A stretch of DNA of 64,000 bases, taken from contig CAVQBK010000003.1 of NCBI GenBank assembly GCA_963710755.1, positions 896,001 through 960,000 on the forward strand. Direction: 5' to 3'. The translations under genes were made by a program, and so were the position numbers. The notes below the pieces were generated by a model, which made no database searches, had not been told where the DNA came from, and saw nothing but the letters and a program-made list of their open reading frames with translations. Shown here piece by piece: positions 1 to 64,000 of this stretch; within the stretch, counting starts at the first letter, position 1; every line of letters begins with the position of its first letter. This DNA comes from an uncultured bacterium. Lineage in GTDB: Bacteria > Oederibacteriota > JAAXVQ01 > JAUVAV01.

Positions 1-16
1 CAACCGGAAGAAGGCT

Positions 17-1456
17 ATGCAAGAACAAAACCCTCTGGCCCGTAAAATCGCCAATAATGCTTTTTTCAAAACCGTAGGCGAACTAAGCATTCGCCTGCTT
101 TCTTTTGTGTTTATTGTGGTGGTGGCCCGCACTCTGGGGGACAAGCAATTCGGCGTCATCAATTTTGCCTATTCCTTTTCCTTGCTCTTTGTGGTGGTCG
201 TGGATTTTGGACTTAATCCCTTGATGGTGCGCGATAGCGCCCGTACCCCCGGTCAAACGGCCAATCTGTTTTTCAATTTGCTGACTATCAAAGTACTGCT
301 CGCCTTGCTATACAGTCTGGCCCTGTTCATCGGCCTGCAGGTGGTGGCCCCCTCGGCTCAGATGAAAGCCGTGACCTATTGGCTGGGGGCCTTTGTGCTG
401 CTCAATTCCTTTACCGAATTTATTAGTGCAGTTTTTCACGGCCATCAAAAAATGCACCTGGAAGCCATGGCCATGGTGGCGCAAAAAATGGGACTGGTCC
501 TGTTTGGGTTGACCGCCTTGGCTTACGGTAAGGGACTGTTGGGCGTGGCCCAAGCTTATACGGCCGCCGGCCTGATTGGTTTGCTGCTGGGACTTTTATT
601 TCTCAGCCGCAACCGGCTGCTGCAAGGCCCGTGGCGGCTGGATTTCCAATTTTTAAAACAGGCCTTCCACCAGGCGTTGCCCCTGACACTCACCACCTTG
701 TTTATCAATATTTACTTCCGGATTGACATGACCCTGCTGGCCAAAATGACCAATCAAGCCCAGGTGGGGTGGTATGGAGCAGCCCACAAATGCATCGAAG
801 TGCTCATGGTCTTGCCGGCCGTGCTGGTGGTGGCCACCTTTCCCGGGTTTTCAACCTTGTACTGGCAGGACAAAGCGCGCATGGCCCGGGCGGCTAAAAA
901 AATCCTGCGCTTGCTGCTGATGATGGGGCTGCCCATTGCCATTGGCGCGCTGCTGGTGGGCACGTCGCTGGTGAGGTTGATATTCGGGACTGATTATCTT
1001 CCCGCTGGTCCGGCCTTGGGACTGCTCAGTGTGGCCTTGTGTTTTATTTTTCTCAATTATGCGCTCTCTTACTTTTTAATCGCTGCCGAAAGACAGGCGG
1101 TCAATGCCATTGTTTCCGGCGTGGCGGTGGCCGTCAGCGTGGGCGCCAATTTCGTGTTGATTCCCCAATGGGGGTATATGGGTGCTGCTGTATCAGCGGC
1201 CATTACCGAGGCGTTTTTGTTTGTGGCTTATTACAGCATGGTGCAGCGGTATTTGTTCACGATTCCGTGGTGGAAAGAAGCTCTGAAAATTGTGGGCGCA
1301 GCCCTGATCATGGCTCTGGTACTTTGGCCCCTGCGCTTCTTGGTGCCATGGGTCACCATCCCGGTGGGGGGACTGGCCTATGGCCTGGCCTTGTGGCTGC
1401 TGCGGGCCGTGGGAAAAGAAGATTTGGATTTGATACGGAAAATGGTAAAACGATAA
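17..1456 (+). CDS. Wzx-type polysaccharide flippase (MOP superfamily)
   Basis: 479 aa with many hydrophobic segments; 'VARTLG..FG...FA.SF...VDFGLN', 'IYFRIDMTLL', 'VGWYGAA', 'NFVLIPQWGYMGAA' are typical flippase motifs; first gene of a glycan cluster. Confidence 0.9.
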   Translation: MQEQNPLARKIANNAFFKTVGELSIRLLSFVFIVVVARTLGDKQFGVINFAYSFSLLFVVVVDFGLNPLMVRDSARTPGQTANLFFNLLTIKVLLALLYSLALFIGLQVVAPSAQMKAVTYWLGAFVLLNSFTEFISAVFHGHQKMHLEAMAMVAQKMGLVLFGLTALAYGKGLLGVAQAYTAAGLIGLLLGLLFLSRNRLLQGPWRLDFQFLKQAFHQALPLTLTTLFINIYFRIDMTLLAKMTNQAQVGWYGAAHKCIEVLMVLPAVLVVATFPGFSTLYWQDKARMARAAKKILRLLLMMGLPIAIGALLVGTSLVRLIFGTDYLPAGPALGLLSVALCFIFLNYALSYFLIAAERQAVNAIVSGVAVAVSVGANFVLIPQWGYMGAAVSAAITEAFLFVAYYSMVQRYLFTIPWWKEALKIVGAALIMALVLWPLRFLVPWVTIPVGGLAYGLALWLLRAVGKEDLDLIRKMVKR

Positions 1457-1571
1457 GCCAACTCAGGATGAGCATGTCAACGTACGCTTATGTTGCAAAA
1501 AAATCACCATGATAAAGCTTAAGACAATACGTTTTTTGGAAATATTAACAGGAATTAAGGATGATCCATCA

Positions 1572-2561
1572 GTGAAAAAACTATCCATCATTATTCCAAC
1601 CTATAATCGAAAAGTTCTTTTGAACCAGATGCTTGACTCGCTGGTTAAAGTCGTCATGCCTTTTGAAGAAGTGGAGGTGCTGGTCATTGACGATGGGTCT
1701 ACGGACCAGACCATGGCTGCGCTGTTGCACCAGAGAGATCCTTTTGAATTGCGGATGCTTCGCCACGAACAATCCCAAGGCCCGGCCCGGGCCCGCAACC
1801 TGGGCGCACGGCAAGCCCAGGGTGAGCTTTTAGCTTTTTTGGATTCCGATATTATCGTGGACCCAAATTGGTGGCAGGCCGCGGCGCCACATTTTGATGA
1901 TCCCCAAGTGGCCGGGGTGGAAGGCGCCACCATTCCCTTGGCAAGCACCACCGTCCCAACGCCGTTCACCCACATTGTGGCCAATGGCAAAGGCGGACAA
2001 TTTCTGACCTGCAATATGCTTTTTCGGCGTGACCGGTTTTTGAAAATCGGGGGGTTTGACGAACGTTTCCTCAGAGCCAATCGGGAAGATTCGGATTTAG
2101 GGTTTTCTTTTCTGGAGCGCGGCTATAAACTCATTTTCGAACCGCAATGCGTGGTGCGCCACCCTATTGTTCAGTCAACGCGTACGGTTTATTTCAAGGA
2201 AGCCCGCTTTGGGTTGCATGAAGCCTTACTGCGACGCAAGCACCCATTGCTTTACCGGCGCCACCTTAAATGGATCGATGGCCGGGCTTTTCCGGTTTTT
2301 TACTGGGGTGTGTTTATAGGCCTGCCCGGATTTCTGCTGGGAGAGGTCTTGAGTTTGGTCTGGCTGATAGGGTTGGGGCTGTTGGCTTGGGCTGGCGGCA
2401 CAGCCGGGTCAGTGTATGCGGTATGCAGAAAAAGAAAAGTGCGTTTTATGGATCTGGTCTGGCTGGTTCCGCAATTTTTAATTCTGCCCTGGGTGAGGTT
2501 GTTCTGGGTTTTAAAAGGGGAATGGCGCTACCGTCATGTCCGGCCACAAGTAGGCCGTTGA
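1572..2561 (+). CDS. Glycosyltransferase family 2
   Basis: 'SIIIPTYNR', 'VIDDGSTD', 'GPARARN.G', 'FLDSD', 'GGFDERF...EDSDL'; C-terminal TM segments. GTG at 1572 preferred over ORF-track start 1509. Confidence 0.9.
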   Translation: MKKLSIIIPTYNRKVLLNQMLDSLVKVVMPFEEVEVLVIDDGSTDQTMAALLHQRDPFELRMLRHEQSQGPARARNLGARQAQGELLAFLDSDIIVDPNWWQAAAPHFDDPQVAGVEGATIPLASTTVPTPFTHIVANGKGGQFLTCNMLFRRDRFLKIGGFDERFLRANREDSDLGFSFLERGYKLIFEPQCVVRHPIVQSTRTVYFKEARFGLHEALLRRKHPLLYRRHLKWIDGRAFPVFYWGVFIGLPGFLLGEVLSLVWLIGLGLLAWAGGTAGSVYAVCRKRKVRFMDLVWLVPQFLILPWVRLFWVLKGEWRYRHVRPQVGR

Positions 2562-2659
2562 CCAGGGGCGGCTGATTTTTTAAAATGAACAGCAGGGGAC
2601 AGGTCTGTCTGTCCCTACACTTGATGAGATGGATTCCTATATCACAGGCAGGTTAAACT

Positions 2660-3124
2660 ATGAAATTTCACTGGACTATACGCTGGTGGGACCTGATGGC
2701 CCTGTTGACGTCAGTCGTAATTGCCGTTTTTGTCGTGCAATTCACGATCGTGAAAAGCGGCTTGCAAGGGACCATGGTCAACACTGCCCAGGTGGTGGTA
2801 CGCATTCCCCAGCCTTTGCCGGAAGTGGCCTCGCAGCTGACGGCCGGGACTGATTTGGTCAATAGCCGGCAGGAAAAGATCGGAACCATTCAGGACGTGC
2901 ACAACGTGCCTGCCCAAGGGGGCGCTTGGCCCATGACCTGGTCCGGGCCTGAAGATGTGGTGGTCAAGGCTGATATCAACGGAGATCTGCGTTTGGTTCG
3001 CGATCTACCGGGCTTCACCAAGGAACCTGCCCCTCTGCGTGTTGGCGTCTGGTGTTTACTCACCACAGACAAGGTGGAAGTATCGGGCATGATTACCCAA
3101 GTCTTGCCGGAGAGAGGCCGTTGA
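2660..3124 (+). CDS. Hypothetical membrane-anchored protein (DUF4330-like)
   Basis: N-terminal TM helix followed by a beta-rich soluble region; stop overlaps the next start. Family call is tentative. Confidence 0.55.
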   Translation: MKFHWTIRWWDLMALLTSVVIAVFVVQFTIVKSGLQGTMVNTAQVVVRIPQPLPEVASQLTAGTDLVNSRQEKIGTIQDVHNVPAQGGAWPMTWSGPEDVVVKADINGDLRLVRDLPGFTKEPAPLRVGVWCLLTTDKVEVSGMITQVLPERGR

Positions 3125-5229
3125 CACGGACCTTGCCACCTTTATCTCCATTGGTGACCAATCTGCTGGCGCCATTGGTGGTCATCATGGTGGCTATGCT
3201 TTGGCCATGGACCAGAAGTCAGCCCTCCATGAGCGCTGTGGTGGTCCTGGCGGGAATGCTGCTGGCCTGGGCATCACCAGCTTGGTCCTTGGTGCTGCTG
3301 GCCTTGGTGGCGCCTTTTGAAACTGCCCTGGAAATGCCGGTTTTAGGCACGGTTTATACGAGCGAACTGCTGCTGCTGGCTTTTGTGCCCGGCTGGTTTT
3401 GGAATGGGATAACCCACCCCTCCTGGAGAAAACCTTTGGCCCCGGTGTGGTGGTGGGCTGCTCCTTTTCTCGTGCTGTTATTCTCCCAACTCCTTATTCA
3501 TCCTGCTTCGGTTACCATCAAAGCTACCCTGCGTTGGCTTGAGTTTTTTATGGTGTTGCTGGCAGGCGTGCATTGGCTGCGCCGGCCTGGGCAAGCCTGG
3601 GCGGTATGGTGGGCCTTGTTGCTGGCCTTCAGCCTTAACAGTCTCATGGGCCTTGGACAAACCTGGCAGGGCCGGCTGCATTGGCCCGGATTGCTGACCT
3701 GGTCCACCGCTTTTGGCGAAGTGGTGCGTGCTTCCGGAGAATATGGTCCCAACACCCTGGCAGGGGTAATTGCCTTGGTGTTGCCCTTGGGGTTGGCCTT
3801 TTTTTTATTTCATCCCAGCCAAGCGGTTAAACGGCTGAGTTATGTGCTGGTGCTCTTATTGGCAGCTGGATTGGCAGCTACTTTTTCCGTTATCGGCTAT
3901 ACCAGCGCAGCACTGGGCGTGGTCTTTTTGGCACTGATGCTCAACCCCAAGCCGCGCCGTATGGCTGTTTATGCAGGCTTACTGGTGCTGCTGGGCCTGA
4001 CGTTGGTGGTGGCCCTGAATTCTGAAGCCGCCCTTGCAGCCCTCATTAAAATCAAGAGCGCCTCTTTGGCGGACCGGCTGGGCTATATGCAAGTGGCCGG
4101 CCATTTGCTGGCTGGCCATCCCTGGTGGGGTATTGGGCCAGGGTGGTATAAAACCCTGGCCTTGACCTGGCGCCATCAGGAGTTGAACATCATTGGGCTC
4201 ATTACTCATCCTCATGCCTTGTGGCTGTTGGTGTTGGTTGAAAACGGCATCCTCGGATTGGCGGCATTGCTCTGGGGTTTGGGACAGGCGGCTTCCTATA
4301 TTATAAGAAAAGCTGCTCACCGTCGTAACCCCATGCTTTGGGCCGCTTGCGCCGGTTTAGTGGCTGTGGCTTTCCTTAATCTGGGAGAGCAGGGCCTGGT
4401 CCATGACCGGGGCGTGCACGTGGCCCTGGCCTTGGCCGCGACGTTGGTGTTGGTTACTAAAAAGGCCTTCCCCCAAGCCATGGCAGCAAAGCATTGTTTT
4501 GAGCACCAGTGGCGGCAGCATGGGCAACACCTTGACTGGGCCAAACAACTGGAAGAGCGCCGTCAAGGCCGGCAGGTGCTCTATAAAGTGCTGGATCAGG
4601 CCCTGGCCGGACCGAGGCCGGCCAAAGTCTTGGAATTGGGTTGTGGACCGGCGCTGGATGCATTGCATCTTTCACAACGCAACCGTCTGGACGTACATGG
4701 TCTGGACAGCTCTCCGGCAGCCTTACAACTGGCCAGGGAAGCTTCCCAAAAGGTGCAAAGGCCGCTGACACTGCACCACGGTGATGCGCGCTGCACGGGA
4801 TTGGCGGCCCAAAGCTTTGACCTGATCTTTTCCCAAGGCCTGTTGGAACATTTTAAAGATCCTGACCCGGTGTGGCAGGAGATGGACCGGCTGCTTAAGC
4901 CGGGCGGCGCGGTGGTGGTGGATGTGCCTCAGACCTTTAATCCCTATACCCTTATCAAATGGGGTCATCGCCTGAAAGGCACCTGGCCCTGGGGCTGGGA
5001 AACCCAATATACGCTAGGGCAGCTCAAACGTGCTGGTCAGATTCTGGGGTGGAAAGTTAAAACCGCGCATGGCTACGGCTATCGTCAAGGTGCATGGGAC
5101 ATCACTTATAGAATTAGACAATGGGCACAGCCGTACTGTCCCCGCTGGTGGGCCCGGATGGAGCAAACCACGGGCGCATGGTGGATGATGAATGTGGTGG
5201 TGCTCTTTGAAAAAGGAAAATGCTCATGA
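3121..5229 (+). CDS. O-antigen ligase/polymerase (WaaL/Wzy_C) fused to a C-terminal class I SAM-dependent methyltransferase
   Basis: N-part is multi-TM with 'RASGEYGPNTLA', 'SLADR', 'HPWWGIGPG', 'HPHALWL.VLVENGILG'; C-part has 'VLELGCG', 'FDLIFSQGLLEHF', 'LLKPGG'; one uninterrupted ORF. Confidence 0.8.
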   Translation: MTRTLPPLSPLVTNLLAPLVVIMVAMLWPWTRSQPSMSAVVVLAGMLLAWASPAWSLVLLALVAPFETALEMPVLGTVYTSELLLLAFVPGWFWNGITHPSWRKPLAPVWWWAAPFLVLLFSQLLIHPASVTIKATLRWLEFFMVLLAGVHWLRRPGQAWAVWWALLLAFSLNSLMGLGQTWQGRLHWPGLLTWSTAFGEVVRASGEYGPNTLAGVIALVLPLGLAFFLFHPSQAVKRLSYVLVLLLAAGLAATFSVIGYTSAALGVVFLALMLNPKPRRMAVYAGLLVLLGLTLVVALNSEAALAALIKIKSASLADRLGYMQVAGHLLAGHPWWGIGPGWYKTLALTWRHQELNIIGLITHPHALWLLVLVENGILGLAALLWGLGQAASYIIRKAAHRRNPMLWAACAGLVAVAFLNLGEQGLVHDRGVHVALALAATLVLVTKKAFPQAMAAKHCFEHQWRQHGQHLDWAKQLEERRQGRQVLYKVLDQALAGPRPAKVLELGCGPALDALHLSQRNRLDVHGLDSSPAALQLAREASQKVQRPLTLHHGDARCTGLAAQSFDLIFSQGLLEHFKDPDPVWQEMDRLLKPGGAVVVDVPQTFNPYTLIKWGHRLKGTWPWGWETQYTLGQLKRAGQILGWKVKTAHGYGYRQGAWDITYRIRQWAQPYCPRWWARMEQTTGAWWMMNVVVLFEKGKCS

Positions 5230-6329
5230 ACATCTGTTTGATCAGCGGTTCTTTTCCGCCCGCTCGTTGCGGCGTGGGCGATTATACGGCGCGGCTGGCC
5301 AGCGCCCTGGCCCAAGAAAAACATCAGGTGGTGGTGATCACGTCCGCAGGCCGGCCAACCGCGGATTTCACGGCCATGACCGTAAGACCGGTGGTGAAAC
5401 ATTGGGGCCTGGCAGGCATGAGGTCTTTGTTCGCGGTGCTCCAACCGCTCCATCCTGATGTGGTGCATGTGCAGTATCCCAGCACCGGCTATGGTAGGGC
5501 CCTGGGCATTAATATGTTGTTTATATTATTAAAATTAATGCTGCCCCATGTCCAGCGGGTGATCACCCTGCATGAATACGAGGTCTTTTCCTGGAAAGGG
5601 CGCCTGCGGCTTTGGCTGACCGTGAAAACCGCTCATAAGGTAATATGCACCAATCATCACGATGCCACGCTCCTGAAAAAACGCATGCCGCGCCTTAAGC
5701 TGCAGGTGATTCCCATTGGTAGCAATGTGGGTGAAAAAAACCAGGCTCAGCAACCCCTGCCGGCAAACGGTGAAGTCATGCAATTGCTGCATTTCGGCAC
5801 GGTCATGCCCAACAAAGGCTGGGCCACAATGATCGCCGCCTTGGAAGCCCTTGCCGCCCGCGGTCTTCAAGCCAGACTGACCGTGATGAGCAGCCTCGAG
5901 GGCAAAGCCTATCTTTATCACCAAGAGGTGGCAAGCATGATCGAGCGGTCCTCCGTGGCTGCCTGGATTAGGTTTACAGGGTACTTGGATGAAGCAGCCC
6001 TTGCTGCTTTGGCCGGGAATGACGACATTGTGGTGCTGCCCTTCAGCAACGGCCTGCGTCTTAACCGGGGCAGTTTTGTGGCCATGCTGGCCTATGGCAA
6101 AGCCATTATCACCACCGAGCCGCCCTTTGAAATTGAAGGTATGGCCCATGGCCAGATCTGCTGGATGGTGCCGCCTGGTGATGCCGCAACCTTGGCTGAA
6201 ACCATCATACGGCTATGGCATGACCCTCAGACGCGCCGGCAACTGCGCGCCCGGGCGGCGGTGGCGGCCAAGCGGTTTGCCTGGCCGGTCATTGCTCAAA
6301 AGACACTTGCGGTCTACGGCGCCATGTAA
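5226..6329 (+). CDS. Glycosyltransferase family 4
   Basis: 'FPP..CGVGDYT', 'TLHE', 'HFGTVMPNKG', 'AYGKAIITT'; ATGA overlap with the upstream gene. Confidence 0.88.
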   Translation: MNICLISGSFPPARCGVGDYTARLASALAQEKHQVVVITSAGRPTADFTAMTVRPVVKHWGLAGMRSLFAVLQPLHPDVVHVQYPSTGYGRALGINMLFILLKLMLPHVQRVITLHEYEVFSWKGRLRLWLTVKTAHKVICTNHHDATLLKKRMPRLKLQVIPIGSNVGEKNQAQQPLPANGEVMQLLHFGTVMPNKGWATMIAALEALAARGLQARLTVMSSLEGKAYLYHQEVASMIERSSVAAWIRFTGYLDEAALAALAGNDDIVVLPFSNGLRLNRGSFVAMLAYGKAIITTEPPFEIEGMAHGQICWMVPPGDAATLAETIIRLWHDPQTRRQLRARAAVAAKRFAWPVIAQKTLAVYGAM

Positions 6330-6410
6330 GTGCGGATACCACACAACGCTATCTTCTTTCCCCGTTAAGCGGGCTCCTAGGAGCCTGTCGGACTTTTTCG
6401 TTTGATGATA

Positions 6411-6419
6411 TGGTATAAT
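6411..6419 (+). promoter_or_regulatory. Extended -10 promoter (TGG-TATAAT) inside the IS left end
   Basis: tggtataat about 50 bp upstream of the DUF559 start. Confidence 0.55.
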
Positions 6420-6426
6420 AACGAAG

Positions 6427-6465
6427 TTTCCCCCTTTTGCAAAGGGGGACCAAGGGGGATTTGAT
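6427..6465. repeat. REP-like palindromic repeat, left copy
   Basis: tttcccccttttgcaaagggggaccaagggggatttgat; internal hairpin CCCCCTTT/AAAGGGGG; inverted copy at 8203-8241 matches 36/39. Confidence 0.85.
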
Positions 6466-6467
6466 AA

Positions 6468-6842
6468 ATGATTTTAACCTACCATCGCGGCCTCAAACGA
6501 AACTCGCAGGTTCTCAGGAATAACATGACCGAAGCTGAAAAGCATCTATGGAAACGGCTTCGCGGAAAACAAATTGGCGGTTTGCAATTCTATCGGCAAA
6601 AAATCATCGGCAACTACATCGTGGATTTTTTCTGTCCCAAAGCAAGCCTGGTAATTGAACTGGATGGCGGTCAGCATTATACCGACGATGGAATCCTCCG
6701 CGATGCGGAACGTGACCGTTATTTGAAAACGCAAGGCTTGCAGATATTGCGTTTTTCCGATCGCGACGTGTTCATAAACACGGAAGGCGTCTTGAAGCAA
6801 ATCCTGGCTCAAGCTTGCCTGCAAAGCAGGGAGGCATTATGA
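6468..6842 (+). CDS. DUF559 (Vsr-like PD-(D/E)xK) endonuclease domain protein
   Basis: 'LRNNMTEAE..LW..LR.KQI.G..FYRQKIIGNYIVDFFC....LVIELDGGQH...D.ERD.YL...G..ILRF' is the DUF559 signature. Confidence 0.9.
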   Translation: MILTYHRGLKRNSQVLRNNMTEAEKHLWKRLRGKQIGGLQFYRQKIIGNYIVDFFCPKASLVIELDGGQHYTDDGILRDAERDRYLKTQGLQILRFSDRDVFINTEGVLKQILAQACLQSREAL

Positions 6843-8203
6843 GTTTTGTTCCCTGCGATCGTGATACGAATTTTTTACTGCCGCCATCGTTGAATGATTG
6901 GCTCCCAGTCAATCATTTGGCGCGGTTTGTAACGGAAATTGTCGCCTAACTTGACTTGACGAAGTTAAAAGAATCATATGCGGGGCGGGGATCGTCGGCC
7001 TATCATCCTGAAATGTTGCTGGCTGTGCTGGTGTATGGATATGCCACGGGCCTATTCTCGGGCCGTCAGCTGGAACGCAGCACTTATGATTCGATAGCTT
7101 TTCGTTATCTGGCGGCAAACACCCATCCCGATCATGATACAATAGCCCAATTCCGCAAACGATTTCTCCCCGAATTGGAATCATTATTCGTACAAGTCCT
7201 GGTCCTGGCTCAGGACATGAAACTATTGAAGCTCGGTAAAATCAGTTTGGACGGGAGCAAGGTTCATGCGAATGCATCAAAACATCGTGCCCTTTTCTGG
7301 GGACATGCCAACAAGATAGAGAAGCAACTCCGGGCGGAAGTGAATCGCCTATTGCAACTGGCCGAAGCAGCCGATGAGGCCGACCAGCCTGACGGGATGA
7401 ACCTGCCCGATGAGCTGGCTCGTCGCGAAGATCGCTTGGCTGCTATTGCCAAAGCCAAAGCAGCCATCAAGCAACGAGCCGTTGAACGTGACCAACAAGC
7501 CCAAAAAGAGTATGAACAGAAGCTGACCGAGCGTCGTGAGCGTGAAAATAAAAGAGGTCAAAAATCCCGCGGTCCAGAACCACAACCGCCAAGCGATAAA
7601 GGCCCACAAGCAAAAGATCAGGTTAACCTGACCGACGGCGAGTCGCGCATCATGCCTGTTTCCGGTGGCGGGTTCGAACAAGCTTATAATGCGCAAGCCG
7701 GGGTGGACATGGAAACGATGTTGATAGTCACTGAGCATGTTACTCAAGCGACCAATGATAAAGAACAACTTGAGCCTGCACTTGTGCAATTAACCGCTCT
7801 TCCAGAAGAGCTGGGAAAGGCAAAAGCATTGGTGGCAGACAGCGGATACTTTAGCCAAAGCAATGTTAAACTTTGCGAATCCAAGGGGATCAAACCATAT
7901 ATTGCCAACAGGCGGGAGCAACACTACCCATCGCTAAAAAAACGTTTTTCAGGACCACCGCCGTTGCCTGAACGTGCTGATGCGGTGGAAAGAATGAAGA
8001 GGCGGTTGCAAATGCCAGCTGGCCGAAAACTGTATGCCCGACGTAAAAGCACGGTTGAGCCGGTATTTGGAATTATTAAATCTGCCATGGGCTTTCGCCA
8101 GTTCATGCTGCGAGGTTTGCAAGCTGTCAGCAGCGAATGGACTTTGGTCTGTCTGGCTTGGAACATGAAGCGGCTGCACGGGCTGAAATCATCTCAGGTA
8201 TAA
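6839..8203 (+). pseudogene. IS1182-family transposase with an in-frame stop at codon 37
   Basis: ATG at 6839 reads MSFVPCDRDTNFLLPPSLNDWLPVNHLARFVTEIVA*LDLTKL; TAA at 6947-6949 is in frame with the 6956-8203 ORF, which carries 'YHPEMLL', 'PDHDTIAQFR', 'LDGSKV.ANAS', 'NLTD.ESRIM', 'ADSGY', 'Y.RRKSTVEPVFG.IK'. Confidence 0.85.
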
Positions 8204-8241
8204 TCAAATCCCCCTGTATCCCCCTTTGCAAAAGGGGGAAA
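8203..8241. repeat. REP-like palindromic repeat, right (inverted) copy
   Basis: atcaaatccccctgtatccccctttgcaaaagggggaaa is the reverse complement of 6427-6465 with 3 mismatches. Confidence 0.85.
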
Positions 8242-8373
8242 AAGCATATAGGTGCAGTTATTAATGGAGACGCAACATACATAAGGTTTTTAATGATTTT
8301 AAGTCCGACAGACTCCTGGACAATAAACTAGACAATAACTATACGATATGCTATAGTCCGGCATGGAGGGAAC

Positions 8374-9381
8374 ATGTATAAACCGACCTACCGGATAACG
8401 GAAATTTTTCTGGCTTGTATTGAAAAAATTGCAACCCTGCAAGCAGAGATCAAAAAAAGTCATATCCATCTGCCCCTGTTGCTGCGCTTGCAAAAAGAAG
8501 CCTTTAACCGCAATGTTCATTCTTCAACCTGGATTGAAGGTAATCAACTATCACTCCAACAAGTTGCGGCCTTACAGGAAGAAAAGGCGGTCCGGGCCGA
8601 CGAACGCCAGAAAAAAGAAGTAAAGAACTATATTAACGCGCTTCACTGGGTAATAGACCATGCTGCCCAAAAAATTGATGAGCGTGATTTATTGAGATTG
8701 CACAAGATGATTACCCAGGATCTGGTGCCCGAAGAAAAATGTGGAAAATACCGCAAAGTTCAAAACTATGTTGTTGATGGACAAAAAAAGGTTGTTTACA
8801 CACCGCCGCGAGCTTCTTTGGTTCCCAAAGTGATGCATGAATTAATTGAATGGCTTGAGAAAGAAAAAAAGCTGAATGCCGTTATTGCCAGCGCTATTTT
8901 TCATCATCAGTTTGTGACGATACATCCTTTCTCGGATGGGAATGGTAGAGTGGCCCGGGCGGTATCATTATGGATCTTATATCAAAGGAAATATGATCCT
9001 GTTCATATCATGGCGCTCGATGAATACTTCGCTAATGATCGTGAGGCCTATTACCTGAAAATAACACAAGCCAGAGAACGGGATGAAGATCTTACTTATT
9101 GGCTTGATTATGTGGCTAAAGGTGTTTTGGAAACTCTGGAAAATACGGTGCGCCGAATTTACCAAATGGCCATATCGCCTAAACAAGATATTTCTCTTTC
9201 GGATAAGCAAGAACTGCTCATTAACTTTATTAAACAGAATGCAGGGTGCAGTTCCAAGGAGATTGGGCTAGCATTAAAGGTTAATCGGGCAAGAGTCAAT
9301 CAATTGATTACACCTTTGGTGAAAGCGGGCATTGTTAGTATGGAAGGAAAAGCAAGAATGACAAAATATTATTTACAGTGA
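8374..9381 (+). CDS. Fic family protein with C-terminal HTH
   Basis: Fic motif HPFSDGNGRVAR; N-terminal inhibitory-type motif STWIEGN; C-terminal winged-HTH-like 'SSKEIGLALKVNRARVNQLITPLVKAG'. Confidence 0.92.
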   Translation: MYKPTYRITEIFLACIEKIATLQAEIKKSHIHLPLLLRLQKEAFNRNVHSSTWIEGNQLSLQQVAALQEEKAVRADERQKKEVKNYINALHWVIDHAAQKIDERDLLRLHKMITQDLVPEEKCGKYRKVQNYVVDGQKKVVYTPPRASLVPKVMHELIEWLEKEKKLNAVIASAIFHHQFVTIHPFSDGNGRVARAVSLWILYQRKYDPVHIMALDEYFANDREAYYLKITQARERDEDLTYWLDYVAKGVLETLENTVRRIYQMAISPKQDISLSDKQELLINFIKQNAGCSSKEIGLALKVNRARVNQLITPLVKAGIVSMEGKARMTKYYLQ

Positions 9382-9534
9382 GTGTTTGCTGGTTTCCAGA
9401 TAGGGCCGGTTTTATGAGAAGGATCAGTATAGGTGAAGAACGGAGCAGTGGAATAGATAACGCTATGGTTTTCGTAAAGATTAAAATAGTATCAATAACC
9501 ATTGAGATTTATCTTTAAAAGCAGAGGCCTTGTT

Positions 9535-10653
9535 ATGAAAATCGCCGTTATCTCCCACAGTGCGGTCGTGCCCTTATACCGTGAAAAATTTCATCTTCTG
9601 GCCCAACAAGGTCTGGAGGTGCACTTGATCCTGCCCGCAGGCTGGCCCGAGGGCAGTCGGTGGATCAGCGCGCCAGCGCCTGGCTTGGAAGCCGGTATCA
9701 CGGTTCATGTGCTGCCAGGGTTGGGACTGGGCCGGGTCGGCGGTTTTTACTTGAAGGGCCTGGCCGGTTTGCTAAGGCGGTTGAAACCGGACTTAATTCA
9801 TGTTGAAGAAGAACCGTACGGTGTGGCCTGCTGGCAGGCCATGCAGGCTGCCCGCCGGTTGGGCTGTCCCTGGCTGTTTTTTACGTGGGAAAATATTTTG
9901 CGGCCCTACCGCTGGCCCATGGCTGCCATTGACCGCCAGGTCATGAAAAAATGCCAGTGGGCCATTGCCGGTAATCAAGAGGCCAGGGACATCTTAATGC
10001 AGCGCGGTCACCGGGGCACGCGAGTGGTCATTCCCCAGTATGGGGTAAATCCTGAAGTGTTTAAAAAACAAGACCAGTCAAGGCCAACCGCGGGCATGCC
10101 GCTTCGCCTGGCCTATTGCGGCCGTCTTTTAAAAGAAAAAGGCATTGAAACCCTGCTTCAGGCTGCGGCCAAACTGCAGGGTGAATGGCAATTAACCATC
10201 AGAGGCAACGGCCCTCATGCCATGGCGCTGCGCGCCCTGGTTCGTGACCTGGACCTGGACTCGAGGGTGAACTTTGAAGAGGCTGTGTCCAACAGCGCCA
10301 TGCCGCAAGTGCTGAATCAAATCGATGTCCTTGTGCTGCCGTCCTTAACCACCACCCATTGGAAAGAACAATTCGGCCGCATATTGATTGAAGCCATGAG
10401 CTGTGAAGTGGCGGTTATCGGCAGCTATTGCGGTGAGATTCCGCATGTGATCGGGGAGGCAGGTCGACTGTTTCCGGAAGGCAATGTGCAGGTCTTGCAT
10501 GACCAGCTTAAAGCCTTGAGGGAAGATTCGGCTTTGCGGGAAAACTTGGGACGCTTGGCCCGCCAACGGGTGGAAGCTCACTTTACCACCGCCAGGATCG
10601 TGGAAGCCACCGTAGCGCTTTATCAAAAAATGATGGCAGGGCAGAATCCATGA
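9535..10653 (+). CDS. Glycosyltransferase family 4
   Basis: 'HVEEEP', 'GRLLKEKG', 'PSLTT.HWKEQFGRILIEAM'. Confidence 0.9.
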   Translation: MKIAVISHSAVVPLYREKFHLLAQQGLEVHLILPAGWPEGSRWISAPAPGLEAGITVHVLPGLGLGRVGGFYLKGLAGLLRRLKPDLIHVEEEPYGVACWQAMQAARRLGCPWLFFTWENILRPYRWPMAAIDRQVMKKCQWAIAGNQEARDILMQRGHRGTRVVIPQYGVNPEVFKKQDQSRPTAGMPLRLAYCGRLLKEKGIETLLQAAAKLQGEWQLTIRGNGPHAMALRALVRDLDLDSRVNFEEAVSNSAMPQVLNQIDVLVLPSLTTTHWKEQFGRILIEAMSCEVAVIGSYCGEIPHVIGEAGRLFPEGNVQVLHDQLKALREDSALRENLGRLARQRVEAHFTTARIVEATVALYQKMMAGQNP

Positions 10654-11804
10654 AAATTGCTTTGATCGCCCGGGGTGTGCAACCTGGAGCCGGGATTGAA
10701 CGTTATACCTTTGAATTGGCCCGACGCCTGAGCGGCCGGCATGACGTAACGGTGATTACCCAGCCTCAGGAATATGCGGATTGCGGTGCGCGTCTGGTAC
10801 CGGTGAATACCGTAGCCCATCCCAAGTGGTTGTCCATCCTTGAGTTCAGCCGCCAGGCCGGGCTTTTAGCGCAGAAAGAAAAATTTGATATTGTCCACAC
10901 CCAGGGATCGGATGGCTTTTGGGGAGATGTGGTAACTGCCCATTCCAGTCATAAGGCGGGCATGCGGGCCTCTTTGAAAGTAAAGCCCACCTGCGGCAAT
11001 CATCTGAGAAAATGGTTAAGCCCTGCTCACCGCAGCGTACTTTGGCGCGAGCGCCAAGCGCTGACTTCGGCTTGGGCTATTGCCTCTGTGACCAAGCGTG
11101 TGGCCAGGCAGCTGCGGGCAGCTTATCCTGGACTGGACCATAAAAAAATGCATGTCGTTTATCCTGGGGTCAGCCCAGTGGGGCCGGACCAGCAGCAAGC
11201 AGTGATTGCAGGACAACAGCTTCGTCAACAGCTGGGCCTGTCGTCTCAGCATGTATTGTTCGTGTTGGTGGCCAATGATCCCAGGCTCAAAGGCGCCGTG
11301 CGCCTGATTCAAGGCCTGGCCCATTGTCAGCATCCTGGGACGCGGCTGCTCATCTGTTCAGCCAAGGGTCATCACCCTGACCTGCAGCAAGAGGCGGTCA
11401 GACAACAGGTGGCTAACAAGGTGTTTTTTTTAAACACTTCTGGCGGCGCCACTGCGGTTTATGCGGCTGCTGATGTGGTCACCAGCCTGCCTGATTATGA
11501 GTCCTTTGGCCTGGCACTGCTGGAAGGCATGGCTTGGGGCAAACCCCTGTTGACCAGCACCCAGGCAGGACTATTGGAAATCATCCACCATCAGCCGGAC
11601 ATTGGGCTGATCTTGCCTGCTCAAGTGAAGTCTGCGCAACTTGGCGCAGCCATGACCATAATCAGCGAACAACAAAACAATCGTGTCCAATGGGGAAGAC
11701 AGGCCCGACATTTGGCTGAAAGTCATGGGTGGGATCGGATGGCTGCAACCTTGGAAGGGATTTATCAACAAGTGCTGGCGCTGAAGAAGGATCGCCATGG
11801 ATAA
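10650..11804 (+). CDS. Glycosyltransferase family 4
   Basis: 'GAGIERY', 'YPGV', 'YESFGLALLEGMAWGKP'. Confidence 0.88.
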   Translation: MKIALIARGVQPGAGIERYTFELARRLSGRHDVTVITQPQEYADCGARLVPVNTVAHPKWLSILEFSRQAGLLAQKEKFDIVHTQGSDGFWGDVVTAHSSHKAGMRASLKVKPTCGNHLRKWLSPAHRSVLWRERQALTSAWAIASVTKRVARQLRAAYPGLDHKKMHVVYPGVSPVGPDQQQAVIAGQQLRQQLGLSSQHVLFVLVANDPRLKGAVRLIQGLAHCQHPGTRLLICSAKGHHPDLQQEAVRQQVANKVFFLNTSGGATAVYAAADVVTSLPDYESFGLALLEGMAWGKPLLTSTQAGLLEIIHHQPDIGLILPAQVKSAQLGAAMTIISEQQNNRVQWGRQARHLAESHGWDRMAATLEGIYQQVLALKKDRHG

Positions 11805-13299
11805 TATAACTCTTAACCGTCGCCCTCAGGTCTGGTTTTGGCCCCTGGTTTTAAGCGCCGGGGCGCTTGTGCGCTTTTTTCATTTGGGACAACGGGCCAT
11901 CTGGCTTGATGAAGCCTACAGTCTTAATCTGGCAGGGCACTCCTTTGGCGGAATCATCCACGGCGCGGCTATGGATATACATCCGCCTCTCTTTCATCTG
12001 CTCCTGGCAGTATGGATTAAGGTTTTTGGCAGCAGTGAATGGGGCCTAAGAAGCTTGTCCGCCTGCCTGGGCCTGCTCCTGATTCCAGTGGTTTATCAGT
12101 TGGTCAAAAGGTTGGCCAACCAGGGGGCCGCGCAACTGGCGGCCTTGCTGGCAGCTTTTTCACCCTACTTTATCGAACTCTCCCGGGTTGGACGCATGCC
12201 GGCCCTGCTGGCGCTGTTGCAGGCACTGGCCTTGTTATTTTTCTGGCGCTTTTTGGGTACGGGTAAGCTTAAAGACATGATCCTGTTTTTCATCATCATG
12301 TTGGCTGCGCTTTATACCCATTACTTTGCCTTTTTGCTGCTCGGCTCTTTTTATGTGTTTATCTTTATGGGTATTGGCAAATTAAAGCTCAGCCGCGACC
12401 TTCGCCAAAAATGGTTCCTGCTGCAATTCGCCCTGATAGCAGGTTATGCTCCCTGGCTGGTAACCTTGTGGGATCATTTTCTAAAAGGCGGTCCTGGTTG
12501 GCGCGGCATGGGGGCAACCTGGACTGCACCGCTTAAGCTGATCTATCATCTGCTGCTTTCCACCAGTTGTTACACCAGTCTGCAAAAAGCCCTGGCCGCG
12601 GGACTGCTACTGCTCGGCCTGGGGCTGACGACCTGGGCTTTGCGGCATCGCCTGCGGGTGCTTTATCAACAGCTGCCGGCCAGACTGTGGGGCTTGCTGG
12701 TCACGATTTTGCTGTTCACCATAGGGGTGGTATGGCTTTACTCCCGGCACAGACTTAATGTTTTTGACCATCGCTATCTCAGCAGCGTGGCCTTGGTGCT
12801 GGTGGTGATATTCAGCACGGCTCTTAATCTCCTGGAGAGCAAGCGTAAAGCCGCAGGTTTACTTTTGGTACTGGCTGGTTTTGCCATTCCTGGGTATAAT
12901 CAACTTTTCCATCAACTTTACTTTGATGATTGGCGCGCGGCCGCCAGGGTCATCGGCCAGGAACACAGCGAACAAACCGTGGTGGCGGTTTATCCACCCT
13001 GGAATGAAACGCCTCTTAATTATTATTTAAAAAACACAGTCAAGCTGGCCCCGTTGCCAGGCCGTTATGACGCCATCACAGGACTAACCGAGCCCTATTA
13101 TATAATCAACGAAGCGTCCCTGCCCCAAGTCAGTGCCAGGCTGCAAGGGGCGGATCAGGTGGTGCTGTTACTGGTCAATGAAGGTGGGGCGCAGGCGGTG
13201 CTGGCCCATTGGTTTGAACAGCATTATCATCTTGCCTGGCACAAAACCCTGGGCGGTCTCCATCTTTGGTCAGGCCGCCGCATGCAGGAGGAGCCATGA
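11797..13299 (+). CDS. GT39/ArnT (PMT-like) membrane glycosyltransferase
   Basis: 'LGQRAIWLDEAYS', 'DIHPPLFHLLL..W..VFG.SEWGLRSLS', 'ALYTHYFA'; multi-TM. Confidence 0.85.
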   Translation: MDNITLNRRPQVWFWPLVLSAGALVRFFHLGQRAIWLDEAYSLNLAGHSFGGIIHGAAMDIHPPLFHLLLAVWIKVFGSSEWGLRSLSACLGLLLIPVVYQLVKRLANQGAAQLAALLAAFSPYFIELSRVGRMPALLALLQALALLFFWRFLGTGKLKDMILFFIIMLAALYTHYFAFLLLGSFYVFIFMGIGKLKLSRDLRQKWFLLQFALIAGYAPWLVTLWDHFLKGGPGWRGMGATWTAPLKLIYHLLLSTSCYTSLQKALAAGLLLLGLGLTTWALRHRLRVLYQQLPARLWGLLVTILLFTIGVVWLYSRHRLNVFDHRYLSSVALVLVVIFSTALNLLESKRKAAGLLLVLAGFAIPGYNQLFHQLYFDDWRAAARVIGQEHSEQTVVAVYPPWNETPLNYYLKNTVKLAPLPGRYDAITGLTEPYYIINEASLPQVSARLQGADQVVLLLVNEGGAQAVLAHWFEQHYHLAWHKTLGGLHLWSGRRMQEEP

Positions 13300-14426
13300 G
13301 TTTGAGATACCCACGCGGCACCAGGCCCTATGTGTTTCAGTCGCCTTGGATGCAGCGGGCCATGGCTGCTGTTGACTTTATGGGGACCGTGATCACCGGC
13401 GGCGGCCTGAAAGTACCGGCGCCGGTACTGCATGATCCGCGTCACATTTTGGTGGTGCGCCTCGACCATTTGGGGGATTTACTTTTTTCCAGGCCTGCTT
13501 TGGAAGCTCTGCGCCTGGCCTATCCGCGGGCGCGCATCACCCTCATGCTCTCGCCAGCCACGGCGGACCTGATGCGCCTCGATCCTGCCATAGATGATCT
13601 GCTTATCTGGGAGGCACCCTGGTTCAGCCGCAGCGGCCGGCCTGGACGCGACTCCGGCTACCGCGAATTGGTCAAAGCCTTGCGGACGCTAAAATTGGAT
13701 CTTTCCCTTGATCTTAGAGGAGATCTACGGCATCATATACTGCTTTCTCTGGCAGGCGTTAAATGCCGCGTTGGCCATACCATCACTGGCGGCCGTTTTT
13801 TACTGCACCGGCCAGTGGCCTTGCGGCCCGGGGTGCATGAGGTGGAGCGCAATCTGGACGTGGTGCGCAGCCTGGGGCACAGCGCCAATCCGGTCAGTTA
13901 TCCGCCTTTGGCCCTGAAGCAGGAGGAATCGGCTCAAGGCCGGCAATGGTGGGGCAAGGCCAGACGCAGAGTGGTGGTGCATACCAGTGCCGGTGATCCG
14001 CAAAAATGCTGGCCGCAAGACTATTTCCGCCTGCTTCTGGAAGGATTAAGCCAACGAGGCTGCGAAGTGGTGCTGGTGGGCACAGCCAATGAAAAACAGA
14101 GGAACGAGGCATTGTTGAAAGCCTGCAGCTCAGCCAAAACCATTAAGAATGCCTGCGGGCAAACCAATTTAAGAAGCCTGGCGGCCTTGATAACCCATGC
14201 CCATTTGTTTATTGGTCATGATTCCGGGCCGGCCCATATGGCCGTCACCCAGGGCACCAACACCATCATGCTTTGGAGTCAGACCAATGCGCCAGAAGAA
14301 TGGGGTCCATGGGGTGAGCAGGCCCGGGCTGTGGTCCTCAAGCAGGCTGATTTGGAGGCCACGACAGCCCAAATTCTGGCAACAGCAGATGATATGCTGA
14401 AGCCATTAAAATCCTTTAACCCATGA
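13296..14426 (+). CDS. Glycosyltransferase family 9 (heptosyltransferase-like)
   Basis: 'ILVVRLDHLGDLL', 'HEVERN', 'KCWP', 'FIGHDSGPAHMA'. Confidence 0.88.
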   Translation: MSLRYPRGTRPYVFQSPWMQRAMAAVDFMGTVITGGGLKVPAPVLHDPRHILVVRLDHLGDLLFSRPALEALRLAYPRARITLMLSPATADLMRLDPAIDDLLIWEAPWFSRSGRPGRDSGYRELVKALRTLKLDLSLDLRGDLRHHILLSLAGVKCRVGHTITGGRFLLHRPVALRPGVHEVERNLDVVRSLGHSANPVSYPPLALKQEESAQGRQWWGKARRRVVVHTSAGDPQKCWPQDYFRLLLEGLSQRGCEVVLVGTANEKQRNEALLKACSSAKTIKNACGQTNLRSLAALITHAHLFIGHDSGPAHMAVTQGTNTIMLWSQTNAPEEWGPWGEQARAVVLKQADLEATTAQILATADDMLKPLKSFNP

Positions 14427-15601
14427 AACGTATCATTACTATTCTAATAAAATGGTTGGTCAAACTGCTGCTGCCGTCACGGCCTTTAGTGGCAGCCCAC
14501 CTTCACAAGGTTTTGATTATCAAGCTCTGCTGCATTGGGGATGTGCTGTTCACCACGCCGCTGGTCAGAGCGCTCAAGGACTGGCAGCCCAGGCTGGAGC
14601 TGACCTACATGGTAAGCTCCTGGTGCAGACCCCTGGCGGAGGCCATGCCGGAAGTGGCCCAGGTTCTGGAATTCAATGCCTATGAACGTCACAGCTGGTG
14701 GCAAAAGTTAAAGCTCAGTTGGGCTATGGTAAGCACCATCAGAAAACAAGGTTTTGATCTGGCCATTGTGCTTCACCGCACGTCTTTGGCCGGACTCTTG
14801 CCGGCCTTGGCCGGCGTGCCGGTGCGCATTGGGTTTGACTGGCAGGGTCAGGGCTTCAGCCATACTCATCCGGTTAAGTTTGATCCTAAGATGCATGAAA
14901 TCGACCGGCACTTGGCTTGCCTGCAGCCTCTGGGTATTGCCAGCCGGGATAAACAACCTCGTTTAGGGCCCGATGAGCCGGCCCGCCAGGCTGCGTGCGC
15001 GCTATTGCAGCCGGCCGGCAGCATGGCGACATCCGGGCCCATGATCGTGCTATTTCCCGGCGGGGGTATTAATCCGGGCACAGTGATGACCAGTAAACGG
15101 TGGACCCTGGAAGGCTACCGTACCTTGGGAACCCTGTTACAGGAACGCTATGGGGCCCGGCTGGTATTGGTTGGCAATGGGGACGACCGAAGTCTGAATG
15201 ACCAGCTTTTAAAAGCAGCACCCTGGGCCAAGAATGTACTGCGGCTGGAGGGCCAAACCACGTTGATGACCCTGGCGGCGGTGCTCCAGCAATGCGACTT
15301 GTTTATTGGCGGGGATTCAGGTCCTCTGCATTTGGCGGATGCCGTGGGTTGCAGCACGGTCTCCTTGTTTGGACCGACTGATCCGAATTTGCTGGCACCC
15401 CGTGGAGCTCGTCACCGGGTGGTGCGTAAGGTCCTGCCGTGCTCGCCCTGTTTCACCCCCCTCGATCTGGACCGAACCACGTGCCGGCAAGGCGCCTTGC
15501 TGTGCATGACCTCCATTGAGGCTGAAGAAGTTTTAGCAGCAGCGCAAGATTTATTACACGAGAAAGGATTTTTCGCCCGTGAAAGTAGCATTGGTTCATG
15601 A
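14423..15601 (+). CDS. Glycosyltransferase family 9 (WaaF-like heptosyltransferase)
   Basis: 'LIIKLCCIGDVLFTTP', 'KRW', 'GGDSGPLHLA.A.G..TVSLFGPTDP', 'CSPC...C...CM'. Confidence 0.88.
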   Translation: MKRIITILIKWLVKLLLPSRPLVAAHLHKVLIIKLCCIGDVLFTTPLVRALKDWQPRLELTYMVSSWCRPLAEAMPEVAQVLEFNAYERHSWWQKLKLSWAMVSTIRKQGFDLAIVLHRTSLAGLLPALAGVPVRIGFDWQGQGFSHTHPVKFDPKMHEIDRHLACLQPLGIASRDKQPRLGPDEPARQAACALLQPAGSMATSGPMIVLFPGGGINPGTVMTSKRWTLEGYRTLGTLLQERYGARLVLVGNGDDRSLNDQLLKAAPWAKNVLRLEGQTTLMTLAAVLQQCDLFIGGDSGPLHLADAVGCSTVSLFGPTDPNLLAPRGARHRVVRKVLPCSPCFTPLDLDRTTCRQGALLCMTSIEAEEVLAAAQDLLHEKGFFARESSIGS

Positions 15602-16682
15602 TTGGTTAAATGGTATGCGTGGTGGCGAGAAAGTCCTGGAGGGCTTATGCAGTCTCTACCCGGAAGCTGATCTGTACACCCTGCTTTATGACCGTTCCAA
15701 ATTATCGCCGACGATCACCAGCCACAAGGTCTTTACCTCGTTTATCCAGCGCTTGCCGGGTGCTAAAAAATTCTATCGTCACTACCTGCCGTTGTTTCCC
15801 TCGGCCATCGAGCAGTTTGATCTACGCGCTTATGAACTGGTGATCTCCACCTCTCATTGCGTGGCCAAAGGCGTGCTGACGGCACCGGGCACGCTTCACC
15901 TGTGTTACTGCCATACGCCCATGCGCTATGCCTGGGAGCAATATCATGAATATTTTCCGTCCGCCAAAATGAATTGGCTTCAAAAACTGGTGGTGCCCGC
16001 AGCCATGACCGGTCTGAGGCAGTGGGATGTGGTTTCCAGCCAACGGGTGGATCGCTTTTTTGCCAATTCCCGTCATGTGGCCAAGCGCATTAAAAAATAT
16101 TACGGACGGGAAGCCCAGGTGGTGCACCCGCCGGTAGAGGGCGGGCGCTTTTACATCAGTGACCAGCCCAAGACCTACTATCTGGTGGTTTCGGCTATGG
16201 TGCCCTATAAACGGCTGGACCGGGCGGTAAGGGCTTTCAACCAGTTGAAAAAGCCTTTAGTTATGGTAGGCCACGGTCCGGAAATGAAGGCTTTGAAAAA
16301 AATGGCCGGTCCGACCATCACCTTTGTGCCCAAATGTGATGATCAGGCTTTGACGGATTATTATGCCAACTGCAAGGCTTTTATTTTCCCGGGAGAAGAA
16401 GACTTTGGCATTACCCCGCTCGAGGCTATGGCCGCGGGCCGGCCGGTCATTGCCCTCGGTCAGGGCGGAGCTCTGGAAACCGTGGTGCCCGGCAAAACCG
16501 GTCTTTTCTTTCAGGAACCCACGGCCGAGGCTTTGGCCCGGGCGGTAACTGAAGCCGAGGCCATAAACTGGCAGCCCCTGCTTATTCGCGAACATGCCCT
16601 GCATTTTGACCGCGCGATGTTTCAGGAACAGTTGCACCGGGCTATTGAGCAGGCCAGGCTTGAACTGAAGGAGCAAGACTGA
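15579..16682 (+). CDS. Glycosyltransferase family 4 (mannosyltransferase-like)
   Basis: 'VALVHDWLNGMRGGEKVL', 'YCHTPMRYAW', 'EEDFGITPLEAMAAGRPVIA'. Confidence 0.92.
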   Translation: MKVALVHDWLNGMRGGEKVLEGLCSLYPEADLYTLLYDRSKLSPTITSHKVFTSFIQRLPGAKKFYRHYLPLFPSAIEQFDLRAYELVISTSHCVAKGVLTAPGTLHLCYCHTPMRYAWEQYHEYFPSAKMNWLQKLVVPAAMTGLRQWDVVSSQRVDRFFANSRHVAKRIKKYYGREAQVVHPPVEGGRFYISDQPKTYYLVVSAMVPYKRLDRAVRAFNQLKKPLVMVGHGPEMKALKKMAGPTITFVPKCDDQALTDYYANCKAFIFPGEEDFGITPLEAMAAGRPVIALGQGGALETVVPGKTGLFFQEPTAEALARAVTEAEAINWQPLLIREHALHFDRAMFQEQLHRAIEQARLELKEQD

Positions 16683-18088
16683 TGGCCAGACAAGGACTGA
16701 ACAAGGTTTTTTTTAATCTGACCTGGATGGCTGATCTGTTGGCCCTCTGGCTGGCAGTGACCGCTGCTTACTTCATCCGCTTTTCCGGGTGGCCCATTCC
16801 TTTAAGCCATGATGTGCCTTCCTTGCACCTTTATCTCAGGACTTACCCGGTCATTGGACTGGTTCTGCTCATGTGCAATCAATATACCGGCATGTACCAG
16901 CAACGCCGCGGTATTTCAGGTATTGACGAATTGTCCCGCATCACCCGCGCCGTGACCGTGGCCTTTTTGCTGATTACAGGGTTCACCTATTTTTACAGCC
17001 GCGTAACTTATTCCAGGATCGTCGTGGTATACGGCTGGGTATTGACCATCGCTGCTGTGACCCTACTGCGCTCTTGGCTTAGGCGCTTGCAGGTGACCTT
17101 GCGTCGCCGTGGGGTAGGGGTGGCGCGCCTGGCGGTGGTGGGTCTGACGCCGGGCGCCGCGTCTTTGGCTCAGCAGATCAAGCGCCGGCCCGGTTTGGGC
17201 TACCGCATAATCGGCTTTATTGCTGAAACCGCAGGCAGCCCCAGGCAATGGCAGCAAATGCCGGTGTTGGGGACCATGACCAAATTGGATAAGATTATCG
17301 CTGATCATCATTTGGATGAGATTATCTTTGCCTTGCCGGCGGGTGCGCACGCCAAAATGCAGGCGCTGCTTATTAATCCCAAGCACCAGGAGGTTAAATT
17401 TAAAATTTTGTCCGATTTGTTCGGACTGATTACCAACCCTGCCACTGTGGATGACATTGCCGGCATTCCCATTTTCGCCCTGAAGGAAACACCGCTGGCA
17501 CAGATGAGCGCCCGCATCCAGAAACGCCTCTTTGATCTGGCGCTTACCGTGCCGGCCCTGGTGCTGCTGTCGCCGCTGCTGTCGGTCATTGCCCTGGCGG
17601 TCAAACTCTCTTCACCGGGACCGGTGTTATATAAACAGGAACGCATCAGCCGCGGCAACAAGCCCTTCATGGTCTGGAAGTTCCGCTCCATGCGCCAGAA
17701 CGCGGAAAAAAAGACAGGTCCTGTGTGGGCGACCAAAAAGGACAGCCGCGTGACCCTGGTGGGGGGCTTTTTACGCAAGACCTCGCTTGACGAATTGCCG
17801 CAACTCTTTAATATATTGAAAGGCGAAATGAGCCTGGTTGGCCCCAGGCCGGAGAGGCCTCATTTTGTGGAGCAGTTCAAGGATGCTATTCCTCATTACC
17901 TGGAGCGTCATCAGGTCAAGGCCGGGCTGACCGGTTGGGCACAAGTGCATGGCCTTAGGGGCAACACGCCTATTGAGGAGCGCACCACCTATGATTTGTG
18001 GTATGTGGAGAACTGGTCGCTCATTTTGGACCTTAAAATCATCATCCGAACGGCCCTGGAATTTCTCCATCATTCGGATGCCTATTAG
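16682..18088 (+). CDS. Undecaprenyl-phosphate glucose phosphotransferase (WcaJ-like priming GT)
   Basis: 'KRLFD', 'YKQER', 'KFRSM', 'LRKTSLDELPQL.NILKGEMSLVGPRPE', 'GLTGWAQV.G.RG', 'YDLWYVENWS'. Confidence 0.92.
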   Translation: MARQGLNKVFFNLTWMADLLALWLAVTAAYFIRFSGWPIPLSHDVPSLHLYLRTYPVIGLVLLMCNQYTGMYQQRRGISGIDELSRITRAVTVAFLLITGFTYFYSRVTYSRIVVVYGWVLTIAAVTLLRSWLRRLQVTLRRRGVGVARLAVVGLTPGAASLAQQIKRRPGLGYRIIGFIAETAGSPRQWQQMPVLGTMTKLDKIIADHHLDEIIFALPAGAHAKMQALLINPKHQEVKFKILSDLFGLITNPATVDDIAGIPIFALKETPLAQMSARIQKRLFDLALTVPALVLLSPLLSVIALAVKLSSPGPVLYKQERISRGNKPFMVWKFRSMRQNAEKKTGPVWATKKDSRVTLVGGFLRKTSLDELPQLFNILKGEMSLVGPRPERPHFVEQFKDAIPHYLERHQVKAGLTGWAQVHGLRGNTPIEERTTYDLWYVENWSLILDLKIIIRTALEFLHHSDAY

Positions 18089-18256
18089 CGTCTATGTCCC
18101 AAGGCTATAAGCTTTTGGCGCAGATAATACCCGGATCAAGATCAAAAGTATTCTTACGCAAAGCAAGACCCTAGTATAGATCTTTTTCTTTGGTGGGCGG
18201 CTTGGCGTGAGGCCAATTTTTTATTCCGGCTCTGCCGGATCAAAGGAGGTTGAACA

Positions 18257-19192
18257 ATGAAAATTTTAGTAACCGGTGGGGCGGGGTTTATTGCTTCCCA
18301 TGTCGTGGATGCCTATGTTCAGGCCGGTCATGAAGTGGCGGTGGTGGATGATCTCTCGTCAGGCAACATTGATTATGTCAATCCGCGGGTGCGGTTTTAC
18401 CAGGTGGATATTGCCAATCCCAAATTGGAGGAAATTTTTGCCGATTTTAAACCCCAGCTGGTCAATCATCACGCCGCTCAGATTTCAGTGCCTCATTCCG
18501 TGGATGCGCCCCAGGAGGACGCCCGGGTCAACGTGATAGGCGTGGTCAATTTACTGGAATGCTGCCGCAAGCATAAAGTGGCCAAGGTCATTTACGTCTC
18601 GTCCGGTGGCGTGGTTTACGGGGAGCCGGAGCGGCTGCCGGCGGAGGAGAGTTTTCCCTTGCAGCCGGCTTCGCCCTATGGCATTTCCAAATATGCCGGT
18701 GAGCTTTATCTTAGTTTTTTTGCCCGCCAATGCGGTCTGCGCTATGTGGTTTTTCGTTACAGCAATGTGTACGGCCCCAGGCAAATGCCGCATGGGGAAG
18801 CAGGGGTGGTCTCCATTTTTATTAAAACCCTGTTGGCCGGCAAAACACCGGTTATTTACGGTGACGGTTCTTGTGTACGCGACTATGTTTTTGTGGGCGA
18901 CGTGGTGGAGGCCAATTTAAAAGCCGTGGAAAAGGGTGAAAATATTGCCCTCAATATCGGCACCGGCCAGCCGACCAATGTCAATCAGCTATACGCCAGT
19001 ATTAAACAAGTGATGGCGACCAGCGTGGAGGCAGATCATGGCCCGGCGCGGCGCGGTGATTTACAGGCCAACTACCTTAATGCCGATTTAGCCCGGGAAA
19101 AACTCGGTTGGCGTCCTAAAACCAGTTTGGCCGAAGGCATTGGCCTCACTTATGATTATTTTAAAAATCAGCTGGAAGGAGCGCGCCCGTGA
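18257..19192 (+). CDS. NAD-dependent epimerase/dehydratase (UDP-glucose 4-epimerase-like)
   Basis: 'TGGAGFIASH', 'HHAAQ.SV', 'SPYGISK', 'NVYGPRQ', 'RDYVFV.D'; RBS aaggagg. Confidence 0.9.
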   Translation: MKILVTGGAGFIASHVVDAYVQAGHEVAVVDDLSSGNIDYVNPRVRFYQVDIANPKLEEIFADFKPQLVNHHAAQISVPHSVDAPQEDARVNVIGVVNLLECCRKHKVAKVIYVSSGGVVYGEPERLPAEESFPLQPASPYGISKYAGELYLSFFARQCGLRYVVFRYSNVYGPRQMPHGEAGVVSIFIKTLLAGKTPVIYGDGSCVRDYVFVGDVVEANLKAVEKGENIALNIGTGQPTNVNQLYASIKQVMATSVEADHGPARRGDLQANYLNADLAREKLGWRPKTSLAEGIGLTYDYFKNQLEGARP

Positions 19193-20262
19193 GAGCCATC
19201 ATTTTGGTGGGCGGGGAAGGCACCCGTCTTCGGCCTCTGACCCTGAACCGTCTCAAGGGCATGGTCACCATGGCCGGCCATCCTTTTCTGAAATATCAGT
19301 TTGAATTTTTAAAACAACATGGCGTTAAAAACGTAACCCTCTCCATCTGCCATATGCCGGAAAAAATCAAGCGTACTTACGGCACAGGCCAAGCTTTTGG
19401 CATGCGTCTGAATTATGCAGTGGAACAAGAACCCCTGGGCACAGGCGGGGCCATTAAAAACGCTTTCACCCAATTCCGGTCCCCTAACCAGGAACCGGTG
19501 GTGGTCATGAACGGCGATATTTTAACGGCCATTGATTTAACCAAGATGCTGGAGCAGCACCGCCGGAAAAAAGCAGCGCTCAGCATTGGTCTGACCTGGG
19601 TGGAAGATCCCTCAGCTTACGGGGTGGTACAGTTTAACAAAGACAAGCGTATCCTGAAATTCATCGAGAAACCTGCGCCCAGTGAAGATGTGAGTCACTG
19701 GATTAATGCCGGGGTGTACCTTTTTAGCCCGCCGGCTTTTGCCGCCATTCCCGACGGGGTCAATTATTCGGCTGAACGCGCCTTGTTTCCCGGACTCTTG
19801 AATGAGGACCAGCGGCTGTGGGCTTTTCCTGACCGGGGCTATTGGAATGACATCGGCACGCCGCAGAAATATCTGCAATCCAACATCGACATATTGGAAG
19901 GCCGCATGTTCATGCTCAAGGTGGGCCGGGCCTTTAAGGGTAGAGACCATATCCGCCTCGGCCGTCATTGCCGGATACACGGCAGTGTGGAATTAATCGC
20001 GCCCTGTGTTATTGACGACCACTGCAGTATGGAGAATGATATTTTAATCAGCCAGGCTACCGTGATCGGCAGCCATGTGACTATTGGCAGTCATACCCAA
20101 ATCGCTCGTTCTGTCATTGGCGACAAGGTGCATATTGGCAATACGACGTCTATTGAGGGCGCAGTTATAGGCAAGGGTTCCAAGATCGGCAGGCATGTCA
20201 TCATCTCAGCCGGCACGGTGCTGGCGGATCATTCGGTGGTGCCTGATTACAGCCGGTTGTAA
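19189..20262 (+). CDS. NDP-sugar synthase (mannose-1-phosphate guanylyltransferase-like) with hexapeptide repeats
   Basis: 'ILVGGEGTRLRPLT', 'EPLGTGGAI', 'NGDIL', 'FIEKP', 'INAGVY', 'W.DIGTP'; C-terminal left-handed beta-helix repeats. Confidence 0.88.
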   Translation: MRAIILVGGEGTRLRPLTLNRLKGMVTMAGHPFLKYQFEFLKQHGVKNVTLSICHMPEKIKRTYGTGQAFGMRLNYAVEQEPLGTGGAIKNAFTQFRSPNQEPVVVMNGDILTAIDLTKMLEQHRRKKAALSIGLTWVEDPSAYGVVQFNKDKRILKFIEKPAPSEDVSHWINAGVYLFSPPAFAAIPDGVNYSAERALFPGLLNEDQRLWAFPDRGYWNDIGTPQKYLQSNIDILEGRMFMLKVGRAFKGRDHIRLGRHCRIHGSVELIAPCVIDDHCSMENDILISQATVIGSHVTIGSHTQIARSVIGDKVHIGNTTSIEGAVIGKGSKIGRHVIISAGTVLADHSVVPDYSRL

Positions 20263-20286
20263 ATGACCCGGCAACAGCGGGCGTGC

Positions 20287-21003
20287 TTAGGCAAACTGGT
20301 CTTTGCGCTGGCGTAATTCAGCGAAGGCTTGAGGTGACGGCGCCTGAAGAAAAGGATTGGTAGTTTTTTCCATGGCAATGGTGGTGGGTACGGTAGCGCC
20401 TTCCATATGCAGCCGGTCGGCCAACTGTTGTTGACGTTCCACCAACCGGGCATTGTCAGGATCGCGGCTGATTAAAAATTGATAATTGGCCAAGGTGTAC
20501 TCGTGGCCAGGATAGACCAGCGTATGGTCAGGCAAATGGCGAATGAGATTAAGCGATGACCATAACTGGGCGGCATGGCCGTCCAGCAACCGACCGCAAC
20601 CGCCTACAAACAACGTATCGCCCGTGAAGAGCAAACCCGGATGGCCGGGAAGGTAATAACAGACGTGGTCACGGGTATGACCGGGCGTGCCCATTACGTC
20701 GATCTGATAATTGCCAAAAGCAATGGTGTCGCCATGGGCTACCAGGCGGCTGACATCAGGAATCATGGGACTGCTGGCAATGATGGGGCAGCCAAAGGCC
20801 CGCTGCAAGGTGTGATTGCCGGCAATATGGTCAAAATGATGATGGGTATTCAGGATTAATTTGAGTTTCAGGTGATGGCGGTAAAGCACATGTTCCACCG
20901 GCTCCGCGGCCGTGGGGTCCACCACACAAGCCTCTTGCCCGTTTAAAATCAGATAAATATAATTGTCACCCAAGGTGGTATGCAATACGGTTGGGGTTAT
21001 CAT
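20287..21003 (-). CDS. gloB: Hydroxyacylglutathione hydrolase (glyoxalase II)
   Basis: 'DNYIYL', 'THHHFDHIAGN', 'TPGHT.DH', 'FTGDTLF.GGCGR', 'GHEYT..N..F', 'EK.TNPFL'. Confidence 0.85.
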   Translation of the reverse strand: MITPTVLHTTLGDNYIYLILNGQEACVVDPTAAEPVEHVLYRHHLKLKLILNTHHHFDHIAGNHTLQRAFGCPIIASSPMIPDVSRLVAHGDTIAFGNYQIDVMGTPGHTRDHVCYYLPGHPGLLFTGDTLFVGGCGRLLDGHAAQLWSSLNLIRHLPDHTLVYPGHEYTLANYQFLISRDPDNARLVERQQQLADRLHMEGATVPTTIAMEKTTNPFLQAPSPQAFAELRQRKDQFA

Positions 21004-21070
21004 GATTGCATTATAGCATAGCCCTGCGGCGGTTAAACTCATTTTTCCCGGCCATGGATGAAAGGAAAGC

Positions 21071-22645
21071 ATGTCCCAATTGTTGACTGTTCATTATGAA
21101 ATCAGCTGCCGTCCCGGCGAATCCATTGAACAATTAAGCCAAAGCGTGGCCCTGGAACAAAGTGTGGAAGTTCCGGAAGCCGTGATAACCGGCAAGGCCT
21201 TCCAACAACAGGTCTTGGGCGAAGTGAAGGCTGTGACACCCCTGGATGAGGCTGACCGTTATTTGGTTAAAATTGCTTTTCCTGCAGCCATTATCAGCCA
21301 GGCGGTTCCGCAATTGTTCAACGTGCTTTTTGGAAATATCTCCATTAAAAATAACATTAAACTGGTGGACCTGGAAGCGCCGCCACAACTGATGCAAGTG
21401 TTAAAAGGCCCGCGTTACGGTCTGGACGGGGTGCGCAGCCGCCTTGGTCTGGGAGGCAGGCCTCTGGCCGCATCAGCCTTAAAACCTTTGGGATCTTCGG
21501 CTCATGATTTTGGCATGCTGGCCAAAGCCTTGGCCCTGGGCGGTCTGGATATTATCAAGGATGACCATGGCCTGGCAGATCAGGGATTTTGCCCCTTTGA
21601 AGAACGGGTGCGGATCGTGCAAACCGCGCTCGACCAAGTCAGCCAGCAAACCGGTAAGGCCAGCCTTTATTTTCCCAATCTTATCTGTGCCCGGGAAAAG
21701 GTGGATGCGCAGCTGGAGTTTGTGTTGCGCCACGGCGTTCAGGGCATTTTGATCTCGCCGTTTCTGATGGGTCCGGATATGGTGCGCTATATTCGCGACC
21801 ATTATCCCTTGATGATCATGGTTCATCCCGCCTTAACCGGTACGCACTTTAACGATCCTCGTCACGGCATCAAACCGGCAGTGCTGCTGGGCAAGCTCAT
21901 GCGTCTCTTGGGCGCGGATATATCGGTGTTTCCCAACAGCGGTGGTCGATTTGGTTTTACGGAACAAGACTGCCAGGATATCAAGCAGGCCTTGCACCAG
22001 CCTTGGAAAGAAATCTTACCCTCGTGGCCTGCCCCGGCAGGAGGCATGACCCTGGATAAAATGGAGACCCTGGTTGCCCAATATGGTCGGGATGCGGTTT
22101 ACTTGCTCGGTGGTGCCTTGCTGTTTCCCCAAAAACATGTTCAAGCCAACAGCCGGCGCTTCATGGAGATTATCAGCCACCATTATAAAGAAGAACAGCT
22201 TCCCCCAACACCCTTGATCTCAGCCTGTGAGATAAAAACCCCGGGGATCCAGGATCAACAGCAGCGCTTATTGCCGTATCAGGGGCAAGGCTGGCAGGGG
22301 CGAACCACCCAACGCTATAAGCAAAGTCAGGAATTGCCCTTCCAAGGCATCAGCCGCACTGAATTGGTGGGATCCCACGGGGAGCAGACTCAATTTGACC
22401 TGCGCTATTTTGAAATTGAAGCCCAAGGGTATTCCAGTTTGGAAAAACATCAGCATACCCATGTTATTATAGGTGTCCGCGGCCAGGGACAATTGCAGAT
22501 GAACGAAGACAGCCTCTCTATTCGTCCTCATGACGTGGCCTACATACCGCCTATGACCGTACATCAGTTCCGCAATCCCTTTGATGATCCCTTTGGTTTT
22601 TACTGCATAGTGGATCACGAGCGTGACCGTCCCCAAGCTCCTTAA
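21071..22645 (+). CDS. RuBisCO-like protein (form IV) fused to a C-terminal cupin (methylsulfurylase-like)
   Basis: 'EQSVE', 'FGNIS', 'GPRYG..G.R', 'LKPLG', 'IIKDDHGL.DQ', 'HPA', 'PAGGM', 'GGAL'; C-terminal cupin 'LRYFEI...GYSSLEKH.H.H...G.G', 'HQFRN', 'FGFYCIVD.ERDRP'. Confidence 0.85.
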   Translation: MSQLLTVHYEISCRPGESIEQLSQSVALEQSVEVPEAVITGKAFQQQVLGEVKAVTPLDEADRYLVKIAFPAAIISQAVPQLFNVLFGNISIKNNIKLVDLEAPPQLMQVLKGPRYGLDGVRSRLGLGGRPLAASALKPLGSSAHDFGMLAKALALGGLDIIKDDHGLADQGFCPFEERVRIVQTALDQVSQQTGKASLYFPNLICAREKVDAQLEFVLRHGVQGILISPFLMGPDMVRYIRDHYPLMIMVHPALTGTHFNDPRHGIKPAVLLGKLMRLLGADISVFPNSGGRFGFTEQDCQDIKQALHQPWKEILPSWPAPAGGMTLDKMETLVAQYGRDAVYLLGGALLFPQKHVQANSRRFMEIISHHYKEEQLPPTPLISACEIKTPGIQDQQQRLLPYQGQGWQGRTTQRYKQSQELPFQGISRTELVGSHGEQTQFDLRYFEIEAQGYSSLEKHQHTHVIIGVRGQGQLQMNEDSLSIRPHDVAYIPPMTVHQFRNPFDDPFGFYCIVDHERDRPQAP

Positions 22646-22812
22646 GCATAATCTTGCCTTCGATTGGACCTCGTCATTCATAAGTATTTTAATAAAGTAT
22701 TCTCTTTACTTTGCTTAAAAACGCTGGAAAAAACCTAAAAAGCCTCCATAAAAACCATCAGTTTTAAAGCTAGATAAGTATATATATATGTAAATAGCAT
22801 CATTAAGATTCT

Positions 22813-22867
22813 AAAACAAATGCTTGTTTTCAGGGTCAAACAATGATACCTTACAAAAAGAATGTAA
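22813..22867 (+). promoter_or_regulatory. Putative promoter with overlapping inverted repeats upstream of the SQR operon
   Basis: TTGTTT (22824) - 17 bp - TACCTT (22847) with TG extension; AAAACAA-N4-TTGTTTT (22813-22830) and TTACA-N7-TGTAA (22851-22867). Confidence 0.35.
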
Positions 22868-22920
22868 TTACTAATATTTAATTGTGTCTTTATCAAGACG
22901 GCGAGTGAAGAAGGGGTGTT

Positions 22921-24171
22921 ATGAAAACAATCGCGATTTTGGGTTCAGGGACTGCTGGCACCATGATGGCTGCTCATCTTACGAAAAAGCTCGATCAACG
23001 GCAATGGCAGATAGTCCTAATCGATGAGGTGGCTCATCATTATTATCAACCGGGATTTCTTTTTATCCCTTTTGGGCTCTATGATGAAAAACATGTGGTC
23101 AAGCATAAGGAGATGTTTATTCCCAAAGGTGTGAAGTTTATCCTGGCGCCAATTGAGCGTATTGACCATGCCAAGCAGCGGGTGCTGGTGCAAGGCCAGC
23201 CGGAAGTGCCCTATGATCTGCTCATTATTGCCACGGGCTCCAAAATCAGGCCGGAGGAAGTGGCGGGCATGAAGGAGGAAGGCTGGCATAAAACCATCTT
23301 TGATTTTTATACTTTTGAGGGGGCCATGGCCCTGAGGAAAAAGCTGGCTCACTTTGAAGGCGGTGACCTGGTCATTCATATTACGGAAATGCCTATTAAA
23401 TGTCCGGTGGCGCCCCTGGAATTTGCCTTTCTCATGGATTGGTGGCTTACCACCAAAAGGTTGCGTCACAAAACCAATTTAACCTATGTTACCCCTCTTT
23501 CGGGGGCGTTCACCAAACAAAATTGTTCGACTGTGCTGGGCTATATGCTGGAAAAGAAAAAAATTCACATGATTCCTGATTTTGCGGTGGAGAAGATCGA
23601 TCCTGCCCGGCAAGTACTATCCAGCTATGATGAACAGGACGTGCCCTATGATTTGCTGATCACCGTACCCACCAATATGGGAGACGAGGTGATTGCGCGC
23701 TCAGGTCTGGGCGATGATCTCAATTTCGTACCTACGGACAAAGGCACGCTGCAGGCTCAGGGGTTTGACAATATCTTTGTAATTGGTGATGCAACCAATG
23801 TACCGGCTTCCAAGGCCGGATCAGTGGCGCATTTTGAATCGGAGATTTTGACGGCTAATATTCTGGATTATATTGCCGGTAAACCCCTTCGGCATCACTT
23901 CGACGGGCATGCCAATTGCTTTATTGAATCCGGGTTTGGCAAGGCCGTGCTGATTGATTTTAATTATGACCTGGAGCCTGTGGAAGGAAAGTTTCCCCTG
24001 CCGTTGCTGGGTCCCTTGCCCCTGTTAAAAGAGAGCAGGCTCAACCATCTGGGCAAACTGGCCTTTCGCTATATCTATTGGAACCTATTGCTCAAAGGCC
24101 TGGCCCTGCCCCTGGTGGGAGCCGCGATGAGCAGGGCAGGTAAAAAAGTACAAACCTTAAATAAAAAGTAG
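22921..24171 (+). CDS. sqr: Sulfide:quinone oxidoreductase-like FAD-dependent oxidoreductase
   Basis: 'ILGSGTAG', 'HYYQPGFLFIPFG', 'YDLLIIATG', 'PIKCPVAPLEF', 'GDATNVP.SKAGSVAH', 'FDGHANCFIE.G.GKA.LIDFNY'. Confidence 0.85.
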   Translation: MKTIAILGSGTAGTMMAAHLTKKLDQRQWQIVLIDEVAHHYYQPGFLFIPFGLYDEKHVVKHKEMFIPKGVKFILAPIERIDHAKQRVLVQGQPEVPYDLLIIATGSKIRPEEVAGMKEEGWHKTIFDFYTFEGAMALRKKLAHFEGGDLVIHITEMPIKCPVAPLEFAFLMDWWLTTKRLRHKTNLTYVTPLSGAFTKQNCSTVLGYMLEKKKIHMIPDFAVEKIDPARQVLSSYDEQDVPYDLLITVPTNMGDEVIARSGLGDDLNFVPTDKGTLQAQGFDNIFVIGDATNVPASKAGSVAHFESEILTANILDYIAGKPLRHHFDGHANCFIESGFGKAVLIDFNYDLEPVEGKFPLPLLGPLPLLKESRLNHLGKLAFRYIYWNLLLKGLALPLVGAAMSRAGKKVQTLNKK

Positions 24172-24191
24172 GAGGAGAGAAGGTGTTAGCC

Positions 24192-24509
24192 ATGGCCAAG
24201 AAAAATTATGCAGGACAAGAGGTGGAGGTGGATGAACAGGGCTACCTGACCAACTTGAATCAGTGGAATGAGACTATAGCTGCTGCTATTGCCCAAGAGG
24301 AAGGCATTGGTCCCTTAACCGACCAGCATTGGCAAGTCATCCACTATGTGCGCAAAGAAACCGAAGATACAGGAGCATCGCCTACCATCAGGAAAATCAG
24401 CAAATTCAGCGGTGTTAATACCAAGGAATTATATACGCTGTTTCCCGGCGGTCCCGGCAAGAAAGCTTCCAAAATAGCGGGCGTCCCCAAGCCGGTAGGT
24501 TGTATCTAA
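24192..24509 (+). CDS. TusE/DsrC-family sulfur relay protein
   Basis: 'VDEQGYL....W', 'LTDQHWQVI', 'LFPGGP.K.A.KIAG.PKP.GC'; only the C-terminal Cys is present (TusE-like). Confidence 0.88.
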   Translation: MAKKNYAGQEVEVDEQGYLTNLNQWNETIAAAIAQEEGIGPLTDQHWQVIHYVRKETEDTGASPTIRKISKFSGVNTKELYTLFPGGPGKKASKIAGVPKPVGCI

Positions 24510-24604
24510 GTTCTGCAGGTGCAGGTATTGATTCTCTGAGATAAGCTTGGGAAAGAGAATCACCGTGGGAAGGTGCTTTACTAAAAACCATTGAGGTGAG
24601 TGGC

Positions 24605-25075
24605 ATGGCTGAAGATAGTGTTAAAAAAGTTTCGATTATTATTTCCAAAGGGTCTTTAGATGGAGTATACCCGGGCTTGATCATGGCCAACGGGGCCCGT
24701 ATGGAGGGCATAGAGGCTACGTTGTTTTTTACCTTTTTCGGACTCGACGCGATTGTAAAAAAAAGTATGGGTAAGATCAAAGTAGCCACCGTGGGTAATC
24801 CGGGCATGCATATGCCCACTTGGCTGGGAGCCATACCGGGTATGTCGGCCATGGCAACAGCCATGATGAACAAGAAAATGGACGCCCTCGATATTCCGCC
24901 TATTCCGGAGTTCGTCGAAATGGTTCATGATGCCGGCGCCGGGCTCTATGCCTGCAGGGCCACCGTGGATATGTTCGGTTTGAAAAAGGAAGATTTCTGC
25001 GAACAAGTGGATTCCATTATCACGGTGGGCGATTTTTATGAACTCTCTGCCGGCGCCCAAATTATTTTTACGTAA
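24605..25075 (+). CDS. DsrE/DsrF/DrsH-like (DsrE2) sulfur carrier
   Basis: 'SIIISKGSLD..YP.LI.A.GA', 'LFFTFFGL', 'YAC..TVDMFG'. Confidence 0.85.
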   Translation: MAEDSVKKVSIIISKGSLDGVYPGLIMANGARMEGIEATLFFTFFGLDAIVKKSMGKIKVATVGNPGMHMPTWLGAIPGMSAMATAMMNKKMDALDIPPIPEFVEMVHDAGAGLYACRATVDMFGLKKEDFCEQVDSIITVGDFYELSAGAQIIFT

Positions 25076-25187
25076 GGTCCGGTTGCCAACAGAAAATCAA
25101 GGGGAAGGAAGCGTCAAAAAAATAAATTAAAAAATGGCGTTCCTCGTCGATACTAGGGATAGGAAAATTCAACCCAGGAGATCGATA

Positions 25188-25415
25188 ATGCCCGAAGCGG
25201 AGTGGATATCGCGCGATCAAGCCTTGATTAAAGCCAAGGACTTTTTACGACAACAGTCCTGGTCTCATGAATTCGACGAACAAACAGCCCGGGTAATTGA
25301 AAGCAATGAGTGTATTAATGTGCTTTTTCGGTACCGGGAACCGCGCAAGCCTCCTGAAATCCTGGTGAGTGTGGAAAAAATTGGCGGCAAAGTTGATGTG
25401 GTCAAATTAGGCTGA
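25188..25415 (+). CDS. Small hypothetical protein (PepSY-like fold possible)
   Basis: RBS aggag before ATG 25188; 'ISRDQAL.KAK.FL' start and 'V.V.K..G.V' end. Confidence 0.45.
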   Translation: MPEAEWISRDQALIKAKDFLRQQSWSHEFDEQTARVIESNECINVLFRYREPRKPPEILVSVEKIGGKVDVVKLG

Positions 25416-25570
25416 TCTTCAGGTGCGGCATTCAACAGGTTCCTCCAAGTTTGGTTAAACTCAGCCATCCATCCTTCATTAAAAAACAGGGAAAACTTCC
25501 GAAGCTATGGTAAACTATGGGCTTTTAATGCCTCCTGCAGGTAGTCCGCCATAATGAAGAAGAGGACCTA

Positions 25571-25954
25571 ATGATCATTGGGATTGGTACGGATATTCAG
25601 GCCATTGAACGGGTGCAACAAGCCATTGAACGCACGGGAGAGGCTTTTTTAAAAAAGACCTTCAGCAATGAGGAAATGGCCTATTGCCGCCAGCAACGCC
25701 GTTGGGCCCAGCATTTTGCCGTGCGTTTTTGTGCCAAAGAAGCTTTTCTGAAAGCCTTGGCCACAGGTTGGAGTCAGGGTATCCGCTGGACCGAAGTGGA
25801 AGTCGCTAAGACCGCCTCCGGCTGCCCGGCGCTTAAATTAAGCGGCAAGGCTGCTGAGTTGGCGGCAACACGGGGGGTTAAAAAAACCTGGGTGACCTTG
25901 GCCCATAGTGATGATTATGCCACAGCCACGGTGATATTGGAGGGCGAGGGATGA
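25571..25954 (+). CDS. acpS: Holo-ACP synthase
   Basis: 'GIGTDI..IER', 'RFCAKEAF.KA..TG', 'G.P', 'LAHS.DYA.A.VILE'. Confidence 0.95.
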   Translation: MIIGIGTDIQAIERVQQAIERTGEAFLKKTFSNEEMAYCRQQRRWAQHFAVRFCAKEAFLKALATGWSQGIRWTEVEVAKTASGCPALKLSGKAAELAATRGVKKTWVTLAHSDDYATATVILEGEG

Positions 25955-27126
25955 GGCGGTGTGTGATCAGGGCCAGGGCCCTGGCGTTGGACAATCAGGC
26001 TTTGGAAGATAAACTGATTGTGATTTCAGGCAAGCGCATTGAAAGCATTGTGGCCTCGTCCGCTTCCCACCGGTTCAGTCCCAAGGATTTTATCAGCAAC
26101 AAGCGCTATCTGGTGGCCCCAGGGCTGGTGGATATTCACGTGCATGGCGGTGGTGGCGCGCATCCTGATACCCTGGGCGGACTGCTGGCGGCCAGTTATT
26201 ATCATGCGGCTCATGGCACCACGGCGCTCCTGTTGACGATTTTCTTTCGCGATCTGGAGCATCTCACCAAAATGGCCAAGCTGGTTCAGGACAGCCGCAG
26301 CCAAACCAACTGCCATATCCTGGGACTCAATCTGGAAGGCCCGCATATCAATCCTCAGGCCAAAGGTGCTATTGACGGCCGTTACGTGTATAAATTGACT
26401 GCTGATCATGTACGCGCCATGGTCGCGGCAGCAGACGGGGAATTAAAAGTGGTTACCGTGGCGCCCGAGATGCCGGGCGCAGAGGAGGTCATTAAGACCT
26501 TCGTTGACGAAGGGGTGGTTGTATCTTTGGGTCATTCCCTGGCTACCAGTGAAGAGGCGGCGCGGGCTGTGGATTGGGGCGCCAAACTGGTTACTCATCT
26601 GGGCAATGCCATGGCGCCATTTCATCAGCGCCAGCCGGGGCTGATCGGCACAGCCTTGACGGACAAACGTCTTATTCCGGAAATCATCGCTGACGGCCAC
26701 CATTTGGCGCCGGAATCAGTCAATATGTTTTTAAAAGCCAGGGCGCAGGAAGCGATCCTGGTTTCCGATTGCCGTTGGGTGGCAGGCTTGCCGGAAGGCC
26801 AGCACACACCGGCTGACGGCCCGCCCCTGATGGTTAAAAACGGCATGGCCTATTTGCCCGACGATACCATGGCCGGTGGAACGCATGCTTTGTGGCATAG
26901 TGTGGTTCAGGTGGCGCAAACCACGTCCTTTTCTTTTTGGGAAGCCCTTACCATGGCCACCAAATATCCGGCTAAACTCCTGGGCAAACGACCCTTGGGC
27001 AAATTGGCGGTGGGTGGCCGGGCCGATCTGGTGCTGGCCGGGCCGGACTTGACCATCAAACGGGTTTTTTTTGCAGGCGAGGAGATTTACCACGCCGAGG
27101 GGGAGCCGCCTTGGTCTTCCGTTTAG
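25951..27126 (+). CDS. nagA: N-acetylglucosamine-6-phosphate deacetylase
   Basis: 'PGLVDIHVHGGGG', 'LEGP', 'APE', 'GHS', 'THLGNAM', 'IADGHH'. Confidence 0.85.
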   Translation: MRRCVIRARALALDNQALEDKLIVISGKRIESIVASSASHRFSPKDFISNKRYLVAPGLVDIHVHGGGGAHPDTLGGLLAASYYHAAHGTTALLLTIFFRDLEHLTKMAKLVQDSRSQTNCHILGLNLEGPHINPQAKGAIDGRYVYKLTADHVRAMVAAADGELKVVTVAPEMPGAEEVIKTFVDEGVVVSLGHSLATSEEAARAVDWGAKLVTHLGNAMAPFHQRQPGLIGTALTDKRLIPEIIADGHHLAPESVNMFLKARAQEAILVSDCRWVAGLPEGQHTPADGPPLMVKNGMAYLPDDTMAGGTHALWHSVVQVAQTTSFSFWEALTMATKYPAKLLGKRPLGKLAVGGRADLVLAGPDLTIKRVFFAGEEIYHAEGEPPWSSV

Positions 27127-27910
27127 ATTGTGACCTTTTAGCCTGCTGCCAGAGCTCGAGCAACTGATCCTGGTTGAGATCGGTCAAGGCTTGTCCGCTT
27201 TTTTTGGTAAGCTGCTCTACTTTGGAAAAGCGCTTGATAAACTTGGTAACCGCCTGATGCAGGGCGTCTTCAGGATTTTTATCAGCGTAGCGGGCCAGAT
27301 TGACCAGCGCAAACAGGGCATCACCCAATTCCTCCATGATGGCGCGGGAGCGCTGTTTGACAATGGCTTCCTCCAATTCTTCAATCTCTTCCGCGACTTT
27401 AGCCATGGCTTGATTCACATGGACCCAATGAAACCCAACCCGGGCGGCCTTGGATTGCACGCGGTGAGCCCGCAGCAGAGCCGGCAGGGAACGGGGTACG
27501 CCGTCCAACAACAATTTGCCTGAACCTTTACGTTCCCGCTTTTTGATCTCCTCCCAATTTTCCAGGACTTGTGCAGATGAATGCAGCCGTGTTTGCCCAA
27601 AGATATGGGGATGACGGCGGGTCATTTTGGCCACGCTGCCTTCAATCACATCATAGATATCAAACTGGCCGGCTTCCTCGGCAATCCGGGCATGGAAGAT
27701 GATTTGAAACAGCAAATCCCCCAGTTCGTCCTTGACCTGGTCCGGATCTTTTTTGTCAATGGCTTCCAATACCTCATGGGCTTCCTCCAGCAAATAAGGC
27801 CGCAAACTGCGATGGGTTTGTTGCCGGTCCCAGGGGCAGCCATTAGGGGCGCGTAACTTGGCCATCAAGGCCACCAATTGATCAAAACGCTTGGATTTGG
27901 GTTTCATCAT
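27056..27910 (-). CDS. mazG: Nucleoside triphosphate pyrophosphohydrolase
   Basis: 'LRAPNGCPWDR.QT', 'EEAHEV.EAI', 'ELGDLL', 'RRHPHIFG', 'KAARVGF.W', 'EELGD.LF'. Confidence 0.95.
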   Translation of the reverse strand: MMKPKSKRFDQLVALMAKLRAPNGCPWDRQQTHRSLRPYLLEEAHEVLEAIDKKDPDQVKDELGDLLFQIIFHARIAEEAGQFDIYDVIEGSVAKMTRRHPHIFGQTRLHSSAQVLENWEEIKKRERKGSGKLLLDGVPRSLPALLRAHRVQSKAARVGFHWVHVNQAMAKVAEEIEELEEAIVKQRSRAIMEELGDALFALVNLARYADKNPEDALHQAVTKFIKRFSKVEQLTKKSGQALTDLNQDQLLELWQQAKRSQSKRKTKAAPPRRGKSPRLQKKPV

Positions 27911-28172
27911 AAATCTCCTTTGACGTCTCCCCTTAACCCAGGGAAGGATAGTTTGGACTAAGCTGACCAAAAGCGGGCCCATTATACGCTGTAGGCCTGG
28001 TGATGGGAACTGCATAATCATTAGCCGGTTGCTGGCAGACTAGAGGGTGTGTTAAGATGCAGGTCAGGGCGCAACCCATCGAGCTGACGGTGTGCCTGCC
28101 GGTCGCCCTCTCCCAGGTGACCGCCCATTGCCGGGGTTGTTAGAGGCTTTTTTCCCTTGAAGAAAGGCCGCC

Positions 28173-28685
28173 ATGCACACCCCTTCCGGAGGCGCAGGTT
28201 ATGCCAGCAGGACAGCGCAGGTGTTGAGAAAAAAGACCGCGATCACCATGGCCATGCTCATGGTGGGCCTAAGCGGGTGCAGCAGCCTCATGATCTCCCC
28301 ACCTGATCGGGAGACCTCCCAGGCCATCGTGGCGTTGGCCAGGACCCAAATAGGCAAGCCCTACCGATATGGGGGCCGTGGGCCTGCCGGGTTTGATTGC
28401 TCCGGGCTGGTGTATTATGTGTACAAAAAAATCATGAAAATGCGTCTGCCCAGGACCAGCGCCGGTCTGTATGCCTATTCCAAACCAATTCCCTTGGGCC
28501 AGGAACAACCGTCGGACTTGCTTTTTTTCCGCATTAACGGGAACCGTATTTCCCACGTGGGCATCTATTTGGGCAAAGGTCGATTCGTTCATGCCCCTTC
28601 ACGTGGAAAGCATGTAACCATCTCCAATGCCAATGACCGCTACTGGCGGAAACGTTTCGCCGGTGTGCGGCGTCTGTTGAGGTAA
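28173..28685 (+). CDS. NlpC/P60 (C40) peptidase lipoprotein
   Basis: Lipobox 'LSGC'; 'GKPYRYGG.GP.GFDCSG', 'HVGIY.G.GRFVHA'; the true start may lie slightly downstream. Confidence 0.9.
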   Translation: MHTPSGGAGYASRTAQVLRKKTAITMAMLMVGLSGCSSLMISPPDRETSQAIVALARTQIGKPYRYGGRGPAGFDCSGLVYYVYKKIMKMRLPRTSAGLYAYSKPIPLGQEQPSDLLFFRINGNRISHVGIYLGKGRFVHAPSRGKHVTISNANDRYWRKRFAGVRRLLR

Positions 28686-28696
28686 TCATTCAACCC

Positions 28697-29305
28697 ATGT
28701 CCCGGTCTTTGACCCATCGTCTAATTTTAGCCTCGGCCTCACCGCGCCGGCAGCAGCTTTTACAGCAGATTGGTGTGACCTTCGAGGTACACCCGTCCCG
28801 GTATGAAGAAGGCCGGCCGGCGATTCCTGCTGATGCTTTTACCCTTGCCGCTGCCTTGGGCAAGGCCCGGGAGGTGGCCGACAGACTGAGGGTTAAAGAA
28901 GGATGCGTGCTGGCAGCGGATACCATCGTGGTCCGAGGCCGGCAGGTCTTTGGCAAACCCCGCGATGAAGACCACGCCCGAAGTATGCTGCTGGCCCTGG
29001 CAGGGAAGACCCACCAGGTGGTCACGGGAGTGGTACTTTTGGAATTGGGCTCCAACCGGATGACGCATTGGGCCGAACATACCCGGGTAAGCCTGCGTTC
29101 TTTTCTACCCGGGGAACTCAAGATTTACCTTGGCACCCAAAGCTGGAAAGGAAAAGCCGGTGGATACGGCATCCAAGACCAGGCGGCGGCTTGGGTGACG
29201 GCCATTAGCGGTTGTTACTACAATGTGGTCGGTCTGCCCTTGGCGCGCTTGGCCGGTTGGTTATGGTCGCACGGCTATGGATATGCACATGCACCTCAAG
29301 CTTAA
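28697..29305 (+). CDS. maf: Maf family nucleotide pyrophosphatase
   Basis: 'LILASASPRR..LL', 'ADTIV', 'GKP', 'KAGGYGIQ', 'G.YYNVVGLP'. Confidence 0.93.
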   Translation: MSRSLTHRLILASASPRRQQLLQQIGVTFEVHPSRYEEGRPAIPADAFTLAAALGKAREVADRLRVKEGCVLAADTIVVRGRQVFGKPRDEDHARSMLLALAGKTHQVVTGVVLLELGSNRMTHWAEHTRVSLRSFLPGELKIYLGTQSWKGKAGGYGIQDQAAAWVTAISGCYYNVVGLPLARLAGWLWSHGYGYAHAPQA

Positions 29306-29984
29306 ACTCATTCTGCTGCTGGGAGTGGCGTTGGCAGGATGGCCGCTGACTTCGGAGGCCACCACTTGGAAAGTCAATGGTAAAATTGGCTTGGCAGCTT
29401 TTACCGCCCAGATGGACGACAGCCGTGATCCGGTCATGGTCATGATCAGGCTGGACAATCAAGCCCTGGTCAATCCTCTGAACATTACGTCCTATTTCGT
29501 GCAGATGACCGATGCCAATCGTGAACTCTGCCGCCAAGTTAGTGCCGATGAAATGGTGTCCGACGACCTCGATCAATTAAGGCGTCTCATGCCCCAGCAT
29601 GAAAAGGATATCGATGAGCTGTTGGCCAGTATTCGAGCTGATTATCCCCAGGAAAAGATTGTCAAAGTTTATGCGCAATTGAAACGCTATATGGATAAAG
29701 GCCGTCCCATTCAGTGGCGGGCCAAGGTGGAAAATTTCTTGTTGGGCAAACCGCCTTCCAGCGGCAGTGATATCCAGGAGGCCAACCGGTTAATCGAGTC
29801 CATCGGCGAGTTGTCCCATAATTATTTTTGGCCCGGCAGCATCGCCCCGGGGGAAAGCAAAACAGGGATCTTGTTTTTCAAACGACCGGTTAAGCAACCG
29901 GCCTCCTTGTTTCTTCAGGTGGGCACGGATTTTATAGGCCTGCCTTTTGAAGTGGAGAAAAGCAATCACGATTTGAACCCTTAA
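29277..29984 (+). CDS. Hypothetical exported protein
   Basis: Signal peptide-like 'LKLILLLGVALAGWPLTSEA'; C-terminal 'I.PGESKTG.LFF' pattern; no family recognised. Confidence 0.6.
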   Translation: MDMHMHLKLKLILLLGVALAGWPLTSEATTWKVNGKIGLAAFTAQMDDSRDPVMVMIRLDNQALVNPLNITSYFVQMTDANRELCRQVSADEMVSDDLDQLRRLMPQHEKDIDELLASIRADYPQEKIVKVYAQLKRYMDKGRPIQWRAKVENFLLGKPPSSGSDIQEANRLIESIGELSHNYFWPGSIAPGESKTGILFFKRPVKQPASLFLQVGTDFIGLPFEVEKSNHDLNP

Positions 29985-30264
29985 TAGGTTTTTGCAAACT
30001 TCCGGCATGTTAAGAATGGGGCACCATGCATGGCCCTCACAGGAATACCCCTTCTACCTCCATCAACCAACGACTTACTATCTCCATAAAAAACGTATAG
30101 CTACTATCCAGCCTTTCTGTTTGCCTTAACCTGATTGGCTCCTCCCCCGATAATAGCAGCGGTGCCAGGAGGAGGCTGTCAGGCTCCACAGGCATCAGGA
30201 ACGGCTAAGCCTCATTTTGCTCATTATGGTTACCCCATTAAGAAACTGATTGGACTTTATACCC

Positions 30265-32283
30265 ATGCCTTCTGCTTACTATGGCCGCGCCCGCAACAGT
30301 TTGGCGCAGCAAATAAATCCGTTTTTGGTTGCCCGGAGCACCAGTCCCATCCAATGGCAGACTTGGGGTAAAGCTGCTGTGGCCCGCGCCCGCCGGCAAA
30401 TCAAACCACTGCTTTTGTCAATAGATCAAGCTGGTCCCGACCGGATGGCCGCGCAGGAAGCAGCCTTGGAACGTGATTCTTCCCTGGTCCGGATGATCAA
30501 CAAGCACTTCGTGCCTGTTAAAGTGGACCGCGAAGAATATCCGGAAGTGGATTATTATTGCAGCCAGGCTGTATCAATGCTGGCGGGGCGGCAGCACTGG
30601 CCCTATCTGATTTGTCTTACCCCTCAGGGTCATCCCTGGACGGCCTGGTATAGTGATGGGGATAATAACCTTAAAGCGTTGGTTGAGCGTTTGATCCTTT
30701 TGTGGCAAGAAAAGCGTGCGCATATCGAAGTTCAGGCCCAGGCCTTAACCATGACCCTGGGAAAAATAGAGAACGCTTTTATTGGCGTTAATGCCATGCC
30801 CCTTAACCATGAGTTGATGGAGCAGTATTGGTTTAACTTAAAGCGGAACATGCAAGGCCGCTTCAGCCGCGCAGCTTTGGCTGCTGGTCAGCAACTGGAG
30901 TTGTTCCTATTTGAAATTGAACGCACCGGTGATGAGCAAGTGGCCCATTTGGTCAGAACCGTGTTGGATGAGCTGGCCCTGGGGGATACTCATGATGAGT
31001 TGAACGGCGGCTTTTTCTCCCAGGCAGAGACCGGAACGGATGCTCACCGGGAAAAATTGCTGAGGGTGAACCTGCAGGCGGCCCGGTGCTTTACCCATGC
31101 CTATCGCTTGCTGGGCAAACAAAGCTATGCCAAAACAGCGCTACAAACCATGTCATGGATACTCAGGACCTTGCGTTTGAAAAACGGCTTTTTAGGCCGG
31201 GCCTGTTGGGTGCAACAGGAAAATCCAGCTTCCGCTCTTTTGGACAAACGCTGGCCGTTGGGCGCCAATGCTTTGGCGGTCACGACCCTGTTGGATATGG
31301 GCCGTTATCTCAACCGGTTGGATTATCTCCGACAGGCCGAGACCTTGCTGCAGGCTCTGGCCAATAATTTTAAGCATGGTGAGGGCTATCATCGTCTTGG
31401 CAGTGAGCGTGGCTATTTTGGCAAGGCCACGCTTCAAGATTGGGCCTTGCTGAGTGGGGCCATGCTGGATATGGCTAAGATAAATCCTTCCGGTCCCTGG
31501 CTTAGACGCGGCCGTAATCTGGTGGATAGAATAAGTAAACATTTTGCCGTACCCCAAGCCTCATGGGGTATGGGAAATTACGCCCCCGTGCTTGCTGACC
31601 CGCTTTTCCAGACGCAGCATCCTTTTGACGATGGGCTGGCTTCGGGTCAGGCCCTGGTAGCCCAGCAATGGTTGTCTTTGGCGCAACGTACCAAAATGGC
31701 CACCTACCAGGAAAAAGTCTTTAATCTGCTCAACGCCTACTACCATGTTGCCTTGAATAACCATCATGGCTTGAACGGCCTGATGCTGGTCTACGCACGC
31801 TTTCTGGATCAGCACGTTTTGACCGTTCTGCCCGATGCTTTTATCTATGGACGGCAATGGACCAAAAAAATGGGGCCGGCGACCGCTTGCCTGCGGCTGG
31901 CGCGTCCGACCATTTATGCCGGGGGATACCTGGCTTTTGATTTTACCTTGACACCCGGTCCCAAGCAGGAAGTGGTGATGACCATGGACAAGTCGAACGG
32001 GCCCAATACGTTCATCCTGAGCCTTGCCCCCGAAGCACACGTGGAAATCAGACGCCTAAGCCTTTCGCCGCCGGAAGGCTTGGGATGGCAGGGGGAATGT
32101 GTTAAAGAAAAAATTTATCGGCAGCGGTTTGAGCTGAAGGGATTTATTAAATTCAAGGATGGGTTTACGCCGGGAAAAATGATCTTGCATTGGCGGCTAT
32201 GTCTGAATCTGCGGCAGGCAGACCGAAAACCCGCCACTGCCTGCTTGCAGTTCAAAGTGCCCGTGCTGATTAAAAGCGGATGA
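30265..32283 (+). CDS. Divergent YyaL/DUF255 thioredoxin-domain protein with alpha/alpha barrel and extra C-terminal domain
   Basis: 'N.LA...NPFL....SPI.WQ.WG', 'NKHFVPVKVDREE.PEVD', 'WP...LTP.G.P', 'HD...GGFF', 'EKLL..N'; the usual CxxC is absent. Confidence 0.7.
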   Translation: MPSAYYGRARNSLAQQINPFLVARSTSPIQWQTWGKAAVARARRQIKPLLLSIDQAGPDRMAAQEAALERDSSLVRMINKHFVPVKVDREEYPEVDYYCSQAVSMLAGRQHWPYLICLTPQGHPWTAWYSDGDNNLKALVERLILLWQEKRAHIEVQAQALTMTLGKIENAFIGVNAMPLNHELMEQYWFNLKRNMQGRFSRAALAAGQQLELFLFEIERTGDEQVAHLVRTVLDELALGDTHDELNGGFFSQAETGTDAHREKLLRVNLQAARCFTHAYRLLGKQSYAKTALQTMSWILRTLRLKNGFLGRACWVQQENPASALLDKRWPLGANALAVTTLLDMGRYLNRLDYLRQAETLLQALANNFKHGEGYHRLGSERGYFGKATLQDWALLSGAMLDMAKINPSGPWLRRGRNLVDRISKHFAVPQASWGMGNYAPVLADPLFQTQHPFDDGLASGQALVAQQWLSLAQRTKMATYQEKVFNLLNAYYHVALNNHHGLNGLMLVYARFLDQHVLTVLPDAFIYGRQWTKKMGPATACLRLARPTIYAGGYLAFDFTLTPGPKQEVVMTMDKSNGPNTFILSLAPEAHVEIRRLSLSPPEGLGWQGECVKEKIYRQRFELKGFIKFKDGFTPGKMILHWRLCLNLRQADRKPATACLQFKVPVLIKSG

Positions 32284-32379
32284 CCACCAGCCCGGCATTG
32301 ACATTTAGCAGCTGCTCTGTACACTGGGATCGAAGTCTTGCGCTGCCGCGATCAGAGGTTGTTCCCAAAAGGAGGACAC

Positions 32380-32754
32380 ATGGCCAGAGAAATAAAACCA
32401 GTACAAAATTATCAAGATCGTTTGCTCAAGTTAATTCCCAGCGAGATCGTGGGGGCTTATATTTTTTTGCAGGGCGTTATTCCCCAAGCTTACGGCAAAT
32501 GGGGCACCACGGTGGTGGCCTTGATTCTGCTGATCATGACACCTCTATATTTGGACCGGATCCAAAAGGTCAAGCGCAACGATCAAGTGATCATTACCAG
32601 CATTAGCTTTGTGGTTTGGTTATATTCGTTGGGAGGGCCCTTTCGATTTTGGGGTGTTTATGAAGCCTGGATCAGTTCGGTGATTTTGGTGTTGTGGACC
32701 TTGGCCGTACCCCTGCTGGTTCAGCCGCAGGCAGCCCAAGCTGCCAAGGGCTAG
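32380..32754 (+). CDS. Small hypothetical membrane protein
   Basis: RBS ggagg; 'Y.DRL.KLIP.EIV.AY' followed by 3-4 TM helices. Confidence 0.65.
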   Translation: MAREIKPVQNYQDRLLKLIPSEIVGAYIFLQGVIPQAYGKWGTTVVALILLIMTPLYLDRIQKVKRNDQVIITSISFVVWLYSLGGPFRFWGVYEAWISSVILVLWTLAVPLLVQPQAAQAAKG

Positions 32755-32838
32755 ACGCCTGAGCGGATAACGCCCATACCTCCAGCCCTTGATGGTGGAC
32801 CATAGCTTTGAAATGAAAAATGCGAAGACCGATCGGGC

Positions 32839-34350
32839 TCAGGGCACGGCCGGGGCTGGTGTCTCGTCGCCGGTCGGTGCTGTTTCAGAAGCAGCCTCGG
32901 CCTGAATATTGTTGGTAATCGTGCTTTCAGCCCGGGCTTGGGCCAACCAGGCATCGCGTGCCTGAATGCCCAAGATGTTTTTAAGCTTGTCGGTTAATTT
33001 GTCTTTTTCCAATTGGAAGATGGTGGCATTAAAAGGTTGGGCCTCGGCAGCTGTGATTTCTGCGAAAACAATATTCTCGCGGTCAAAAATGGCACCGCTG
33101 GGCTGTCCGGTTTTCAAATCCAAAACCTGATCCCACAATTGATCGGTGGTGCTTAACCCTTTGACCGCATCACCTTCCCGTACCCAGCTTGTTTTCAGCA
33201 CCGGAATTTTTTGGGCCTGGGCAGTGGCGGTAAGCTGGCCGCTCGCCTTAAGGGCTTTGGCAAAAACCAAGGCTTCGCTTTGGACTTTGGCTTTGGCTTT
33301 TTCTTCGCGTAGTTGTTTTAGGATATCCGGTCGGGCCTGGGCATACTTGGTTTTCCGGCTTGGTTTTTTATCGAGCACCTTGATGAGATGAAAGCCGAAG
33401 TTGGTTTCCACAATTTTGGAAAGCTCCCCTTTTTTCAATGCAAAGGCCGCGTTTTCAAAAGGCGGCACCATCATACCCTTGTGGAAATAACCGAGATCAC
33501 CGCCCTGATCTTTGCTGCCCGGATCTTCCGAATATTTTTTGGCCATCTTGGCAAAATCCGCGCCGGCCACAATCTGATTACGGATGTCTTCCAGTTTTAA
33601 TTTGATAGCGGTTTTGTCCGCCTCGGACGCTTTGGGATCCACCTTTAATAAGATATGAGCGGCTTTGACTTCTTCGGTTTTTTCAAATTGCGAAGGATGG
33701 CTGTCGTAATAATTTCGCAGTTCTTCTTCCGGGATGGTGATCTTGGGGGCTTCTTTTTCCCAGTCAAAGGCGACGTAAGCCAGTTTGACTTTGCGCGTAC
33801 GCAGAGCGAAATAATCTTTGAGATCAGCATCCGTGGTCAAAATAGTATTTTTCAGATATTGGCTGACTTTAATAAAAAGAATGGCTTCCTTTTGCTCGTT
33901 TTCGAATGCTTCAGGGGTAATGTGATTATATTGCAGCAGCGTCAGATATTTCTGGCGGGAAAATTGGTTATTTTCCTGGAAACTGGGAATGGCGGCAATG
34001 CGGGCGGCCACCTCCTGGGGGAAAACCTTAAGCCCGACCTTTTTAGCCAGTTGTTTCATCAAAACGCCGTCAATCATGTCTTGGATTAGGTCCTGACGCA
34101 TGCTGTTGATTTCAGCCTGGGAGGGTTCCTGCTCGCTATCCTTGAAAATTTGGCGGAACCGTTGCTCCCAAAGACGGCCAAAGGCATCATAGGAAATAGG
34201 CTCTCCATTGACCACCGCAGCCGAGGTTTTTTCATTGATTTCCTGACGTTTGGTGGACCCCATTCCCCAGACTAAGAATATGGTACTCAAAAATGCGATT
34301 ACCACCACCCATAAAATAATTTTGGTATGCTTGCGCATGGCATTCATCAT
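32839..34350 (-). CDS. PpiD/SurA-type peptidyl-prolyl isomerase (SurA N-domain plus parvulin)
   Basis: N-terminal TM; 'VNGEPI', 'AAHILL', 'GADFA.MAKKYSED.GSK..GGDLG', 'PPFE.AAF', 'ET.FGFHLI'. Confidence 0.88.
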   Translation of the reverse strand: MMNAMRKHTKIILWVVVIAFLSTIFLVWGMGSTKRQEINEKTSAAVVNGEPISYDAFGRLWEQRFRQIFKDSEQEPSQAEINSMRQDLIQDMIDGVLMKQLAKKVGLKVFPQEVAARIAAIPSFQENNQFSRQKYLTLLQYNHITPEAFENEQKEAILFIKVSQYLKNTILTTDADLKDYFALRTRKVKLAYVAFDWEKEAPKITIPEEELRNYYDSHPSQFEKTEEVKAAHILLKVDPKASEADKTAIKLKLEDIRNQIVAGADFAKMAKKYSEDPGSKDQGGDLGYFHKGMMVPPFENAAFALKKGELSKIVETNFGFHLIKVLDKKPSRKTKYAQARPDILKQLREEKAKAKVQSEALVFAKALKASGQLTATAQAQKIPVLKTSWVREGDAVKGLSTTDQLWDQVLDLKTGQPSGAIFDRENIVFAEITAAEAQPFNATIFQLEKDKLTDKLKNILGIQARDAWLAQARAESTITNNIQAEAASETAPTGDETPAPAVP

Positions 34351-34539
34351 AACGGCTAAAAGTCCTTTCTCCATCCGGTTATTCCGGAAAAATTGATGGT
34401 TCACCGCGGCCAAAGTAGTATGCTACCCTTCCGGACGTCTGCGGGAGCGCGGGTCCTGAGGCCTTAGCCCTGGCCGGAGGCGGTGACATGAAGTGATTTA
34501 AAAACTTGGAAACAATTTATGCAGCATAGTTCGGCGGTC

Positions 34540-34567
34540 ATTATAACAAAATGAGGCGGTCATTCAA
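34540..34567 (-). promoter_or_regulatory. Sigma70-type promoter for the ppiD-like gene
   Basis: Minus strand TTGAAT - 16 bp - TATAAT. Confidence 0.55.
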
Positions 34568-34605
34568 TGCAATTATTTATTTTACCCTGGCTTTTAAAAA
34601 AGCTA

Positions 34606-34634
34606 TTGCCCCGGAAGATGGGCATTGGTATAAT
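34606..34634 (+). promoter_or_regulatory. Sigma70-type promoter for the mre operon
   Basis: TTGCCC - 17 bp - TATAAT with TG extension. Confidence 0.6.
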
Positions 34635-34832
34635 TCAGCCTTACTATTGTTGCGAAGATTATTTGCGGCAGCTTGCATCGCTGTTTTTAAATAGCAGTAT
34701 TTAAATAGTTGTGCTCTTAGAATGCTAATTTCCTGATCGCGGTTGGGGCATCTTTCTGCCTGCGGCTAAGGTCGGTCTTCATGTCCCCGACCGGGGGTGC
34801 ACCTCCCGGTGGGCAGCTTTCATTGCTAAACT

Positions 34833-36226
<1,394 letters not shown>

Positions 36227-36349
36227 ATTACCCTGAAGCTGGTGCAGGGTGATTGGATAGGGAAGCAATTTTATTATAGTACTTCCTGTTTCTGACCCGG
36301 GAGGAATAGGAAGGTATTTAAGTGGACGAGGGAATGACTGGAGGAAAGG

Positions 36350-37177
36350 GTGCCTGAATTTTTATGGAGATGGCGGCGTGAAATTGTCTTTACGCTATTG
36401 TTACTGGTATCCCTGGGCATGCTGGTCTCTCACCATGAACCCGGTTTAATTACCCGGTCCGTTCGTCAGGGCGTGGCTTTTGTGGTGATGCCCTTTCAAA
36501 AAATCTCCCATGGCGTGGTGGACAAGAGCCGCCAGGTCTTCACCCTGTTTACATCCATGCGTGTTTTAAGAAAAGAAAATGATGCGCTAAGACAAAAAGT
36601 GGAAAAATTAATGCTGCGCAACGCCCAGCTTAGTGACCTGAACCAGGAGAACCAGGCTCTGCGGGAAGCCTTGGGCTACCGGGAGCGTACCCACCATGAA
36701 TTCATTCCTGCTGATATCGTAGGGCGCGATGCCTCCAGCTGGTTGAAACGGGCGGTGGTGGACCGTGGCCAGGCCGACGGGGTGATGGCGGGCGCCGGGG
36801 TGGTTATGCCCAACGGGGTGGTGGGCCGCATCACAGATGTTAATTATTATTCGGCCACGGTGATGTTGTTGCCGGACACGCAAAGTGCCGTAGCCGGGAC
36901 AGTGGAACGTTCCGGTATTTCGGGTACCATCAAAGGCAACAATGACCGCACCTTGAGCATGATGTATGTGTCCAATGAGGACGATGTCAAAGTAGGAGAT
37001 ACGATTATCACCTCAACCCTGAGTACGCTTTTCCCGCCGGGGTTGCCGATCGGGGAAGTCATCAGTGTCCATCCTTCCGAGAACGGGCTGATGCTTGATA
37101 TTAAAGTCAAACCGCGAATCAACTTTAAAACCCTCAACCGAGTTCTCATTCTGAAAGTCAATGCTGAGGAAGGATAG
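36350..37177 (+). CDS. mreC: Rod shape-determining protein MreC
   Basis: TM plus coiled coil 'LRKENDALR', 'G..DGV', 'GVVGRI', 'FPPGLPIG.V'; follows mreB. Confidence 0.93.
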   Translation: MPEFLWRWRREIVFTLLLLVSLGMLVSHHEPGLITRSVRQGVAFVVMPFQKISHGVVDKSRQVFTLFTSMRVLRKENDALRQKVEKLMLRNAQLSDLNQENQALREALGYRERTHHEFIPADIVGRDASSWLKRAVVDRGQADGVMAGAGVVMPNGVVGRITDVNYYSATVMLLPDTQSAVAGTVERSGISGTIKGNNDRTLSMMYVSNEDDVKVGDTIITSTLSTLFPPGLPIGEVISVHPSENGLMLDIKVKPRINFKTLNRVLILKVNAEEG

Positions 37178-37180
37178 GCT

Positions 37181-37714
37181 ATGGAAAAAATTTGGATCCC
37201 GTTGTTGGCCTTCCTGGCGGTTCTGCTGCAGACCACGGTACTCTATTCATGGCGCATTGCCGGCCTGGCTCCGGACTTGGTTTTTTTAGTGGTCATTTTC
37301 CTGGCCCTGCAAAAACCCAATACCGTGGGCCTGTGGATCGCTTTTGCTGTGGGTCTATTCGAGGATGTGGCCGGCGGCGGGCCCTTGGGGATGAACGCTT
37401 TGGTACTGGTGGGACTGGCTTATCTGGTGGGGCATTTGCGTAAACAATTTTTTAAGGAAAATTACACCAGCCAGATGCTGATCGTACTCATTTTTACCAT
37501 GGCCCATCAATTCCTGATGTTCTTTTGGATGAACACCATGATGAATATGCAATTCCCCCTGTTTTCCTGGGTCGGCCGGGCTTTGCTGCTCAGCCTCATC
37601 CACGCTTTGTTGGCGCCGGCTTTGTTTTCCTGGTTGTCCCGGATGGTGCCGGGAGATGACATTTACAAACATCTCGTCAGCCAGCGCAGTCTCAAATTTA
37701 CCCGTCGGACGTAG
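37181..37714 (+). CDS. mreD: Rod shape-determining protein MreD
   Basis: 'PDL', 'AF.VGL..D...G.PLG.NAL'; position between mreC and mrdA. Confidence 0.9.
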   Translation: MEKIWIPLLAFLAVLLQTTVLYSWRIAGLAPDLVFLVVIFLALQKPNTVGLWIAFAVGLFEDVAGGGPLGMNALVLVGLAYLVGHLRKQFFKENYTSQMLIVLIFTMAHQFLMFFWMNTMMNMQFPLFSWVGRALLLSLIHALLAPALFSWLSRMVPGDDIYKHLVSQRSLKFTRRT

Positions 37715-37716
37715 TC

Positions 37717-39522
37717 ATGCTTTGGGATCATTTTATATTAAAAAAAGAAGAACAATTTCAAAACCGCATCAAGCTTCTGGCCATTGTTATCATTATTCCC
37801 ATCGTCACTATTGTTGCCCGCTTGGTTTATTTGCAACTCATTCAAGGTGACCGTTATCTGAACCTGTCCTCCAAGAACCGGGTACGGCTAGTGCCCATTA
37901 AGGCCCAGCGGGGGCTGATTTATGACCGCAACGGCGAACTGTTGGTGGGGAATGTACCGGCATTCAATGTTTCTGTCATTCCTGCGGCCCTGCCCAAAAG
38001 CAAGGCTGACAAGCAAAAAGTGTTGGATCTGCTCCAACAATTGTTGGTGCTCGAACCGGAGGTTCTGGAAGAAAAAATTGAACGCCGTCGGCTGCGTTAT
38101 TTTGAACCCATCCGTATCTTAGGCAACATTGATCGCAAAACCGCAGCCCTCATTGAGGAACATAAGCCGCAGTTGCCGGGAGTGGTGATCCTGACCGAAT
38201 CGCGGCGCCATTATAAATTTAACCAGCTGGCCTTTCATGCCTTAGGGTATGTGGGGGAAATTTCTGAACATGAACTGGCTTTGCGCGAAGGCTACCAAGC
38301 CGGCGATGTCATCGGCCAATCGGGTGTGGAAAAGGTTTACGATCATTATCTGAAAGGCCGCAATGGATGGCTGCACATCGAAGTCGATGCCCTGGGCCGG
38401 CAGATGGGGATTTTGGGCAGGGAAGATCCCTGGGTCGGCCACAATCTGGTGTTGACCCTTGACCGCCAATTGCAGGAACAGGCTGAACACATTCTGGGTG
38501 ATCGTACCGGCGTGATCATTATGGAAGATGTGCGTAATGGCGAGATATTGGCCATGGCCTCATCGCCAACCTATGATCCCAACCGGTTCGCCGAGGGCAT
38601 ATCACGGAAAGATTGGAAAAAATTGCGCAATGACAAGCGCTATCCGTTGACTAACCGTGCCACCCAGGGGATGTATTCGCCGGGATCCATTTTTAAAGTG
38701 GTCTCCCTTATGGCCGGACTGGAAGAAAAAGCAGTCACCCCGGCCACGCAATTTCTCTGCAAAGGGGTTTACTGGATTTCCACCTGGCCTTACCGTTGTT
38801 GGAATGACCGCGGTCATGGTCTGGTCAGGGCCCGGTACTCTCTGATCCAATCCTGCGATATTTATTATTATCAACTCGGCCTGAAATTGAAGGTGGACAA
38901 ACTGGGGAAATGGGCCAGGGAATTCGGTTACGGTAAAATCAGCGGCATTGATTTGCCCAATGAACGGGCGGGGCTGGTGCCCAGTCCGCAGTGGAAGGAA
39001 AGAACACAGAACATGCCCTGGTTCCCGGGGAACACGGTGATGATGGCTATCGGTCAGGGTTACATTCTGGCCACGCCTCTGCAGATCATGGACATGATGG
39101 CGGCCGCGGCCAATGACGGCGTGATTTACCGGCCCCATTTACTCAAACTGGTAACCAGCCAGTCCGGCCGGGTCATCCATGAGGTCAAACCGGAAATTAT
39201 TCATAAGATCAATGCCGACATTCGACACTGGCAATTAATTAAAAGCAGTCTCAAGGATGTTGTCAATCACCGTAAGGGTACGGGCAAGGCCGCCCGCCTA
39301 AAAGGTATCTACGCGGCCGGCAAGACCGCCACGGTCCAGAATCCGCATGGTGAAGACCACGCCGGGTTTGCGGCCTTTGCGCCCTACGATCATCCTGAGA
39401 TAGCCGTGGTGATATATTTGGAGAATGCGGGCGGCGGTGGTGCGGAAGCAGCGCCTTTGTGCCGGCAAATGATGGAGGCTTATTTTGGCATTAATACAGA
39501 GAAGTCCGTGGAAGAAAAATAG
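37717..39522 (+). CDS. mrdA: Penicillin-binding protein 2
   Basis: 'RGLIYDRNG'; catalytic SxxK (SIFK), SxD (SCD) and KTA motifs; 'IGQG'. Confidence 0.95.
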   Translation: MLWDHFILKKEEQFQNRIKLLAIVIIIPIVTIVARLVYLQLIQGDRYLNLSSKNRVRLVPIKAQRGLIYDRNGELLVGNVPAFNVSVIPAALPKSKADKQKVLDLLQQLLVLEPEVLEEKIERRRLRYFEPIRILGNIDRKTAALIEEHKPQLPGVVILTESRRHYKFNQLAFHALGYVGEISEHELALREGYQAGDVIGQSGVEKVYDHYLKGRNGWLHIEVDALGRQMGILGREDPWVGHNLVLTLDRQLQEQAEHILGDRTGVIIMEDVRNGEILAMASSPTYDPNRFAEGISRKDWKKLRNDKRYPLTNRATQGMYSPGSIFKVVSLMAGLEEKAVTPATQFLCKGVYWISTWPYRCWNDRGHGLVRARYSLIQSCDIYYYQLGLKLKVDKLGKWAREFGYGKISGIDLPNERAGLVPSPQWKERTQNMPWFPGNTVMMAIGQGYILATPLQIMDMMAAAANDGVIYRPHLLKLVTSQSGRVIHEVKPEIIHKINADIRHWQLIKSSLKDVVNHRKGTGKAARLKGIYAAGKTATVQNPHGEDHAGFAAFAPYDHPEIAVVIYLENAGGGGAEAAPLCRQMMEAYFGINTEKSVEEK

Positions 39523-40615
39523 TTCGCCCATACGGCTGGCCAGGGAATTGGATCTTACCATCCTGTTGCCCTCTCTGACGCTGGCCCTCATCGGCATTGC
39601 CATGATTTACTCGGCCACTAACGGGAAGACGGAGTTTTCCATTTTATATTTAAAACAGGGGTTTATGCTCTCTGTGGGCCTGCTGGCCATGCTCTTTTTC
39701 GCTTCCTTTAATTATCAAGTGCTCATGGAACGGTATGGCACCTTTTTTTACTGGGCTGTGATTGTGGTGCTGGCGGTGCTCTTGGCCGCTGGGGAACAAA
39801 TCTCCGGCTCCAAGCGCTGGCTTTCGTTGGGTCCTGTGGGTATTCAACCCTCTGAATTTGCCAAGATTACCACTATTTTGGTACTGGCCCGTTTTCTCGG
39901 TCACCGCACCGACAAGGTCAAGGAATGGGGCACCATTGCCGGGGCGTTGGCCATTGTGGCGCTGCCCATGCTCCTGATTCTGCGGGAGCCCGACTTGGGC
40001 ACTACCTTGGTGTTTATCCCCGCAGTCTTTGCTATGCTCTATGTGCTGGGCGTGCCGGTACAACGCATGGTGGCTATTGTAGGCTCGGGGTTGTTGACTT
40101 CGCCTCTGGTCTTTTTTCTGCTCAAGGATTATCAGCGGGAAAGGCTGATGGTTTTTTTAAACCCTTCGTCTGATTCCCTGGGGGCAGGGTATAATGTGAT
40201 TCAGTCCAAGATTGCCATTGGTTCAGGAGGTGTGCTGGGTAAGGGCTGGCTGCACGGCACCCAGGGGCAGCTGCGTTTTGTGCCTGAGCATCACACGGAC
40301 TTTATTTTTTCTGTTTTGGCAGAAGAATGGGGGTTTGTGGGGGCCATGGTGTTGTTGGTTTTATTTGTTATCCTATTGCTTCAATGCCTGCGGATTGCCC
40401 GGTCTGCCCGGGATATGCAGGGCAGCCTGCTGGCCGTGGGCCTGACGGTGGTCATCTTTACCCAACTTAGCATCAATCTGGGTGTGGCTACAGGTATCAT
40501 GCCGGTCACCGGCATGACCTTGCCGCTCATTTCTTATGGCGGGTCATCCATCATCGTGGTGATGAGTATGATGGGTATTTTAATGAGCATCTGGTCAGGG
40601 AGAAAAGTGAAATAA
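39485..40615 (+). CDS. rodA: Rod shape-determining protein RodA (SEDS)
   Basis: 'GSKRW', 'QPSEFAK', 'PDLGT', 'YQ.ERL', 'QSKIAIGSGG', 'PEHHTDFIFS', 'PLISYGGSS'. Confidence 0.95.
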   Translation: MALIQRSPWKKNSSPIRLARELDLTILLPSLTLALIGIAMIYSATNGKTEFSILYLKQGFMLSVGLLAMLFFASFNYQVLMERYGTFFYWAVIVVLAVLLAAGEQISGSKRWLSLGPVGIQPSEFAKITTILVLARFLGHRTDKVKEWGTIAGALAIVALPMLLILREPDLGTTLVFIPAVFAMLYVLGVPVQRMVAIVGSGLLTSPLVFFLLKDYQRERLMVFLNPSSDSLGAGYNVIQSKIAIGSGGVLGKGWLHGTQGQLRFVPEHHTDFIFSVLAEEWGFVGAMVLLVLFVILLLQCLRIARSARDMQGSLLAVGLTVVIFTQLSINLGVATGIMPVTGMTLPLISYGGSSIIVVMSMMGILMSIWSGRKVK

Positions 40616-40619
40616 GCCT

Positions 40620-43235
40620 ATGAGTCAACCGACGTCTTTGCCAACTGTTGTTTTGGAAAAATTGCTTTCCCAGGTGGAAAAACCGGCCCGATACCTCGGG
40701 GGGGAATGGAACCAAAGCCGGAAACCCTGGGATCAGGCCAAGCTTAGGGTTGCCTTGGCTTTTCCTGATGTTTATGAAATCGGCATGTCCTATCTTGGTT
40801 ACCAAATCCTTTATGAACTGATCAATGAAACGCCGGACTTTTTGGCGCAACGTTGTTACAGCCCCCGGAGAGACATGGAAGCCCTGCTCCGTCACGAGCA
40901 GCTGCCGCTGTTTACGGTGGAAGAACAAAGACCGCTGGCTGCCTTCGATGTGGTGGGCATTACCTTGCAGCATGAAATGGCCTATACCAATGTGCTCAAT
41001 CTGTTGGACCTGGGGCAACTTACATTGGAACGCGAGGCGCGCAAGGAGAATCATCCCGTGGTGATCGGTGGCGGACCTTGCAGTTTTAATCCCGAACCCA
41101 TTGAACCAGTCTTTGATTTGCTGGTGCTCGGTGATGGGGAAGGGGTGATGCTGGAGATTCTGGAATGGTTAAAAACACATCCAAACCTGGATCGCCGCGA
41201 AAAAATTAAACAGTTGGGCCTTTTACCCGGGGTCTATGCCCCTGGTCATTATCAGGTTCATTACAGCGATTCAGGCAAACTGACAAGCATCACCGCTGAT
41301 GAGGGGTTTGCCTTGCCTGTCAAGCGCCGGGTGGAACCACCGCAAGCCCGTCCCCGCAGGCCGTTGGTGCCCTTTGTAGCGCCTATTCATGATCGCGTGA
41401 CCACCCAGCTCTTTCGCGGGTGTACCCGGGGTTGTCGCTTTTGCCAGGCCGGCATGACCACCCGGCCGGTGCGGGAAATGGACCCTGAGGTCAGCCGGGA
41501 TCATCTAATTAGCGCCCTCCAAGCCAGCGGTTATGAGGAAGCCTCTTTGACCTCCCTTTCTTCAGGGGACTATTCGCAATTGTTGCCTCTGGTTAAGCAG
41601 TTGGTGGATTATGGCCGGCGCCATGATGTGGCGCTTTCCCTGCCTTCTTTGCGGTTGGATTCCTTTGAACCTTCCTTGGCTCAATATATTCGCCAGGTGC
41701 GCAAAACAGGCTTGACCTTTGCCCCCGAGGCAGGCAGCACGCGCCTGCGTCAGGTGATCAATAAGGGCCTCGATGAAGATGATTTTGTACAGCGGTTGGG
41801 CCAGGTATTTCAGGAAGGCTGGGATCTGGTTAAACTCTATTTCATGATTGGCCTGCCCACGGAAAGCGACGAGGATATAGACGCCATCAGTCAATTGGTG
41901 CGCCGCATCCTGAAGACCGCCAACCAACAGCCGGGTGCGCCCAAGTCCAGAAAGCGCAGCGCCCGTGTGAATCTGGGCATTAACCTCTTTATTCCCAAAC
42001 CCCATACGCCCTTTCAATGGGAGCCGCAATTGGACCGCGCCACCGCTCTGCAACGGTTGTCCCGGGTGGAGGCTCAGATGCCCAAGGCCGCCGGCTTTCG
42101 GCTGGGCAAACGGGTACAGGAAGAATTGGACCGCAGTTATTTGGAGGCGGTGTTGGCCCGCGGTGACCGACGCCTATGGCCGGTCATCAAACAAGCCTGG
42201 ATTTTGGGAGCAACCTTCGACAGTTGGGGCGATTTGTTTGATTTCAGCAAGTGGCAGCAGGCTTTTAGCGAGACCGGTATAGATCCCGACACCTATGTGT
42301 TACAGGCGCGTGCCTTGGAAGACCGGCTGCCCTGGGATCACCTGGACAGTGGTGTAAGCAAGGCATTTTTAAAACGGGAGCTGGAAAGAGCCCGGCAAGG
42401 GCTCTTGACGCCCGACTGTTGCCGTGAGCAGCATTGTCAGACCTGTGGTTCCGCTAAGGAGCAGGATTGCCCGCTGCCGCCGGCCCGGCCCATGACAGAA
42501 ACCCCGGACTTGCGGCACCGGCCGCCCCGGCCGGAGCGTCCGGTTCTGAGAATACGATTGTCTTATGAGAAAAATGATGTTATACGTTTCATAGGCCATT
42601 TGGATATGGTCAATACCTGGAGGCGCGCCGCCCGACGGGCGGGCTTACCAGTGCACTATTCGCAAGGCTTTCATCCTCAACCAGCCATAGGCTTTGGGCC
42701 ACCGCTCCCCTTGGGGTACAGAGGATTTCAGGAATGGATGGACATTGGGTTGGATGCCGCCATGGCGCAGGCAGATGTGGTGACCAGGTTCAATGACTGT
42801 TTACCCAGCGGACTAAAAGTGCTGCAAGCCTATGCCATCGCTCTTTCCACTCCTTCCTTGAACGAATTGGTGAACGGCGGGGAGTACACTATCCGGTTGC
42901 TTACCGATTCTGATGAACAAGCGCTGATCATAAAGAAAATAGAGTCCTTTTGGTCCAGGACCGAGGTGCCACTGCCGCAATGGTCCAAAAAGGGCACGGT
43001 TACGGTCAATGCTCGGGTCGGGGTTTTAAAATTGGAGGCAGCCAACCCAGGTCCGGACGTCCTGGAGCTCACATTGCTCCATCAAAGCGGACTGCAGGGC
43101 GGGGTAAAGGTACCGACCTTGATGACTTACCTGACCCAAGATCTTAGCCGGTCCTGGGCTATGGACGTGGTTCGGTCGAAAACCGGTCGGCTTCAGCAAC
43201 AGAACCTGTTGATGCCCCTGGATAATGATCATTAG
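40620..43235 (+). CDS. TIGR03960-type B12-binding radical SAM protein fused to a TIGR03936-type radical SAM-linked domain
   Basis: 'KPARYLGGE.N', 'FPDVYEIGMS', CxxxCxxC 'RGCTRGCRFCQAG', 'TFAPEAG'; C-terminal 'FIGHLD...RA.RRA.LP..YSQGFHP.P'. Confidence 0.9.
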   Translation: MSQPTSLPTVVLEKLLSQVEKPARYLGGEWNQSRKPWDQAKLRVALAFPDVYEIGMSYLGYQILYELINETPDFLAQRCYSPRRDMEALLRHEQLPLFTVEEQRPLAAFDVVGITLQHEMAYTNVLNLLDLGQLTLEREARKENHPVVIGGGPCSFNPEPIEPVFDLLVLGDGEGVMLEILEWLKTHPNLDRREKIKQLGLLPGVYAPGHYQVHYSDSGKLTSITADEGFALPVKRRVEPPQARPRRPLVPFVAPIHDRVTTQLFRGCTRGCRFCQAGMTTRPVREMDPEVSRDHLISALQASGYEEASLTSLSSGDYSQLLPLVKQLVDYGRRHDVALSLPSLRLDSFEPSLAQYIRQVRKTGLTFAPEAGSTRLRQVINKGLDEDDFVQRLGQVFQEGWDLVKLYFMIGLPTESDEDIDAISQLVRRILKTANQQPGAPKSRKRSARVNLGINLFIPKPHTPFQWEPQLDRATALQRLSRVEAQMPKAAGFRLGKRVQEELDRSYLEAVLARGDRRLWPVIKQAWILGATFDSWGDLFDFSKWQQAFSETGIDPDTYVLQARALEDRLPWDHLDSGVSKAFLKRELERARQGLLTPDCCREQHCQTCGSAKEQDCPLPPARPMTETPDLRHRPPRPERPVLRIRLSYEKNDVIRFIGHLDMVNTWRRAARRAGLPVHYSQGFHPQPAIGFGPPLPLGYRGFQEWMDIGLDAAMAQADVVTRFNDCLPSGLKVLQAYAIALSTPSLNELVNGGEYTIRLLTDSDEQALIIKKIESFWSRTEVPLPQWSKKGTVTVNARVGVLKLEAANPGPDVLELTLLHQSGLQGGVKVPTLMTYLTQDLSRSWAMDVVRSKTGRLQQQNLLMPLDNDH

Positions 43236-43299
43236 CGGTTTTGCTGATGATATAAAAGATTAGTTGATGACTATTTTAAATGTTAAGAGAGGATAATGA

Positions 43300-44937
43300 A
43301 TGGTAAAAGGAAAACCCATTAGACGCACCCGGCCAATGTTGACACCATTGGCTTTGCAAGAACGGGAAATGATTATATCTGCTGATGATGAACTGACACG
43401 AATTGCTTTTTTAGAAAATGGGCGGTTGGCGGAATATTATGCCGAACGCCATGTGGAACGCACGGTGGTCGGCAATATCTACAAAGGCGTAGTCACGGCT
43501 GTGCTGCCTGGCCTGCAAGCTGCTTTTATTGATATGGGACTGGAGAAGAGCGGATTTTTGCATGCCCGCGATGTGCTTACGGGCACTATGACCATTGAGG
43601 ATTATATCCAGGCCAAGCAGGCCAGCAAAAATGAAGAAACCTTGAGCGCCGAGGAAGCTGTCCAACAGGAAACCAGACAGGGGAAAGGTCTTAGTAGCAG
43701 CGGCCGGGGTGGGAAAGTCCTGATACAAAATGTGCTCAAAAAAGGCGACGAACTCCTGGTGCAAATTGAGAAAGAACCGATTTCCACCAAAGGGCCGCGT
43801 ATTACCGGGCAAATCTCCCTGCCTTCACGTCTGGTGGTGCTTATTCCCCAAGCCGAGCATGTGGGGGTCTCTCATCGCATTGCCGATGAGAGTGAACGAA
43901 CCCGCTTAAAAAAGATCCTGGATACCTTGGTGCCCAAGGATTTTGGGGTTATTGCCCGCACCTCCGCCGTGGGCGCCACGGAAAATGATCTTAAATCAGA
44001 AATTAATTATTTGCTCAAGCTTTGGAAAAAAATCAAAGCCAAGGAAAAAAAAGTACGTGCCCCGGCGGTGATCCATGCAGAAGAAGGCTTGCTGCAGCGA
44101 GTGGCGCGGGACATGCTCAGTAAGGAAGACAATCGCATTATCATCGACGCCGGGGCGGATAACCGCAAGTTAAAACAATCGCTGGGCTTCATGCTGTCGT
44201 CCATTAAACCCAATATTGAACTCTACAAAGGCGATCAGCCCATATTTGAGGTGCTCAATCTGGAGGCAGAGATTGAAAAAGCCCTGCGCCCCAAGGTGTG
44301 GCTGAAATGCGGCGGCTATCTGGTTATTGAAGAAACGGAAGCTTTGGTGGTGGTGGATGTCAACACCGGCCGCAATGTAGGCAAAGGTCATCAGGACGAA
44401 ACCATTTTCAAAACCAATATGGAAGCAGCCGAGGAGATTGGACGGCAACTGCGTTTGCGTGATCTGGGCGGCATCATTGTCCTCGATTTTATTGACATGC
44501 GTCATGCTGATCAAAAAGAACGGCTCTTTAAAACCTTGTCCAAAATATTAACCCGTGACCGGGCCAAGACCAGCATCCGGCGGTTGACAGATCTAGGGTT
44601 GATTGAGATGACGCGCAAGCGGGTGAGAAGCAGCTTGCTTAGAACCTTGTGCGATCCCTGCCCGCTTTGCCAGGGACGGGGCTGGATCAGCTCCAAGGAA
44701 ACGGTGCGGATGAAATTAAAACGGGCCATGGAACGAGCCCGCCGGCTTACAGATGAAGCTGCCTTTCAGCTGGAGGTTTCGCCCCATTGGCGCTACCATA
44801 TCGGGGAAGAAGCCCTGTTGGAACAAGGCAGGAAACAAAAAATCAAGTTGAGTGTGGCTACCAAAAGTGACCTTAGGAGTGAAGAATTCCGCCTGCTTTC
44901 CACGGCCACGGGCTTGGTAATTGTGGGGAACGATTAG
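43300..44937 (+). CDS. rng: Ribonuclease E/G family (RNase G-like)
   Basis: 'GNIYKG.V..VLPGLQAAFID', 'KEPISTKGPR', 'DVNTG', 'RLRDLGGII.LDFIDM', 'CP.C.G.G'. Confidence 0.93.
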   Translation: MVKGKPIRRTRPMLTPLALQEREMIISADDELTRIAFLENGRLAEYYAERHVERTVVGNIYKGVVTAVLPGLQAAFIDMGLEKSGFLHARDVLTGTMTIEDYIQAKQASKNEETLSAEEAVQQETRQGKGLSSSGRGGKVLIQNVLKKGDELLVQIEKEPISTKGPRITGQISLPSRLVVLIPQAEHVGVSHRIADESERTRLKKILDTLVPKDFGVIARTSAVGATENDLKSEINYLLKLWKKIKAKEKKVRAPAVIHAEEGLLQRVARDMLSKEDNRIIIDAGADNRKLKQSLGFMLSSIKPNIELYKGDQPIFEVLNLEAEIEKALRPKVWLKCGGYLVIEETEALVVVDVNTGRNVGKGHQDETIFKTNMEAAEEIGRQLRLRDLGGIIVLDFIDMRHADQKERLFKTLSKILTRDRAKTSIRRLTDLGLIEMTRKRVRSSLLRTLCDPCPLCQGRGWISSKETVRMKLKRAMERARRLTDEAAFQLEVSPHWRYHIGEEALLEQGRKQKIKLSVATKSDLRSEEFRLLSTATGLVIVGND

Positions 44938-45033
44938 GCGGTACTTGAAGTTTCCCTAAACTTCCCGCAAGGTCATTGGATAATATCCGCCCGGTGGCTC
45001 AAAAGGCTGACCGTCAGGAAGGGGAGAAATCCC

Positions 45034-45759
45034 ATGTTTGAAAACATCAAAGCTATTTTTGAAAAAGATCCGGCCGCACGCAACCTGGTGGAAGTCATTT
45101 TTTGTTATCCCGGCTTGCATGCCCTTTGGTTGCATCGTTGCAGTCATTTTTTATGGGAAATCAAACTAAAAACCCTGGCCCGCATGCTGTCCAACTTTGG
45201 CCGGTTTCTCACGGCCGTGGAGATCCATCCGGCGGCTAAAATCGGCAAGAGTGTGGTTATTGATCATGGTTTTGGCGTGGTCATCGGTGAAACCGCGGAA
45301 GTGGGGGACCGGGTGTTGATTTATCAGGGCGTGACCCTGGGCGGGACGTCCCTGGAAAAAGTGAAACGCCATCCTACCATTGAGTCCGATGTGGTCATCG
45401 GTGCCGGAGCCAAAGTGCTCGGTAATTTACGGGTGGGCATGGGCGCCAAGATCGGCACCATGGCCGTGGTGGTACGCGATGTGCCGGCAGGGTGCACGGT
45501 GGTGGGCAATCCGGGTAAAGTGGTGCGCTTGGCTTCGGGCGAACGTCCGCCATCTCCCTTGGATCATAATAAACTGCCTGATCCGGTGGCCGATGTGGTG
45601 CACCATTTAGATAACCGAATTAACGCGCTGACCAAATTAATGGAAGAAAAAGGATGTTTTACATCGGAAGAGTTTGAACGGCGCCACATGGCCGAAGAAG
45701 AAGTGTATGTTAATTCTTTCCTGGAGCAAGACGCTAACCACAGTTCGAAGAAAGAATAA
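45034..45759 (+). CDS. cysE: Serine O-acetyltransferase
   Basis: 'KDPAAR', 'YPGLHA', 'EIHPAA.IG...IDHG.GVVIGET', 'QGVTLGGT', 'KRHPT', 'HNKLPDP'. Confidence 0.95.
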   Translation: MFENIKAIFEKDPAARNLVEVIFCYPGLHALWLHRCSHFLWEIKLKTLARMLSNFGRFLTAVEIHPAAKIGKSVVIDHGFGVVIGETAEVGDRVLIYQGVTLGGTSLEKVKRHPTIESDVVIGAGAKVLGNLRVGMGAKIGTMAVVVRDVPAGCTVVGNPGKVVRLASGERPPSPLDHNKLPDPVADVVHHLDNRINALTKLMEEKGCFTSEEFERRHMAEEEVYVNSFLEQDANHSSKKE

Positions 45760-46118
45760 ACTCAGGGTTGTGTCTCACGCATTTAGTATATTATACCGCT
45801 TTTTTTGAGATCCTGCGCGCCATCAGCAAAGTTGCTTTTTCGGTCCCAAAAGCAGGCTCGCGGAACAAGCCATGGGCCCTCTCCTTGGCGCCCTACCACA
45901 AAAGCCTTGAAATCATGGATGAGCCACGTTGATAAAGCTGAGCAACTAATGGCTCAGCCTCCTAGTGCCTGACCGTCCCAAAATCAGAAATTCCATGGGA
46001 GAAACACACTTTTGCTTGCGCAGGTTCATGAATTCAGCTAAAGTTAAGTCCTTTGATGCGGTGATTTTTCCATGCCTGCCTTATGACTTTGACAAGCATT
46101 ACATTGGGGAGAACGACC

Positions 46119-46898
46119 ATGATCAACCACAACCGTCCATCATTCAGGCAACTGATCAATTGGAAGCTTTTTTTTGTGCTATGGGGTGCAGCCCTGGTCA
46201 GTGTGGCCGCGCTCTTTCCTTATTTATTAGCCTTGCAAAAGGATGCTTTGGCCCATATTCCCTTACCTTTACCCCTGTTGCTGGTCCTAACCCTGGCTCA
46301 AAACGGTATTATCTTTGCCCTGGTTATCTTTGGGGGCTTATGGTTCGCCAAACAAGTAGGGTTGGGCCTGCCCTTGTTGGAACAGGTCCTGCAAAAGCAG
46401 ATACCCAGTCGTACTTGGTGGCCGAGGTTGGTTGTAAGTTTGGTCCTGGGGCTGGCCACGGGCGTGGTGATTGCTATCCTCGATCGCTGGTTTCATCATT
46501 TGGGGGTCACTCTGTCCTTGGGTCGAGAATCCCATCTTGTATGGCAAGGCCTGTTGGCGTCCTTTTACGGGGGCATTGGTGAAGAGTTATTAATGCGCCT
46601 GGGGCTGATGTCTTGCTTTATCTGGTTGTTTGTGAAGGTGTTCCACCCGCGCGATAACCGGGCCGTTATTTGGTTGTCCATTTTCATCACAGCATTGTTA
46701 TTTGGCCTGGGACACTTACCGGTTACAGCGTCCCTTTTGACGTTGACCCCACTAGTTATCATTAGAGCTCTGGTGCTCAACGGTCTGGGAGGATTGGTTT
46801 TTGGGTGGTTGTTCTGGAAACAGGGGCTGGAAGCCGCCATGGTGGCCCATTTTTCTGCGGATATCATTTTACATGTCTTTGCACCGTTGCTGGGATAG
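46119..46898 (+). CDS. CPBP (CAAX/Abi) family intramembrane metalloprotease
   Basis: 'GGIGEELLMR', 'FGLGH', 'GLEAAMVAHF..D'. Confidence 0.9.
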   Translation: MINHNRPSFRQLINWKLFFVLWGAALVSVAALFPYLLALQKDALAHIPLPLPLLLVLTLAQNGIIFALVIFGGLWFAKQVGLGLPLLEQVLQKQIPSRTWWPRLVVSLVLGLATGVVIAILDRWFHHLGVTLSLGRESHLVWQGLLASFYGGIGEELLMRLGLMSCFIWLFVKVFHPRDNRAVIWLSIFITALLFGLGHLPVTASLLTLTPLVIIRALVLNGLGGLVFGWLFWKQGLEAAMVAHFSADIILHVFAPLLG

Positions 46899-47025
46899 TG
46901 ATCTTGATGGCGGACCAACATCCGGTTATAAAGAAAAAAGGTATTGTATTAATTTTTGGACAGGCAGATAATTACGCCGTGGGCCATTCAGTACAGGGTC
47001 CCGGTTACTTTGGGAGGTGAATGAT

Positions 47026-47448
47026 ATGACAATTACCAAAGAAGAATTAATTGCAGGGTTAAACAAGGATCTGGAATGGGAGTATGCCGCAGCCGTTCAG
47101 TATGTGCAGCATGCGGCCGTGATTACGGGTCCTCAGTATGAAGGTATCCAGAAAGAACTGATTATTCATTCCCAGGAAGAAATGGCCCATGCGGTTATGG
47201 TCTCGGAACAAATTGATTTTTTGGGCGGGGTCCCCACGGTGGATGTGGAAGCCCGGGAAGTCTCGGCTCAAGGCAAAACCATGTTGGAACAGGATTTAAA
47301 AGGTGAAGAAGATGCCATCAGCCGATATAAAACCCGTATTGCCCAGGCTGAAGCCTTAAAGGAATACGGCCTGCGCCGGGTATTGGAAGATATTCTTTTA
47401 CAGGAAGAAGAACATAAGCGCGACCTTCTGACCGCTTTGGAAAAATAA
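47026..47448 (+). CDS. Ferritin-like (bacterioferritin-related) protein
   Basis: Di-iron motifs 'LEWEY.A..QY', 'EEMAH', 'E..AI..Y', 'EEEH'. Confidence 0.85.
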   Translation: MTITKEELIAGLNKDLEWEYAAAVQYVQHAAVITGPQYEGIQKELIIHSQEEMAHAVMVSEQIDFLGGVPTVDVEAREVSAQGKTMLEQDLKGEEDAISRYKTRIAQAEALKEYGLRRVLEDILLQEEEHKRDLLTALEK

Positions 47449-47538
47449 GGTTTTTTAGCCGGCTTACGGAATGCTGCCGCCAGGAGTCAATCCGCCTCCT
47501 GGCGGGCATTAAGCTTGATGGAAATCCACTTTCCTTCA

Positions 47539-47566
47539 TTGACAACCCTTTAAAAAACTGTAAAAT
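47539..47566 (+). promoter_or_regulatory. Sigma70-type promoter upstream of the spt fusion
   Basis: TTGACA (47539) - 16 bp - TAAAAT (47561). Confidence 0.6.
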
Positions 47567-47651
47567 TCTTGTTTATTCTTCCCGGAGGGCGTGGGCAGAG
47601 GCCTGCAGGGGCAAGGCCTATATGGCCATGATCTTGATCAGCTCGGAAATC

Positions 47652-47687
47652 AACACCGGGCAGTAAGCTGCCCGGTGTTTTATATTT
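47652..47687 (+). terminator. Terminator-like hairpin within the spt leader
   Basis: Perfect 12-bp stem AACACCGGGCAG/CTGCCCGGTGTT, loop TAAG, followed by TTATATTT. Confidence 0.6.
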
Positions 47688-47712
47688 AAAACCAATCATA
47701 GAGGTGTATGCA

Positions 47713-50055
47713 ATGGATCTTTTCGATAAGGCTTTTGAGTTTAATCGCCCCCAAGAGGTGATGGACCTGGGCCTTTATCCCTATTTTCGAATGAACGAGA
47801 CCGCGGTGGATACGACCACCATCATGAATGGCCGCAAAACCGTGATGATCGGATCCAATAATTACCTGGGATTAACCGCGCATCCGGAAGTTAAGGAAGC
47901 GGCCATGAAAGCTGTGGAGAAATACGGTACCGGTTGTACGGGTTCGCGCTTCCTGAACGGTACCATTGATCTGCATGTGGAATTGGAAGAAAAGCTGGCC
48001 AAGTTTATGAAAAAAGAGGCTGCTTTGGTTTATACCACAGGTTTTACCACCAATCAGGGCGTAATCTCCACTTTGGTACAGCGGGGCGATGTGGTCATAT
48101 CAGACCGTACCAACCATGCGTCTATTCTGGACGGATGCCGTCTTTCCTACGGCAAACTGATTAAATTCCGTCATAATGATATGGAGGATCTGGAACGTAT
48201 TTTAAAAAGCCTGGAAGGCAAAGATGTGGGGAAATTGATTGTGGTCGATGGCGTATTTTCCATGGAAGGCGATCTGGCTGATCTCCACCATATTGTACCC
48301 TTGGCTAAAAAATACGGCGCCCGGCTTATGGTGGATGAAGCCCATGGCTTGGGAGTGCTGGGTAAACGGGGCCGTGGCACCTGTGAGGAATTGGGGGTGC
48401 TGGATCAGGTGGATCTAGTCATGGGCACCTTCTCTAAGTCTTTTGCCAGTCTGGGTGGTTTTGTGGTAGGGGAAAAGAAAGTCATCAGCTACCTCAAACA
48501 TACGTCACGAGCTTTTATCTTTCAAGCTGCACCGCCACCATCGGCTGTGGCGGCGGCCTTGAAGGCTCTGGAAATTCTGCAACGCGAGCCGGAACGGCTG
48601 ACTAAATTGAAAGAAAACGTGTCCTACATGCTCAAAGAGATCAAGGCTGCCGGGTTTAGAACCTGGCCGACCGAGTCGGCTATTATTCCCATCATTGTTG
48701 GCGATGATCTCAAAACCTTCCAATTTTCCAAAATGCTCGAGATGGAAGGCGTCTATGTTAATCCTGTAGTCTCGCCCGCCGTACCTGCGGGATTCTCGGC
48801 TTTGCGAACTTCCTATACTGCCAAACATTCCCGGGAAGAGCTGGATTTTGCCTTGGAAAAATTAAAAAAAGTCGGTAAAGCCTTGGGCCTGATTGGGCCC
48901 AATGCGCCGGGCGCACCTGTAGATGTGATCCCGGTCACCAGCAGCAGCAAGGATAAAGAAAAAAACAAACGGTTGCAAAAGCAATTCATCCAATTGCCCT
49001 GGACTATTTACAAGCAGGATCCTCATTGGGTGCCGCAGGTGATTTCCGATGCAGAACGCATTTTTGACAAAGAGGACAACATTTTTTATAAACACGGTGA
49101 TGCCCAAGCCTTTGTGGTTCGACGGGGTGACAAGGTGGTGGGGCGTATTGTGGCGGCTATTGATTATCGAGCCAATGACCAGCTCAAGGAAAAAGCAGGG
49201 TTTTTCGGATTCTTTGAGGTCGATCATGATGTTAATGCGGCCCAGGCCCTGCTTCAAGCAGCACGAGATTGGCTGACTGAGCGGCATATGACCGTAATGC
49301 GAGGGCCCATGCCCTTTTCGTCCTTCGACGGGCTGGGTTGCCTGGTAGAAGGCTTTGAGGCTGGGCCGGCCATTATGATGCCCTACAATCCGGCTTATTA
49401 CGCCGAGTTTTTTGAAAAATTCGGGTTGGAAAAAAAGCAGGATTTGTATGCCTACTGGATCGATGCGCGCAAGTCCTTGTCGGACCGCTTGGAAAAGCTG
49501 GCCATACGCACTGAGGAAAAAGAAGGGGTTAAAGTACGTCGTCTGCGGGCCAGTCGTTTTCGCAAGGAAATGGCCAATATTATGGACATCTTTAATGATG
49601 CCAACAGTCAGGACAAACAGTACATTCCCCTAAGCCACAATGACCTGACCTTTTTAATTGCCAAGTTGAAACCAGTGATAGAACCGGAATTGGTGCATTT
49701 CGTGGAAGTAGATAAAAAGCCGGTAGCCTTCTCCGTCATTCTGCCTGATTACAATCAGGTGCTTAAGAAGATCGACGGCAAGATCGGTGTCACCAACTGG
49801 CTCAAATCTATTTTCTATTCCAAGCAGATTAACAGCGTTCGTTTTGCCATGCTGGGTGTGCGTAAAGCTTATCGACGTCGCGGCTTGGAAACGCTCTTGT
49901 ATGTAGAATCTTTTAAAGCAGCCAAGGCCTTGGGCTACACAGGAGGGGAATTGTCCTGGGTACCTCAGGAAGACAAAGTAGTCTCCAAAACCATTGAAAA
50001 AAACGGCGGGCAGCATACCAAAACCTACCGGCTTTATGAAATTTCCATTGCCTGA
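47713..50055 (+). CDS. Serine palmitoyltransferase (AONS-class PLP enzyme) fused to a bacterial ceramide-synthase-like GNAT acyltransferase
   Basis: N-part 'YPYFR', 'GSNNYLGL', 'GSRFLNGT', 'NHASI.DG', 'DEAH', 'GTFSKS'; C-part 'FI.LPW.IY..DPHWVP', 'GRI.A.ID', 'GFFGFFE', 'RGP', 'G.LVEGF', 'MPYNP.YY', 'LGV...YRRRGL', 'ELSW', 'KTYRLYE'. Confidence 0.82.
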   Translation: MDLFDKAFEFNRPQEVMDLGLYPYFRMNETAVDTTTIMNGRKTVMIGSNNYLGLTAHPEVKEAAMKAVEKYGTGCTGSRFLNGTIDLHVELEEKLAKFMKKEAALVYTTGFTTNQGVISTLVQRGDVVISDRTNHASILDGCRLSYGKLIKFRHNDMEDLERILKSLEGKDVGKLIVVDGVFSMEGDLADLHHIVPLAKKYGARLMVDEAHGLGVLGKRGRGTCEELGVLDQVDLVMGTFSKSFASLGGFVVGEKKVISYLKHTSRAFIFQAAPPPSAVAAALKALEILQREPERLTKLKENVSYMLKEIKAAGFRTWPTESAIIPIIVGDDLKTFQFSKMLEMEGVYVNPVVSPAVPAGFSALRTSYTAKHSREELDFALEKLKKVGKALGLIGPNAPGAPVDVIPVTSSSKDKEKNKRLQKQFIQLPWTIYKQDPHWVPQVISDAERIFDKEDNIFYKHGDAQAFVVRRGDKVVGRIVAAIDYRANDQLKEKAGFFGFFEVDHDVNAAQALLQAARDWLTERHMTVMRGPMPFSSFDGLGCLVEGFEAGPAIMMPYNPAYYAEFFEKFGLEKKQDLYAYWIDARKSLSDRLEKLAIRTEEKEGVKVRRLRASRFRKEMANIMDIFNDANSQDKQYIPLSHNDLTFLIAKLKPVIEPELVHFVEVDKKPVAFSVILPDYNQVLKKIDGKIGVTNWLKSIFYSKQINSVRFAMLGVRKAYRRRGLETLLYVESFKAAKALGYTGGELSWVPQEDKVVSKTIEKNGGQHTKTYRLYEISIA

Positions 50056-50267
50056 TTGGGGTTTATTGCTAAAAAGCTCATGGGCATGAAAGCTTTCCAT
50101 GGTGCGGTACATGTCATAGGCAATATGAAAAAAATATTTCCAGGGTAACGGCTATTTGTCCGGTGCCGAGGGGAAGCCTGTATCCTGCGCTGCAACATCT
50201 CTTTTCACCGACATGAAATCTTGGATCTACCGCCACCACCGTAGGCTCTATAACATGAGGAGCGTCT

Positions 50268-50957
50268 ATGAAAATCGTTGGCCTGGCCGCTTCGCCGCGG
50301 CGACAGGGTAATACGCACCGGCTTTTGGCGTACTTTCTTGACAGCTGCAGCCGGCTGGGAGCACAAACTACATTTTACAGCACCTGTGACTATCGCGTGG
50401 ACTTTTGCCGGGCCTGCGAGCAGTGCATGCGTCGCGGCGACTGCCCGGTGCCAGATGATTACCTGCCCCTGCTACCCGCGATTATGGAAGCCGATGCCTT
50501 GGTGTTGGCCACCCCCAATTATGCCTTTGACTGGTCCGGTCAACTCAAAACGGTTATTGATCGCAGCCATGCTTTTCTTTATTATACCCAGGCCTTAAAG
50601 GGCAAGTACGGTGTGGGTATTTGCGTGGCCGGCCATCCGGCCATGAGCAAAGCCATTGCCAAGCGGTGCGGCCAAGCGGTCTGGTTATGCGGAGGGGCCT
50701 ATGTAGGCGCCTTGACCGGTATTTCCAAACACCGTGATAAAAAAGGATTTATCCACGAAAAAAAAGTCTATGCCCAAGCAGATAAAATAGCCCAACGCCT
50801 GGTTCATGCCATTCAAACTCACCGGCCCTATGGCCTCCAACAATGGTTGCGTGAAACCTTCATTGTTTCCAAATTAAAAAAAATATTTACCCGACGGCAA
50901 CAGGAATTTCCTTATGTCTATCAGCGTTTGTGCCAAAGCGTGAAGTACCAGGATTAA
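50268..50957 (+). CDS. Flavodoxin family / iron-sulfur flavoprotein (NADPH-dependent FMN reductase-like)
   Basis: 'SPRR.GNT', Cx2Cx2Cx5C 'CRACEQCMRRGDC', 'TPNY', 'LK..IDR'. Confidence 0.85.
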   Translation: MKIVGLAASPRRQGNTHRLLAYFLDSCSRLGAQTTFYSTCDYRVDFCRACEQCMRRGDCPVPDDYLPLLPAIMEADALVLATPNYAFDWSGQLKTVIDRSHAFLYYTQALKGKYGVGICVAGHPAMSKAIAKRCGQAVWLCGGAYVGALTGISKHRDKKGFIHEKKVYAQADKIAQRLVHAIQTHRPYGLQQWLRETFIVSKLKKIFTRRQQEFPYVYQRLCQSVKYQD

Positions 50958-51088
50958 CCTGGTGCCCAGGAGAAGCGCCTGGGGAAGTTATTTTTTCCTG
51001 GCCAATCGGGAAATAGCTTTGTAAAGTGAATCTGATTTAAGCGGCCTTGTCAGGAGAGACACCAGCAACCATCGGGAGGAAAAAAACC

Positions 51089-51955
51089 ATGAACATCCGG
51101 CTATCTGTAGCAGGGCTTTTTTTACTGGCTTTTTTCGGCGGACTTTCAGTAGTACAAGGGGAAGAATCGCAAACCAATGGGTCTGGTCCCTGGGATCGGG
51201 AATTGATTATTCAGATTAACCTGGCGCAAAACAGTTTTGATAACTGGGTGAGCGGCGGCGACAATGCCCTGACCTGGCAAGGGCTGATAAGAGGTCATCT
51301 CAATTACAACCAAGACGCTTGGAGCTGGAAGCAGCGTACTCGGCTTGTATACGGTCAAACCCAGGTGAACAATGACGCTGTGAAAAAAAACGGCGATGAA
51401 ATCATGGTGGAGGAAATGGGAACTTACCGCTTGAAATCTTGGCTGACGCCCTTTATGGCGGTCAAATGGCAAACTCAATTTACGGAAGGCTACGATTACA
51501 GCCAGACACCGGCCGTGGCCGTCTCGAATTTTATGGATCCCGGGTATCTGACGGAAAGCATTGGACTCAGCTATGAAATAAAAAAAGTTTTTTCCACCCG
51601 CCTGGGTTTTGCAGCCAAGCAAACCTTTGCCAACCAATTTGCCGCTCTATATAGTGACCGCAAAGACACCACTCAGGTGGAACAGGTAAAAAATGACTTG
51701 GGTATGGAATCCGTGACCACCGTAGCCTGGCAACTCGACGATCACACGCTGTTGACCTCGGGTCTGACTTTGTTTTCATCGCTGGATGCCATTGACCGCA
51801 CTGATGTGAATTGGGAAAATCAACTGGTGGCTCAACTCAACAGTTTTTTGAATGTCAATTTCAGTGTCGATCTGGTCTATGACCATGATATCTCCGCCAA
51901 ACGTCAGCTCAAGGAAATTTTGGGCCTGGGCCTAACCTATACCCTGATTAAGTAG
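51089..51955 (+). CDS. DUF3078 family outer-membrane protein
   Basis: Signal peptide; 'Q.SFDNW..GG.N', 'TQF..GY', 'F..PGY'; C-terminal 'YD.D.S..RQLKE.LGLGL.Y'. Confidence 0.8.
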   Translation: MNIRLSVAGLFLLAFFGGLSVVQGEESQTNGSGPWDRELIIQINLAQNSFDNWVSGGDNALTWQGLIRGHLNYNQDAWSWKQRTRLVYGQTQVNNDAVKKNGDEIMVEEMGTYRLKSWLTPFMAVKWQTQFTEGYDYSQTPAVAVSNFMDPGYLTESIGLSYEIKKVFSTRLGFAAKQTFANQFAALYSDRKDTTQVEQVKNDLGMESVTTVAWQLDDHTLLTSGLTLFSSLDAIDRTDVNWENQLVAQLNSFLNVNFSVDLVYDHDISAKRQLKEILGLGLTYTLIK

Positions 51956-51968
51956 TTTTTTTTAAAAG

Positions 51969-52997
51969 CTAAGGCAGACGCTGGGAGCCGTGGAGATGTT
52001 GAAGGACCTCCTGATAACGGCGATGCAAGGATTGGTAGCGTTGAGCCTCGGCCGGGAAATGTTCCTGATAAATAGCCAAGGCCCGGCGGAACAAGCTGGC
52101 CGCCTCGGACCATTGGTTCTGGCTGGAAAAAATAGAACCCAAGAGCTCCATATCCTGAGCCACCCGGGGATGCAATTTACCGCGGTAGTCCTGGTCAAAG
52201 GTGAGCAATTGTTCTGCAAGTGGCCGGGCTTGCTGGAAACGCCGATCTTGCACATAGAGACTTACCAGATTAAACAGAGACTGGCTGTAATTCTCAACGT
52301 TCATTATGGGCGCGGCTACACTGAGTAATTGAAAGCGCCGGGTGGCCAGGGCGATGGCCTCCTTGAGACGGTTTTGGCGACGGTAGATATTTTCCAAACT
52401 TAAAAGATAACTGTTTAACTCAGGATGATTTGGACCCAACCGTTTTTCCTGCTCCTGCAGCAGGGTTTGGTATAATGACTCAGCCTGTTTATCTTTGTTC
52501 TGAGCTTCATAAATAACGGCCAAGTTAGACATGACCTCCAGCAGTAACGGATGGTGGGCCGGAAACTGGGCGGTAATTATGCTCAAGCCCCGCTGGCCAT
52601 AGGCCTCAGCCTTGCCATAATGGCCTTCATAACGAAGCAATTCGGACAGTCGCAGACACAATAAGCCCACTTGGGCATGCGTGGGGCCAAGGCGCATTTC
52701 TTCAGCTGTCAGCATCTGATAGAGCACCGCTTCTGCCTGCGGGTATTGTCCGGTAATGGAGTAAAGAAAAACCAGATTATTCATGGCCAAGTCCACATAA
52801 GCCTGGTCCTCGGCAAACAGGGTTCGGGCCAGGTCCAGGGATTGCCTGGCCAGGGCAATGGATTGCTGGTAATGGCCCTCGTGAAAGGCTTTGGCTGTGT
52901 CGCGGTTTATTTTATTCCATTGCTCAAAGGGGGTGCAACCAACCATGATCATGGTTAAAGTCAGAATTAATGCTGGAAATAACCTGATTAAGCGCAT
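51969..52997 (-). CDS. Tetratricopeptide-repeat lipoprotein
   Basis: Lipobox 'MVGC'; kinesin-light-chain-like TPR repeats 'NNL..LY...G.Y..AE', 'LGP.HP'. Confidence 0.85.
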   Translation of the reverse strand: MRLIRLFPALILTLTMIMVGCTPFEQWNKINRDTAKAFHEGHYQQSIALARQSLDLARTLFAEDQAYVDLAMNNLVFLYSITGQYPQAEAVLYQMLTAEEMRLGPTHAQVGLLCLRLSELLRYEGHYGKAEAYGQRGLSIITAQFPAHHPLLLEVMSNLAVIYEAQNKDKQAESLYQTLLQEQEKRLGPNHPELNSYLLSLENIYRRQNRLKEAIALATRRFQLLSVAAPIMNVENYSQSLFNLVSLYVQDRRFQQARPLAEQLLTFDQDYRGKLHPRVAQDMELLGSIFSSQNQWSEAASLFRRALAIYQEHFPAEAQRYQSLHRRYQEVLQHLHGSQRLP

Positions 52998-53150
52998 GCC
53001 TGCTCCTGGACGGAAAACTTGGCCCCTTCAATTAGACGCTGAGCATCTGTATTCCTAGGGTCGGCCATAACCCGGTCTTGAGTTAAGCTTTTGGGATTAA
53101 GGAAAATTAAAGAAAATTAAAGAAAAAGGTCAATGACGCTCATAAAATAC

Positions 53151-53179
53151 TTGACTAAAAACCCGGCCTTGAGTATATT
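53151..53179 (+). promoter_or_regulatory. Sigma70-type promoter for rplU-rpmA
   Basis: TTGACT - 17 bp - TATATT. Confidence 0.6.
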
Positions 53180-53229
53180 ACTGTCTCTTTTGTCAGGAAC
53201 GGTCGTCCCGTAAGCGGAGGTAGAACATT

Positions 53230-53544
53230 ATGTACGCTGTTATTGAAACCGGTGGAAAACAGTATAAAGTCGATAAAGGCCAGATGATCCAGGTAGAACG
53301 CCTGGACGCTGAGGTCGGTAAGACTGTGGAATTGGAGCGGGTGCTGCTGCTGCATGACGGCGAAGCAGTTACCGTCGGCCGTCCCGTGGTGGAGGGCGCC
53401 AAAGTAGTGGCGCAAGTCATCCGCCAAGGACGGGCTAAAAAAGTCTTGAGTTATAAATATCTGCCGCGTAAACATTCCGCCACCATTCGCGGTCATCGTC
53501 AATATTACACCCAGTTAAAAATTATGGATGTGGTGAAAGGTTAA
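53230..53544 (+). CDS. rplU: 50S ribosomal protein L21
   Basis: 'MYAVIETGGKQYKV', 'GHRQ.YT'. Confidence 0.98.
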   Translation: MYAVIETGGKQYKVDKGQMIQVERLDAEVGKTVELERVLLLHDGEAVTVGRPVVEGAKVVAQVIRQGRAKKVLSYKYLPRKHSATIRGHRQYYTQLKIMDVVKG

Positions 53545-53559
53545 CAGGAGGATAAATCC

Positions 53560-53832
53560 ATGGCTCATAAAAAAGGGCAAGGTTCATCATCAAACGGTCG
53601 CGATTCTGTCGGCCGCAGATTGGGATGCAAACATTTTTCCGGTGAAGTGGTCAAAGCCGGAAGCATTCTGGTGCGTCAACGGGGCACTAAATTCAGACCA
53701 GGTAAAAACGTAGGTATCGGTCGTGATGACACTCTGTTTGCCAAAGTGAATGGCGTGGTGCTTTTTGAAGGCACTGATCATGGCCGGCGCTTTATCTCCG
53801 TGGTGGTACCTGAAGCCAGCACGGCCCAATAA
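53560..53832 (+). CDS. rpmA: 50S ribosomal protein L27
   Basis: '[19 protein letters not shown]', 'ILVRQRGT', 'G.GRDDTLFA'. Confidence 0.98.
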
Positions 53833-53850
53833 GGTTACATGTCTGCTTAT

Positions 53851-53884
53851 GCCCTAAGGTCATTGACCTTAGGGCTTTTTTTTT
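53851..53884 (+). terminator. Rho-independent terminator after rpmA
   Basis: GCCCTAAGGTC-ATT-GACCTTAGGGC followed by T9. Confidence 0.85.
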
Positions 53885-54022
53885 ACCGTTAAAATCATGG
53901 TTAATCCGAAATCCAATCGGGAGATATCGGTAACCCTTTCCTTTTCTGGGAAAGGGTTACCTCAGTACGCTGCACTTGAGTACGGCGTACTTTATTAGGC
54001 AAAGAAAGAGGCGTTGGGCACA

Positions 54023-55303
54023 ATGCATAAAACGATGTTTATAGACCGCGCGGTTATCACCGTAGTGGCCGGTAAAGGCGGCGACGGGTCCTCTCACTTT
54101 CACCGGGAAAAATTCGTGCCTTTGGGGGGCCCCGACGGTGGTGACGGTGGCAAAGGCGGGGATATTATATTCCAAGCCGAGTCGGGATTGAAAACCTTGG
54201 TGGATTTTTCCTTTAAGCGCAGCTTTGAGGCGGAGCCGGGCCGTCCCGGGCGGGGCCGAAAAATGTACGGCCGCCACGGCAAGGACTGCCTGATTAAAGT
54301 GCCGCAAGGAACCCTGGTCTTTACCCGCGACGGCGAGCAGGTGGCGGATTTAAGCACAGCTCATGAGCAAGTGATTGTGGCCAAAGGCGGTCGTGGCGGG
54401 CGGGGTAACGTGCATTTTGCCACGGCCCTTAAGCGTGCGCCCAAACTGGCGGAAAAAGGCGAGCCGGGCGAAGAAAAAGAGTTGATTTTGGAACTCAAGC
54501 TGCTTGCGGATGTGGGGCTGGTGGGCCTGCCCAATGCCGGCAAATCCACCTTGCTTAAAGCTGTTTCTGCCGCCAATCCCAAAATCGCCGATTATCCTTT
54601 TACCACCTTAACGCCTAATTTGGGACGGGTACGCCTGGATGAAGGTGCCAGCTTTGTCATCGTGGATATTCCCGGACTGATTGAAGGCGCCAGCCAGGGT
54701 CTTGGTTTGGGCCATGAGTTCCTTCGCCATATTGAGCGTAATCGTCTTTTAATCCATGTGGTGGATGTGGGGTTCCCGGAAGTCCATCCCATCGAGGATT
54801 TTGAGGTACTCACTCAAGAACTGGCCGCCTATAATAAGGCCCTGCTAAAACGGCCACAACTGGTGGCCTTAAACAAAGTAGATTTGGTTCAAGATCCGCA
54901 GCTATTACCGGAATTGATGGCCTATTTTAAAAAGAAAAAACTGCAGGTCTTTCCCATCTCGGCAGCCACTAACCAGGGTCTGGACCAACTTATGCAAGCT
55001 GCTAATGAACTGCTTAAGACCATTCCCCAGGAGGCCTTGTTGCCGCCTGTTCACCATGCTGCGGTCAAGGCTCCGGCAGCACGCTTCATCATTATTCCCC
55101 TGGGACCGGGCGCATGGGAAGTCAAGGGCAAGGAAGTGGAAAAATGGGTGGCCATGACGGATTTTGACAATGAAGAAGCGGTTAAAAAATTGAAGGACAT
55201 TTTTGACCGCATTGGCCTTACCCAGGGGTTTCAGGAACACCAGTTCCACAACGGTGATACCATCAAAGTAGGTCATGAAGAATTCATTTATCAGGAAGAT
55301 TAA
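54023..55303 (+). CDS. obgE: GTPase ObgE/CgtA with C-terminal DUF1967 domain
   Basis: 'FIDRA.I...AGKGGDG', 'GGPDGGDGG.GG', 'GLPNAGKST', 'YPFTTL.PNLG', 'DIPGL', 'NKVD'. Confidence 0.97.
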   Translation: MHKTMFIDRAVITVVAGKGGDGSSHFHREKFVPLGGPDGGDGGKGGDIIFQAESGLKTLVDFSFKRSFEAEPGRPGRGRKMYGRHGKDCLIKVPQGTLVFTRDGEQVADLSTAHEQVIVAKGGRGGRGNVHFATALKRAPKLAEKGEPGEEKELILELKLLADVGLVGLPNAGKSTLLKAVSAANPKIADYPFTTLTPNLGRVRLDEGASFVIVDIPGLIEGASQGLGLGHEFLRHIERNRLLIHVVDVGFPEVHPIEDFEVLTQELAAYNKALLKRPQLVALNKVDLVQDPQLLPELMAYFKKKKLQVFPISAATNQGLDQLMQAANELLKTIPQEALLPPVHHAAVKAPAARFIIIPLGPGAWEVKGKEVEKWVAMTDFDNEEAVKKLKDIFDRIGLTQGFQEHQFHNGDTIKVGHEEFIYQED

Positions 55304-55392
55304 ACTCTGTGGCCGGCGGTCCGGAAGCGTGTTAATTCACTGGCTTAAGCCCGGCGCTCATACTATAATTTTTGAAAAACCTCAGGATGGCC

Positions 55393-56526
55393 ATGGATAA
55401 GCGCTATTTGTTAAAAAAATGCAAACGTATCGTCGTTAAAATCGGATCTGCCCTCTTGACTGATGAGCAGGGGTTGCTCAAAACCCGGTTCATGGGCAAA
55501 CTGGCCAAGGAAATCAACTTGCTCAGGAGTCAAGGCCGTGAAGTGATTCTGGTCAGTTCCGGTGCCATTGCCGCGGGCTTGCAGGTCATGAAGAAACCGC
55601 GCCGTCTGGCCACTATTCCCGCCAAACAAGCCATGGCCGCCATTGGTCAACCAAGGTTAATGCAAGCCTACAGCCGTGCCTTTGGGCGCCAGGGGCTGCA
55701 CGTGGCACAGGTACTGCTGACCTCGGAAGACATCCATCACCGGGAACGCTACGCCCATGCCCGCAATGCGCTCTTGGAAATATTGAAGCAAAAGGTAATT
55801 CCCATCTTTAATGAAAACGACACGGTGGCAGTCAGTGAGATCAAATTCGGCAATAATGATATTCTCTCCGCCCATATTACCAACTTGGCGGAAGCAGATG
55901 CACTGGTGATCCTGACCGATGTGGATGGGCTCTATACTCATAATCCTCGCCTTAATCCTCAGGCCCGTCTGGTTGGGGAAGTGGAAAAAATAGACGCCTC
56001 CATTGTTGCCATGGCCTCCGGCCATGGCAACAGCTTGGGCACGGGCGGTATGACCTCTAAACTTAAAGCTGCCGAGAATGTGGTGGGCTTTGGCGAAGAA
56101 ATGATCATTGCCAATGGCCGGCTACCGCTGGTGTTACCCCGGATTATGACCGGTGAGCCCATTGGTACTATATTTTATCCTCGCGGCGATAAGTTGGCAG
56201 CCCGTAAAAGCTGGATTGCCTTTGCCCTCAAAGCCAGAGGCAGCCTGCAATTGGACCAGGGTGCCTGGCAAGCCATCAAAAATCAAGGCAGGAGCCTTCT
56301 GCCTTCAGGCGTCAAAAGCGTAAGCGGTGCGTTCCGCCAAGGTGATTGTGTGGAACTCAAAGATCAGCAAGGCCGTGTCTTTGCCCGGGGTCTGATCAAT
56401 TATGATGCCCAGGCCGTGCAAGCTCTGCTGGGGGCTAAAACCTCGGAAATTGAGGACCGTCTTGGTTATAAAAATAGTGACGAGTTGATCCACCGTAATG
56501 ACCTGGTGGTGCTCAATTCAGATTAA
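55393..56526 (+). CDS. proB: Glutamate 5-kinase (with PUA domain)
   Basis: 'VVKIGS', 'VSSGA', 'A.GQ', 'NENDTV', 'GTGGM.SK', 'SLLP.G', 'IHR.DL'. Confidence 0.96.
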   Translation: MDKRYLLKKCKRIVVKIGSALLTDEQGLLKTRFMGKLAKEINLLRSQGREVILVSSGAIAAGLQVMKKPRRLATIPAKQAMAAIGQPRLMQAYSRAFGRQGLHVAQVLLTSEDIHHRERYAHARNALLEILKQKVIPIFNENDTVAVSEIKFGNNDILSAHITNLAEADALVILTDVDGLYTHNPRLNPQARLVGEVEKIDASIVAMASGHGNSLGTGGMTSKLKAAENVVGFGEEMIIANGRLPLVLPRIMTGEPIGTIFYPRGDKLAARKSWIAFALKARGSLQLDQGAWQAIKNQGRSLLPSGVKSVSGAFRQGDCVELKDQQGRVFARGLINYDAQAVQALLGAKTSEIEDRLGYKNSDELIHRNDLVVLNSD

Positions 56527-56580
56527 ACTCAAAAATGACAGGCCCTGTCCTTGGCGATGTGGGCGCTGAAGGAGGACAAT

Positions 56581-57837
56581 ATGTCTTTACGTAATGACAT
56601 TATCAAGCTGGCCACCGCAGCCAAAGCAGCAGCGCGCCAATTGGCCGGTGCCAGTGCCACCCAAAAAAATCAAGCTCTGCAGTATATGGCCGAACACTTG
56701 TGGGTTCATCGCCAGGAAATCATGGACGCCAATCAACGCGATTTGGCGGCCGCCAAAGAAGCCGGTACCAGCGGCGCTCTGCTGGACCGGTTGACGCTGA
56801 ATGACCAGCGCATTCAGGCCATGGCCACGGGGCTGCGCGAGATCGCGGAACTGCCCGATCCGGTGGGGGAAGTGGAGCATGAAATCGTACGGCCCAACGG
56901 CTTACGCATAGGCAAAAGGCGAGTGCCTTTGGGCGTGCTGGGCATGGTCTATGAAGCCCGTCCTAATGTCACCGCCGATGCGGCCGGCTTATGCCTGAAA
57001 TCAGGCAATGCCGTCATTCTGCGCGGCGGCAGTGAAGCCAGCCATAGCAATGCAGCCATCGGCAAGTGGGTGGCCGAAGGCGTCGTTCAGGCCGGATTGC
57101 CCGCAGCCAGCGTGCAGGTGATAGCCACCACAGACCGTCAAGCTGTAACGGAATTACTGACCCTGGACGGATATATTGATTGCGTCATTCCCCGGGGCGG
57201 ACGGTCCTTTTTGAATTGGGTGGCCACTACGGCTACGGTCCCGGTCATCCGCCATGGCGATGGCAATTGTCATGTTTACATTGATGCCACCGCTGATTTG
57301 GAAATGGCGTCAGATATTACCTTTAACGCCAAGGTCCAGCGTCCAGGCGTTTGCAATGCCGTTGAAACCTTGCTGGTGCATCAAGATATCGCCGATGCGC
57401 TTTTGCCGTTATTATTACCCCGGCTGGAAGAGGCAGACGTGGAACTTAGGGGATGTGAACGAACCAAAGCTATTTATCCCCAGGTCAACCCTGCCACGGA
57501 GCAGGATTGGGCCACTGAGTTTTTAGAGTTGATCCTGGCTGTTCGCGTTGTGGATGATCTGAAGGCCGCTGTGGACCACATTGCCCAATACGGCAGCGGC
57601 CATTCGGAAGCCATTGTGACCAGTGATTATTTTAATGCCGAACGCTTTTTAAATGAAGTGGATGCAGCTTCGGTTTTTGTCAATGCTTCCACTCGTTTTG
57701 CCGATGGCGGGGAATTCGGCCTGGGGGCGGAGATCGGCATTTCCACGCAAAAACTGCACGCTCGCGGGCCCATGGGCATCCGGGAACTGACCACCACCAA
57801 GTACGTGGTGCGTGGCCAGGGACAGATTCGAAAATAG
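56581..57837 (+). CDS. proA: Gamma-glutamyl phosphate reductase
   Basis: 'LDRL.L', 'VPLGV', 'YEARPNVT', 'LRGGSEA', 'IPRGG', 'CNAVETLL', 'NASTRF.DG', 'ISTQKLHARGP'. Confidence 0.97.
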   Translation: MSLRNDIIKLATAAKAAARQLAGASATQKNQALQYMAEHLWVHRQEIMDANQRDLAAAKEAGTSGALLDRLTLNDQRIQAMATGLREIAELPDPVGEVEHEIVRPNGLRIGKRRVPLGVLGMVYEARPNVTADAAGLCLKSGNAVILRGGSEASHSNAAIGKWVAEGVVQAGLPAASVQVIATTDRQAVTELLTLDGYIDCVIPRGGRSFLNWVATTATVPVIRHGDGNCHVYIDATADLEMASDITFNAKVQRPGVCNAVETLLVHQDIADALLPLLLPRLEEADVELRGCERTKAIYPQVNPATEQDWATEFLELILAVRVVDDLKAAVDHIAQYGSGHSEAIVTSDYFNAERFLNEVDAASVFVNASTRFADGGEFGLGAEIGISTQKLHARGPMGIRELTTTKYVVRGQGQIRK

Positions 57838-57872
57838 GAAATAGAGAATCGGAAATTGAGAGAAGAGCGATA

Positions 57873-58487
57873 ATGAATATCGGGATTTTTGGAGGGACTT
57901 TCGATCCCATCCACGTGGGGCATTTACGGGCAGCCGAAGAAGTGGCCGAAAAATGTCACCTGGATGAAGTGCTGTTTGTACCAGCCGGCCGGCCGCCTCA
58001 TCGGCGATCACCGTTGGCTGCGCCTGATCACCGCCTGGCCATGACCCGCTTGGCTATTAAAAAAAATCCGAAATTCAGAATCTCAACTTTGGAAATAGAC
58101 AAATCCAGCAAAGCCTATACCATTGAAACCGTGCGCACTCTGGTGCAGCGCCGGCCCCTGGATCGCTTCCATCTTATCTTGGGCGCAGACCAATGCATGC
58201 TTTTCCAGCAATGGCACGAACCAAACCAGCTGTTAAAACTTTGTAAAGTGATTGCCATGTCCAGACCGGGCTTATCCCTGGTGGATGTACAACGAGTCTT
58301 GGCACCACTGGTGAACCACGATCTGGACAGTCATGTGAGGATGATCAATGTCTGCCAACTGGATATCTCCTCCACGGATATTCGGCACCGGTTGCAGCAA
58401 AGCCGCTCCATCCGTTATCTAGTCACACCGGAAGTGGAGACCTATATTCATACCCATCATTTATACACCTCTTCAGCTATCCTCTAA
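57873..58487 (+). CDS. nadD: Nicotinate-nucleotide adenylyltransferase
   Basis: 'GGTFDPIHVGH', 'PPHR', 'YTIET', 'GAD...F..W', 'ISST.IR'. Confidence 0.95.
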   Translation: MNIGIFGGTFDPIHVGHLRAAEEVAEKCHLDEVLFVPAGRPPHRRSPLAAPDHRLAMTRLAIKKNPKFRISTLEIDKSSKAYTIETVRTLVQRRPLDRFHLILGADQCMLFQQWHEPNQLLKLCKVIAMSRPGLSLVDVQRVLAPLVNHDLDSHVRMINVCQLDISSTDIRHRLQQSRSIRYLVTPEVETYIHTHHLYTSSAIL

Positions 58488-58543
58488 AGTTCCCCCTCAG
58501 CCTGGCCGAGACTCTGTCTAACAAATTCATTCCAGGTGAAGTT

Positions 58544-59308
58544 ATGTTCGGTGAATTAAGCAATGTCAGTGTAGGCGGAATGCTACGGCTCATTTCCGCG
58601 TTCAACCAAACCGGTCGGCTCAAGGTGCGCGGTGAAGACGGCCAAGGCGAAATTTATCTGGAATCAGGCCGTATTGTAGGTACCGGCAAACCCAACAAGG
58701 ACATCGGTACGGAAGTGCTGCGCCTGCTGCTGTTGAAGAAAGGCTTTTTTCACTTCCAAGCCATGGAGGCCATTCCGTCTGACAAAGCCAACGGCATGGC
58801 CGAAGACGTGGAGAATCTTATTATTGAGGCCTCGCGTCGTTGTGATGCCGAGGAAGCGCAAGAGTATTTGCCTTCTTTGGAAACCGTGGTGCAGTTGGCG
58901 CCCATTCAAGGCGAGCGGTCTCAGATTCAAATCAAATTGCAAAAAGACGAATGGAATATGCTGACTAGGATCAATGGGGAAGATCCCATCATCACCATTA
59001 TCGAAAAAAGCAAGCTGGAGCAGGGGCGGGCCATCCAGATTTTTTACGGACTCTTGTCCGCCGGGATCATTCGTAAAATCCGTTTTAAAATTCCACGGGT
59101 CATGGAGATTGCCAACCAGGAGCTGGGCAATATGGGCGAGGCCCTGGTGCGTCAGGCTTTTCGCAAATTGAAACTCGATCAGAGCCGTATGCACATGAAA
59201 GAATTAATTGCACTCTTAAATGAACTGGAAAGAAGCATTACTCTGCTCTTGGGACCAACCCGCGCCGGCCATGTAATCGGACTGATGTGGGAAGGGTCAA
59301 AACGCTGA
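58544..59308 (+). CDS. DUF4388 (PatA-N-like) domain protein
   Basis: 'G.LS..S...L.LI....QTG.L.V....G.IYLE.G.IV', 'G.F.F', 'LI.EA.RR.D', 'EW..L..I.G'; helical C-terminal domain. Confidence 0.75.
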   Translation: MFGELSNVSVGGMLRLISAFNQTGRLKVRGEDGQGEIYLESGRIVGTGKPNKDIGTEVLRLLLLKKGFFHFQAMEAIPSDKANGMAEDVENLIIEASRRCDAEEAQEYLPSLETVVQLAPIQGERSQIQIKLQKDEWNMLTRINGEDPIITIIEKSKLEQGRAIQIFYGLLSAGIIRKIRFKIPRVMEIANQELGNMGEALVRQAFRKLKLDQSRMHMKELIALLNELERSITLLLGPTRAGHVIGLMWEGSKR

Positions 59309-59324
59309 CCATTGAGGTGAGGGT

Positions 59325-59708
59325 ATGAATGAACAGATGTGGGAAGCGGCCAGTTATCTGGTGGCCATCTTTGGCAGCATTTTATTATGGATCAATTACG
59401 CGCTCTTTGGGCTGATCGCCCGGCGCTATGGCCAGGTGTTTGGGAAGATCACGTACAGTTCCTTGCTCATTTTGGCTCCCACTGGTTTGCTGGTTTATAC
59501 ATTGTTTCTGATTTTAAAAGCCACGCCGCTGTTACAGGATGCCCAAGCTGCACAAGTCGCGGAGTGGGTGGCTTATCTGGCGCTGGTGGCCTCAGGGTTC
59601 TTTTGTCTGCTTGGCATTGCCCGGTTTTCCGGCGTGCTGGGTCAAGTCACGCGACCGGTCGCGCCTGATGAACCGGCACAGGCCGCAGCCAAAGGAGGAA
59701 ACGCATGA
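59325..59708 (+). CDS. Hypothetical membrane protein (about 3 TM)
   Basis: RBS gaggtga; three hydrophobic segments; stop overlaps the next start. Confidence 0.65.
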   Translation: MNEQMWEAASYLVAIFGSILLWINYALFGLIARRYGQVFGKITYSSLLILAPTGLLVYTLFLILKATPLLQDAQAAQVAEWVAYLALVASGFFCLLGIARFSGVLGQVTRPVAPDEPAQAAAKGGNA

Positions 59709-60076
59709 ACATGATTGAGTGGTTCCGGCATTATCCTCTGGCAGCGCTGCCTTATGAGATTGGATTTATCCTTTTGGCTTTATCCATGATTTGGTATAGT
59801 ATGGTGCTGAAAAAAATGATCGCCATTATTCACGAACGCCCTGTGTGGGTATTGCCCTTGATCGGATCGTTGTTTATTTTAGCATCAGTGGTCATGCATT
59901 CCATTGCTTACGTGGTGCTGCTACCGCAGATGGATGCCTTGAATTCCCTCGAAGAGATTAACCGGTTTAGTGCCTTCATGTTGCAATGGCGGGCTTGGTC
60001 ACTGGTAGCTATTCTCATGGGCGGCCTCTTCTCTTTGGTGGGTGGCAGCTTTTATTATCGCTGGACGACACGATAG
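59705..60076 (+). CDS. Hypothetical membrane protein (about 3 TM)
   Basis: RBS aggagg; three hydrophobic segments; ATGA overlap. Confidence 0.65.
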   Translation: MNMIEWFRHYPLAALPYEIGFILLALSMIWYSMVLKKMIAIIHERPVWVLPLIGSLFILASVVMHSIAYVVLLPQMDALNSLEEINRFSAFMLQWRAWSLVAILMGGLFSLVGGSFYYRWTTR

Positions 60077-60085
60077 GAGGCAGTG

Positions 60086-60460
60086 ATGAGCAAGTACAGG
60101 ATCATGGTGGTTGATGATGAGCCGGACATCGTTAAGCTGGTTAAGATCTCCCTGGAGATGGCCAACTTTGAGGTGATTGAAGCCTATTCGGGTGTGGAAG
60201 CTTTGGAAAAAGTGAAGAGCATTATCCCCGATCTTTTTCTGCTCGATATCATGATGCCCGATATGAATGGTTATCAAGTGTGTGAAAAATTAAAAGCCAA
60301 CGACAAAACCAAGAGCATTCCCGTAGTTATGCTCACAGCCAAGGGCCAGCGGGGTGATGCTGAGCAAGGCCTCAAGGTCGGGGCCGATGATTATATTATC
60401 AAGCCCTTTGACCCTTATGAGTTGGGAGAGCAAATTTCAGAAATCCTTAATAATGCCTAG
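60086..60460 (+). CDS. Single-domain response regulator (REC)
   Basis: 'VVDDE', 'LLDIMMP..NG', 'MLTAK', 'GADDYI.KPF'. Confidence 0.95.
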   Translation: MSKYRIMVVDDEPDIVKLVKISLEMANFEVIEAYSGVEALEKVKSIIPDLFLLDIMMPDMNGYQVCEKLKANDKTKSIPVVMLTAKGQRGDAEQGLKVGADDYIIKPFDPYELGEQISEILNNA

Positions 60461-60474
60461 CCTTTTTAATTGGC

Positions 60475-60586
60475 GAAAAAATAGCGAACAAAATAAGAAA
60501 AGTATTGACAAATATGACAGGGATCATTAGAATTTAATCAATGAAAGAAAGTCATTTTTTTTAATGTCGATGTTCGCCTTTTGTTC
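60475..60586 (+). promoter_or_regulatory. dinB promoter with direct-repeat SOS-like boxes
   Basis: TTGACA (60505) - 17 bp - TAGAAT (60528); GAAA-N7-GAAC-N7-GAAA (60475-60500) and GTTC-N7-GTTC (60572-60586). Confidence 0.6.
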
Positions 60587-60617
60587 GATTGAAATCTTGG
60601 GGTAGTGGCAAAGGACT

Positions 60618-61790
60618 ATGATGGCACACATGATTTTTCATCTTGATCTCGATGTTTTTTTTGTGGCGGTCGAGCGCTTGCTCGATCCTAGCTTGGAGGG
60701 CAAAGCCGTGATCGTTTCTCCGGGCACGGCCAGAAGCGTGGTGGCCACAGCCTCCTATGAGGCCCGCCGCTTTGGTGTTTATTCCGCCCAGCCTTTGGCG
60801 TTGGCCCGCAGGCTTTGTCCTCAGGCTGTGATTTGTCCCGGCCATTTCAAAGACTACCAGCACTATTCAAGGGCCTTTTTCCAAATTTTACGAAATTATT
60901 CTCCCCTGCTTGAACCGGCTTCGCTTGACGAAGCCTACCTGGATTACACGGGGTGTGAACAGCTTTTCGGTGCGCCTTTGGCCGGCGCCGCAGCCATTCA
61001 AAAGCAGGTGAAAGAAAAACTGGGCCTCGATGTCAGCGTGGGGGTGGCTACATCCAAAGTAACCGCCAAGATCGCTTCTGATTTGGCCAAGCCAGCCGGT
61101 CTATTGATGGTCTGCCCCGGACAGGAGACTGCTTTTTTAAGCCCTTTGCCCATCCGGCGTCTGCCTGGTGTGGGACCCAAAAGTGAGCCGCGCATGAAGA
61201 CCTTGGGACTTCACCGTATCGGGGATCTGATGAAGGTGCCGCCCGCATTTTTAAGCAGGGCCTTTGGCAGTCAGGGACCGTGGCTGCAGCAGCTGGCGCA
61301 AGGGCAGGATGACAGCCCGGTCAGGCCCCGGGCCGCAGCCAAGTCCATTGGTCATGAAGAAACGTTTTTGGAAGATGTGACGGACCCTGAAAAACTCCGT
61401 CATGCCCTGCAGCGCCTGACTTGCGAGGTAGGGTACCGTCTGCGCAAGCATGGGTTTAAGGCGCGCACCATCAGCGTCAAGATCCGTTATGCGGACTTCT
61501 CTTTGCATGGCCATGCCAAAACCCTGGACAGTGCCACCAATGTGGACCGCCTGCTTTTTGAGACAGCGCAGGAATTGCTCGCGCAACTATGGGCACGGCG
61601 AGTGAGGATACGACTGTTGGGTATAACGGCCCGCAATCTGGAACACGCGCCCGATCAATTACAACTCTTCAGCAGCTGCCGTCATGCGGCCTGGGAACGG
61701 CTGCACGCTGCGGCTGATCAGGTCAAACGGCGCTATGGCTATGACAGCCTGCGCCCTGCCAGCCTGCTGCGGCAGGACGCGGAAGGGTAG
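60618..61790 (+). CDS. dinB: DNA polymerase IV
   Basis: 'HLDLD.FF.AVE', 'ASYEAR.FGV.SA', 'SLDEAYLD', 'AKIASD..KP.G', 'LPGVG', 'KSIG.E.TF', 'RLLG'. Confidence 0.95.
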   Translation: MMAHMIFHLDLDVFFVAVERLLDPSLEGKAVIVSPGTARSVVATASYEARRFGVYSAQPLALARRLCPQAVICPGHFKDYQHYSRAFFQILRNYSPLLEPASLDEAYLDYTGCEQLFGAPLAGAAAIQKQVKEKLGLDVSVGVATSKVTAKIASDLAKPAGLLMVCPGQETAFLSPLPIRRLPGVGPKSEPRMKTLGLHRIGDLMKVPPAFLSRAFGSQGPWLQQLAQGQDDSPVRPRAAAKSIGHEETFLEDVTDPEKLRHALQRLTCEVGYRLRKHGFKARTISVKIRYADFSLHGHAKTLDSATNVDRLLFETAQELLAQLWARRVRIRLLGITARNLEHAPDQLQLFSSCRHAAWERLHAAADQVKRRYGYDSLRPASLLRQDAEG

Positions 61791-61820
61791 GATCGCCGCG
61801 AGGAGGTCAACGATGCTGAT

Positions 61821-61845
61821 GCAGGGAACGGTCGCGACCATTCCC
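61821..61845. repeat. GTAG-type REP-like palindrome (degenerate)
   Basis: gcagggaacggtcgcgaccattccc; related copy at 62243-62272. Confidence 0.55.
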
Positions 61846-61900
61846 GGGGGACAGAGGGGCTTTAGCAAGAGGGAACCCATTTCAGGCAGGAGGAAAAGTC

Positions 61901-62182
61901 ATGTCCCCGGAAACCAAGAGCAAAGGCTATGTGTTTATCATGGCCGACCGCGGTAATAACATGATTGCCATGGACGTTACCGCTGATTTAAAGAAAAAAA
62001 TGGCCGGCTACAAGAAAATCACGCAAAGCATCAAATTGGTTTATTACGAGCCCTTCGCCAAACACCATCACGCCGTTAAAAGGCTGGCGGATCTCTCGTC
62101 TTTGCCCAAGAAACAAAAATTCGAACTCATCACCCGTCACAATCCCGATTGGCATGATCTGACGAAGGCGTTAGAGGGGTGA
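61901..62182 (+). CDS. Degenerate GIY-YIG (UPF0213-like) protein
   Basis: 'GYVFIM', 'VT.DL', 'KLVYYE.F', 'LI...NP.W.DL' are retained but catalytic positions are substituted; RBS aggagg. Confidence 0.65.
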   Translation: MSPETKSKGYVFIMADRGNNMIAMDVTADLKKKMAGYKKITQSIKLVYYEPFAKHHHAVKRLADLSSLPKKQKFELITRHNPDWHDLTKALEG

Positions 62183-62242
62183 TAAAAGCCGGGCAGCAAT
62201 CACAACTCGTTAAAAATAAAATATGATGGTAACATCCAAATT

Positions 62243-62272
62243 GCAGGGAATACGGTTGCGACCGCTCCCTAC
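62243..62272. repeat. GTAG-type REP-like palindrome (degenerate)
   Basis: gcagggaatacggttgcgaccgctccctac; the reverse complement begins GTAGGGAGCGGTCGC. Confidence 0.55.
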
Positions 62273-62377
62273 GACGACAGATGCCGGTCTGGTGTGTAGG
62301 GACAGGTCTTGTGTTTGCCCAGGAGTGGAAAAAATGATTTCCCATAACAGCGGATCATCAACGAAAGGAGAATCACA

Positions 62378-62557
62378 ATGAAAGTGGCTTTTTTACTGGA
62401 CGCAGGCCTATCGATACCATTTACAGGGAACAGTACCAAAAGCATTACCGATCATATCCTGTCAGGTAAGGATGTTCACAGGGATACAAATCAGCTGAGA
62501 GCATGCCGGAATGACGAGTTTGACATCTGGTTGGCAGAGGTTATTGTGAGCCATTGA
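62378..62557 (+). pseudogene. Short ORF resembling the N-terminus of a SIR2-like domain protein (remnant)
   Basis: RBS aaggag; MKVAFLLDAGLSIPFTGNSTKSITDHILSG... resembles the SIR2-like start 'FL.GAG.S.P....T..IT'; only 59 aa. Confidence 0.4.
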
Positions 62558-62616
62558 CGGATAATCGGCAGTAGCTTAAGATAGGTCGTCAATGAAAACA
62601 GAAAAGGCGGCACGAG

Positions 62617-63015
62617 ATGACACCAAAAGATATCCGCTGGCAGCAGCGGTTTCAGAATTACCAAAAGGCTTTTGCCCATTTAAAAGCCGCGGTGGAAAAA
62701 CAAACACTTTCCGATCTGGAAAAAGCCGGGCTGATCCAGATTTATGAATTTACCTTTGAACTGGCCTGGAAGACATTGAAAGATTATTTGGAAGAGAAAA
62801 AAGTGGATGTCAAATTTCCCAAAGATACGATCAAAGAAGCTTTTAAATATGAATTGATCGAAGACGGTGATACCTGGATGGACATGTTGGAAAAACGCAA
62901 CCTTATGGCTCATACTTACAATGAAACCAGCGCGGAACTGGCCTATCGTTTGATCGTTGATCATTATTACCAGGTGTTGGAACAACTGACAGGCAGGCTG
63001 AAAAGGGAAGCATGA
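62617..63015 (+). CDS. HEPN-type nucleotidyltransferase substrate-binding protein (HI0074 family; putative toxin)
   Basis: 'RWQQRFQNY.KA', 'GLIQ.YEFTFELAWKTLKDYL'; R-X4-H motif 'RNLMAHTY'. Confidence 0.9.
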   Translation: MTPKDIRWQQRFQNYQKAFAHLKAAVEKQTLSDLEKAGLIQIYEFTFELAWKTLKDYLEEKKVDVKFPKDTIKEAFKYELIEDGDTWMDMLEKRNLMAHTYNETSAELAYRLIVDHYYQVLEQLTGRLKREA

Positions 63016-63332
63016 ACAACACTTTCGGTATTTCCGACAAATCCTACGACCTTATGATTAAGGCGCTGTCCAGCTATGACCAGCTGGAAGAAGTGCTTAT
63101 CTTCGGCAGCCGTGCCAAAGGCAGCTACAAGCATGGCAGTGATATTGATCTGGCCGTTAAAGGCGAGGGAAGTTCACCGCAGTTGGCGTTGGACATCAAA
63201 AGCCGGCTTAACGAAGCGCTGCCCATACCCTATCATGTGGATGTGGTGGATTATTATTCCTTGAAACAGCCCGAGCTGAAAGAACACATCGACCGGGTCG
63301 GAAAAGTGATCTATATGAGAAAGGCTCCTTAG
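63012..63332 (+). CDS. Minimal nucleotidyltransferase (MNT; putative antitoxin)
   Basis: 'IFGSRAKG.YK.GSDIDLA', 'PY.VDV', 'L.EHI.RVG'; ATGA overlap with the HEPN gene. Confidence 0.9.
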   Translation: MNNTFGISDKSYDLMIKALSSYDQLEEVLIFGSRAKGSYKHGSDIDLAVKGEGSSPQLALDIKSRLNEALPIPYHVDVVDYYSLKQPELKEHIDRVGKVIYMRKAP

Positions 63333-63454
63333 GGTAAGCGGAGGCAGGCCCTGCGTCTGTCCGGAAGTTATGGAAGTCAATCGGGGGACCGTATTTTTTG
63401 AGAAAGTGCCGGCATTAAGGTGCCCGCTTTTCTCAGAGCGAGGTCCCTTTTTTG

Positions 63455-64000
63455 ATGTTTATTCATCTCCATGTACACAGCTATTTTTCCTTTCTCGAAG
63501 GCGGGTCGTCGCCGGAGGTCTTGTGCGAAACGGCCCGTGCCTTGGGTTGTCAATCCCTGGCCCTGACCGACACCAACGGGCTCTACGGGGCCATGCGCTT
63601 TCTCAAGGCCTGCCGTAAAAATAACCTTCATCCCATTTTTGGCGCGCAGATCACCACCAGCCTGCCGGCGCGCTGGCAGGAGCCCTATGCCCTGGTGCTG
63701 GCCAAAGACAATCAGGGCTACAGCGAGCTGTGCCGGCTTATTACCAGCCGACAGCTTGATGCGGACTTTGAGCTGGCCCAAGCCCTGGCGTCATGCACCA
63801 CTCATGTGCTGGTGCTGGTCTCAACTCTGGCCTTGGCCAAAGCCATCAAGCAGCTCGGCAAAGGTCAGGGACTCTATCTGGCAATACAGGATCAGGCGCA
63901 GCGGCCGGATCAGGGCCGCCTGGAGTTAACCATTCAGCAGGCCAGCCAGGCCGGCGTGGCCACGGTCTTCACTCACCCTGTTTATTTCGCCACTGAGCAT
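63455..64000 (+). CDS. DNA polymerase III alpha subunit (probably DnaE2-type), partial: runs off the window
   Basis: Not in the ORF track because it has no stop in the window. ATG at 63455 reads MFIHLHVHSYFSFLEGGSSPE...ALTDTNGLYGAMRF...PIFGAQI...LAKDNQGY..LC.LIT (PHP domain); open to 64000. Confidence 0.85.
   Translation, partial: MFIHLHVHSYFSFLEGGSSPEVLCETARALGCQSLALTDTNGLYGAMRFLKACRKNNLHPIFGAQITTSLPARWQEPYALVLAKDNQGYSELCRLITSRQLDADFELAQALASCTTHVLVLVSTLALAKAIKQLGKGQGLYLAIQDQAQRPDQGRLELTIQQASQAGVATVFTHPVYFATEH

Follow-up and report, generated by a model that had tools for sequence, protein, structure and literature searches.

The window, i.e. the entire 64,000-nt stretch of DNA analyzed here, belongs to a genome that is 98% complete (designated G000) and carries a gene in which a predicted serine palmitoyltransferase (Spt) is fused to a predicted bacterial ceramide synthase (bCerS). 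The features of the locus are listed below with their position in the window and their strand.

45034..45759, plus strand: serine acetyltransferase-like (hexapeptide) gene, 73-76% identical to the gene directly beside the fused gene in the related genomes G031, G019 and G032.
47539..47566, plus strand: putative promoter-like site TTGACA-16 nt-TAAAAT, found by a consensus scan with 11 of 12 matches.
47575..47690, plus strand: insertion of about 110 nt in the 5' leader with a hairpin and a U-rich tail, missing at the same place in the same-genus genome G023.
47713..50055, plus strand: fused spt-bcerS gene, 780 codons plus stop, an unbroken ORF with single-frame full-length orthologs in four other genomes (G024, G031, G032 and G019).
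47713..48888, plus strand: Spt-like alpha-oxoamine synthase (AONS) domain, residues 1-392 (PF00155, NF047600, PDB 3A2B).
48889..48918, plus strand: short Gly/Pro-rich linker, approximately residues 393-402, of variable length among fused proteins.
48919..50052, plus strand: tandem-GNAT N-acyltransferase domain of the bCerS (aca/YghO) type, approximately residues 403-780 (tblastn, AF2 and Foldseek).
50268..50957, plus strand: flavoprotein of the FMN-reductase family, 64-68% identical to the neighbor in G031 and G032 and directly downstream in family f1.
51969..52997, minus strand: TPR protein, 39-42% identical in G031, G019 and G032, where cerR is on one side of it and the fused gene on the other.
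52998..53229, no strand: empty cerR slot, a 232-nt spacer at the place where relatives carry a 326-aa CerR ortholog.
53230..55303, plus strand: rplU (53230-53544), rpmA (53560-53832) and obg (54014-55303), the far flank of the block, in synteny with G031, G019 and G032 at 58-73% identity.

The ORF listing displays a single plus-strand frame at 47704..50055, which encodes 783 aa when begun at GTG. Translation from the ATG at 47713 yields 780 residues with zero internal stops, in agreement with the unbroken ORF of about 780 aa reported in a preliminary description of this DNA. The ATG, which was also the start chosen in that description, is favored over the GTG at 47704 because of a Shine-Dalgarno-like AGAGGTG motif at 47700-47706. 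All the motifs quoted earlier were recovered in the translation: YPYFR, GSRFLNGT, HASI, DEAH and GTFSKS, then TIYKQDPHWVP, GRIVAA, GFFGFFE, RGP, MPYNPAYY, ELSW and KTYRLY. Upstream of the gene, every base of the promoter-like site is kept in G023. The leader insertion is present in one copy in the genome and contains a terminator-like element, a GC-rich hairpin of 12 bp at 47652-47679 followed by the U-rich tail. The fold energy is -50.7 kcal/mol (z -2.1) and an Rfam search of the leader returned zero families.

The N-terminal domain matches Pfam PF00155 on residues 44-384 with an E-value of 1e-63, indicating a PLP-dependent AONS fold, and is confidently modelled. The top NCBIfam model is Spt-CFB (NF047600) with 536.8 bits, ahead of bioF (415.4) and Kbl (403.3); as the equivalog cut-off of the Spt model is 640 bits, the sequence alone does not establish serine specificity. 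The top solved relative is the Sphingobacterium Spt 3A2B (414 bits), followed by BioF/KBL (330), Kbl (273) and a cysteate-C-fatty acyltransferase (253). The only other AONS of the genome is a BioF that sits inside a bioA-F-C-D cluster, and in a tree rooted on this protein the N-terminal domain nests within Spt. Residues H135, D208, H211, K242 and R365 are invariant across 51 fused proteins. K242 lies within the GTFSKS motif, whose lysine aligns with that of 3A2B. We take H135, D208 and H211 to be the catalytic His/Asp/His, K242 the Schiff-base lysine and R365 the carboxylate-binding arginine, all of these being predicted roles. The best NCBIfam model, the best PDB relative and the tree all place this domain with Spt and not with BioF or Kbl, in support of the earlier assignment. 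Judged by homology, residues 1-392 constitute an alpha-oxoamine synthase that is most similar to the Bacteroidota-type Spt. It is improbable that the domain is not serine-specific and uses a substrate such as glycine, alanine or cysteate for another N-acyl amino-ketone lipid, comparable to the capnine-type sulfonolipids. Such an activity would accord with the score under the Spt cut-off, with the clear relationship to the solved cysteate-C-fatty acyltransferase and with the difficulty of reading AONS specificity from a sequence, but the scores of Spt models and structures are 80-120 bits above those of any other AONS class. Moreover, the nearest unfused relatives (53-60% identical) are found within CerR-Spt-bCerS clusters, some of which also contain PAP2 or lipid-kinase genes.

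The C-terminal domain was compared by tblastn to the acyltransferases of named ceramide clusters, with a query coverage of 97-99% in each case. The Streptomyces cluster protein is 36.9% identical (E 1e-68), the Sphingomonas acyltransferase 31.5% (E 2e-51) and E. coli YghO 29.5% (E 1e-44). The respective gene orders are Spt-GNAT-epimerase, CerR-ACP-Spt...NAT and Spt-ACP-epimerase-FAAL/yghO, and this full-length match to the proteins in aca/yghO position of three clusters sustains the bCerS assignment proposed earlier. The tie to Caulobacter CCNA_01212 runs via the E. coli YghO and Sphingomonas proteins; in PMC9386255, yghO ECD_02850 and DRN02_007910 are given as homologs of Caulobacter CC_1154. 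Relatives of the C-terminal half are numerous in the database (3954 at E<=1e-5). NCBIfam returned 0 families for this half even at E<=10, Pfam produced a weak match only and a sequence search of the PDB gave nothing meaningful. Two models considered as sphingolipid families, NF047601 and NF047602, were ruled out as both describe MscS channels. The AF2 model of the domain displays a pLDDT of 92.8 and its best Foldseek matches are tandem GNATs (E 4e-15 to 1e-11, TM 0.6-0.7, identity 10-16%). The solved enzymes 5KF1 (Clostridium glucosamine N-acetyltransferase), 7Q3A (MAB_4324) and 2C27 (mycothiol synthase MshD) have the two-GNAT fold in common with the C-terminal domain but transfer short acyl groups to sugars or thiols. 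Given the PF00155 E-value and the 3954 relatives of the C-terminal half, chance could not plausibly account for the presence of the two domains.

In the full-length model, residues 404-408 form a confident beta-strand, which is taken to correspond to the strand at the N-terminus of bCerS homologs that stand alone. As these residues would already belong to the C-terminal domain, the linker is limited to about residues 393-402, and the 23 residues attributed to it in the preliminary description are too many. The pTM of this model is only 0.70 and a defined interface between the domains did not emerge; docking of the two domains gave a score of 0.00 against a mark of 0.32, a value that says nothing about the interface.

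Within the phylum, the fusion is rare but recurrent, being present in 7 of 99 genomes, and in the database a single chain combines the two domains in 66 proteins with a length of 700 aa or more. The linker is covered in G023 by the overlap of two contig ends. Two public runs supplied contigs of low depth that match the window without a difference over 48614-48935 and 48958-49180, none of them alone spanning the junction, which is devoid of stop or frameshift in the ORF of the window, as had been described. Measured against the same-genus genome, dN/dS amounts to 0.024 in the N-terminal part and 0.034 in the C-terminal part, and both halves are by this estimate under strong purifying selection. 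An artifact of assembly or gene calling, or a decaying relic left after the loss of cerR (see below), is consequently a very improbable explanation of the gene. The lack of a single public contig across the junction, the missing cerR and the terminator-like insertion in the leader would fit such an origin, but the same single-frame gene occurs in the four other genomes and the 66 database proteins, the G023 contig ends overlap over the linker, dN/dS stays at 0.02-0.03 inside the genus that lacks cerR and the catalytic residues are invariant. Neither of the signs expected of an artifact or relic, a linker stop in the reads or a dN/dS near 1, was seen with contigs covering parts of the gene.

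The ancestor of the fused gene is a common gene pair. Among the 80 best genome loci, whose Spt relatives are 53-60% identical to the N-terminal domain, spt is followed by this GNAT gene on the same strand in 36, and the two are fused in 1. In 37 of 91 loci, and in 9 of the 13 pair loci examined with Pfam, Spt has a CerR-like epimerase gene as its neighbor. In 6 of 37 spt-bcerS pairs, including L026, which is sister to the clade of the window, the two genes are in frame and separated by the stop codon alone. Three fused clades, each with 100% support, are recovered in the N-terminal, C-terminal and concatenated trees, and a topology with only one fused clade is rejected by the AU test (p 2.9e-65). 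On this phylogenetic evidence, the fusion arose at least three separate times from the adjacent spt-bcerS pair, presumably through loss of the spt stop codon. When 106 longer bCerS homologs were inspected, PF00155 was detected in 26 of them and an epimerase domain in none, i.e. no bCerS-reductase fusion was found in this set. The literature searched, with subscription journals mostly outside its scope, contained no description of a natural Spt-bCerS fusion. The locus had been presented as the strongest candidate for a novel system in the window, which is too strong since the pathway is known and the fusion recurs: what the fused gene represents is a known pathway in a new arrangement, not a new system.

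The genes surrounding the fusion belong to a block conserved in relatives, where the order is obg-rpmA-rplU, CerR-TPR, (Flav)-fused-CysE-RNaseG. In these genomes, cerR is located 2-3 kb from the fused gene, between the TPR gene and rplU; in the window, the TPR gene is followed by rplU. The CerR proteins of the relatives gave no tblastn match at the slot 52998..53229. Genome-wide, CerR orthologs were identified in G019, G031, G032 and G024 with E-values of 1e-61 to 5e-66 and none was found in G000, where the best match is 4e-12. From this comparison, cerR is lost from its conserved slot in this genome, and the absence of CerR implies that the end product may not be ordinary dihydroceramide. The preliminary description was therefore correct in noting that CerR is not adjacent, and the same is true of ACP: when the E. 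coli, Sphingomonas and Roseomonas proteins served as tblastn queries, no dedicated ACP or FAAL was revealed at E<=1e-5, and no PP-binding domain was detected on contig C3. A dedicated ACP and acyl-ACP synthetase are not expected beside a Bacteroidota-type Spt. Two further candidates of the neighborhood were discarded. The downstream flavoprotein, whose G032 copy matches Pfam FMN_red, was considered as the reductase; the G019 locus L112 lacks a match to it at E<=1e-6, and lipid keto reduction is not expected of the NADPH-dependent FMN reductase family. The 'x185' gene noted beside cerR in relatives is an antisense shadow of rplU/rpmA and not a real gene.

The Caulobacter crescentus pathway, as reportedly described by Stankeviciute and colleagues in 2022, comprises Spt CCNA_01220, bCerS CCNA_01212 (= CC_1154) and CerR CCNA_01222. 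The two enzyme families and their order are the same here, and unfused relatives hold all three genes together; in contrast to Caulobacter, Spt and bCerS form one polypeptide in the window, a dedicated ACP/acyl-ACP synthetase is lacking and cerR is missing. The E. coli B-type island (LptFG paralogs, Spt, AcpR, epimerase, AasR and YghO) and the Sphingomonas cluster (CerR-AcpR-Spt...aca) both include a full-length homolog of the C-terminal domain, which shares only some 30% of its residues. The Spt of proteobacteria branches off at a distance (39% identity to the N-terminal domain) and, according to PMC9386255, depends on ACP. The Spt of Sphingobacterium multivorum (PDB 3A2B, 8GUH), the closest solved relative of the N-terminal domain with residues 5-389 aligned, is a stand-alone soluble enzyme without an acyltransferase domain, unlike the fused protein.

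Taken together, the gene probably encodes a bifunctional ceramide-backbone synthase that performs the Spt and bCerS steps. The PLP-dependent Spt domain would condense L-serine with a long-chain acyl thioester into 3-ketosphinganine. Acyl-CoA is the probable donor, as for the Bacteroidota-type Spt, because no dedicated ACP/acyl-ACP synthetase was found. Following the bacterial step order, the tandem-GNAT domain would then N-acylate 3-ketosphinganine to 3-keto-dihydroceramide; alternatively, it would acylate the reduced base if reduction precedes. The fusion would guarantee 1:1 co-production and the proximity of two consecutive enzymes, between which channelling of the intermediate could occur. 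Two further bCerS-like paralogs are encoded in the genome and are about equally similar to the reference proteins, so that the ceramide maker is not necessarily the fused copy.

These two paralogs lie beside a candidate for the reduction step, a KdsR-like SDR at G000:C3:589394-590284, which is unlinked to the fused gene. The SDR matches the Bacteroides-type KdsR model NF049977 from end to end with 194.8 bits, short of the cut-off of 400 and tied with the generic PRK06179 (195.5); the next-best SDR of the genome reaches 98.6 bits on NF049977. In 27 of 91 loci, Spt has an SDR homolog (31-46% identical) as its immediate neighbor. Among fusion carriers, the three that lack cerR (G000, G023 and G020) all possess the SDR, while cerR alone occurs in three others and both genes in one. 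Five relatives without Spt also carry the SDR together with its GNAT neighbors, a further difference from the Bacteroides-type KdsR. The SDR was dismissed as an obligate partner of the fusion, being missing in three complete fusion-bearing genomes in addition to its presence in the five Spt-less ones. It may nonetheless have taken over the role of CerR.

In an alternative scheme with the eukaryote/Bacteroides order of steps, Spt would produce 3-ketosphinganine, the SDR would reduce it to sphinganine and a bCerS-type domain, either the fused one or a paralog, would then acylate the product, the fusion providing co-expression only and no channelling. We consider this scheme rather unlikely. It would account for the deletion of cerR, for the SDR in all three cerR-less carriers, for its lead of nearly 100 bits over the next SDR on the KdsR model and for the 27 loci in which its homologs adjoin Spt; both step orders are published according to PMC10865984, where BT_0972 is cited as the Bacteroides-type 3-ketodihydrosphingosine reductase KdsR. 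However, the SDR scores far below the cut-off and ties with a generic oxidoreductase model, it accompanies the same GNAT neighbors where Spt is absent, the counts are small and drawn from kindred genomes, and the independent Spt-bCerS fusions together with 0 of 106 bCerS-reductase fusions fit consecutive action of Spt and bCerS better.

The step order is a matter of dispute, as presented in PMC9386255: reduction followed by acylation (Olea-Ozuna 2021) versus acylation followed by reduction (Stankeviciute 2022). The origin of the fusion on at least three occasions and the lack of any reductase fusion among the 106 homologs lend independent support, at the genome level, to an immediate succession of Spt and bCerS. 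With cerR lost in the genus and the fusion strongly selected, it is conceivable, though we hold this only tentatively, that a KdsR-like SDR of the Bacteroides/Bacillota type displaced CerR in a hybrid pathway or that 3-keto-dihydroceramide is kept as a finished membrane lipid. If either reading is true, the repeated and exclusive fusion of Spt with bCerS would constitute natural 'Rosetta-stone' evidence that bacteria carry out N-acylation immediately after condensation. In this genus, the clean cerR loss and the matching KdsR-like SDR would represent a small natural experiment on replacing or dispensing with the reduction step. The fused enzyme would offer a compact single protein for in vitro tests of the step order, as well as a convenient one-gene tool for ceramide backbones. 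Predicted sphingolipid synthesis would also be extended to a little-known candidate phylum, close relatives of which are labelled candidate division FCPU426 at the NCBI.

The fused gene lies in a single open frame:

47704..50055, forward strand, fused spt-bcerS

An ATG at 47713, preceded by AGAGGTG, opens a translation of 780 residues without a stop, which bears out the uninterrupted frame of about that length read in the preliminary description, and all the motifs quoted there were found in the product. Pfam places the aminotransferase class I/II domain at residues 44-384 (E 1e-63) and recognises GNAT only weakly in the C-terminal half. In the full-length structure model (pLDDT 86.6, pTM 0.70) a strand at residues 404-408 is already part of the acyltransferase, and the linker therefore covers only about residues 393-402. 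Comparison with the same-genus genome G023 yields dN/dS values of 0.024 (N part) and 0.034 (C part), with a high dS of 1.3-1.8.

The N-terminal half had been assigned to serine palmitoyltransferase (Spt) rather than to BioF or Kbl, with which the following comparisons agree. Its top NCBIfam model is the Bacteroidota-type Spt NF047600, at 536.8 bits and below the 640-bit cut-off, followed by the betaproteobacterial Spt (417.9), bioF (415.4) and Kbl (403.3 bits) models. The closest solved structure is the Spt of Sphingobacterium multivorum (3A2B/8GUH, 414 bits), ahead of a BioF/KBL enzyme (330), Sphingomonas Spt (289-294), Kbl (about 273) and cysteate-C-fatty acyltransferase (253 bits). The one other alpha-oxoamine synthase of the genome is the BioF of a bioA-bioF-bioC-bioD cluster; in a tree rooted on this protein, the N-domain nests within the clade delimited by the Spt proteins of the ceramide clusters in E. 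coli, Sphingomonas and Streptomyces. H135, D208, H211, K242 and R365 show no variation in 51 fused proteins.

The C-terminal half matches no NCBIfam model and has no sequence relative in the PDB. Its family comprises stand-alone proteins of about 370-390 aa (3954 matches at E<=1e-5), and the best structural matches to its AlphaFold model (pLDDT 92.8, pTM 0.89) are tandem-GNAT N-acyltransferases (5KF1, 2WPW, 7Q3A and MshD). In Caulobacter, CC_1154 is the gene that was afterwards named bCerS, and its locus tag corresponds to CCNA_01212. Named ceramide clusters were linked to the C-half by tblastn against annotated plasmid records, where it matches proteins of Streptomyces sp. NBC_01001 (36.9% identity, E 1e-68; the GNAT gene shares an operon with an aminotransferase and an NAD-dependent epimerase), Sphingomonas parapaucimobilis (31.5%, E 2e-51; five genes beyond an NAD(P)H-binding protein, ACP and Spt) and E. 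coli, as YghO (29.5%, E 1e-44; adjoining fatty acyl-AMP ligase, epimerase, ACP, Spt and LptFG paralogues), with comparable gene context in Roseomonas. PMC9386255 describes the aca genes (CC_1154, yghO ECD_02850, Swit_3908, DRN02_007910 and others) as acyl-CoA N-acyltransferases needed for dihydroceramide synthesis, and the position of the Sphingomonas gene agrees with its aca locus numbering; PMC10865984 gives CCNA_01212 as the Caulobacter CerS. Sequence comparison places the C-half in the aca/YghO/bCerS family, as had been proposed by eye, the Caulobacter link running via the E. coli and Sphingomonas homologues and PMC9386255.

The fusion recurs. Among 99 genomes of the phylum it is present in seven: five (G000, the window's own, and G019, G024, G031 and G032) carry a full-length single-frame orthologue, and G023 and G020 carry contig-end pieces, which in G023 overlap across the linker. 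Both domains are also joined in 66 stored database sequences of 700 aa or more, 25 of them 66-92% identical to the window protein (two labelled candidate division FCPU426 by NCBI) and the other 41 at 39-44%. In a survey of the best 80 loci, one genome per species, the genes are fused in one (L031), spt is followed by a GNAT gene on the same strand in 36, a distant weak GNAT alone occurs in one, and Spt stands without a GNAT in the locus in 42, mostly Bacillota. Six of 37 adjacent pairs share a frame, with the spt stop codon as sole separator; one of these, L026, belongs to the same phylum and is sister to the window's fused clade (95% support). Three fused clades, each at 100% support, appear in the N-domain, C-domain and concatenated trees alike. 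A single fused clade is rejected by the AU test (delta-lnL 293, p 2.9e-65), the p-value being descriptive since the fused group was defined after the first trees were seen. No description of a natural Spt-bCerS fusion was found in the accessible literature.

An Spt domain is present in 26 of 106 longer C-domain relatives; 80 list GNAT-type Pfam domains alone, and an epimerase domain occurs in none. The GNAT-only group (P0240-P0318), some 80 proteins 650-870 aa long that include several with the labels Pirellulales, Thermoguttaceae or Planctomycetota, is read as putative pairs of bCerS-like units joined head to tail. Directly after some spt-bcerS pairs lie PAP2-superfamily genes and a lipid kinase gene of the DAG-kinase/YegS type (L052 10303-11190, L054 10574-11887, L045 10409-11341), candidates for head-group addition or ceramide phosphorylation.

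A CerR-like epimerase-family gene adjoins Spt in 37 of 91 loci, and in nine of 13 adjacent-pair loci by Pfam scan; pairwise identities among these proteins are 30-42%, and they share 23-41% with the reductases of the Streptomyces, Sphingomonas and E. coli clusters. A search with one of them retrieved clear orthologues from G019, G031, G032 and G024 (35-37% identity, E from 1e-61 to 5e-66), those of the first three lying 2-3 kb from the fused gene. In G000, G023 and G020 it returned nothing beyond generic epimerase matches (E 4e-12, 8e-22 and 3e-16, respectively). G031, G019 and G032 share the exact order RNase G, CysE-like, fused gene, (flavoprotein), TPR, CerR, rplU, rpmA, obg, the TPR and CerR genes being on the opposite strand. 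This block is found in the window too:

43300, RNase G
45034, CysE-like
50268, flavoprotein, downstream of the fused gene
51969-52997, reverse strand, TPR gene
53230, rplU
53560, rpmA
54014, obg

TPR and rplU are separated here by 232 nt holding no cerR remnant, and the earlier statement that no CerR gene is adjacent is therefore right; the absence reflects a clean loss in the window's genus. The same statement for ACP holds as well, a search for a dedicated ACP or acyl-ACP synthetase having found none. Relative to these three genomes the window has extra genes within the block: CPBP-type membrane protease-like and ferritin-like genes between CysE-like and the fused gene (46083-47448), and past the flavoprotein a gene of 302 aa, matching no family, whose N-terminus resembles a signal peptide (51047-51955). 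A ceramide reductase gene adjoins obg (and proB) both in the window's relatives (window 53230-56526) and in the Sphingomonas record NZ_CP155753.1 (L015), which carries obgE, proB and lptFG and so looks chromosome-like despite its plasmid label; the shared neighbourhood may be coincidence.

A substitute for the lost reductase is plausible in a module outside the window:

G000:C3:589394-592892 (L007 7392-10902), classical SDR, divergent, beside two bCerS-like paralogues in tandem

The two paralogues (373 and 400 aa) share 65% identity with each other and 34% with the C-domain. The SDR fits the NCBIfam KdsR (3-ketodihydrosphingosine reductase) model end to end at 194.8 bits, against a cut-off of 400 and 195.5 for a generic model; the genome's next SDR reaches 98.6. 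Homologues of the module's SDR, at 31-46% identity, are immediate neighbours of Spt in 27 of 91 loci, every one in the 'Spt alone' Bacillota class, and KdsR is the top model for three of four Spt-adjacent SDRs tested. In these Bacillota/Clostridia MAG loci (L032, L037, L038, L041, L086, L098 and 21 others) no bCerS homologue is present, and they represent a second kind of cluster that recurs, separate from CerR-Spt-bCerS. Three of the seven fusion carriers have cerR only, three the SDR only and one both, as if the SDR had plausibly displaced CerR at the reduction step, although these counts are small and the carriers are kin. The module is however also kept in five Spt-less relatives (G025, G027-G030), and may therefore act on some other amino lipid. 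In one of them, L118 (G029:C28, 2062-5686) holds an unclassified BioF/Kbl-family alpha-oxoamine synthase (423 aa) adjoining a FabZ-like dehydratase, a 4'-phosphopantetheinyl transferase and an SDR, possibly a separate amino-lipid cluster that could feed the module. A few kb from the GNAT paralogues, PAAR-motif, VgrG-like (Phage_base_V) and peptidoglycan-binding protein genes (L007 15418-17677) constitute a type VI secretion-like remnant or cluster.

Upstream of the fused gene, a leader differs from that of G023:

47575-47690, insertion of roughly 110 nt, absent from G023

The promoter-like site preceding it is conserved base for base with G023. The insertion, single-copy in the genome and matching no Rfam family, contains a GC-rich hairpin of 12 bp and, after it, a U-rich tail, in the manner of a terminator, and could attenuate transcription or be the remnant of a small mobile element.

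For the fused enzyme, we infer any channelling, the substrates and what becomes of the 3-keto group. The bifunctional Spt-bCerS gene itself is genuine: a known pathway in a new arrangement, one that recurs in nature.
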